NCBI GenBank assembly: GCA_964106915.2 | Contig: OZ066919.1 | Origin: Podarcis gaigeae | Taxonomy: Eukaryota | DNA: 64,000 nucleotides | Reading direction: 5' to 3' (one strand) | Part shown: in pieces, positions 1 to 64,000 of the stretch | Layout of the letters: each line of letters opens with the position of its first letter | How positions within the stretch are numbered: the stretch's first letter is position 1 | Notes under the pieces: model-generated | The model's input: the letters and a program-made list of their open reading frames with translations, nothing else | What the model was told of the DNA's origin: nothing | The model's database searches: none | Program-made: the position numbers and the translations under genes

Positions 1-2646
1 AAAAGGGTTCCTAGTTGAAATATTAATTTGTACTCTTTTTGTATCAAGGCTCTTCATACATCAACAGATCTAAAAGGTAGTTTTTTTAAAGTCCACAGGA
101 TGAAAAAACTCAGGTCATTTTCAGTATGGGCCTCTTGCTGGAAATGCGGGACTAACGGGGCGTGTAGGCAAGCATTGCATATCTTGGACCTTTGCTCATA
201 AATTCCAGTCCTGATTGCACAGGACCTACATATAAAAGCCCGCAAGCACAACAGATACAGTACACACAATTTTTTGTAGAACAATTTGTAAACTGTTGCA
301 AGACAATCTTTCGCCCATTTATTGTGTTGGTAAATGATTTCACGGGCAAAGCAAATCTGCAACATGTGCAATGACTGCATCTATAATGCCCTTTCAGCGT
401 AGTGTGTGGGTCGTCATTATGGTATTCAAGTAGATCAGTGTGGGAAAGAATGTCCCTAAGCGATCTAGTATGCCTTTTGCCTAAAATGGGCACATTTTCA
501 CAGCCTGGAATATGGGAAATGATGTGCCAATGTCTTGTAATCACTCTTTCAATAGAAGAAGATAAATAGTTGTACTCTATAGAACCAAAAATCCTGTCCT
601 GATTGTTTTTGGGTTTCGGTACCAACAATTCCTGCCTAGAAGTTCTTTTAGCCCTTTCAAAGGCCGTTTGAATTATTTCCTCCAGATAGCCTCTATCTCT
701 TAATGAAGAGGAAAGGGATGCAGCATTTTTTTAAAAAATCAGTATCAAGGGAAGAACTTCTTTTAAGTCTAATAAATTGGCTGAATGGGAGACTTTTTTA
801 ATTGGACTGGATGGTTAGAATGATAATGAAGTAAATAATTCCTATCAGTAGGTTTGCAAAATGGGCGTAAATTAATGACATGTTCATTATGTTCAGTAAC
901 AAAAAGTAATTCAACTTCTAGAAAGGAAATGCTAACCTCGCTCTTTTTACCAGTAAATCTTAAAGCTGTATCACATTGATTTAACCAAATGTCAAATTCC
1001 AAGAATATATCCTGGTCCAAAACAAAAATAAAATCAATGTAACGATCATCAATGTAACGATAATAAGCCAATAAATGCTTCCTAAATGGATTCGAATCAC
1101 TCAAAATATATTCTAAATCAAAATAACGCATATAGACACAGGCGAGGGATGGTGCACAATGGGCTCCCATCGCCATGCCCCTGTATTGAAAATAAAACTG
1201 TTCTTTAAAGCGGAAGAAATTATTTTCAAGAATAAGGTCCAACAGATTGAATAACACATGTACCAGCGAATCATTTTGATTATTGTTTTATTGTCATGCA
1301 GTATTTGTTCAACCAGGGAATGTAACCTATTCAATGAAACATTAGTATACAAAGCTTCAACATCCCAAGTAGCTAATATAGCACCCTGGGGAACAGTGAG
1401 ACCTTCTATGACAGAAATAAAATGTTGAGTATCCTTAATGTAGGATGGGGTTCTTATTGCCAAAGGATTAAGGATTGAATCCACAAATTGCCCTGCAGGC
1501 TCAAGGAGGGACCCAGACCCAGAGATAATCGGGTGGCCGGGAGGGGGGAAAATCACTTTATGAATTTTGGGGAGGATATTAAAATTTGGAACATGACTAT
1601 GTTCTGGTACTAAGAATTCAGCTAACTGGTCAGATATTAAATCAAGGGCAGACGCCTCTTGGACTACGAATAAAAGCTTACGTCTGACCTCATTAGTTGG
1701 ATCATAATTCACGGGTTGATAATAATTGTGATTACTCAACTGTTGAAAGGTCTCCTATTCATACACTTGTTTATCTAAAACTACAACGGCCCCTCACTTA
1801 TCTGCTTGTTTAATAACGAGATGTTTTTTCTCAGAAATCTCTTTAAGAATATTGTATTCTTCCCTAGACAAATTGAAGGATTTATACTGTTTCTTCCACT
1901 CGATTTTCTCTATATCTCTTAACACTAAGGACTGATATGTTTGGATATAATGATTGTGTGTTATAGGATTGAACCAGGACTTAATTCTCAATGGAGTAGG
2001 CTGGTATATCTCGCCTGCAAAAAAGTCTCTAAGCTTTTATGAACTTCTACGCGAGTTTGAAAGGCAGAATAGGCAGGTGTGGGCACAAAACCCAATCCTT
2101 CCTCAAGTATATTTCCACTCTAATTTACTTGTCAGAAGACAAATTAACAACTAATGATTCTGTTGGAATCCTTTCCTCCTGGATGGGCGTTTCCCCGGCT
2201 CCTGTGAAAACCCAGATAACGCCTGCTGGACCTAAGCTGCAATTCCCTATCTCTCTCCGTCTTGCTGTCACTGTGGCTGGAAGCACTGATAGAATCATAA
2301 TCACTAGGGAAATCACGTGGTCTAGTGCTGTCGTGTCTTCTGGGTTGGATTTTACCCTTTTTATCATCATTAATCCACCAGCATATGTTGTTATGGGCAT
2401 AATCATTTTTATCCCTATTAAATTTATTAACTTTTCAATTTCTTAATCTCCTCAGTGTAAGTGTTTAACTCCTTCTTTGTGATCTGCACCAACTTGTCCA
2501 TTTTCTGTGATATTAACTGAGTTTTTAAATTTACCATACAAATTTCCTTATCAACAATCTCTATCATGTGTATATTGTTCCAAGCACCTGTAGTGTATTT
2601 AAATGTTTGGTATCACCAGTTTCTACATTTGCTGTGCCTGTGAGTA

Positions 2647-3144
2647 CCGTATGTTCTGGTGTATAAGACAACTTTTGAACCCCGGAAAATCTTCTCCAAA
2701 GTCGGGGGTCGTCTTATATGCCGGATATGGTGGTGGCAGGTGGCGGCAGCGGCAGCTAGCTTGGAACGGCAACTGGCAGAAGGATGGTAAGAGCCGCCTC
2801 CCACCTCCATCCCTGGCCGCCTCCCGAAGCAGCAGCAACCGCAGCAGCCTCCCCTTCCCACGGCAAGGTGGTGCGCAGCTTCAGCCGGGGCTCCAAGGAG
2901 CTGGGCATCCCCACAACTGCCAGAACTACCAGCCGGTGAGTGCAGCCCGTCGCTTTGCTGGGCGGCCGCTCGGGGCTCGCTCGCTTCACCTCGGGCTGCT
3001 GCTGCGATGGCAGAGGCAGCGGAGGGGTGCACGCTCTGCCCTGGCGGTGCTTGGCGGGCTTTAGGTTTGGGGGGGCTGCCTCTAGTTTGCTGCAGGCGGG
3101 GGTAGTCTTATACAGCGAGTATATCCCAAACTCTATATTTTAAC
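2647..3144. mobile_element. Tc1/mariner-type MITE (CCGTA.. terminus), right end truncated
   Basis: Starts TA|CCGTATGTTCTGGTGTATAAGAC, has internal GTCTTATA motifs and a GC-rich core. The right TIR is missing. Confidence 0.7.
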
Positions 3145-3288
3145 AGGATTCCAAGCTCCTGTAATGTATTTAAATGCTTGGTATCACCAGTTTCTACATT
3201 CTATAGTTTCTACATTTGCTGTGCCTGTGAGTACCTTTTGTCTTGAATGAACCATGTTGAGTGATTAAAATACAACATGAGATGGGTA

Positions 3289-3527
3289 CAGTGGTACCTC
3301 GGGTTATGTACTTAATTTGTTCTGGAGGTCCGTTCCTAACCTGAAACTGTTCTTAACCTGAAGCACCACTTTAGCTAATGGGGCCTCCCGCTGCTGCCGC
3401 ACCATCGGAGCACAATTTCTGTTCTCAACCTGAAGCAACCTGAACCCGAGATAATATTTCTGGGTTAGCGGAGTCTGTAACCTGAAGTGTATGTAACCTG
3501 AAGCGTTCGTAACCCAGGGTACCACTG
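3289..3527. mobile_element. Tigger/pogo-like MITE
   Basis: TA TSD; TIRs CAGTGGTACCTCGGGTTA / TAACCCAGGGTACCACTG; same family as 8816-9024 and 42728-42953. Confidence 0.9.
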
Positions 3528-3600
3528 TATTGCATGTATTTTGTGGGCATTCGTTTATTGTAACTGGAATGCCATTCTGTATTCTATATTATTTAGCATT

Positions 3601-3660
3601 ATGGACTGATGAAGCTTGCTGCAAAACCTGGATAATATCCGGAGAACAGGTCTCATCCAT
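3601..3660 (+). ncRNA. Degenerate type I hammerhead ribozyme motif in a probable inverted Penelope pLTR
   Basis: ATGGA-CTGATGA-agcttgctgc-AAAA(expected GAAA)-CCTG...CAGG-TC-tca-TCCAT; adjacent to the 5' end of the Penelope-like element. Confidence 0.5.
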
Positions 3661-4927
3661 TTGGCTTCAGATGATCATTGGGCTTTGTGCTTCCAGCCAA
3701 CGACTACTTGAGGAACGCTTTTTAGGAACCGCTCCTACGTTTCATTTTTAATTAACTTCCACACCGTTTCATTGTATGGCTCTGGTTCTAATATTAAAAT
3801 AAAATTCTTTCTATCCATTTTCTCCACAACATGCATAATTTTTATAAACTTTTATCATGCTTTCCCACCCCAATAATTTCCTTTCTTTTCTAAACCAAAA
3901 AGTTCCAAGTACATTAGTTTTCCCCGTGGGAATCATGTTCCTTGGCCATGGTGGTGGTCCTCTTCTGCATCTTTCCCAGGTTCACGGTATCCTTTTGAGA
4001 TGGGTCAACCAGGAATGTATTCTCAGCTACGACCACACAATTGATTATGGAAGGCATTACAGACTCAAACTGGTACCCAGATGAAACAGTCTAGCAAGCT
4101 GAAGGCTTCATATTACATGTATAGGGTAGGAAGGCAGAGGCCCAAATTGGCACCCATGTTTTCACCATATACGTTACGGTCACCAGACAAGCATTTTTGG
4201 CTGCTTTCAAGGAAGGGCGGTGGACACATCAAATAAATAAATAAATAACCCCAAGCCTGGAATTTGTCTTTTTCACAGCAGTTGCATCAACATTTTCTTT
4301 GAGAGGTGCAGCATGGCCTCCCAATTTCTTTCCTGGTTAATCACTACCAGTTCAGGCCTCATCAGTGTACAGAAGTTGAAATTATTTTCCCCCACTTACT
4401 CCTATTGAACTGCTGTACGCCTGACTCAAATTACTTAAATACTTGCAATCAATCATTTACTGTATTTGGCTAAAAGCCGTTACAAATCCAGTTACAAAAC
4501 CAGCAAATCCAATAAAACCTATTAAAAAGCTCCAGAAATAAGCAATAATTTACAATAAATCAAATACAGATTAGCTGGGAAGATGGTGGCACAGCGGGGA
4601 TCTATATAAAGAGGCTCGGCGTTGCTCCTGCAAAAAGGTTTTATCTGCTATTTTAAAAAGTTTTTTTAAAAACACTCTAACTTTTTAAGCTTCTCAACTT
4701 GCAATTTGGATGCCTTTCTGTGTTTTGGGACCCTGTTTTAATTGTTTGAACTGTTTATTTTATCTTCTTACCGTCCCCTGGTCTGGAGGAAATTTCTTTC
4801 TAAGGAGCCTTTTCATTATTACCTCCCCTTACCTGCTTGCTCACAGATTAGCTTTCTGCTTCACTGGGCTATTTGCTTGGCATCATTAAATACTATCATA
4901 AATTATCTATATGATTGTATTATGACT

Positions 4928-5165
4928 AAACAAAAAAAATTCCTTCCAGTAGCACCTTAAAGACCAACTAAGTCAGTTCTTGGTATGAGCTTTCGTGTGC
5001 ATGCACACTTCTTCAGATACGAAGAATCTGAAGAAGTATCTGAAGAAGTGTGCATGCACACGAAAGCTCATACCAAGAACTGACTTAGTTGGTCTTTAAG
5101 GTGCTACTGGAAGGAATTTTTTTTGTTTTGACTATGGCAGACCAACACGGCTACCTATCTGTAAC
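4928..5165. mobile_element. Short palindromic Penelope-type pLTR element
   Basis: Perfect 93-bp inverted repeat (4928-5020 / 5036-5128) with a 15-nt spacer; 12-bp TSD TGTATTATGACT at 4916-4927 and 5166-5177. Confidence 0.85.
5036..5073 (+). ncRNA. Minimal type I hammerhead ribozyme motif (mirror copy on the - strand at 4983-5020)
   Basis: GTAT-CTGAAGA-A-GTGTG CATG CACAC-GAAA-GC-TC-ATAC: stem I GTAT/ATAC, stem II GTGTG/CACAC, palindromic AGCT in place of stem III. Confidence 0.7.
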
Positions 5166-5326
5166 TGTATTATGACTGTATTATATGCTACCAGTCACTC
5201 CAGATCCTTGCGGACTCTGCAGCTTATATCCTGCATCTATCCTCTTTCCTGTTCTTTGACCAGTTACTGATTCATATGAGGAGAACTTTTGCCACTATGG
5301 TGGGGGATATTTGTGAGTTCAAAGTA

Positions 5327-5689
5327 CCGTATTTTTTGCCCTATAGAACGCACTTTTTCCCCTCCAAAAATGAAGGGGAAATGTGTGTGCGTCCTATGGG
5401 GCGAATGCAGGCTTTCGCTGAAGCCTGGAGAGCGAGAGGGGTCCGTGCGCACAGACCCCTCTCGCTTTCCAGGCTTCGCGCAGCTCTCCGCAAGGCACGG
5501 GAGCCCGGTGCTGGGCTTCCACGGCTTGCGGAGAGTTGCCTGCTCTGGGGGCTGGGGTCGGGGGAAGCTAGGGCTTCCCCCGCCCCAGCCCCGCACCTGG
5601 GGGAAAAATAATTTTCCCCCCTTTATTTCCCCCCCAAAAAACTAGTTGCGCCTTATGGGACAGTGCGTCCTATAGGGCGAAAAATACAG
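5327..5689. mobile_element. Tc1/mariner-type MITE
   Basis: TA TSD; TIRs CCGTATTTTTTGCCCTATAGAACGCAC / GTGCGTCCTATAGGGCGAAAAATACAG. Confidence 0.88.
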
Positions 5690-6128
5690 TATATAATATC
5701 TTCCTCTATTAACATGCTTGTTAACACTCAGAGGATTGCTGATTCAGTACTTGCCTTTGCAAAAGTCATACTAACTCTTCTTGAACAAAGCTTGTGCTTC
5801 TTTCTTTAGTAATGTCTCCACAAACATAGGTGGATCAAGCATTAGATGAAATAGCTCATAATTTGCTGCCTCCATTTCCCAGATGTTTTATTGCTCACTT
5901 CCCAATCCTTTGGGAGCAAGGCCTCTTTTTCACATTGGGTATTTTTGACATGAAATCACTAGTTTCAGATTTTAGTTCCTATATTTATGGTATCTGGTCC
6001 CATGTTGTTCCACACTTTTTCAGCAATGTTGGATAGGAATATATGACCTGCTATTTTATGTGGTCATAAAAGACCTTCAGTATTTTTTTCTGGTAATGTT
6101 GTGACAATACATGTTGATGAATCGTTAG

Positions 6129-6228
6129 CCTTGGCTTAGCGGAGGTATACAGCCTGAGCAATATTAAAAGGTTCCTGAACAGCCCTGAAAGATACCAAAG
6201 GCGGGGAATTCAGGGAGCCATTCAGGCG
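6129..6228 (+). CDS. Unidentified gene, putative internal coding exon (acceptor at 6129 or 6140)
   Basis: Open frame LGLAEVYSLSNIKRFLNSPERYQRRGIQGAIQA ending at a strong donor GCG|GTGAGT, phase 0. The acceptor is weak. Confidence 0.55.
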
Positions 6229-8359
6229 GTGAGTGGTTTTACACAGAGGTAGAACTGGTGTGAAGCATCAGGCATTAACATCTGTCAGCCACTCTTGCTC
6301 AGGGGAAGGACAGCCAATTGGGCACCTTCCAGATGATGTGGACTACAACTCCCATCAGCCCCAGCCAGCATGATCAGGGGTGATGGGAGCGACTCCAGAA
6401 CAACTGGAGTGTTTCACACTGGCTTCCTTGCGAGCAGCATAAAACAAGTTGAAGCAAGTCGTTGAATAATAATGACATCATGATTATTATATTATAATTC
6501 TTTAAAGAGATCTTATGTGTCAGTTTTACCACACTACATTGAGTTAGAGCAAAGGCAGTATAAGTTCCTTCTCCAGAAACACAAAATCCTAACCACACGT
6601 AAGTGAGTTGTCTTGTGCAGTGGTTGGGATGAACATATTTAGGTGATTTAGGACTGTTGAGAGAAGGAAATGATTTTGAGACTGAGGAAAGTCTGGGAGA
6701 AACACGAATGCCTCTTGTGTGGAATCGCTTCTCACCCTGTTGCACCAAGGAATCCCCCCAAGCTGTGCCTGCCCCTCATTCTGCATTGTGCACTGGTGGG
6801 TCAGTGGGGTCACGGCCAGAATGAAGGTTCCTTCTTACCTTGCCCTGTGAGCCTTGTTTTCTCTTCTCTCCATGCATGTGCCTCTTTGTAAGTAGAATGG
6901 AGCAAAATTGATCCAATGCATTGCTTATGCTTCTGTCATTTAGCATCTTATCAGGAACATTTCACAGAAATCCATATGCATATTTACAAAATCAAGATCC
7001 TTTGGTGCATCACATAATGGCTTAGAATTGCAAGAAGACAACTGAAGAGATTGAAATAGAGGTGATATAGCCCCTGTTTCCTCCTAAATCCTTCAACCTG
7101 GCTAAAAGATCATAATACAAGTATCTATGCAGAATTATTCCACTAATTGTGAATTGTATAGGGGGAGTAAAAATAGCCATGATTACATAACCCTGTGTAA
7201 CAAAGCATTCAAGTCATACATCTTTGAACATTTGTTGGGATATTTGAGCATTTGCAAGTTTGTTTCTGTGTCTATCGCCATGTGGTGTTTCTAATTTGTT
7301 TCTGTGTCTCTCTTTGAATTAGAGCCCCCATTTGTCTCTGCCAAGACCAGTAAAATCCCTGCACCACTTTCACTTTCCTCTGCCCTTCGACCTCCGAGAA
7401 TAAGAGCTACTAAGGCTGTGGTCTACAGTCCTGCTGCAGCTTGCTCGCCTCTCTCTCAAGGTCCCCCTGGCTCTTTCCAGTTTTCTTGCTGCCTGTTCTC
7501 TCCTTTTGCAGGTTGTGTGTGTTCGTTACCTACTGGGTTTTAATTCAGCCTTCTGTGACCAAAAGAGAATCCCCTTCAAAAAGTTATTCTCTTGTTTCCA
7601 GATCCTAAACACATTTACTTGATAGTAAGTACTATTGATTTCAGCAGAACCTGTTTCCAAGTAAATGTGGTTAGTGCTTTAACTTATACAAAATTAACAC
7701 TCTGTGGTGCTCATTGCAGTTTTAAGGAGGCGGCATTTGGGGGGAGGAAACCGAGGAAGCTTTTAATACTACTGCCACTTTATTAAGAGAATGTGGAAGA
7801 CGGTAGACAGTGTATTTTCTTTTGGGCGTATCCTAAATGCACCTTCTTGGCAGGAGGGGGGACTCAAATTTCTGGTGATTTCTGAGGGGGCTGCATGTCA
7901 AGACCAAAAGGCAGACTGGGTTGCGTCCACAGAGGAATGCCTTCCCATGACATGCATAGATTTAGCTATTTTGGATTGTGCCACCCATGTGCCTTTTACT
8001 ACTTGGGATCACGATAGCCTGGTTCAGACACACCTGAACATTGCAATGCGTGCAGAGGCCCCTTTGTCAAATGCATTAGCCTGTCATGTGCTGCCATGTG
8101 CTCAAAAGCTCTGGCTGAGTTACTTTTCTGAGATGCTCTGACTGAGCTTGGAGTGCTTGTACAGTTTCCTTTTCTGTTCATACTGCATAACCTGTTCATC
8201 CTAAGATATAGCGTTGGAATCTTCAGCTTTTGGAATTCAGACTTCTGGGCTAAAATGTTCTGTCCATTCTTTTTGATGCCTGAATTCAGTGTTCTTGAAA
8301 ACGTTGGGCAAATCCTTCAAGAGCAGTTTTGTATGCGTGTGGCAATATAAAGTTGAGTG

Positions 8360-8360
<1 letters not shown>

Positions 8361-8401
<41 letters not shown>
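8361..8401 (+). repeat. (TG)20 microsatellite
   Basis: Read directly. Confidence 0.98.
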
Positions 8402-8404
<3 letters not shown>

Positions 8405-8815
8405 CTTCAGAATGCCATTGCATATACACAGGAGAGAGACTCCTTCCTCTGCCCTGTCCCTCTTTGTCCCTTCCTTGCTCCCCAGCAGTTTTATCTGCAG
8501 CTGGCACTGGCTGCTGTTTGCCCTTCAGTGCTCTGTGTGCACCAGGAAGCATGAGGTCTCAGGCTGGAATTGCAGAAGGAAGCTGCAGACACTTAGGAGC
8601 AGTAATGCCCTCTGGGGAAGCCGAGGGATCCACCCTGCAGCTGAATTGGTAAAAGCATTGATTCCTGCTTTAAGATTTTGATTGGAGTTCTTGGTATATA
8701 ACATAAAGGATGGACTTTAACAAATTTCTCAAATAGCACAAGGGTTTGGATAGATACATTCAGAATAAAAATTCCAAGTCTACATAATGATGGACTCTTA
8801 TGAAAGGGGAAAATA

Positions 8816-9024
8816 CAGTGGTACCTCTGGTTACAAGCTTAATTTGTTCTGGAGGTCCGTTCTTAACCTGAGGTACCACTTTAGCTAATGGGGCCTTCCG
8901 CTGCCACCGCTCCACCACCGCGTGATTTCTGTTCTCATCCTGAGGTAAAGTTCTTAACCTGAGGTACTACTTCCGGGTTGGTGGAGTCTGTAACCTGAAG
9001 TGTTTGTAACCCGAGGTACCACCG
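8816..9024. mobile_element. Tigger/pogo-like MITE
   Basis: TA|CAGTGGTACCTC ... GAGGTACCACCG|TA. Confidence 0.88.
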
Positions 9025-9343
9025 TACTGGGCAAAAAAAATCTTGCATTGCAGGGGGTTGGCCTACATGACCCTCGTGGTCACATTCAGCTCCACAGTTC
9101 TGTGATTCTGTGAAGTGACAAAGAAATGTATAGCTTTCCTTGGGAGATGGCACCAGAGATTATCAACTTCTACCCCCACCCTTTTCCTCCAGCCCTGGAA
9201 ACCAGAGTCCCAGGGAATCCTAAGGCTCGGGATTTGCTTTTACCTTGTTCTCTCCACTTCGTGGTGATGGTGACACAATGTGCTATTATATGCATTGTTA
9301 TATTAGTGTTACATTATATTATATTAGCGTAGCAGTAACTTCT

Positions 9344-9700
9344 GGGACGCAGGTGGCGCTGTGGGTTAAAGCCTCAGCGCCTAGGACTTGCCGATCGAAA
9401 GGTCGGCGGTTTGTATCCCTGCGGCGGGGTGCGCTCCCGCTGCTCGGTCCCAGCGCCTGCCATCCTAGCAGTTCGAAAGCACCTCCAAGTAGATAAATAG
9501 GGACCGCTTACCAGTGGGAAGGTAAACGGCGTTTCCGTGTGCGGCTCTGGCTCGCCAGAGCAGCGATGTCACGCTGGCCACGTGACCCGGAAGTGTCTCC
9601 GGACAGCGCTGGCCCCTGGCCTCTTGAGTGAGATGGGCGCACAACCCCAGAGTCTGTCAAGACTGGCCTGTACGGGCAGGGGTACCTTTACCTTTACCTT
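9344..9700 (+). mobile_element. Sauria SINE, full length
   Basis: GGGACGCAGGTGGCGCTGTGGGTTAAA head, (ACCTTT)n tail, TSD TAACTTCT(G) at 9336 and 9701. Confidence 0.92.
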
Positions 9701-10357
9701 TAACTTCTGTGGATGCTGTTTGGAAATACAGCAAGCCAGCAACTTACATGCATGATTTAACTTGTGCACATTCAGCTTTATGTGCTTGGCAAAAAATAAA
9801 ATTAAAATTAAAAAATGGGGGCAGAAAGGGGGCTGGCATATGGGGAGAAAAGTCTTTGGCACTCCCACCTGCCATTGCATCCAGTCTGCTTTGGCTATAT
9901 GTGATTTTGGCATTATCCCCTGCAACCTACCCCCGCGTAAGTTGCAGGCTTACAGTATTACTTTTTTAGATAGGCCTGAATATCTCTTCATTCAGTATTA
10001 TAGTGCCAAGAGCATAGAATACAATCTCTTAATAGTTGCTAGATCTTAATTTGGGAATCTGAAATATACCCTTCTGAAGCATTGTGATAAATTATTATGT
10101 ACTAGAAGAACTATGTTTTCACCCTGAAATCCCACATAGTTGCTCACTTTGATGCAAATGGTAAGGGGAAAAAACACCTTGTCATAAAATTGGACCCAGT
10201 TAGGAGAAGCTGGGACATCTAGACAAAAGGTGTCCTTGAATCTCAGCCCCACCAGTCAGTTGGGAGGGATGAGAGTGCTGACTTGTTTGAGGAAGTGCAA
10301 GCTTTTCTGCTTTTAACGGAAATTCAATGTGTGTTGTGCAGTTGTTGCTTTCAATAG

Positions 10358-10463
10358 TCCTGCTATTTTGGAGGAGGCCCAGGATTCCTAAATGCAGAGC
10401 AGTTCTCTCTTACGCCAAGAATCGAAGATGATGTCAGCAGGGAGAATATTTTTTTTTTGTATG
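10358..10463 (+). CDS. Unidentified gene, putative penultimate coding exon
   Basis: TTGCTTTCAATAG| acceptor, SCYFGGGPGFLNAEQFSLTPRIEDDVSRENIFFLY, donor ATG|GTGAGG; phase 0 in, phase 1 out. Confidence 0.6.
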
Positions 10464-11599
10464 GTGAGGAAAGAGGGAGGAATACACAGAATCTCTGCTG
10501 GCTTTAGGTCCCTTGCCAGTCGCAGGGAGTATTGACGGTCAGAGGCAATGGATGGTGGACTTGGTTATGCTACCTGGATAGTTACTGTTTGTAAAAGTAA
10601 AGTTTAGGATAATAATAATTCTGAATAAGTGTTGATGGATGAAGCAAGCCTTTGCTGATGTTGAGCTGAGCTCCTCTTTCAGTCTGGCTTAGTGTGCTGC
10701 TTTCCTTAAATATTTGGTCAGACTAGCTCACAACTATTATTCAGATGGTATTTAACACTAGTAAGACAAAGTGAGAGATCAGTGCTAGCATTTTCAAGCC
10801 TCTAGAGTAAACATATTTCACATTCTGCAACCTTTCCACAAATACTGGAACTCTAATGGCAGAAATAATACTATTGGCAGTATTGTTGGTCATGATTTAC
10901 TAAAAGATCCTTTAGTAATAATATTTGGTTACCTTAAATGAGCAGCACCCAGTGAGAATTTCATAATGGCCACAGTTTATATGACCACTTGCCCATAATT
11001 GGGTGGGGAAACTGATCCACCTTCTTAGGTACTAAGAACATGTTATCTGGCATATAGGACCAAATTAATAAATATATGGGTCAGAGAAGGCTGACATCAC
11101 AAGTCCATAAATAAATTGGCTTTTAAAATTTCTTATTCAAACAACAAAGTTCTTGATGCCATAAACCTGTAGGATGATATCTGACATTGGTTATACTCAG
11201 AATAGTCCATTGATTTCATTGGGTCTACTCTATGACTGATATTGAATATTACCCACATGCTTTACTAGGTGAAGTATAGTTTTGTTCATGATCCTCAGTA
11301 AGACAGAGTGAAAGACAAGAGACAATTACTCATATTATGTTAAATAGTAAGAGTGATATCTATGGACTGCTATGTTAACTACTGATCTGACAGCTTGTGT
11401 TTATTTACATGTGTTAACTTTCTTTTTAATGTTTGACTTGCTATTTAAAATTAAATAATAAATGCAAAAAAGAGCAAACTTAGGAGTATATCGTGTTATA
11501 GATAACCTTTAGGCAAATTTTATGTATTTGAGCAATGCTAGCAATTGATAGTTGGTCACAATACAGCTCTGCAGTTAGCATCCCTTTGTTTTCCTGTAG

Positions 11600-11742
11600 G
11601 GAGAACAAGAACCAGCTCTGCAGCAACTGGGAACCAAGCTCTGCTAGATCCCAGCACCCGTGATGGCTCTGTTCAGCGAGTCCCTCGGCAGCCCAGTGGG
11701 AGCAGGCTGCAGAAGGCTGCATGTCCCGTGAAGAATACATGA
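11600..11742 (+). CDS. Unidentified gene, putative terminal coding exon
   Basis: Strong acceptor TCCCTTTGTTTTCCTGTAG|, phase 1 in, (G)RTRTSSAATGNQALLDPSTRDGSVQRVPRQPSGSRLQKAACPVKNT*; ATTAAA at 12045-12050. Confidence 0.6.
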
Positions 11743-13393
11743 ATGCTTGGAAGATTGGTGGTTCCAGTATTATGGCGAAATTGCAATGTAGTGAATGCAC
11801 CTAGTCAAGATGGATTTGTAATGTTCCAAAATGTCACATATAGCTCCTATCAAGAAAACAAGTATGAGATGGAGGTTGGTTTCATCACGGTTGGGCTGGT
11901 TTTCAAATTCCAAATGTGGTCATAGCTGATGATATAGGATATACTGTTGCAACTCCCTGTTACTGGTGTGTGTCCTTCCTTCATAAAGACATTGTTGGGA
12001 CATCTCTCTCTCATTTATTTGTTTTCCTTTTGGGGAATTTAGCAATTAAAGAAAAGCACACCAACTTTTTATAGTATGGAATTGATTCCTCTTACTGTTT
12101 ACTGAATCCCACTATGCTGCCATTGTTGTTGCATGCCAAAATCTCTTCTAAGTAGTTATAAATGATAAAATCCATAAATAATTCAAATGCACAGTGAAAC
12201 AATTCCAGCAAAGCATCCATAATTAAAATAGACAATGAAATAAGACAGTTAAAAAGCAGAGCAATTAAAACAGTTAAACAAAGAAGGAAGGTCAAGCTCA
12301 GGGGAATGCTTGCCTCAGCAGGTTTTGTCTTCAGGAGCCAGCAGAATGGAGCTGCTGATCTTGTAGGTGAGCCCAGAGGGCATTCCACAACCCTGGTGCC
12401 AGCAGGGAAAAGCTGTCCTCTGCATCATGGAAAGCTGATAAGCATCAGGCTGTGGCAAAACTAAATACAGTTTTACAAGGTAGTCCAAGGGCTCTTCTCC
12501 CCATACTGTCCCTTTCCTTTCTAAGCAGCTTCAAAGCTGCAAAGGAAAAGATGAAGAGCCGTCCTTAGATCAGTTGGACAGAAGAGCGCATTCCAGAGCA
12601 TTCCATTTTCTGAGCCACACATTGCTTTGGGGGCTATGGGGAGCTTGGGTTCTTCCTGGAGCAAATCCTCCATGTCCCTCTTAGCCAGAAATGGCCTTGT
12701 AGAGGAGGGGCTGCTACATGGGGGGCAGCAGCAGTCAAAAGGGAAGGGGGGTTAACTGCTTTCCTTCCCCCAGGGGGCCAAGTGGGAGTGAGTTGATGAT
12801 ACAAACACTTAAATGGATATATTAATATCAGAGGCTTAAATCCTTTTTGCTAAAATAAGAAAAAGATGACTGGCATATTATTAAGAGCTGTATATAAATT
12901 ACCACCACAAATTCTCTTAGAATGTACAGCTTGCTTTTTAGCAACTCTTGAATTTATCAAAGCATGTACATCTAAAGCTGTATATCTTAAATATTGTTCT
13001 CTGCCCCTCTCTAGCCCATGAAACATGAGGTATTTGCTTGGTTTAGAGGTTGCGCTGGGGAAGAGCAGGCCTCTTGCAACTTTGAACAGCTGGGCAGCAT
13101 GGAGAAATTCAACAGGCTGAGCCTTTTCTAGTATGGAAATACATTTATGGCTAACAGCTCATCTGCTGACACTCTCTCTGCCATAGTTCTTATTACTTGT
13201 GGGTGGCTCCTGACTTTCACACCCCGGTAAGTCAGTGGCCCTGTAATCTTACTAAAGGAGCCCAGGGCAACATAGAAAAAGCTTTCCCACTTCTCTTATA
13301 CTTGCCAAAGTAAAGTCGACCAGATGGGGGTAGGAATCTGGCCATGGTTTTCTCCACTATGGTGAGATATATTTCATTATTCATTTGCATCTA

Positions 13394-13623
13394 CAGTGGT
13401 ACCTTGGAAGTCGAACAGAATCTGTTCCGGAAGTCCGTTCTACTTCCAAAACATTCGGAAACCAAAGCGCGGCTTCCTGCACTCAGTCAGAAGATGCAGA
13501 ACTCACGTTGGACATTCGGGTTCCAAAGAATGTTTGCAAACCCGAACACTCACTTCCAGGTTTGCAGTGTTCGGGAGCCAAAATGTTCGACTCACAAGGC
13601 ATTCAGGATCCAGGGTACGAATG
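13394..13623. mobile_element. Tigger/pogo-like MITE (different subfamily)
   Basis: TA|CAGTGGTACCTTGG ... CCAGGGTACGAATG|TA. Confidence 0.8.
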
Positions 13624-15869
13624 TATACTTATAAATAGGCATATAAATATTTATGCAAATAAGTGAAAGCTTATAATATTTGGACTTTTAAGTTTGGGGC
13701 AGACATGATACAGATTTATAGAATTATTCATGGAAGGGAGAAAGTGGGTCAAGGGAAGAGTTGCTCCCTCTTGCATAATACTTGGCAGGGAGTGTGTGTC
13801 ATCAGATGAACCTGAGAGGTGGGAGATTCAGGAGAGACCAAAGGAGGCACTTCTTCACACGGGATGGGATGGGACAGCTGGCAATGTGTAGAAGGACATC
13901 AGCCAAACTCATAAGGTAATGGGTGGCTACCAGTCACGATGGCCACAGGATTGGAGCTCGGGTGCCTCTGAAGGCTAGTTGCTGGGCAACCAGAGGGAGC
14001 CCATCTTGAACTCAAGTCCAGTTTCCAGCCTTCGCAGGGTGTCTGGATGGGCCGCTGTGGGAGACGGGATGCCGGGTGAGATTAACTTTGGATCTGCTCC
14101 AGGAAGGCTTCTCGTAGAGTCCTACTGGGACTGAGTCTAAAGTCCCTGCCAGGAGGGCCAAATCAGAAGCATCTGAAAGCAGCTGCCCTCTTGAGCAAGA
14201 TCAGCCTGCGACTCTGGCCTGAGAAAGGCAGCCGACTAATCCTGCAGGGGTGGCGTGTGGCCACCTGACCTCTGCCCTGCAGTGTTTCCTCACCCTTGTT
14301 GTTCTGATTGGCAGCCAGCGGGTAAGAGCCCTCATCCTGATCCTTAGCAACTTCCTCTCGTTTCTGATCCCTCAGACTCACATGCTACTCAGCAGTTTCA
14401 ACAGAATTTATCTGCTGCCTTGACCTCTCGCCTGCATTCCTGTGTGGCCTTTGCCCTGAATTGCCAGGGCCTCCTCTGAAGCAGAGCAGCTCCTTGTTCT
14501 CCTCCTCCTGCCCCCCAGCTGGGCCGCTGCTTTGAAATCTGCATTCAACTGGACCCTGTTCCTCAAGTGAGTGTTAAAAGAAAACAGAGCCACCTCAGGG
14601 TGCCATCCTAGCGCCACCTCCTTTCTTGGTGCCTCCATCCTCTCAATGAAACCATCCATGGACAACCCAGTGTCCTGCTGCTTTTGAACTCCTAGACACA
14701 GGACTTGCTGGTGGAGTTGGACTTGGGTGTCTTTGGAGCCTGCGGCCGGGGGGGGCGGGACTTATGCCTCCCCAGCTTCCGCCCTCTCTGCCCTCTGGCC
14801 GTGCTGCTTGAGGCTCCTGGGAGCTAGAGTCCAGCCACATCCCAAGGGGCAGCTGTGCAGAGTAGCCTCTTCTGCCCCCTCCCTTGGTTTGAGGGGCTCT
14901 GGGCCCTAGCCAAGCTAGCAGCCTTTTAGCCGTCCACAGGCAACCATTGATAGAGGGCGCCTATATTTTTAAAGCTAGAGACAGCAGTTGAATGAAAAGC
15001 ATTTTTATTTTGCAAACCTAGGCATGGCTGAAACCCCAGCATAAGCACTGCTATTGCAGACTCCATGAGCACATAGTTAAACGATGGAACACGTTCCCAC
15101 AGGAGGCAGTGATGATCCCCAGCCACCATGGCTTTAAAAGAGGAGGAGCAGGAGAGGGCTGTCAATGTCTGTTGATGGCTAGCAGCCACGGTGCCTCTGT
15201 TCTGCCTCCTGCTGGGGGCAGCCAGGCTTCTGAATCCCAGTTGCTGGCCTTTGGCCTTTTAAACTGGTGGGGAGGGTATTGTTTTTATGTTATTATTTAT
15301 TATTTTATAATAATAATAAATTTTATTTATTTATTTATTTTATTACTTATTATTTTATTTATTTTCATGGTTCTCTATTGAAAACTGCCCTGGGACTCTC
15401 GGATGAAGGGCGGTAGAGTAATTTAAGAAATAAAAGCCACAGGTGGGAAAGAGCTCTTGCTTGCGGGATTCCTATGTGCATTTGTTCAGCCACGGTGAGA
15501 ACGAGATGCTGGACCAGGTGGGCCATTGGCCTGATCTGTCTGCCAGGCTTTTCTTCGGTTCTTGCATTATGTGAGGGGCTAGCAGAGGAGACTTTTGTGA
15601 ACCCTTTCCTCCCTGGCATTTTCTTGATCTAAATACCTCTGTCTTAGTGCTATTTGCCTAGCTGGCGAAAACACCTTATAGAAAGTGAGCATTTGTCTCT
15701 TGCAGAGGGTGGAAAGGGAGAGGAAGAAGCAGAAGGGCTCTTCCTTGGGATGGGAACCCCTGAGGGTAGCAAGGCTCAGGGCTTAGAGATGACTGGTGTC
15801 TTCCAAGTAAGGAATCCCCAGGACTAATGCTGCAAAAAAAGGTCTTCAAGCCTGTTAGATCTGTCAGTG

Positions 15870-16046
15870 TGCTATGACCTTTAGTTGGGAAATAGTGAAG
15901 TACACCCCGCTGGCTTCTTTGATAAGGGTGGGGAGGGACTTAGTTTGGCTTTGCTGTGGGGGCTCAGGGAATCGCTTTAAAAGCCAGTGGGGTTTGCGAG
16001 GAATTCACTCCCTAGCTTAGCTTGACTCTCCAGCCAGCCTGTGAAA
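15870..16046 (+). promoter_or_regulatory. Putative HMGCS2 proximal promoter and 5' UTR
   Basis: TATA-like TTTAAAA at 15976-15982, GGGTGGGG box at 15926, nuclear-receptor half-site TGACCTTT at 15875-15882, all upstream of the ATG at 16047. Confidence 0.45.
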
Positions 16047-16150
16047 ATGTTCCGGCTTTTCAGCAATGCAAAGCGCTGCTGGCCGATGAAACGGACATTG
16101 CAAAGGCCCCCTGGGCGAGTCCATTTGCCAGCAATGGTGCAGCAAAACAG
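16047..16150 (+). CDS. HMGCS2: HMGCS2 exon 1 (mitochondrial targeting peptide)
   Basis: [34 protein letters not shown]; 104 nt; donor CAG|GTAAGG, phase 2, matching exon 2. Confidence 0.88.
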
Positions 16151-19100
16151 GTAAGGAGGCCGGAGGGGGGAGGGGGCAGCCTTGACAGCCTCAGTCTGTG
16201 TAAACAGGACATTTCGCACAAGTTTTGAAATATATACCGTAAATGATCTGCCTGGAAGGCTTTGACAAAATGATGATGCTCTAAGGAATGCAGGAGTTAA
16301 CAAAAAGCAGCAGGTTTACATTTTCTCTAGACTCACCTGCATCCTACTTGAAAATGGAAAACAGGCCATTCTGAAAAGTCATTTTCCGTACAACAACCAC
16401 ACCAGTTTTTTGTATGTTTTTTTATGTCACACCTTCCAAAACAATTACCACCAGTTCCTTTCCAACTTTGGGGAGAGTATTTGTGGATTTTCATACCTGG
16501 AGGCTGCCAGTACAAAGGAACCAATAGCTCAAGGGGTGCCTCATGAAAGCACTCGTGAAAATCTTTCTACATGACAAAAAGAGGAATATTGATTTCTGGC
16601 TGCATTTCCCATATTTTAGCTGCACCAATAGCCTGTATCCAGCAAACATTTTCACAGAAGTGTTTTGCAGGCAGAATCCACAAGTAGGAGACAAAGTTCC
16701 TACTGCTCCTGCTCAGAGATCCTGACTGCAGAATCCATAGGTGGACTTGGGCTTCCTTCACAACATTGTGATCCTGTATTCCTTCCTGCACACAAATCCC
16801 TTAAGGGAGAAAACGTTCTGCATCCAAACTGACCTTAGACCAGGCACTGAGTGATGGGGGAAAGTGGATTGACAAAATGGAGCCACTAGCAGAGGAACCG
16901 GAGAACATGTTTGCTTTTTTGTTTGACTGATCATTAAATTTATTATGCCCTCATTTTCTTTATAAAATAAACTCAAATTAGCTATCAAAAAAGTTCAAAA
17001 AATTAATAAAACACATTAAAACCTGGACAAATTTCTTAGATCAGTTTCCTATGATAAAACCAAGAGCAGGATAAACCAATATTGCACAAAAACAGGGGGG
17101 GGGTGGATCTTTCAAAAAATGAATTGAGAGTGGGTTTTGTTAAAGGGCAAGAATACAAATCTAGTTTGAAAAAATACATTTGCCCTTTGGACCTGAACTC
17201 GAGCTGTGTCCAGAAATGTTGACCTTGCATCAGCTTAATCAAAGACCTTTCAGTTAAACATTAACCTCCTGATAAGAGTCAGTGTGCAGGGTGAGATTAT
17301 AACACAGGAATCTCTTGATCTTAGGGTTAGGATACGGGATGGTAAGGAGGTCCATGAGGAGGCAAAGGAACCAAGAATGTTTATCAGGCGGCACCCGGGT
17401 CCAAGTTGCAGCAGAGGTGACAATGTTAAGGGGCCTCACAGCTCAAAGCCATTCCTCAAAGTGGGGGTGGGGCAGAAGGTCACATCTCATTTTTTAAATC
17501 TTAAAATATTTCTGGGGGAAAAACCAGTAGTTTATAAAGTAAAAACAACAGCAATAAAAATTGCACAATGCACTCGTCACAGAAAGAAGAATGAAAGCCA
17601 GTGTGGTGCAGTGGTTAGACCGTTGGACTAGGGCCTGGGAGATCAGGGGTTCAAATCCCAACCACTGGGTGACCTTAGGCCAGTCACTCTCAACCAGTCA
17701 CCTCACAAGGTGGTTGTGCTAATAAAATGGACGGGGGAAGAACCACCCGCATCACCTTGAACTCCTTGGAGGAAAAGTGGGATGAACATAATAAAAATAA
17801 TAGCAGCATCAACAAAGCAGGAAATAATACAGAAGCAAAAAACAGAGATGCTGCTTCTCAGAACTTCTCAAAGGTTTTTACCTGCCTTTGGAAAGACAGA
17901 GAATCCTACAAGAGCCTTTCTCAGAAGAACGGTACAATAAAACATAAAAATAGAAATGCTGGAAGTTTTGAAGAATGATGAACACATTTAACCAAAATGT
18001 TTTGAGCTGGTGTCTAAATTTCACAGCAGAAAGAGTTCCAGAGCTGGCTCGCCAGGGAGAAGGTCTTCTGATACGTCACCTAGGAGCAGGATGTTAGAGG
18101 CTCTCCCTAGCATTGGTTTTCAGAGGGTGTGGCAGGAGAGGAGGGCAAGGGTGACCAGAAGATTGAAGAACAATCCATTTTGGGAATGATCCACATTCTT
18201 ATGTAGCTGCATTGTTTGATGCTTTCTGGCTGCCCCATGATCATATGATAAAATAGTTGTGTTCTGTGTTATAAATCAAGCACTGCTAGGAGTTGTTTCT
18301 TTTTGTTTTCAATGCTTTTCTTTCTTATCAATTAAAAAAAATGGTGTGGCATGAGCAAATTTTTATTCTGAAAGTGTGGCCCAGAGAAAAAAGTTTGAGA
18401 AGCACTGCTCACTAGGATGCAATTGTAAGCAGAGCTGGGGAGGGAGCTCAGTTGGAAGGAATCATAGAATCATAGAATCATAGAGTTGGAAGAGACCACA
18501 AGGGCCATCGAGTCCAACCCCTTGCCAAGCAGGAAACACCATCAGAGCACTCCTGACATATGGTTGTCAAGCCTCTGCTTAAAGACCTCCAAAGAAGGAG
18601 ACTCCACCACACTCCTTGGCAGCAAATTCCACTCTCGAACAGCTCTTACTGTCAGGAAGTTCTTCCTAATGTTAGGTGGAATCTTCTTTCTTGTAGTTTG
18701 GATCCATTGCTCCGTGTCCGCTTCTCTGGAGCAGCAGAAAACAACTTTTCTCCCTCCTCTATGTGACATCCTTTTATATATTTGAACATGGCTATCATAT
18801 CACCCCTTAACCTCCTCTTCTTCAGGCTAAACATGCCCAGCTCCCTTAGCCGTTCCTCATAAGGCATCGTTTCCAGGCCTTTGACCATTTTGGTTGCCCT
18901 TCTCTGGACACGTTCCAGTTTGTCAGTGTCCTTCTTGAACTGTGGTGCCCAGAACTGGACACAGTACTCCAGGTGAGGTCTGACCAGAGCAGAATACAGT
19001 GGCACTATTACTTCCCTTGATCTAGATGCTATACTCCTATTGATGCAGCCCAGAATTGCATTGGCTTTTTTAGCTGCCGCGTCACACTGTTGGCTCATGT

Positions 19101-22100
19101 CAAGTTTGTGGTCAACCAAGACTCCTAGATCCTTTTCACATGTACTGCTCTCAAGCCAGGTGTCACCCATCTTGTATTTGCCCTTCCCATTTTTTTTGCC
19201 CATGTGTTTACATTTCTCCCTGTTAAAATTCATCTTGTTTGTTTTGGCCCAGTTCTCTAATCTTTCACTTCGCCTAAGACTTCGCCTGTTCTCCTGGAAT
19301 TCTCAAAGATGTCTGCCAGTGGTTCTGAGATCACATCTGCCAGTTCTTTTAATACTCTTGGATGCAGTTCATCTGGCCCTGGAGACTTGAATACATCTAG
19401 ACTAGCCAAGTATTCTTGTACTATCTCCTTAGTTATTCTGGGCTGTGTTTCCTCTGCTGAATCATTTGCTCCAAATTCTTCAGGTCGGGCATTGTTTTCT
19501 TTATCGGAGCAGACTGAGGCAAAGAAGGCATTGAGGAGTTCAGCCCTTTCTGTGTCCCCTGTTTGCGTTTCACCATCTTCTTCTCTGAGTGACCCCACTG
19601 TTTCTTTTGTTCTTCCTTTTGCTACGAACATACCCATAAAAGCCTTTTTTGTTGCTTTTAACCTCTCTAGCAAGCCTGAGTTCATTCTGTGCTTTAGCTT
19701 TTCTGACTTTGTGTCTACACGTGCTGGCTATTTGTTTGAATTCCTCTTTGGTGGTTCCCCCCTTTTCCATTTTTTGTACACATCCTTTTTTAATCTTAAC
19801 TCAGTTAAAAGTTCTTTAGATAGCCACCCTGGCTTCTTTAGGCACCTTCCATGTTTCCGTCTCATTGGTATTGCCTGAAGTTGTGCTTTTACTATCTCCC
19901 TCTTAACAAACTCCCAGCCATCATGAACTCCCTTTCCTTTTAGTACTACTGTCCATGGGATCTCACCCAGCACTTCCCTAGGTTTTATGAAGTCGGCTTT
20001 CTTAAAGTCAAGAAATTGAGTCCTAGTATGCTTGGCTGCTCCTTTCTGCTGTATAGTGAACTTCAGGAGATGCACTGTTTGGGGCCCAGGGCTTAAATCC
20101 GACCCCCTGGCCAAGTATCCCTTTGAACCTCTGCGGAGAGGTCAGTGCAGCTGCTTTGTGATGATCCACCATGGAGACAGTTCTGAGGAAAGCAATGCCA
20201 TGGGGAGATCTGTTTGGTTACATGCATCTTGTCTGAGCAGCCAGAGATCCTCTTCCTTTGTAGACTGTAAGGAAACTCTCCTCTCTGCTTGCCTTGCAGT
20301 TTCTCCAAAGGCTCTGTGCACCACCAGGCAAATCCTTCCTCCTCCTCCTCCTGGCCCAATGATGTGGGCATCCTTGCTCTGGAGGTGTACTTCCCTTCCC
20401 AGTATGTGGATCAGGTTGAGCTGGAGAAGTATGATGGGGTGGAGGCTGGAAAATACACTGTGGGCCTGGGGCAGAAGCAGATGGGCTTCTGTGCGGCCCA
20501 CGAGGACATCAACTCCTTGTGCCTGACAGTCGTGCAGCGTCTGGTAGAGCGAAGCCGCCTGCCCTGGGAGTCCATCGGCCGACTAGAGGTTGGCACAGAG
20601 ACCATCATTGACAAATCCAAAGCTGTCAAGACAGTTCTGATGCAGCTCTTTGAAGATTCAGGAAACACAGATGTTGAAGGCATCGACACCACCAATGCCT
20701 GCTATGGAGGAACAGCCTCCCTCTTCAATGCAGCTGACTGGATTGAGTCCAGCTCCTGGGATGGTAAGTGATGGTGGTCTCAGTGGCACCCCCTCAGACC
20801 CCCACCTGGAAGGTGTCCTCTCCAAAAACAAGCATCCAGGCACGTCCACAGGGCCGACTTGGCCCAGTCATATATCCTTCCATGCCTGCCTACACCCCAT
20901 CTCTAAGGCATGGATGTAAGACACAGCCGGTCTCAGAATAACAGGTGGTGTAACTTGAAGCCTCGGGGCCACAAACACTTGCCTGAGGTCTCACACCAGG
21001 AGACAGTTTGGAAATGTTTAGGAGGCTGGGCTGTGTGGGAATCACCCTCAAATTTCCCTCCTTTGGAATTTTCAGAAGTTGCTGTGAGTAAAACATTTTG
21101 TGACGTTTCTTGGCTCCACTCAGCAAATGATACTTCCTATTCCTGGAGCTTTTTGTAGAGAAGGCGTGCTGCTTAAGTGACTCTCCCAGCCAGGTTTTGT
21201 CCCATTTTTTGCTATAGGGTAGCATTTTGCAATTTTATACTTCTGCCATCAGGAGACATTGGGGCTGCCCATTCTCCTCACGTTAAAGAAAGCTTGTGGC
21301 GGTTCACTTTTGTGCTCCTGGAGGAGAAGGAATTTGGTGGGTGCCATGTAGACTCTATAGATTCTCTTGCGGCACCACAGTTCCCAGAGTCTCTCTGAGG
21401 GACACAAGGAGCGAAGCAGACCAGGGGAGAGCTAGCCGGGGGGGGGGAGAAATAGCTAGAGAAACACCTGTTACAGCCGGGATGGGGGGCTTCCAGCCCA
21501 TCAGGCTAATTAGTCCACCATTTGGCCTGCAAGGCTATTTTGGCCAAGCCACGCCCACCCTACACCTGATGACAGGTATGCCCTCCCATCAGGTGGCCTA
21601 CCTGCTAGATCCTCACCCCTGTATTATGGGAATAAAGAGGTTAAAACTGCTCCCTGTCTAAAAAAAAATTATTTGCTAGACAAACCTCAAGGAGACACAA
21701 GGCCATTGTTTCTAGCAGTACAGAAGAATCTAGCTGCTAAGTTCTGTCACAAGCATATGGGAAAGGAACAAAGCAAGAAGTGTTTGCCTCTGCATGCCAA
21801 CTGTGCAGAGATGCAACCCTTCTCCTCCATATTGCAGAGTCTTCCCAGAGACAGCTGAGTGAGAGTTGCAGATTGTTCAAGCCGAGTGGTTCGTTCTCAC
21901 ATATGAGTCATAGGTCTTCTAACAAAAATAGGTCTCCTGACCAGAGATTTGGAAGGAAAACAATTTAAAGAGAGATAGAGAGCTGAGAGAGCCAGGCAAT
22001 TATCTGTATAAACTTTGCAAGCATATAGTAGGATTATTATTATGGTTTCTGCAAAGAGAAGGTTGTAAGGAAAGAATTATACTTTGAGAGTGTATGTATC

Positions 22101-23876
22101 TACAATAAGTTAGCTTAATCATAGTTACAATGGACCAGATTTTCTCAGTCCTTGCAGATATGGGAGGAGATGTGTCCTTGCGCTCCCATGCTCAGCTTTT
22201 GACGAAGTTCCTCCTGAAAGGTTTTTGAGTAAACTTAAAGGAAATGGAACAGGTCCCTTTATGGACTGATAACTGATTTAATGCAGCAGAGTTGGGCAAT
22301 GTCAACACAATAGACAGGATGTGAACTGATAGGGACCATGGTGAGAAGCTCAGTTTTCCATAGCGATGGAAAGACCAGTTTTAGGGATTTTATTAGAAAA
22401 CAAAGCAGCCACTGCTGTAAACCTATGATCAAAGGAGGCTCCTTGTTGGGTCAAGTGGGGCAGGCCCCCACCCAAGAAAGACCTCCAAGGCCATAGTCTG
22501 GTCTCCCTTCCTTAGTCATACATTTCCACTGATTGAGGCTCTTCCTGCATGATTCTGCCCATCTGCTGGTCCATTGACTGGCAGAAGATGCAGGAAGGCA
22601 AAAGGACAGGCAAAAGTGAAGACACAAGGCATCGTGAACATGTGGAACGGGCTGCCATCTGTGCCTTCAGCCCTCTTTACTGTGCATTTATGATCATGTG
22701 TTTATTAAAATTTATATACCGCTTGGTAGTAAAAGCAAACTAACCTCAAAGTAGTTTACAAAAAGGAAACAGCAATGTTCTCATATTGTTTATGCTTGAG
22801 GTGGTCTTGGGGCGGTTATACGCAATCCTACTCCTGATACTGTTTGCGCCTGCAAAATATTTGTTGGGTGGTCTTCCTGCTTTGTCTCCAACTGGTACAA
22901 GTCCCATAATGCCATGATGAAGCCCTCAAACTTTTCATGTCACAAATGTTCTAGGCTTTGTTTGTTTCTTTTGTCTGTCCTTTGTTGCTCTGTTGTGCTA
23001 GAGTGCCCCCTCCAGGTGGCAAAGAGGCAGCAATGTTTTGGGAAGCATCCCAGAGTGACAAATAAAGCAGAACGATGGGCAGTCCAGTATAAATCCACCA
23101 CAAATTCACTGTCATCGCTGACATGTTGTTGGAGACCCTGGGAGGGAGAGGGCTGCTCTTGTGCTCTAGTTCTGCTCCCTGGTTTCCCACAGGCATCGGG
23201 GCGGCCCCTGTGAGAAGAGGAGGCTGGGCAAGGTGGCCAGAGGCGGATCTGGGGGGATGCAACCAGTTTGGTCCCACTGGGCACAGAACCTCAGCTTTGC
23301 AGGGGATGCTGCAACTATGGTTTAGAGGAATAGAGCATGAGAGGCAGGCACTGAAGTTTAGGAGACCCCAACGTCCGCCACTGCAGCAGGTTTTTCTTAT
23401 GTTCAGAGGTGCCTCTGAATGCCAGATTTTGGGGACAAGCAAGAGGGGAAGTCCATTGTCTTTGTGCTCCACTCAGAAGATCCTTGGAAGCCTCTGGCTG
23501 TTGGGAAGACAGCTGTGCTTTCCTCAAGCCCAGAATAATTCTTTTCTGGGGGTTGTTCCATGCCTAACAGGCCTAAGGAGAGAGATGGTGGGTTCGCCAT
23601 TTCATCATTGCTGCTTGCAAAATTCTTATACCTAGAAACCTGTGTGTTTTTCGCTTAGCAGAAAACAAGAATACCTGTTTTGCTGTGCATTTTATTGGAA
23701 AAATAGTTAAAGCATTTTGGGAGAGTATGAGTAGGTTAATAAGGACTGAAGGCTCTCCTTTTTCATATCGTACCTTTGCTTTGTAGTATCAGGCATGGTC
23801 TCTGCCAGCCATTTTTTTTTTCAGTCCTCAGGGCCAAACTAGATGTGTGAGATCTTTACATGGGATTGCCTATGAA

Positions 23877-23914
<38 letters not shown>

Positions 23915-26900
23915 ATGCGTGCGTGCTTGTTATTTCAGTTGTAAGGTGCTGCCATTCTTTTGCTTCTTTTTAAGTACTTCTCTTCACTCACTATTGTCAT
24001 AGTTATACTGTAAGCTGGTGGGGGGAGGGATTTGTCTTTCCCCCCTGCTCTGACTGTGTGAAGTGCCAGACAGACAGACAGACAGAGAGAGAGAGAGATT
24101 CAGAAGTAGCTGTTACTATATTGCAGCTCACACCTGCAAGTGAAACACAGATACGTTTTTATGATGACGCAGACCAGGAAGAGCTTTTCCTGCCTTCCTC
24201 GTCATCAGCCCTGACACTTTGGTGATGCTCTTCCCATGCCAGGACGCTATGCCTTGGTGGTTTGTGGCGATATTGCTGTTTATGCCACCGGGAATGCACG
24301 GCCAACTGGTGGTGCTGGAGCCGTAGCTATGCTGGTTGGACCAGATGCTCCCCTGGCCTTAGAGAGAGGTGAGTATCCAAACGCGGCCATGTCTAAAAAG
24401 CTTGCTTTGCATAGCGAGGGATTTTATCCATAAACCGACCAGCCAGCCATTCGATTTTTCTGCATTGGCTAAAGCGGGTGCTATGGTCACAGTTGAAACC
24501 ATGCCATTAAAATAAAAATTAAAAGGGAGGACGGGATGGGGGGGGAGCATGCAACATCCCCCCTCCTGCTGCAAGAGGGCAGACTGGGTGGCTGACACAT
24601 TCACACTGCCTGTGTCCCAACAGGCCCACTGGACGTGGGCATAGCCAGAGGGGTGCAAGGGGGGCAGCTGCCGCCCAACCAAGAAAATAAATAAAAATGC
24701 TTAACTAACTGACCAATTGCATCACAGATAACTGGGTTCTTCCCCCCTAACATAAAGCCTGCCCCCCTCGAAGAAAATTCTGACTACATCCATGCAGCAC
24801 AGAACAAGTGGGACGTGATGTCCGATCTGTGGATTTGCTTGAGTGCAAATGTAGAAGAGAACCAGGGCAGTCAAAGATGGACTTCTGCCAGGCTTCATGA
24901 GCCCCTCTATGCAAACAGATTAAGCCTGCATGAATGAGTCCATTGTGGTGTGCTGGGCTGGAGATTCATGGAGCTCTTGCTGGTGGGAAAGCGGCACATC
25001 TCTGCCAAAATCGTCAAATGCATCCTCTCTCACACAGTTTTCAGGAATTCATATGGAAAGCTGCAAATGCGGGGGGGGGGGCTGCTCCTCCTTTTCTGCA
25101 CCCAGAGGGGCAGGCAAGCTTTTCAGGGAGGAGAATGGGCCCTTATGCCTAGTAGCTCTTAGAGTAGCTGCCAGAGATTCGGAGCTCCCTGAGTTAAAAA
25201 AGAAAAGATAGGGAGAGAGCTAGCCAGGTTCTTTTATTTTGGACATAGGCATCAGTGTCTGGCCAACACCAGTGTTGGCTCAGGGTGGAATTTTGCTTTA
25301 GCATCTTTTGCACTCCCCAGTAGATTCTCTCTCTCCTTTTGCATCTTTGCTCCTAGACAAGGTGATGCCACTGAAATGGAACCTGGGAGAAAGATGCATA
25401 GCTTGGAAGCATAAACCAAGCGTGTCAAGCAGAAAATGCACCAGCCAGACTAAGAAAAAGTTATTAGGGGTATCTGTGGGTTTTCCCTCAAGTGCAATGG
25501 TTCATAACTGGAGGATTATTCCCTTTGTTGCCATTGCTAATACTGGGATGTCATAGAATAGTTGAGTTGGAAATGTGCTAGCACATTTGAAAGATAAGCA
25601 GAATTATTGCTGCACCACGCAAGCTCACCTGTGACTTTTTCCTGCCAAGGTCTTCGTGGGACCCACATGGAACATGTCTATGACTTCTATAAGCCAGACT
25701 TGGCTTCAGAGTATCCTGTGGTGGATGGGCAGCTCTCCATCCAGTGCTACTTTCGAGCCTTGGATCGGTGCTATGCCACATATCGCAAGAAGATCGAGAA
25801 CCAGTGGCAGAAAGGTCAGTGTGGCTGGGAGAACGGTCAGCCGCGCCTTCCTCCCAGGCTGTGGGCACACCAGAGCATGAATGTGCACATGGACCACGCC
25901 AATCTCAATCGTCCATGCATGCTTCTTCGCACGTTCATTTGCACCCGACTGCTTTTGGTTGAACCTTGTCCAGAAGGGCTTTGCTGGCTGGGGAGGAGCT
26001 GCTCTACTTAGGTTGCTGTTGCTTACTGGAAGTGGGAGGGGGCCAGGCGGCAAGCAGGTCGGTGTGCCTCAAATGCACTGGTAAAGCCCTCACGCTGGTC
26101 GTGCCAGGGTGCTTGCACCATGCCAACCTCCCAGCCTGCCTCTCAGTGAGCCAGCAGCCAGGATGCTGAGGGAGAAACCCCGGCCCACCTGGTGGGAGGG
26201 GGCCCTTTTGGCTCCGTCTTTCCTATCTACACAAGTGGGAAGCTCTGTTCACATTGAGGTTGGGTGTCCCCCACCCTCCCTGAGCTCCAGAAACCTAAGG
26301 TCCATTGTGAGTTTTCCAATACACATGAACATGCACAAAAGAGTGGATTGGGGGGAGAGCTGTGTGTCACACCTAGTGTTCCCCCACAGCCACTGAGGAG
26401 TACTTTGCCCACAGAAGTAGGGGGTGAGGGAAAAGGTGGTTGTGGCCCGCAGGAAAACATCCCCTCCCTTTAAAAAAAACAACCCGAAAGCAAAAGGTCC
26501 CCAGAACATCCAGAAATGCTTCTTTACCTCCACAGTTGGGTAATTTGCAATTTGGTTATGGTGATAATTTATTAAATGTGTATTCTGCCCTTCATCCAAA
26601 GATGAATAATCTCAGGGTGGTTAACATAACCCCACCACCACCACCAATTTTATGTTGGATTACCTACCCCCCACACACACACACATTATCAGCAGATCAG
26701 GAGAATCCTAACTGAAGTTGGGGGTGGGAGTGTGTGGGTTGGCACTGGGAGGATCATGTGAATACTATGAAAAGCAGGCACCTCTGCTAGCTATTTTTTT
26801 GGGGGGGTAACATCTTGCATACTAGGGCTGAGCAGGTGGTGTGTCTCCACTGCACGTCTCGTTTCCTGGGTGCAGTTGCGAGGGGGGCTCCGTCTCTCTG

Positions 26901-29900
26901 ATGCTTTCTTCTACCCCCGAGGCAGCTGGGATCTCCAAGCAGTGCACCCTCGAAGACTTCCAGTTCATGATCTTCCACACACCATTCTGCAAGCTGGTGC
27001 AGAAGTCTCTGGCGCGGGTGTTGCTGAACGACTTCCTGGCCTCCCGCAACCCTGATGTCGAGTGTGGGGTCTACAAGGGGCTGAAGGACTTCAGGTCAGT
27101 GGAGTGTAGCTTCCTTTATTAGTGGCTTTGTATGGGACCCGGGTGGCGCTGTGGTCTAAACCACAGAGCCTAGGGTTTGCCGATCGGAAGGTCGGCGGTT
27201 TGAATCCCTGTGACGGGGTGAGCTCCCGTTGCTCGGTCCCAGCTCCTGCCAACCTAGCAGTTCGAAAGCACGTCAAAGTGCAAGTAGATAAATAGGTACT
27301 GCTCTGGTAGGAAGGTAAATGACATTTCCGTGCACTGCTCTGGTTCGCCAGAAGCGGCTTAATCATGCTGGCCACATGACCCAGAAAAACTGTGTCGGCT
27401 CCCTTGGCCAGTAAAGCAAGATGAGCGCCGCAACCCCAGATTTGTTCACAACTGGACTTAACTGTCAGGGGTCCTCTACCTTTACCTTTTTTAAAGACAT
27501 CACCCAAGAACTGGAGAAGATAGTGGGACAGGGGGCAAGCTTGTTCTTAGAAGTTCTTCAGGACAGGGATGGGCAGAAGATGGATCTAGATCTAGATCCT
27601 TGCATGATCTACAGTGGACTAGCTCCAATGTAAAAATGAAAGCCCCTCTTCCCATTAAAATGATTAGGCTTTCTTATCTGAAGTAACTCAGATGTACAGG
27701 ACTTGTGTATGCAGGTTGTCCTAGGATCCAGCTCATGCCACATGGTAGATCAATGGCTCTGTCCTCTGAGAGAGGGTGTGGTGTCTGGATCTGGTCTCCC
27801 CTGCCCCTCCTCCCTCCATCTTTTGCACCTGCCTCTGGTTGGCTGACCTTGCACTTCCAGGAAAACAAAGGAGACCTTGCAAGTCATCTGCTCACATCTG
27901 CCTTGGGACTTAGAGGGGGCTGGCATTCTTTTCTTTTAGAGATGATAACCCTTAGCTCTCATCCCTGACTTGAAATTCACCTGAAGTTCCTTTATCTCCA
28001 TTAGCTTGTATTCACCCATTGCCAAACTCACCTGCCGGCTGCTGAGGCAGAGTCTTGTCTTTTGCTGATCTTCCCATGCGAAGCCCCTCATTGGCCAGCA
28101 GCAAAGCCTCCAGTGCACCTATTACATCCTCAACCTCCTTCATATTTGCCAATAGAAAAAAAATTATATTCTTTGGGAAAGCTTATTTATCTGTTTTATT
28201 TGTTTAGATATTTATAAATTACTTTTCTCAAAGATTGAAAACGGATCAAAAGGCAAAACCCAGTATTAATAATTAATACTGTAAAACTAACAATTAACCT
28301 GAGCAAACCTCTGAAGCAACTGAAAGTCAAGTGATTTTTTAAAAATGCTTTATGTCTTTTATGCAGTGGGGTCTTTCTCAGCAAAGTACTTTGAGCCTGA
28401 TCAGAGCGGGGGGAGCAAGAAAGGCTTCTGCTTCCAGCAAGGCTAGGAGGACAACTCCAGAAAATGTTTATTTCTCTGCCAGCTTTGAATTTAACTGAAC
28501 TTGCCACCTCTACCTCTATGGATAAAGTTTTAGGCTCTTTTAAAATGTTAATTTATTAAAATGTGCTCATGGAAATTAAGCCAAGCAGAGAAAGCTCAGT
28601 GCACCCCATCCCTCTGTGTATGAGAGCACATTCCCTGGCCTCACGCCCCCCCCCCCCCCGAGAAAAGGGTATTCCACAGTTGGGGCCAGGACTGACTGCC
28701 CACCTTCCCTTTTAGTAACGTGAAGTTGGAAGAAACCTACTCCAGCAAGGAGGTGGACCGAGCTTTCCAGAAGGCCAGCCAGGAGCTGTTCCGCCAGAAG
28801 ACACAGCCCTCTCTCTTCCTCTCTGCTCGCAATGGAAACATGTACACTCCCTCAGTGTATGGCTGCCTCGCATCTCTCCTGGCCCAGTAAGCCACCCCTG
28901 CTCTTTCCAATAATGGATTCTTCCCACTCCAAATCCAGGGCAGGTGAAGAGGACACAGAAATGGCAAAAATAGTTGTGTTTCATAAGGTTTGGCCAGAAA
29001 GCAAGGGCTGCAAACACACCATACATTTAAAGACTCTTTGGGAGCTGTATTTCACGCCTTGTAAAGTACAATTCCCAGGATTCTTGGTATGGGTGAAGCC
29101 ATGATTCTCTGATGATTAAAAATCCTCTTAGCCAAGGTGATTAATTCTGCTAAATAAGGGCTGAAGTTGTGGCCCCCACTCCCTCCCTTGCAGCCCTACT
29201 TTTATATTCACATACCCAGGAAAACATTTCCTGTTTCTGCTCATTATATTTTGGGGGTTTTGCATAGTACCACATTTGTTGGTTTTAACCTGTGACAGTT
29301 GCTGGCTGCCTTTTGAGCTTTCAAGCAGAAGGTGGCATTTTAAAACTTTAAACCTGGGGTGGCTCATCGGCAGCTGGATCTGGCCTCCCGCTTCTCTCCA
29401 GCTCCTGGGCTGCTGGCAGGGAGAGGAGACTGTGGCTGTGTAGAAATCTCTGACAGTAGCGCCAAGGAGCAACGGAAGTTGCTGACCCCCTGCCACCGGC
29501 TGGACATCTTGCCCACCTGCTGTACACTGCAACACAACCTTCCAAAACATGTTTCTGTCATGTCCTCTGTCACACTATCCCTGCCAGGATGAGCCAGGAA
29601 GGTTGCCTCAAGGCAGCCTGTTTATTTGAACATTCATCCTGATTCGTTGGCAGGGTTATACAGTGTTGCACTTCCCTGTGCATTTTCTCATCACTTGCCT
29701 TATCACAAATAGGCCAGTTTGGGTGTGGGTGGGTGTGGAATAGGCTTGTTGTGGAAGAACACAAAATCAGCTTGAATTGTGGCAGCTGAATTTGCAAGTA
29801 TGTGATTGCACCTCACCCCAAAACTGCAACCATCTGGAAAAGTCTTTGCAAGGTGATGATTTTTGCAGGGGCCTCAATGTTTGCCCTTGCCTGATGTGAT

Positions 29901-31406
29901 TTCTGGGGAAGAAAGGAAACTTTCCCTTTCTTTTCCTTTCTGACATTTCTGGTCTCAATCCCGGCAGGTTCTCTGCCCAGCAGCTGGCTGGCTCTAGAAT
30001 TGGGGTCTTCTCCTATGGCTCAGGACTGGCAGCCAGCATGTTCTCCCTGAAGGTGACCCAGAATTCTGCTCCAGGTGAGTCCCTTCTTGATGTAGAGCTC
30101 CTAGAGGATCCTGAGTTTGTGCTGCCTGCTAAAGTTACTTGTGCTCTACATTGCTGGGGCAATGAATGAAGGAATGAAAATGCTGGTGCCCAGTGCTCCT
30201 TTGAGCCCTGGAGAAGGGAAAATATAAAAGGAACCAGGACCCCAGAACAGTCTCGTGTCTGCATTGGTGGGTCCTGCTGGGGTCCTGGGGTTTGCCCAAT
30301 GGTGCCCAATGCTGACGCTGCATGGGGCCATTCCTCTTACACCCAGAAGCTCTTCTTGCACATTTCCCAAATGCACATTTCACAGTTTTTTGGCTCATTT
30401 CAGCACAGTAACTAACCAGGCCAGATAATTCATCGTTTGCCCCAAAATCATTGCCTTGTTGGGGAAATGTTACTGCACCCATGACATCTGGGGTTGCAGG
30501 GGTCCCTGGAAGCAGCAGGATTTCTCATGGGAAACTGTGCCCTCTCTCTTCCAGGCTCCCCTCTGGAAAAACTGGTATCCAGTCTTTCAGATTTGGAGAC
30601 TCGGTTGGACTCCCGGAAATGTGTTCCCCCAGAGAAGTTTTCTGAGATCATGAAACTCAGAGAGGACACTCATCACTTGGGTGAGCATGTGAGCAGCTTT
30701 AGCTGTGTACCTGGGTGCAATAAGCTTTGCCTTAGGACCTGGAAAGACATTGTCACAAGGTAAACTGGCTTTGGCAGGAAAGATCTGAAGGGAGAAAGCT
30801 AAACTCCAGTTGCTTGCTTAGTAATGTCTCCTGCAAAAACCACTTGAGCTCTGCATTTCTGGTGAGAGCGTTTTCAATGATGTTCATTAAGTTACGTTTC
30901 TTTATGGGGAGTGGGAAATATAAAATCAGGTTCAGCTCTTGAGCTCTTGGAAATGCAGTTAGAAAAGCAGCCCCAAGGCACCCTCTGGAGCAAAAGGACT
31001 TTCTTCTTTCTGTGGAGTTTCTAAAGGCACTTCAACACAGCACAGAGATTTGCCATTGCTCTGGGGAATAAATGGGTCTCTCTCTAGGAGGCTTGAAAGG
31101 GAGTAATAGTTTTCTAAAGTAGCCTTCCCCAACATCTTATCTCCTGAAGACCTAAGCCACCTCCGATCACCAAGTGCACACGGTGGAAGGAAGAGCCAGT
31201 GTTCACAGCCTGTCTTGTGGGGTGACCCCCCCCCCATCATATTGTCCTGGTCCCTCCCTCTGCCTTCCTACCCCACTTTCTTGCTTTGTCTTTCTGCAGT
31301 GGGCCACACCCCACACGGGTCCAAGGATGACCTCTTCCCAGGAACCTGGTACATAGAGCAAGTGGATGACAAGAACCGCAGGAAGTATGTCCGGAGACCA
31401 GTCTAG
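16047..31406 (+). CDS. HMGCS2: Mitochondrial HMG-CoA synthase, complete spliced CDS (1539 nt, 512 aa)
   Basis: Exons 16047-16150, 20300-20763, 24243-24368, 25650-25814, 26926-27094, 28716-28886, 29968-30074, 30555-30680, 31300-31406. All introns are GT-AG and phase-consistent. Catalytic motifs [22 protein letters not shown]; N-terminal presequence; C-terminus RRPV*. Confidence 0.97.
17595..17790 (+). mobile_element. tRNA-derived CORE/MIR-like SINE
   Basis: A/B-box-like TGGTGCAGTGG...GGTTCAAATCC followed by CTGGGTGACCTTAGGCCAGTCAC. Confidence 0.65.
18459..20070 (-). mobile_element. CR1 LINE, 5'-truncated, with the RT core deleted
   Basis: [49 protein letters not shown]; [17 protein letters not shown]; (ATTCTATG)n 3' tail at 18459-18484. 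Confidence 0.95.
20300..20763 (+). CDS. HMGCS2: HMGCS2 exon 2
   Basis: [15 protein letters not shown]...[24 protein letters not shown]; AG|..G|GTAAGT. Confidence 0.98.
21477..21621. mobile_element. Possible decayed hAT-type MITE
   Basis: CCGGGATGGGG...CCTCACCCCTG ends with an internal CACCTGATG/CATCAGGTG inverted repeat. Confidence 0.35.
23879..23913 (+). repeat. (GT)n microsatellite
   Basis: Read directly. Confidence 0.97.
24243..24368 (+). CDS. HMGCS2: HMGCS2 exon 3
   Basis: [41 protein letters not shown]; 126 nt. Confidence 0.97.
24634..24794. mobile_element. Short TIR element (MITE)
   Basis: CGTGGGCATAGCCAGA / TCTGACTACATCCATG imperfect TIRs; related to 50988-51119. Confidence 0.55.
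25650..25814 (+). CDS. HMGCS2: HMGCS2 exon 4
   Basis: [33 protein letters not shown]...QWQK; 165 nt. Confidence 0.97.
26926..27094 (+). CDS. HMGCS2: HMGCS2 exon 5
   Basis: [30 protein letters not shown]...; 169 nt. Confidence 0.95.
27134..27488 (+). mobile_element. Sauria SINE (second subfamily), 40 bp into HMGCS2 intron 5
   Basis: GGGACCCGGGTGGCGCTGTGG head; CTAGCAGTTCGAAAGCAC body; ACCTTT tail. Confidence 0.9.
28716..28886 (+). CDS. HMGCS2: HMGCS2 exon 6
   Basis: [56 protein letters not shown]; 171 nt. Confidence 0.97.
29968..30074 (+). CDS. HMGCS2: HMGCS2 exon 7
   Basis: [35 protein letters not shown]; 107 nt. Confidence 0.97.
30555..30680 (+). CDS. HMGCS2: HMGCS2 exon 8
   Basis: [41 protein letters not shown]; 126 nt. 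Confidence 0.97.
31300..31406 (+). CDS. HMGCS2: HMGCS2 exon 9 (last coding)
   Basis: [34 protein letters not shown]. Confidence 0.97.
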
Positions 31407-32737
31407 GGGAGAGCAGAATGGCCAGGAGCAGGGATTTTCCTGGTAAGCCAAAATCCTGGGCTCCAAAAGCAGTCCCTGAAGGGAAGCCGCTTGATGTGGG
31501 CTGAGTTGTCATGTGGGGAAGTCCAGAGAAGGCAGCTCAGCTTTTGGCGAGGGAAGCAAATGCCCTTCTGGCCGCAGAGTCTTTCCTTCAAATTAGCCTT
31601 CTCCAACCCATCTCCACCTAGGACTTCTCTCAGGGCTGAGAAAGCACAGGCAGAAATATCAAGAAGCAGCTTGGCCAGCTCTTGCTCGAATTGTTTGGCA
31701 CTTCCGCTTTTATAGTCCTGCTCTCTCCCTGACACAAAGCAGCTTCCATGAACCAGCAGACTCACAGAAACTGAACAATATGGTTGTGTGAGAAAAAGAG
31801 AAAGGGAAAAGAAGTTTCAAAATGGTTTCTGGCAAAAGTGGGAGGGAAATGTTACAGCACAAGAAAGGCTAAGAGGTTTTCCCAAAACCTTTCACCATTT
31901 CCCAGAGCCCCGTTTTGAGCTGAAAATGTGTTATTTAAGGTTTTACATGCTTCATGAGATGAAGAGGGGCCTGGTGGTCTCAGGCTCCATGAACCTTCTT
32001 GGTCTCTTCTGTGACTCAGAATACCACACTGGGCATAGCTAATGTCTTCCAAGGCAAGTAGCCAAAGTAGGTGGCAGGTACTTTATGACCTGGTTGTACC
32101 CTTAGTGGACCTGAAAGGGGACTGCAGCAGCCCCCCTTTCCCATCTGGAAGAGCCAGCTAGTTTGACCAGACCTCCCTTCTCTTTGCCCCTACAGTCTCA
32201 GCCTTACAGAAGGAGGCCAGGCGAATGGTTCCACCATCCAAAAGAATAGCAAGTCGACCTATGCCTGCACTTCTCAAGATGGCTGCTCTGGCGGGGGGGC
32301 GGGGGGCAGCGTCCCTCTTGCACAGCACTGTGTCCTCTCCATGCTTGCTAAGGGAGAAGGGCCTCCCCTCTGCCTCTGCTCCTTCCCCTCCCCCCCAACT
32401 TCCTGCTCCCCCTTCACTGCTGAGCTCCGGGTTCCCTTTGCTTGGAGGCATCTGCTTCTCCCTGTTGGCACTTTTTTGGACAATAGGCCTTGTTAGTGTA
32501 AGAAAGATTTGTTGAAGTATATAAAATATTTTAACACAGAAGGCGAGGGGTATTTTTATTTGGGAAAGGGGCTGGTTTTTGTGACTTCCATCAAAAGAGA
32601 TCCTGGCACATGCAGAAATCTGACATCTATGGTAATTTCTTAGTTGTAGTCTCAAAGGCAGTTTTCACTTCATCCTGTTCTAAATAAGATTTGACTTTTT
32701 GTACTCTTCTGGAGCATTTGCAGAGGCTGAAACGTGA

Positions 32738-32883
32738 TTGGATAGCTCAGTTGGTTAGTGTGTGGCGCTGACGGCGCCAAGGTTGCAGCTTTGATCCCCG
32801 TCTGGGACAGCTGCCTATTCCTGCCTTACAGGGGTTGGACTGGATGACCCTCAGGGTCCCTTCCAACTCCATGATTCTATGAT
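32738..32883 (+). mobile_element. Short SINE with tRNA-like head and CR1-derived tail
   Basis: GGATAGCTCAGTTGGTTAG...GATCCCC head; GGGTCCCTTCCAACTC..ATTCTATGAT tail. Confidence 0.8.
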
Positions 32884-33199
32884 AAATCCCTGTGATAAAA
32901 AATATGCCAAGCACAGGAGGCAGCTCTTCTGCAGCCTGCCTCAGTGCTCTGCTTTCCTTTGGACCCCCTCAGCAAGGCCGAAAGAGGGGTCTTCTCACCT
33001 GGGTAGTCCAGGACCTTCACACACGTTGCCCAGGCCTGTGCTCTGGAGAGGTCACTTCAGGGCTGCTATTGCAGCGGTTTGACTTCACCCCTGGAGGTGC
33101 ACTCCATTGTCTCTCAAGACAGACCGATATCAACAAAAATGTTACCCCTCGGCTCTTGTAGCTCAAGGATGCAGTGGACAGCAGTTTTTGCAAATTCTT

Positions 33200-33205
33200 T
33201 TTATT
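33200..33205 (-). terminator. Putative PHGDH polyadenylation signal
   Basis: AATAAA on the - strand, about 60 nt after the PHGDH stop codon. Confidence 0.6.
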
Positions 33206-33264
33206 GGAATGTGCAACATTTAATTAAGGAAACTTGCTGGCCCTGCCAGGTTTTGAACCACAGC

Positions 33265-43918
<10,654 letters not shown>

Positions 43919-45020
43919 GGTCCGCTCGCCGCCACCGCCGCCGCCGCCGGAGAAGGCGAGGCTCGGCCGCGCGCCCTAAAGACGCCTCTCGCCGCCGCCG
44001 CCGCCGCCCCATTGGAGCAGGCCGGCCCCGCCCCGCCGCGCCCCTCCGGCCAGGGGCTCGGCCTCCCTCGGCCGCCTTGGCGTCCGCCCCTCCTCCTGGG
44101 GTCGCTCCGGCTACTGACTGACTGATAAATGGAGAAATCCATCAAATCGCGCAGCAGGAGCCGCGGGGTTTGCACAAAGCGCAGCTTCCTGCAGCGGACA
44201 CGCCGGGCTCCCTGCAATCCGCGCGCCACGTCGGGACTCCCCGCAGGCTTCTCTCCGGATGCTCCCCTCAGCTCCGGGCAGCTTGGCCAACGGTCGGGAA
44301 TGATGGGAGTTGGAGTCCTGCAACACCTGGAGGGCGCGTGCCATAATTGGTTGCCCCTTCCTTGGTGTTCTGCTTAGAAATGCTGAACTCATATCTGATG
44401 TGCATGCAACCAACTTGGTCACTTGGGCTGCAAGACGGGCAGAGAATTCCTACTTAAATACATGGTACAAACTGAGCTTGGTAAGGTGCACTCAATTTAA
44501 AATGCCTGATTGATGAGTCCCTTATCCAAGCAAACTATACTTTGCCTTCATCTGGGACCCAGGAAAAGTTGTCGGATTCTCTTCGCAACTCATGGCAGAA
44601 GCTAATACTGCAGCCGCTTCTGCTCTGTCCTGCCTGCAGGCTAGATGTCCCATTTTTGGTGCTTGTCACCGTCGCTCCAGGGCTTGGGGGAAAGCAGGCA
44701 GTCTCCCCCTCCCGCAGTTCCAGGACCCCCGTTTCCCACTCCCAACCCAGCACCCCATTTTCCAGCTGCTTGTGCACATAGTGGCCATCCTTCAAAGCCC
44801 TCTTTGTCACCCCGACGCCCGTCCTTTCCACACCCATTTTTATTTTTTACTGTTGTGATTTGCAAAATTGCAACAAGATGTCATGGTTACTCCTGCCTCC
44901 TCAGCGCAGGCTTCCACAGCATGCTCAGTTTCTTGCTGCTCCAATATAAGCCAGAAGTGTTCATACCTCACAGAATTACCCTTTAGATTAGAAGATTTTA
45001 GGCCGTGCTATTTAGGGAGT

Positions 45021-45372
45021 GGGGACACAGGTGGCGCTGTGGGTTAAAGCCTCAGCGCCTAGGACTTGCCGATAGGTCGGTGGTTCGAATCCCTGCGGCG
45101 CTCCCGCTGCTCGGTCCCAGCGCCTGCCAACCTAGCAGTTCGAAAGCACCCCGGGTGCAAGTAGATAAATAGGGACCGCTTACCAGCGGGAAGGTAAACG
45201 GCGTTTCCATGTGCGGCTCTGGCTCGCCAGAGCAGCGATGTCACGCTGGCCACGTGACCCGGAAGTGTCTCCGGACAGCGCTGGCCCCTGGCCTCTTAAG
45301 TGAGATGGGCGCACAACCCCAGAGTCTGTCAAGACTGGCCCGTACGGGCAGGGGTACCTTTACCTTTACCTT
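45021..45372 (+). mobile_element. Sauria SINE, near full length
   Basis: Highly similar to 9344-9700; TSD TATTTAGGGAGT(GG) at 45009 and 45373. Confidence 0.93.
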
Positions 45373-45472
45373 TATTTAGGGAGTGGTAGAAGAAGCAAGA
45401 GAAATCAGGACTTGCCTCCTCCTTGCAGCCTTGACTTGCCCTTACTCTGCCCATGTGGTCCAGTTGCCCCAA

Positions 45473-45538
<66 letters not shown>
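45473..45538 (+). repeat. (AAT)~22 microsatellite
   Basis: Read directly. Confidence 0.98.
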
Positions 45539-45539
<1 letters not shown>

Positions 45540-45974
45540 TAATATACCTCATCCACTCTGGGTGGCTTCCAACAAAATATTAAAGTGCAATAATTCATCA
45601 AATATTAAAAGCTTCCCTATAAATTTATAGCTGCCTCACACAGTATAGGGTAGAAGCAGGCAAATGCTGGAATATAAAATGTGTGCTTCTACAATAACAT
45701 GCAAAAGCCATCTTTGATATGAGCTCATATCTGGTTTATGCTCAGTAGAAATAAAAAGGGAGCCAAGTGTCATTGGAGGGCCACCTCATTGCACAAAGCC
45801 AATCGTTTAGCCTTTGATAAGAAATGTTGCATAACCTTTCAGTCACAGCGGTTAATCACCTCATCATGATCAATCCCTAAGGTCAAGGTCAATTTCAATA
45901 TCTCCAAGCTTGAGTTTCTGCTCTGGAAGTTAATCCTATAGGGAGACACGAATAATTCTCCTGAGGCCATTTTA

Positions 45975-46237
45975 AAAAGGTAAAGGTAAAGGTACCCCTG
46001 CCCGTACGGGCCAGTCTTGACAGACTCTGGGGTTGTGCGCCCATCTCACTCAAGAGGCCAGGGGCCAGCGCTGTCCGGAGACACTTCCGGGTCACGTGGC
46101 CAGCGTGACAAAGCTGCATCTGGCGAGCCAGAGCCGCACACGGAAACACCGTTTACCTTCCTGCTGGTAAGCGGTCCCTATTTATCTACTTGCACCCGGA
46201 GGTGCTTTCGAACTGCTAGGTTGGCAGGCTCTGGGCA
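45975..46237 (-). mobile_element. Sauria SINE, 5'-truncated
   Basis: (AAAGGT)n on the + strand; TSD AGGCCATTTTA at 45964-45974 and 46238-46248. Confidence 0.92.
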
Positions 46238-49200
46238 AGGCCATTTTAGTCTTGCCCAAAAGCTGGCAGGGAGAGACTGCTTAAAACAGAGAAAGTCCCA
46301 CGCTGCCCTGCATACCCAGGGAAGGGAACCTCCGGCGTGAGGGCCAAATGTGGCCCATCAGGTCTCTCTGTGTGGCCCTTGGACCTCTTCGCAGGCCACA
46401 CCCCTGGAGTGTTTTGGGGGGTGGGGTAGAAGGGGTCCTGGTACCCTGACATGGCCTCTTGCTTCCTGCAGGGAGGAAAGAAAGAAATGTGTGTGGAGCA
46501 ACTGGCCACCTGTATCAAAGGAAACCTTTCTAGTCCTTGCTGGAGCCACTTTTGTCTCTGTCCAGCCCTGCGCACCGTGGGAAGTTTGCCCAGATGGGAA
46601 CAGAGCCCTTGGACTGAAACAGCCTCCCCATCCCCACCCCAAAAACGATTAAGGAAGGCAGTAATGAGCAATGGATTCCTGCTGTCCATCGCCCCTTTCT
46701 CACGTCTCATGGGTTGGCCCCAGACAAGCCTCCCAGGCTAGAGAGTCCTTGGTAGTCCGTGTTGCCTGTCCAGGAGCCCAGGTCCCTAAGGCAGAAGTGC
46801 CTGGGAAGAAACGGTTGGTGCTGAGCCTGAAAAGCTAGCTGCCCCCACGCCAAGTGGGTGAACTGGTGGACTTTAGTGGAGAAGGAAACTTACTGTTGTG
46901 GCTCCCACTTGATGGAGAACTCAAACTCAGGTCCGGGTTTCTACCCAAATCATTAATGTTCAGATGGCTGCAAGACATGCGCAAGACACAGCTCAAAGGC
47001 TGCACAAGGAAAAGCATTGCTGCTCATTTGACCAAAGCTGGTAGGTGTTGATAGTTAGCAGACCGGGCAATAGGCAGCCTTATCTTTCTAGTTTACAGGA
47101 TGGCAGCTTATCTATTATAAGTAATACACAGGTATTTACTATAGGTTTTGAGAAAGCCATGTTGATTCATGCAGTCTTCTATAAAAGGAATTTTAGAAAT
47201 CTTTTTGTACAATTGTGCAAGATCTATAATAAAACAAGTGGTGACTGTGTAATGCTTTGAGTCAAGCATATATGTTTGCCCAGCTTCCATCAAGAGAATT
47301 CATCTCTCCTTGTCTCTCCAGCTGATACTTCAGCTTCAGCATAAAGCGCCCAGGGGTCTCATCATGTTCCTGAGGGGCAGAGAAAGGGATTCAAATCAGT
47401 CCTGAGCCTCTTACTGTTTTTTCTTTTTCCAAGGCTCCAAGTCTGTGTACACATTGCTGACTTAAAACACAGCCAGCTCATTCTTTTTCTCAGTTCAGAT
47501 TGAAGTTGGTTTGCAGGAAACACATCAAAATGCAGTATTTCATAAGAAATGACAGGATAGATGGGGATTTCAGCTCAAGAGTCTCCTGCAATATTGGAGA
47601 GGTTGGGGGGACAGCAAGAGTCAGTAAGTGGGGATTTCCTGCTGCAGGGAAGCTCTTGGCTTGTCTCTTCTTGCTGCTGTTTCACCAAAGCTCAATGCCG
47701 CAGGGCTTCCTCTTGATCTCAGACTTGGGCCCATTTATTCTTTCCCATAGAGACTCCTGTTCTATTTTCTGTGATAGATTTGCTGGCGGACGACAGCATG
47801 TGCCATGTTGGGAGCTGAACCGAAGAATGAAGTCCTGTGAAAGTGTCGCCTGCGTGGTTATGGGGGCACGTCAGTTGAATACAATAAGCTTAGGCACATC
47901 TAACTTGTGCACATTCAGTTTTACATGCCTGGCAAAAGAATTAAACAGAGGACAAGCATCCAGGGGCAAAAGACTTTGGCCTGCCTATGTGCCCTTGAGC
48001 CCAGTGTGTGTTTTGACTACTGTATATGCAGTTTTGACTTTAGGTGTGATCCCTAGAACGTGACCCCCCCCCATCAGTTGTGGGCTCATTGTGCTGCAGC
48101 TGCAGAGCCCGAGTTCTGCCAGATTCTCAGAGGAAGGGAGATGAAAGACGGGTACACTAAGACCCAGAGGTATTGAGAGCATTGCAGCAGATGCAAAGCA
48201 TATAAACAAGGAACGACATTTTGCATGGGCAGGAGTAGCAGTGCTGCTCACTGAGTTTCAAAGCATTCAGCCTAAAGAGAAGTAACTGCCAGTGCAGGCC
48301 CTGGGAAAGTGAGTGCTTTCCGCCTTTTTAGAAATGCTGTGTAAGGGCAATCTGGCATGTTCTGTTCCTCGGGGGAAGGACCACTGCTGCTCTGCAAACA
48401 TTGGCAGCTGCTCCAGATGAACGTGATGACGACAGAGTCAGGAGAAAGTCCAAGGTAACTGCAAACAGACAGTGGGACAAAGCTCAGCCTCAAACAAGCA
48501 TGTTTTCATCTGGCTTCAGTTCTTCACACACACACACAGGCCAGGGGTCCAGTTTCCTGCCAATTTACCCAGTGGGTTATTCTGCCACAGGCAGGTTCCC
48601 ATGCCGTCTCCCCAATGAAATCAATGGAGGCTGCAGTATAGGTGAGGGAGTACAGGGCTGTTGAAGAACATCTGTCACTCACTCTCTGTCATAGAGAAGC
48701 CATTAATGTTAACTAAGTAGGTTATGCAGTAGCTTGGCTGGTTTTCTCATAAAAGCGTTCTCTTCTGAACTCTAGCAGACTCCTCATGCAGCTGAGCCTC
48801 ATGATCAGGCAGAACTTCGAGTAGCTTCTGAAATCTTTGAGCTTCTCACCACTTCTGAGGGCCATGGCACTCCTGAAAATATCCATGGTTTCCACCTCCC
48901 ATTTGGGTTTTTTCAGTGCCCCAGTGCTGCACTAGCATGGGGGGGGGGGATGTTTTTCTGTACAACTGCAGGTTAAAGAAAATCTCAAACTATATTGATC
49001 CTTGTCTTAAAAATATATTTTAAAGGTTTCCAGGCCAAAAAGGATTGCTGGAGAAAGGGTCTAGGGGAGGTGTTTCAGATGCCCACCCCTGGAGCGCAGG
49101 CCCACCGTTACCCACAAAGGAGGAGAGCCGGGGGGGGGCTCTCTGCTGAAGGCTCCCTCCCAATCCAGAGCCTACCCTCTCACTCCTCAGTACTCACCCC

Positions 49201-50048
49201 CAGGATTTTTATCCCCCCTCCTGATTTCAATTGTTGGGAAAACTTTGCTAGCCTGTGTCATTCTGCACTAGCAGAAGACTCAAAGGCAGCCCCATAGAGT
49301 CCATCCATAATCATTCTTTCTGATTGTTTTTTAATGCATTACTGTGTTTGTATCTTATATGTTGTAAGCCTCATTGACTGTACTCTATACATAAAGTTGA
49401 GATATCAATTAATAAATTAAACCTTGACATGAAAGAGAATATTTGAAACAGGGTAGTAACTACTCAACCCAAAGGGACAGAGACAGACAGACAGAAGGAG
49501 AGAGAGTTGGAAAATGGTCTCCTTTGCCTCTAACATCTAATTGGGTTGTGCATGTCCTTCAGTAGATGTCGTGGTTTGCCAGGAATTTTCTATGTGACAA
49601 ATATTGTTAGCCAGGGAACAAAAATATTATTATGTGTCTGAATCTAAAATGTTTATTAATCTTATTACAAAGTTTTTAATGATAAAATAATAGCCCAATT
49701 CTGAACATGTCTGCTTACATAACAGAATCAGCCGCTAGGTGGCAATAAAGGTTTAGTAGGAGAAGCAGTTCATCATCCGAGATGAAGAGGGATTTGCTGT
49801 CCTCCTTCGAGAGACAATGGGGACAATGGAGCCGTTCCGGGGTGTGGCTGCTGTGGCTGCAGACAGCTTCTAGGAGCTGCGTGCAGAATGGGGATCCAAG
49901 GTGGGCAAACTGTTGCAGAAGGAGCACAAGGAGTCCCCCACCAGAGGCCCTGGCCCTCCGCTAACTCCCCACATACACCCCAGATACGGCTTTCACATCT
50001 CCACCCGAACAGATCCATGGACGAAAGTAGGTTGCAGAATACCTAGTA

Positions 50049-50290
50049 CAGGGCAGGCGACCTAAGGCCCGTGGCTGAATCGCCTTCTCAATCTGGCCCA
50101 GGGACGGTCCGGGAACCAGCGTGTTTTTACATGAGTAGAATGTGTCCTTTTATTTAAAATGCATCTCTGGGTTATTTGTGGGGCATAGGAATTCGTTCAT
50201 CCCCCCCCCCCAAAAAAATATAGTCTGGCCCACCACATGGTCTGAGGGACAGTGGACCGGCCCACGGCTGAAAAATGTTGCTGACCCCTG
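50049..50290. mobile_element. hAT (Charlie-like) non-autonomous DNA transposon
   Basis: CAGGG...CCCTG termini; 8-bp TSD ACCTAGTA/ACCTAGTG; subterminal GGCCC motifs. Confidence 0.85.
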
Positions 50291-50749
50291 ACCTAGTGGT
50301 TGAGACTGAAGGCAACAAAGCTACCTCTTCACTGTCCATGCCTTCCAGGAGGATCTCCCCATTTTGTCTGCAGACGGTGGAATTCCCAGTTCCACTCCCC
50401 AGCATCGCCTACTAAATAATCCCAGGCTATACTGGGAAAGGTTTAGAATGCTCAGAAGAGTCACATGTAGGAACGCGGCGTGAGAATCCAAGACACTGTG
50501 ATGCGAAGAAATGGACCACAATCTACTGCGCCACATCTCCCAGGCTCCTCTGTCTTCTCCCATGCCTCCAGGGCCTGCCCACTCCACTTTGCCACCTGAA
50601 GTGAAACAGGAATGTGCCCCCTGCCCCCCCCTTGCTGAAACTTGGCAAAAGGAGAGCAAGCCATTGTCACTTATCTTCTCACAACAATGCTGCATGGAGG
50701 GGGGGGGAGGTTCTAGTGGCAGCAGAAGCAGTGGGGCAGCCAGGGGACC

Positions 50750-51545
50750 ACTGGCTGACTAGCAGTATATGTGAAAAGGACCTTGGGGTCTTGGTGGACT
50801 GCAAGCTGAACATGAGTCCATTGTGTGATGAAGCAGCAAAAAAAGCAAATGCTATTCTAGGCTGCATCAGCAGAAGTCTAGTGTCCAGATCAAGGGAAGT
50901 CATAGAACTGCTCGATTCTGCCTTGGTCAGACAAACATCTGGAATACTGTGTTCAGTTCTGGACACCACAATTTAAGAAGGCTGTTACATGGGTGTAGCC
51001 AGGATTTATGTTGGGAGGGGGCAGAACCGAGTTATCTGTGTCACAATTGTTCAGTTAATTCAGTATTTTTATTTATTTACTTCATGAGGGGCAGCTTCCC
51101 CCCCCCACTTACACCCATGGATGTTGACAAGCTGGAACGTATGTAGAGAAGGGCGACCGAGATGATGAAGCCTGATGAGGAACGGTTGAAGGAGCTGGCT
51201 ATGCTCAGCCTGGAGGAGACTGAGAGGAGAGAGGAGAGCCACCTTCCAATATTGTATCTGAAGAGCTGTCACATGGAAGAGGGAACATGCTTGTTTTCTC
51301 CTTCTCTGGTGCGTAGGACTCGAACCCATGGCTTCAGGTTACAAGAAAGGAGATTCCAACTCAACATCAGGAAGAACTTTTTGTCTGTAAGGGTTGTTTA
51401 ACAGTGGGATGGAAGGGGGTGGACTCCCCTTCCTCGAAGCAGAGGTTGGGTGGCCCTCCGTCAGGGTCGCTTTAGCTGAGATTCCGGCATCGCACGGGGT
51501 TGGACTAGATGACCCTTGGATCCCTTCCAATTCTACCATTCTCTG
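50750..51545 (+). mobile_element. CR1 LINE 3' fragment with a nested MITE (50988-51119)
   Basis: [31 protein letters not shown]; RFQLNIRKNFLSVR; CR1 tail; insert with CATGGGTGTA/TACACCCATG TIRs. Confidence 0.88.
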
Positions 51546-51759
51546 ATGCCATGATTCTCCCACAGACAAATGTGCTGGCAAGCTTCTATACCAGCAGTGG
51601 CTGCAGATGTAAAATGGTTATTTTTTACTTCTCAAGTGGGAAATCGTATTAAAGGTACCAAAGACCAAAACCATAAATGTGTTTTGTTTGTTTGTTTGTT
51701 GTATTCTCATGTCCTCACGTGGCTGCTGCAAAACCTTCTGTGCCGGCACAGGAAACTCC

Positions 51760-52420
51760 TTTCTGGAGGCGCCCCGTGACGGATGCAGCGCCCGGCTCGT
51801 TTTCTGCGGCTGCTCCGAAGGTTTCCTCTGTCTCTCGGAAGAGATGCGCTCCTTTTCTCGGTCCTCCTTGCGGCAGCCCCTTCGTTCCGCCGAGACGGCG
51901 CCGCGGCTGCGCGCGGGTCAGCTGGAGGCGGCTCCGGGAGCGCGCGGCTCGGCGACGGCATCCCGGAGGGAGCAGGTACGCGCCGTCGCGGGGAGGCGGC
52001 TCGGGGTCGCGGCGCGCCGGAGGGTGGGAGGCCGCGGAGGGAAGGCGGCGGCGGCGGCCTGGGGGCGCCCCGGGCCTGGGGCGGCGCAGCTCCAGCGCGC
52101 AGCGGGCCAGACAGCGCAGCCCCGGGGGCCGGGGCCTTGCTCGAGGGCAGAGGGCGCCCCGGGGAGGAAGCGGGCGGCCTTGGGCAGCCTCGGCCTGGCG
52201 CCGCCCGGAGGGTCGTGTGGTACAATGGTCATTGCCAGCGCCTCTTCTTCTCGGGCTGCTGCGCGCTCCCTTTCCGCGGAGGCTCTTTGCTGCGCCCGCG
52301 CGCCAGGGGGATCCCGAGAGGGGCGCACGGGGATGGTGGCCTCTTACCCCGCTCCGCCTCTTCCCGGGGCTTCTGCTCCCGGGCGGCGGCGGCGGCGGCG
52401 GCGGCGGCGTGTGAACCTGA
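51760..52420 (+). promoter_or_regulatory. CpG island, probable PDE4DIP distal promoter and first exon
   Basis: Very CpG-rich with a (GGC)n tract; candidate donor GCAG|GTACGC at 51975; the next recognisable + strand exons belong to PDE4DIP. Confidence 0.65.
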
Positions 52421-52879
52421 AAGAAAATCCCTGGAAGCGCCCAAGCTGGTACCCGGCTTCATGACCCCGTTTCACAGGCACAGCCAGATGGTTGCTGGTT
52501 TGGGGTGGGATTCACCCACATCCCGGCACAGTGGAAGTTGACTGCAGGCTCTTATACAACAAACCCCCTTCCCCTCATAATCAGACTTTTTTCAATAAGG
52601 AGATGGACGAGAAAATGCCCTGGAAAGTGCGGGGTAATAGTTGCTCAAGGCAGAATCTGACCTCCCTGCAAACAAATCAGAATGTTGTTGGCATCCATCT
52701 GTCTGGAGAGACAAGGGAGTGCAAGCCTGGGGACAGTGTCTGGAGGTCCTGGGCTGCCCGGATGGCAAACCCCCTCTCTCAGCCTCGCTGATGGGGCCCA
52801 AAGGAGAGCGGAGAAGGATGTTTGGCCCCAGGTGAACTGCAGGGGTTGCTGGAAGGAGGCCTACAGGGAGCCATCTAAC

Positions 52880-53900
52880 CGTCTTAGGGCCTCCGCTCCA
52901 GTTTTGTGTAGGGTTGACCCCTGAGCGTTTCTTCTCCTGGAGATGTCCTGCAAGGCAGCAAAGGTTTAAGGTCAGAGGGTTCTTTCTCCTAGATCTGCTC
53001 CTCACTTCCCTCTACAGCATGTGCAGAAACCACCTTCTTGACTGTTGGGTCCTCTCTTGGCCGTCATGGAAACCCCTAACTCACCAAGGGTTTCAGACCC
53101 CTCAACTCCCCTCAACTGCTTCAGCAGGCCAGTCAATGCCATTTCCCGGGGTGTGTCCGCTGTCTTGTGCCGACAGCTTCTAGGAACCACAGGTGAGAGT
53201 TGAGTGCTGGGTGGGCACCAAAGGTGGACAAACTCTCTGCAGACTTTGTGGAAACAAATCAGACCAGTGCTTGGAGGCATTGATGTCCTGGATGTGGGCA
53301 ATATGTTGAAGCTGAATCCTGAAAAGATGGAGGTCTTTAGTGTCCCAGGAAGTGGAGAGACATCCGGTCATGGACAGGGTTGCACTCCCTTGGATGGAAT
53401 AGATTCACAGCTTGGGGGTGTTGCTGGATTCAGCTGGTGGCCTTGGTGACTAGGAGGGCCTTTTTCGAGCTCTGACTGCTTCACCATCTCTTGCCCCTTT
53501 TAGAAAGACGTGGCTGTGGTGACGCCATGCTCTGGTAACTTCCAGAATAGATTGTTGCAATGCTCTATACAAGAAAGGAGAGTCCAACTGAAGATCCGGA
53601 AGAGCTTTCTGGTGGTACTGTTTAGAGGTTGTGGGCTCTCCTGTAGTTGAGATGCCTGCATCACAGAGGGTTGGACCAGCTGAGCTGCTTGGATCCCCTC
53701 CCACCTTACAATTCTATGATTCTATGACTCCTTTCCCCTTATACCCCACCTTTCCTCCAAAGTGCTCAAGGCGGCCCTCCTGGTTTCCCATTTCCCATGT
53801 TATCCCCACAATGACCCTGTGAGGTAGGTGAGGCTGAGAGACAATGACTGGCCAAAGGCCTCACTTGAGGGCCAAGCCGTGGCTTTTACCCTGTTCTCCC
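52880..53900. mobile_element. Cluster of decayed repeats: L2 RT fragment (+), CR1 tail (+), CORE-SINE (-)
   Basis: DQCLEALMSWM..LKLNPEKME (L2-like, frameshifted); ATTCTATGATTCTATG tail at about 53711-53727; CCCTGTGAGGTAGG core. Confidence 0.6.
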
Positions 53901-56900
53901 AGATCCAATAAATGTCCCACAATGTTACTCCATATTCTGGAAAGTAGGTCTAGAAGTGAAGAAGCAGGGGGACCTTTTCTCATAGCTCTGGGCGTTTATG
54001 GCAACCCTTGTTAACAGTTCTGGGTGGCAACTTTCCCCTTTCCACCACCCCTGCCTATATGACCTCCTAGTTGCCCTACCAGGTCCAGCACCACCAGCTG
54101 CCGCTGTTATTTCCCCTTTTAAGCCAGAAGGGAGCCTGGAAGGAAAGGGTTAAGCAACCCCGCCCTCATGGTCCCTCCACCCCAAATTTCAGCCTGTGCT
54201 GCTAATTTTCAGGGAGACTGATTCACTTATCTTCTCCCATGGAGCAGCTATTTTGTGCCCCCCAGTCACTTTCTGAGGATGCAACTTCACTAATGGTCTT
54301 CTGCCCTTTGAAATCTCACTTAGCCTGTAATGCTTCTGAGGTTCAGGGCGGGACCACAGGAGCCATAAATGCAGCTGAGAGTGAGAAGACCCCTTCCCCA
54401 GAGCCCAGAGGAGCAGCTGTCTCTCTGCAGAGGACAAGAGGGCAGGGAAAGAGTAGTGGCAGGCTTCATCTGATATTTTCTAAAAGGATCCTCTCCACAC
54501 TGGGGCTCTTGGCAGCAGTCTTTAAAGCTGAATCTACCAGGAGCTGAATAATTCAGCCTGCTCATCCAGGGCTTTCTGGGATGTTAAAGTGGTCAAAAGC
54601 CCCTTGGCCAGTCAGTGCCCAGCCGTTTGGCCTTAGATAAAGCAGGAAGAGCCTTTTCCCGCCTGACCCAAGGAGCTGCCTGCTGCTTTCTCCACCTCTG
54701 CCTGCCTGGGCTCCCCCTCCACGGGGCTGCTGACTCCACGGTGCCAGGCAGTCGCTGGGAAGGCTCAGCCTCTGGATTCTGCAGGCAGCACGTCCTTCCC
54801 TTCCAGGCTGCATGCCTGTGTGTGTTGCTGAAGGGGGCAGTTGTTGCTTCAGGCTTCCCTCCCCCTTAGTTTCTTGCAAGAAGAAAGTCCTGTGCAAAGG
54901 GAGGGCCTCACGGTGAGCCAGGCAGGTCTGGCGGGAAGCCCTTTCTCCATGTCTTCTTCCTGGCTCAACACCAGTCCATGACCTGAGCCAAAGGGGGCTG
55001 GCAGAAGGGGTAAGTAGGGCTTTCCCCATTTGTGATAATAGACATTGGTGTGCTTTGTGGGCTTCTTCCAGCTTGTGCCCTTTAGGGTTCCCTGCAGTGA
55101 GTGGGCATCTCTTACTGGGTTGCACAACTCTCTTCCCTTGTGGCCTGAGCTGCTGGCACTGTGACTCTTAATGCCCGACAGTCACAGAAGAGCATCTGCC
55201 TTGGGACAGCTGGCTTGTACTCTTCTTTGCCCTGGCGCAGCCCACCCCTGCATTTCAAGCCCCCTGGAACAGCGGCAGGGAGCATCCAGGGATTGCTTGC
55301 ACCCCAGAGAGGAGGCTTTGGGCTGGGCTCTGCTGGAGAAGGGCCCCACTTGCTGGGGGATGAGGAGGCGTCAGAGGCGGCCTTTGAACCAAGTGAAGGA
55401 ACACAGCTGGAGGCAAGGCTTTTCTTCCAGGGGTGCTTTGCCCATTTCTTCAGGGAGAAAGATTCACCAGCCCCACCCAGAGTGAAACTCCCTCCTCACA
55501 GTGAAGGCACAGAATGAAAAAGCTTATTTGTGACCCCCCAAAAAAACCTTCACCTGTGAAGCAGGGGCCCATTCAGTCACCCCCAAGGACAGGAAGGCGG
55601 CTTGGATGCTGCTTAGCACTCTCAGCTGCTCTAATTTTTTTTTTCTGTGCTTACCCTTTGTTTTTAGTGTATAGATTGTTGTGAGCTGTCTCGTAGACAT
55701 TTAAGTGGAAAGTAGTTGGAAATGCTAAAATAATAATTAAATACTGTTCATATGGCAGGCAGCATTTTATCAAGTAAACTGTAAAGGATGTTCATTTTAT
55801 TATGTGCCATAAGCTTTAAATCCTTATTGGCAACTTTTTTTGCTGAACTGTTGAGCCTCCATGCTATATTTATGTATTTGATTCTCATCTATAAGTAATA
55901 AATCAGTCCTGTTCTTTTTCAGTTTAATTTAATCTTATCTTATTGTCATTCCATTTCTTCATTCTATGATAAATATTTTTTTTTGCCTGTCAACTCCATC
56001 CCCATGCTTATTTTATATTTTATAATAACTTTGATATGTATTGGCTCCTCCTCCTTTATTAAAGTGATTCATTCATGAAAACATGGAATGGCATCAAAAT
56101 TGGGACTGACCCAGTAAAGTCTGATGGGGTTATATTTGGGGCCGGGGGGAGGGCATTGGTTACAGTTCTCAGGTGCAAAGGAGAAGAAGATCTGGGCCTT
56201 GTGCTGAGAACAGTTCTATAAAAGAGGGGGTTGGGACAGGTGTATGACAAGGCACACCATCCCAAATTCCCTCTTCTACAACTGGTAAGAACCTCTTTAT
56301 TGTTTATGTCTGGTTATCCTGTAGGTTATTTGTATTTCTTCTGTGTGGTTTTTCAAAAGTGTCACATTTTCTCCAGGATGCTTGCAGGTTTTTCAAAACA
56401 ATGATAAAAGAAACTTAGCTGCAGTATATATCAAAGACTGCGGGGGGGGGGATGTCAGTGTAGTTAATAAGAAGAGTCAAGGAAGCTGTTTGCAGCACCT
56501 GTAAAAGGTCTTTCAGAAAATGGAAGTATTGTCCAAATAAAGAGAACAAAAAGGAGTACAAACTTTGCTCCCCCCAAAGTCGAAAATAAGGGGTGCATTT
56601 TAATATATATATATTAAGTATATAGAACAAACCTTTGCTGAAGAAGAATCAGCATGGCTTCTGCAAAAGTAGCTCCTGCCTCAGTACTCCGATTATATTA
56701 ATAAGAGTTCTTTGATTATATAAACAAGCACATGATTAAGGATGGTCTGGTAGACATTACACACTTGAGATTCCAAAGAAGCTGTGAGCAAGATCCCTCA
56801 CTGGTGGCTGCTGAGTCAACTTGGCAGTTGCAGGATAAGTGTTCAAGTCCTCCTGTGGTCCTAGAGCAGGTTAAATAGAGGAAGTAGAAGGTAGGAATAA

Positions 56901-57503
56901 ACAGGCAATTTTCCCAAAGAAGGGAAGTGGCCAGAGGGTCATGGGAGGCCTCTGATGTGGGAGGTCCTGTTGCCCATTCCTGGGAATGTGCTTGCGCCTT
57001 ATATGTAAGAAGGGAATACAGGATGTGAGCTGGGAAGGGTGATGTCATTCTGGCATTCTGTCATTGCCACATGTCCGTTGGTGTCTTCCATAGAAGGCTA
57101 ATGGAGGCTTGGTTGGTATGCAGGGACCTCGTCGTCAGGAAGGGACTCTCTGTTGTCCTTGCTACACTTGCTTTGGTTTCTGCAGCGATTGAGGTGATGG
57201 CTCTGCCACTAGCTGGCCATAGGACGGCATCTGTGTGGTGCTGATGTTAGTCCTGACATAATGGCTTGTAGCAGAAGGATAGGCTTGGTCTTCCTGATAT
57301 TTGGAAAAGAGGGCAGCTCTGCACAAGAATTTCAGAGGATGTGAGAAAGATAAAAAGGAAAGCCTCTTTGTACACAATAAAGCCCTCAATGATTCTTCAT
57401 TTTCCTATTACCTCTGTGCTTTCCTGTAACATCTAATATTTTTAAAGTATTGAAATACAAAATACACATAATTCCAGATTCTGCAGCATAACAAAATAAA
57501 ATT

Positions 57504-57904
57504 AGTTACAGGTAGGTAGCTGTGTTGGTTTGTCATAGTCAAAACAAAGTAAAAAAAAATCCTTCCAGTAGCACCTTAAAGGTAAAGGGACCCCTGACCA
57601 TTAGGTCCAGTCGTGACCGACTCTGGGGTTGTGGTGCTCATCTTGCTTTACTGGCCGAGGGAGCCGGCGTACAGCTTCCGGGTCATATGGCCAGCATGAC
57701 TAAGCCGCTTCTGGCGAACCAGAGCAGCACACGGAAATGCCATTTACCTTCCCGTCGGAGTGGTACCTATTTATCTACTTGCACTTTGACGTGCTTTCGA
57801 ATTGCTAGGTTGGCAGGTATCTGAAGAAGTGTGCATGCACACGAAAGCTCATACCAATAACAAACTTAGTTGGTCTCGAAGGAAGGAATTTTTAAATTTT
57901 GTTT
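57504..57904. mobile_element. Second palindromic Penelope-type pLTR element, disrupted by a Sauria SINE
   Basis: Reverse orientation of 4928-5165; TSD CAAAATAAAATT at 57492-57503 and 57905-57916; hammerhead motif at 57816-57855. Confidence 0.85.
57577..57817 (-). mobile_element. Sauria SINE, 5'-truncated, nested
   Basis: TAAAGGTAAAGGGACCCCTGAC...TGCTAGGTTGGCAGG; same subfamily as 27134-27488. Confidence 0.9.
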
Positions 57905-58382
57905 CAAAATAAAATTGTGAAACTGCATAAGTCCACATTTTCCTATTTGTGTAATGTATCACAGTTGCAGTGGGTGTGCTTTATGGAGCTATCCCATAAC
58001 AGTCAGCCTTCCTGACTTCTTTGCTCATGCCAACTCCGTAGTTTAATTTCCTCTGCAAGAAGGAGTCCTTCTGCCCTCCGTCACCTTACGATAAGGGAAG
58101 CCTGGCCATTGGGTTGCACAGAGTCATCTAGAAAAGGGTGAAGTATTCAGATCATGATCTAAGGGCTTCTCCCTGCCCTGCTTCACAAAATATGTCCCTA
58201 TTGATTGCAACCCGACCTCATTGGAGCATCTCTCCCCAGGGATGACTGCATTTCTCCTGCTTCCTTGGCAGCTAACTGCTCTTCTGTGAAAAACAGGGAA
58301 TTTGAGCGTCTAATGGAGCTAAATTGATTCTGCAGAAGGTGCCATCCTGACTTTCTCATCTGGCTGCTGACCTTTTGGCAGC

Positions 58383-60171
58383 TGAAATATACACGGAGTC
58401 AAGAGTGGATTTCATGCTCAGCTCGTAGTGGTGAGGAGGAATGGCGTTTCCCCCAGAATGTCTGCTTTATATACATTATTTACACAATGGGCCCCACGTG
58501 ATTGGCTAATTCCGGGATTCTCCTGTAGGCCAATCAGGTTGCAGATTAACTTCCACCTGGAGCTGGATTGGGTGGCTCCTGTGGACCAATCAGACTGCTG
58601 CATTCTGGATCCTATTGTTCAGACTGCTGCATTTTGGATCCTATTGAACTCCTCCCCTCTAAGTTCCAGTCCTGCCCAGGAGGTTGCATTCATAGTCCTC
58701 AAGGTACGCCGGCTGCCTACGTGTGTGTTGCGGCCTGGGGTGTTCCCTGGTCAGGGGTTTGGGTTCTGGCTCGTTTTCTGAGGATGCTGGCTGCAGTGGG
58801 GCTGTTTGGTCTGGCGCAACCGGCTCGCTCAGTCTTGGCTCTGGTTCCGGTGTCCATTTCTGGAAGTCCCAGAGGGTGAATGGGGCCGGCCTGAGTTTGG
58901 GACCCCAAGTAGGGCACAGTTTTCTTAAGGTCCTTGCCAAGATTATGGATAGAGTTGAACCTGTGTCAAGCTCCATGCGGCATGGGCCCCCCTCTATCTG
59001 TACCTCTACATGAATTTTCTCTATGTTGGGGTGGGGCAACTGGTATACCTGGCAGTCCGTGATCTCTGTGAGTTGCCTTGGTGCGTTGGGCCCTGGGACC
59101 TGGGCTCTTGGATCGGTCATCCGATGCCTGGCGACACACCTGAGCAATGTGTCCCAGTTTTCTGCACTGCCTGCACTCTGAGTTGCGGAAACAGCAGGTC
59201 CTCCTCTCGTGACTCTCCCTGCAGCTTGTGCAGTTCCCTCCTTCTTGATGAGGCAGCTGTGGTCTGTGCGCTGCTTGAGTGCGCCGCAGAACTCGGTGCA
59301 CCTCCTCCCTGTTGGATCCTGAGTCGTCGGCGAAGTTTTTGTGGTGGACCCTCGATTGGGGTTCAGGCTCGGCTGTGCCTCTTGCATCGTCCTCTTGGCA
59401 GCTTCAGTTGCCAGGGCCTCCTCTAGAGCAACCTGGAACGTTAGGTCCTTCTTAGCGTAGAGGCTCGTTGCAGCTTCTCATCCTTCAGGCCACCGACGAG
59501 GCGGTGACGAAGCATGTTCTCCAACTCTGTGAAGTTGCAGAACCGGGCAGCTTGGTGGAGAGAGGTCACAAACCCAGTTATGGTTTCCCAGGGGCTTGCC
59601 GCTTTGCGTAGAAGGCATTTCAACAAGCCACCACTGAGGGCTGTGGCGAGAAGTGCCCCTTCAGCCATTCCATTATTGTTTTGTAAGGAACAGTAGCGAC
59701 ATCTTCAGGCACAAGGAGAGCCCAGGCGATTTTGAATGTCTCCTCTCCTCAGACGCTTAAGAATATCGCCCTCTTTTTGGCGTCTTCTTCGGTGGTGACC
59801 CCTTTGGCTTCTAGGAGGAAGGTGAAATGGGAGGTGTACGCTTCCCAGTCTCCGGATGCTGGGTTGAACAGCGAGAAGCTGCTGTCGGTTGCCATGCTGA
59901 ATTCCTTGGGGCCCAGAGCTGAAGCCTGGATACACGGTGCGAGGCAGCGATGCGGCAGGTGGCGGTGCTGCAGTGCTGTGTGTGGCGGTCAGCTCAGCGG
60001 GATCCCACTTTCATCGCCAGTGAAATATATTCAGAGTCGCAAAGTGATTTCATGCTCTTTATTCAGCTCATAGTGGTGAGGAGGGAATGGAGTTTCCCCC
60101 AGAATGTCTGCTTTATATACATTATTTACATAATGGGCCCCACGTGATTGGCTGATTCTGGGATTCTCCTG
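58383..60171 (-). mobile_element. Internally deleted Ty3/Gypsy LTR retrotransposon (gag and protease remnants)
   Basis: LTR copies at 58383-58648 and 60021-60171 (partial); PBS-like TGGCGATGAAAG next to 60020; PPT AGAGGGGAGGAG at 58649-58660; zinc knuckles CTSCRESHERRTC / CRQCRKLGHIAQVC; protease MELDTGSTLSII. Confidence 0.9.
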
Positions 60172-61035
60172 GCGTCATGCTGTGGCGGCCCGGCCCACGG
60201 AGGATCTCCGCAGGAGTGATCCAAACCATGCCCAGTAAGCCTTGCCAACCCCTGGTCTATGGTAATCACTAACGAACTTAATTTGAAACTGAGAAGTTAT
60301 GCTTGTCCAAGGTAGCACTATTTAGGCTGCAATCGGATACCCACTTACTTGTGAGTAAGTCCCACTGAGCTTGATGGGGCTTACTTCTAGGCAGACATGT
60401 AAAGTTTGGCAGTAGTAGAAATTGCATTAGCAAAATTTAGATAAAGATGAATTTCCAAAGATGCCTCTGTTCCAGTTCTCAAATAGTTCCAGAAAGTGAT
60501 AATTGGATAGTTTTGCCCTGAAACATGAATTCTCAACAGTAAGTCCTGTTTCTGGTGAGATTCCAGCGGCAGAGGGTTCTGGACACATTTTCCTTGACAT
60601 GAGGGCGTTTGTGGGTCAGCCCTGAATGCAGGTGAGAAGCAGACAACACCCACTCCATGAACGTTTCTGGCAATCCGAATGCTTTCTGTCTCTCTTAGCT
60701 GCTGGTTTGGAATCTCTGGCGCAAGAGGCTGTTCCTCTTCATGTGCCATTTTCCAGAAGTTTCCCCCAAGCAGGACTGCTCCCCATCACCATCCCAGGGG
60801 CAAAATTAGTCTTCAAAAGCAGCCTATTATCTCGAAGGGAAGGAACTGGAGCAACAAAATAGCCAATGAACTATAACGGCCGTAATGTTTGAACACTTAG
60901 GATAAAATGTGAGGGGATTTCTTGAATTAATGTGATTTGTGAGCAAACTTTGCAAGAAGGGAAATTTTGCTGTGTTGGTGCTTCCATGAGCTTGAACACT
61001 GTTCATTTACATTTGCCAATGTGTTTTCTGTGCAG

Positions 61036-61085
61036 GAAGGAGTCTGAGGGCAAGATGGTTCCTAGAACTGGACACGTGATGATGG
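61036..61085 (+). CDS. PDE4DIP: PDE4DIP/myomegalin upstream exon
   Basis: TTTTCTGTGCAG| KESEGKMVPRTGHVMM |GTAAGG. Resembles the GEMVPRTSH segment I recall from a mammalian myomegalin isoform; phase 1 out. Confidence 0.7.
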
Positions 61086-62295
61086 GTAAGGTCTGCCCCA
61101 CTTGGGCTATGCTTTGATCTGCTGGTTCTAGCTCTGTGGGGTTAAGCCAGACTTGCCAGTGCCGTTTGTTGGTACTCACACCCTTTCTGGCCTGGTGAGA
61201 CCTGTGGAAGCCTGCCATCTATGGCTTCCTATAAGACAGCACACCCCAGCCGACGAGGAGAATAAACTGCTCCTCAAAGGGAGCTTCATTATAGGAATGA
61301 GGGTTTTGAAGAACATGCAACATATTGTAGGAAAAGCATTCCAGGCCAGTGGACCACTCTGTGGAACAGGCCATCCCTAAAAAGGCCCTGTAGCTCCTTT
61401 CCTGCCTCCCTGTCTCTACAGGAGTATAAGGAGAACATGCTTGCAGGATGAATCAAGTGATCTAAGATCCTTTTCCAGCAGTGGCCAACCAAATGATTTT
61501 GGGAATTGGATCAGGATGGCATGATGACAGCAGTCCTGCCCCCCCCCCAGCTGGAATTCCCTGATACATGGACACCAAACTTGGTGGCTTTAGCCAGGAT
61601 CACAATTGACCTCTGTGCATTTGTCAGCCTCAGTGTCTAGTAAATTTTAAAGCCATTTTGTGGCATCAGATTCCATAAATTACTAATGCATTATGTAAAA
61701 AAGAAACAAATGACTTTGTTTTGTCAGCCCTTAATCTGATTCTATTTCTTTGGGAAACTCAAGAGTTCTACAGATACTTTTTTCACCTTATCAACAGACA
61801 TACTTTTCATGAATCTCTATCATGTTCCCCATTAGTTATATTTCTCCCCTGATGACCCTCCCCACCCTCACTTAATGGGAAGGTGCTGTGTGGCTTGGAT
61901 CATATCTACTGCCATTTTTCATACCTTGTTCAGTGCTGTGCTATCTCCATCCTCCATTCCTTTGAGTTCTTTCTTTGTTTTCCTGTCTTTGTAATGCAAG
62001 TGTGAAACAAATGTTGGCTCTTTTTCAAGGCAGCAGGTTCAGGGGACTCTTCGTTGACAGATGCCCAGCCATGCCAACCCTTGACCCTACTCCCGTGTAA
62101 CCCCTGCCTTGGCCAGAAAGTACCTTCCATTTTAAGTAGACTGCATGAGAGAGGAACTTGCAAGAGAATGCGCTTCTGATCTCCTGGCTTTCTAGTGCCA
62201 GTGCTCTAGGGTTTTGTCTGGTGTTGTGATGAAGTTTTGCTGTGACGCAGAGATCCCCATGGTCTGAATGCACCTCTCTCCTTGCTGCTCCCCAG

Positions 62296-62534
62296 CCTTT
62301 GTTGATACCACGCAGCAGAGATGCCAGATCCAGCCACAGATCTTGAGCTTCTTCAACACGGGTCCTTTGCTGCAGACACCCAGCACCGAGGACTTGGATG
62401 TGGCTTGCTCCATGGTGCAGGTGCAGCCCAAAGTTCTGAGCGGCTTGGAGACAGCCCTTGTTGACAGCCGCCTCCCAGGAGCCTTTGACGAGAGCACCAC
62501 AGCACAGACCCAAACGCTGCGGGATTTTGAAAAG
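62296..62534 (+). CDS. PDE4DIP: PDE4DIP/myomegalin exon leading into the CM1 motif
   Basis: AFVDTTQQRCQIQPQI...AQTQTLRDFEK, donor AAG|GTAAGC; splices in frame to HLNDLKKENFSLK at 63749. Confidence 0.85.
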
Positions 62535-63718
62535 GTAAGCAGTCTGGAAGCATGGCCCCCAAACAGTCAAACCACATATTGTCCCTGAGTCCATTGGAAA
62601 TTCCCTTTACTGGGACTGAAACAGCAAGACTAAAAATCCCTCTCCCCTCCAGGTAGAAGTGCTTTTGTTTTGAAGATATTGCATTTTTCCAGCACTGATT
62701 AATGGGACGATGGGATTCTTATGCAACAAGCAGAATCTATTGTGATTTGAGCTATCCTGCGAAATACATCACAGTCCTTTCCCAAATGTACAATCCTCCT
62801 GCAAATATCTAATAGAATGTCTGCCAAGTTTGCAGAGAGGTCAGCATGGTTTGACTGCCAGGTGGGGAGAAGTATAGCAGCAGCCTAGAGGAAGCTTTAA
62901 TAATTTCTGCCCCCCACCCCATACCTTGTGGAATGAATCTTAACCTGGAAGGGTGGAACAATATTGGTGTATTTGAGTGGGAACCAAGGAAACTGCAGAT
63001 TTTCTGGCTCTTCAGGCCTCACTACTGCTCACCTGACAGTTTATATTAGTTGCTGGGCCACTGAAATACTGGCAAGGTTTGCAACCCTGGTCACAGGCCT
63101 TGTTTGGAGGTCCACCTGAGCCTTGGAAATTTTAGGGCTCACTAGGCCCATGAAGGGAAGGGAGAGGAGAGTTCTTTCCTTTCCTCAGATGTAGGATTAT
63201 GTGATGGAACCAGATCTCCAGTGGCATTTGAGGGGGTTCTCCTCTCCTTCCCCGTCGTGCTGTGCCTTGATCATGTTACTCATCCCACACCTGGCCCAGG
63301 CGCAATCTCTCTGTCTCCCTCTGCAGCGAGTGGGGCTGCCGTAGTCGCCCTGTTTCCCTCGGAGCTGCTAATCTCCTGCAGTTGGTGAGGGAAGGCTGCA
63401 GATCCCTCCACAGCCTGTCTCAGATTACACCACTTGCGAAGGGGTTCATGCAGGATGAGCGCCTGCCAAGGATTCCTCAAATACCTCCTGGAGGTAAAAA
63501 AAGAAATGGAACTGCACTCTGCCCCAGAGTTGAGCAGCAGCCCCAGAGCTGAAGGGCAGCTGACGCCCAGAGCTTTGAGCTCATCCCAATGTCTCCATAG
63601 GCATCCCAGGCCTTGTGGCTGTAGCCCATTTCTCTGGGCTTCCCCTCTTTTCTCGGCTTCACAATGTTACTGCAGTAAAAGGGGTGAGAGGAGATTTCCA
63701 CCCCATGGATCGCCCACC

Positions 63719-63859
63719 ATGTCTAATGGCTACCGTACTCTGTCTCAGCACCTCAATGACTTGAAGAAGGAGAACTTCAGCCTCAAGCTGCGCATCTACT
63801 TCTTGGAGGAGCGCATGCAGCAAAAGTATGAGGCCAGTGGGGAGGACGTCCACAGACGG
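63719..63859 (+). CDS. PDE4DIP: PDE4DIP/myomegalin exon encoding the centrosomin motif 1 (gene continues beyond the window)
   Basis: MSNGYRTLSQHLNDLKKENFSLKLRIYFLEERMQQKYEASGEDVHRR; Kozak CCACCATG; donor CGG|GTGAGC. Confidence 0.95.
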
Positions 63860-64000
63860 GTGAGCAAACAGCCCTGCGGGGCCTGGGGACTGCAGAGTCT
63901 GAGCTCGTTTGGCCCTGGAGGCAGAGCTGGGCAAGAGTTTTCTATACTACTTAACTGAAGAAAAGTCACTTCATGGAGCTAACAATGCTTCAGTGCATTG

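Follow-up and report, generated by a model that had tools for sequence, protein, structure and literature searches.

What does a nearly palindromic 238-bp insert with a hammerhead motif on each strand, found in a 64,000-nt stretch of lizard DNA (here called the window), record: a ribozyme-bearing hairpin that was mobilized as such, or the manner in which a simpler RNA was written into the genome? The first-pass annotation had proposed the former, a young palindromic retroposon that moves non-autonomously with the help of Penelope proteins. The best explanation of the locus as a whole, to which we assign a probability of about 0.65, is the insertion of the pseudo-LTR (pLTR) end of a Penelope-like element (PLE), with the palindrome as a by-product of integration. 

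Architecture of the insert and of its second copy

A repeat finder delimited the arms of the insert as 93-nt segments, 100% complementary and 15 nt apart (Table 1), as the first-pass annotation had described them. Its account of the spacer also held, as 10 nt of it repeat the arm start exactly (a match reached by 13 of the 63,237 other 15-mers of the window), and the insert has no coding capacity, with stops that close all six frames within a few codons. The target-site duplication (TSD) was likewise confirmed, matching at 12 of 12 positions, with the alternative of 11 bp plus one shared T, given that a second copy indicates that T5166 can be an element base. An abutting 11- or 12-mer was found for 5 of the 63,580 238-bp intervals of the window, all five being offsets of this same insert. 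The target is a degenerate AT-rich repeat with an 11-bp period, so that the TSD, taken alone, is slightly weaker evidence; the flanks are 70 to 83% AT, compared with 52% for the window. Two of the initial descriptors required trimming. The palindrome accounts for only 201 of the 238 bp, and the right end alone carries an unpaired tail of 37 to 38 bp (5129 to 5165 or 5166). The label "young" is compatible with arms identical at 93 of 93 sites, but it is loose, as the 95% bound on their divergence is ~3.2% and inverted repeats can be homogenized after insertion.

Table 1. Coordinates of the two copies of the element and of the PLE-like relic in the 64-kb window
Feature	Position	Strand	Basis
Decayed RT plus GIY-YIG (PLE-like) ORF with frameshifts and stops; link to the element unproven	1..2590	-	
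Copy 1, left TSD	4916..4927 (or from 4917, 11 bp)	+	Direct-repeat match
Copy 1, inverted arm, 93 bp: tail-less pLTR piece with hammerhead at 4983-5020 on the minus strand	4928..5020	-	
Copy 1, junction filler, 15 nt: re-copied arm-start pieces	5021..5035	+	10-nt exact match to 5038-5047
Copy 1, minimal type I hammerhead	5036..5073	+	Descriptor features from PMC4209133
Copy 1, direct arm, 93 bp, same as inverted arm	5036..5128	+	
Copy 1, tail without partner, 37-38 bp (PLE-type 3' extension); final base common with TSD	5129..5166	+	Same tail in copy 2, 57504-57541
Copy 1, right TSD	5166..5177	+	
Copy 2, left TSD, 12 bp	57492..57503	+	
Copy 2, tail (57504-57541) and distal tailed arm	57504..57581	-	68/73 aligned columns as in copy 1, plus indels
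Copy 2, 5'-truncated SINE piece replacing center and proximal tailed arm	57577..57817	-	
Copy 2, tail-less inverted arm with identical 38-nt hammerhead (57817-57854)	57817..57904	+	79/84 aligned columns as in copy 1, plus indels
Copy 2, right TSD, 12 bp	57905..57916	+	

A second copy of the element lies at 57504 to 57904 in the opposite orientation and has a 12-bp TSD of its own. It has the same two outer ends and the same inner end as copy 1: the tailed side runs to the counterpart of T5166, the arm lacking the tail goes no further than the tail boundary, and the inner end again coincides with the base that opens hammerhead stem I, where all three visible inner arm ends of the two copies are located. 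The tail of 37 to 38 bp is confined to one arm in both cases. The two TSDs differ in sequence, as do the flanks, and the centers of the copies are unrelated. Two independent insertions thus share the same three ends, which points to fixed biochemical boundaries and argues against random truncation.

In copy 2, a SINE piece of ~240 bp, truncated at its 5' end, takes the place of the center and of ~58 bp of the tailed arm. It agrees with the SINE at 27245 to 27484 in 212 of 243 columns, shares the sense of the tailed arm, and meets the other arm exactly at the start of stem I. This piece is without a TSD of its own, and clear TSDs were seen by eye in three of the four other window copies of the same SINE. 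We lean to a template jump, in which the RT would have left the PLE RNA and continued on the 3' tail of a SINE RNA where the two share a short stretch. The alternative is a SINE that inserted later and deleted a break-prone hairpin tip. The deletion that ends exactly at the arm boundary and the missing TSD tip the balance slightly toward the template jump, on a single case. Apart from copy 2, this SINE, which we take to be the one named Sauria/Squam1, is found at 9343 to 9702, 27133 to 27484, 45021 to 45374, and 45976 to 46235. The copies at 45.0 to 46.2 kb form an inverted pair ~600 bp apart with arms 96 to 98% complementary, and the 5' truncation of the copy at 46 kb falls no more than ~10 nt from that of the piece in copy 2. 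A tail motif for the SINE is not given in the available portions of PMC10702118 and PMC3899998.

The hammerhead motif

The plus-strand motif of copy 1 comprises stem I (5036-39/5070-73), a core from 5040, an extra A at 5047, stem II (5048-52/5057-61) and GAAA at 5062-65, with a self-complementary stretch (5065-68) taking the place of stem III. The CUGANGA and GAAA cores, U16.1-H17, and stems I and II are all present, and the cut that the first-pass annotation had predicted after C5069 agrees with standard core numbering as read from the sequence. A minimal hammerhead on each strand was borne out by a descriptor search, which returned three matches in the 64 kb (5040 and 57821 on the plus strand and 5016 on the minus strand), whereas 30 simulated sequences gave a mean of 0.07 matches of any geometry and none of the minimal geometry. 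The 38-nt motif has three exact occurrences in the window and none in any of 100 shuffles. With hammerheads at three places in 64 kb, the element is probably one of many in the genome.

The extra A had been viewed at first as a departure from the canonical core, but it is instead a published hallmark of PLE hammerheads. According to Cervera and de la Pena (2014; PMC4209133), PLE minimal hammerheads recurrently have an extra nucleotide lying after position 9 and before 10.1, a G10.1-C11.1 pair, and a palindromic 15.2-16.2; A5047, G5048-C5061, and G5066/C5067 are the corresponding features here. That work also reports PLE-type minimal motifs in turtle and snakes, as well as opposite-strand motif pairs 100 to 700 bp apart. 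The window motif and those published there are alike in their 4-bp stem I, 5-bp stem II, and self-complementary 15.1-16.1 without helix III. The closest motif listed, from the painted turtle Chrysemys picta bellii (Fig. S3 of PMC4209133), has the same core and G/C at 15.2/16.2 but differs, in a comparison by eye, by one compensatory pair in each of stems I and II, by its loop II, and by a U at position 17, where the lizard motif has C. It carries no mark of a PLE-ORF link in that source, and the exact window motif is absent from the rows of Fig. S3 examined.

Conservation of the hammerhead over its surroundings is suggestive only: 0 of 38 positions are substituted between copies, compared with 10 of 119 elsewhere (one-sided Fisher test, P = 0.057) or P = 0.044 against the rest of the same arm, a borderline contrast drawn from one pair of copies. 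The three local motifs are identical and hence offer no covariation. In a single arm plus tail, stems I and II have predicted pair probabilities of 0.58 to 0.67 and 0.95 to 0.96, respectively. The folding energy of this RNA is not unusual (z = 0.80; 160 of 200 shuffles do equally well), so that thermodynamics alone gives the ribozyme no support. Rfam models had no match at gathering threshold in the 64-kb window, and no hammerhead family was among the 16 matches at E ≤ 10 in 4850 to 5250. An exact search of bacterial and archaeal genomes with a 30-nt core stretch gave no match, as expected for a reptile repeat.

The ribozyme at the copy 1 locus is probably an inert passenger. The full copy 1 transcript is computed to fold into a 93-bp duplex (-173.7 kcal/mol), in which the pair probabilities of stems I and II fall to 0.0; the masking of the ribozyme by read-through transcription proposed in the first pass is thus supported. 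Dimer cleavage by minimal hammerheads is described in PMC4209133 and in the review PMC6765202, and the schistosome motif assayed in the former was without cleavage as a monomer and weakly active as a dimer. No dimer is possible in cis at this locus because the two motifs lie on opposite strands: the one sense copy present in each transcript is bound by its own antisense. Together, stem II and its loop (5048-5061) form a perfect 14-nt palindrome, through which, along with swapped stems I, two RNAs are predicted to pair with -30.6 kcal/mol. On this modeling, the palindrome is a possible second dimerization handle beside that in place of stem III.

Origin of the palindrome

The element is very probably a very short pLTR-end PLE insertion in the inverted-pair-plus-tail form. 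Four of the five PLE features tested were found, i.e., the inverted pair, the tail, a short TSD in AT-rich DNA, and a hammerhead in the terminal repeat, and both copies have a head-to-head inverted 5'-truncated copy beside a direct pLTR. A typical PLE insertion as described by Craig et al. (PMC8557442) carries at its 5' end a 5'-truncated copy in inverted orientation and bears a 30- to 40-bp tail at one end; Arkhipova et al. (PMC3846280) report inverted pLTRs, a 31-bp tail, TSDs of 8 to 10 bp, and unrelated DNA captured between solo pLTRs in rotifer PLEs; and the tail measures 34 to 37 bp in Drosophila virilis (Schostak et al.; PMC2377424). D. virilis Penelope, A. vaga Pen2/Pen3, and Naiad thus resemble the lizard element in the head-to-head inverted copy, the 30- to 40-bp tail at one end, the TSD of variable length, and the unrelated sequence between pLTRs. 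The lizard copies differ from them in that no ORF sequence is left in an insert of 238 bp and in that both stop at the same base, the start of stem I. The layout is therefore one already known for PLEs and no new kind of structure. Literature searches retrieved no description of this lizard family, which repeat databases or subscription papers may cover. Mobilization by a PLE RT/GIY-YIG protein, as the first-pass annotation had proposed, is likely; its view of the palindrome as the unit that is re-inserted is disfavored for the reasons given below.

The closest biochemical precedent is Poseidon_Ac (PAc) of Anolis carolinensis. As reported by Frangieh et al. (PMC11167929), the anole Poseidon protein, a predicted dimer, prefers AT-rich DNA, cleaves and extends both strands, and starts reverse transcription at two internal sites that bound the tail. 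It uses uncleaved RNA, and its hammerhead cleaves only with the protein present; the later steps of PLE integration are described in that source as unvalidated. PAc and the lizard element would be alike as squamate PLEs with a hammerhead upstream of a tail bounded by two start sites, AT-rich targets, and an uncleaved template. They differ, by eye, in that the ORF of PAc begins within stem II and continues across the tail, where the lizard frames are closed.

By our estimate, with somewhat better than even odds, the palindrome arose by two-strand priming. A PLE RT/GIY-YIG protein bound to an RNA composed of hammerhead, pLTR, and tail would nick both strands of an AT-rich site 11 to 12 bp apart. 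One nick would prime RT at the distal start site, at the end of the tail, and the other at a proximal site 37 to 38 nt further in. Both cDNAs would traverse the uncleaved hammerhead and stop at the 5' strand of stem I, their 3' ends would be joined head to head with a 15-nt filler produced by re-copying of the template start, and gap filling would yield the TSD. Such filler may come from the PLE RT or from host end joining with templated insertions, sources that sequence cannot tell apart. Because both cDNAs extend as far as stem I, which lies 34 nt upstream of the cleavage site, the template would not have been the cleaved product. Cleavage and extension of both strands, a tail that corresponds to two start sites, and insertion without need of RNA cleavage are taken from the literature; we infer that these steps made copy 1. 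The stop at stem I may reflect a transcript start, a splice junction, or a structural stop; in D. virilis, the 5' end of helix I is where an intron ends (PMC4209133). The shared outer and inner ends, the one-sided tail, the AT-rich flanks, and the Poseidon biochemistry would all speak for two-strand priming. Against it count the small number of copies (two), the overwritten center of copy 2, the lack of an RT/GIY-YIG ORF tied to the pLTR, the origin of the two-start-site data in another family (Poseidon) and in vitro, and the identity of the copy 1 arms, which fits one template copied twice as well as it fits two priming events. Nothing in the literature searched attributes the head-to-head form to two-strand priming, and subscription papers may do so.

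An unlikely competitor retains the PLE origin and replaces the second priming event by fold-back: the cDNA, or an antisense template, would self-prime, and the endonuclease would resolve the hairpin off-center, leaving the tail. Self-priming was indeed proposed for the head-to-head PLE palindromes of rotifers (PMC3846280), and the tail has been attributed to endonuclease-mediated resolution (PMC8557442), but later biochemistry places the tail at two RT start sites, with extension on both strands (PMC11167929). The copy 1 arms agree even at sites where copy 2 differs, and the filler resembles repeated re-priming at a cDNA 3' end, both as expected of fold-back. However, if the cDNA folded back through stem I, a single hammerhead would remain in the loop and not the two full copies read from the sequence, and the arms of copy 2 differ in their overlap (22 of 28 columns, plus indels), though mostly within an A-rich tract.

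The first-pass view, in which the full palindrome serves as a non-autonomous ribozyme retroposon, transcribed and then put back into the genome as one unit by PLE proteins, is improbable. The occurrence in 64 kb of two copies with the same overall ends could be explained in this manner, but fixed RT start sites account for the shared ends equally well, the centers of the two copies are unrelated, and the ribozyme would be fully masked in the duplex transcript. Sequences of the pLTR suffice in trans to mobilize other DNA (PMC3846280), and tandem hammerhead repeats have been argued to be non-autonomous PLE derivatives (bioRxiv 10.64898/2026.07.22.740005). Non-LTR retrozymes, as presented in the available part of that preprint, resemble the lizard element as short noncoding PLE-related sequences with a type I hammerhead; they are head-to-tail tandem arrays whose neighboring ribozymes can dimerize, whereas the lizard element is head to head. 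With its two copies inverted on opposite strands and not arranged as at least two head-to-tail units, it is no retrozyme as defined. Finally, a MITE, a foldback DNA element, or a host hairpin-RNA gene with an incidental hammerhead look is hardly credible, despite the long perfect inverted repeat and the scores of Rfam miRNA models (MIR1222, 66 bits), given that at the right end the tail, and not the inverted repeat, forms the terminus, that the TSDs differ between copies, that all 16 Rfam matches around the element, to miRNA and other models, are weak, fall below gathering scores, and reflect hairpin shape, and that the motif fits a published ribozyme class with compensatory changes.

A bolder reading can be framed, tentatively and with more doubt than confidence: a dedicated RNA of ~130 nt, with its 5' end at the start of stem I and two RT start sites in its 3' part, would drive the family as a PLE-dependent reptile equivalent of a SINE. 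Its ribozyme fold would then serve as a boundary or dimerization signal and not as a cutter, a protein dimer would copy the RNA onto both target strands at once, and the telomerase-related RT would stutter at the template end, producing the filler. The RT might also jump to other RNAs, so that copy 2 would be a PLE-SINE chimera made in one event. If this were true, the copies would form an extensive natural archive of how the second half of PLE integration proceeds. The single locus carries little weight, being a transposon footprint with a known motif and layout. Its value is that of a test case, as miniature inserts keep all junctions within 240 bp: the nick stagger, the two start sites, the stem I stop, the filler, and possible template jumps. 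Hairpins this perfect might, if transcribed, also supply siRNA or editing pathways, as happens with inverted Penelope copies in flies, where siRNAs derive from inverted Penelope regions (PMC3681739). Processing of the lizard hairpin by ADAR or Dicer, as suggested in the first pass, is plausible by analogy.

The PLE-like relic and the genomic surroundings

The window also contains a PLE-like relic (Table 1), which leaves the window at its left edge within the C terminus, so that its 3' pLTR lies outside. Its RT frame matches 7 of 727 candidate proteins at 30 to 41% identity, six of them with RVT_1 and one also with GIY-YIG. The presence of a PLE-like ORF remnant in this genome is in keeping with a PLE origin of the insert. 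The relic has a Cys-rich linker that we take to be Neptune-like. A PDB search with the RT frame returned a single capsid match (E = 0.036), which was rejected as spurious. Within the window, where the 3' end of the relic is beyond the edge, relic and element share no DNA, and a relaxed scan allowing one core mismatch revealed no hammerhead near the relic. At the 5' end of the relic, a direct duplication of 77 to 93 bp (2578-2654/3149-3241; 77% identity) flanks a GC-rich insertion.

The first-pass annotation had further placed the element in an intron of an unidentified gene. This was not supported: among the frames of at least 52 aa between 3.1 and 20.8 kb, 143 of 158 were scanned together and 3 of the remaining 15 separately (35 frames of 45 to 51 aa were left out), and one sub-threshold Pfam (DUF) match was the sole result. 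An intergenic position is therefore at least as likely as an intronic one, short or noncoding exons aside. The host exons recognized encode the N-terminal domain of HMG-CoA synthase (20.3 to 20.8 kb, plus strand), a 2-hydroxyacid dehydrogenase (~37.7 kb, minus strand), and a centrosomin-motif protein (~63.5 kb, plus strand). Scans of the window for bacterial promoters and terminators and for tRNAs were uninformative.

Several other repeats accompany the element, and the SINE and LINE content of the window points to a squamate reptile. Just to its left, an 11-bp direct repeat (4566-4576/4844-4854), noticed by eye, brackets ~270 bp with a TATA-like box at ~4603, possibly another small insertion. 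To its right, a 29-bp nearly perfect palindrome without spacer (5420-5477) lies within a MITE-like repeat. Positions 18652 to 20141 on the minus strand, directly upstream of the first coding exon recognized for HMG-CoA synthase, hold what is presumably a CR1-like LINE fragment. An LTR-retroelement-like piece extends from 58386 to 60400, with what we assume to be a protease-like motif and with 88-nt direct repeats at 58438 and 60084 that are 95% identical.
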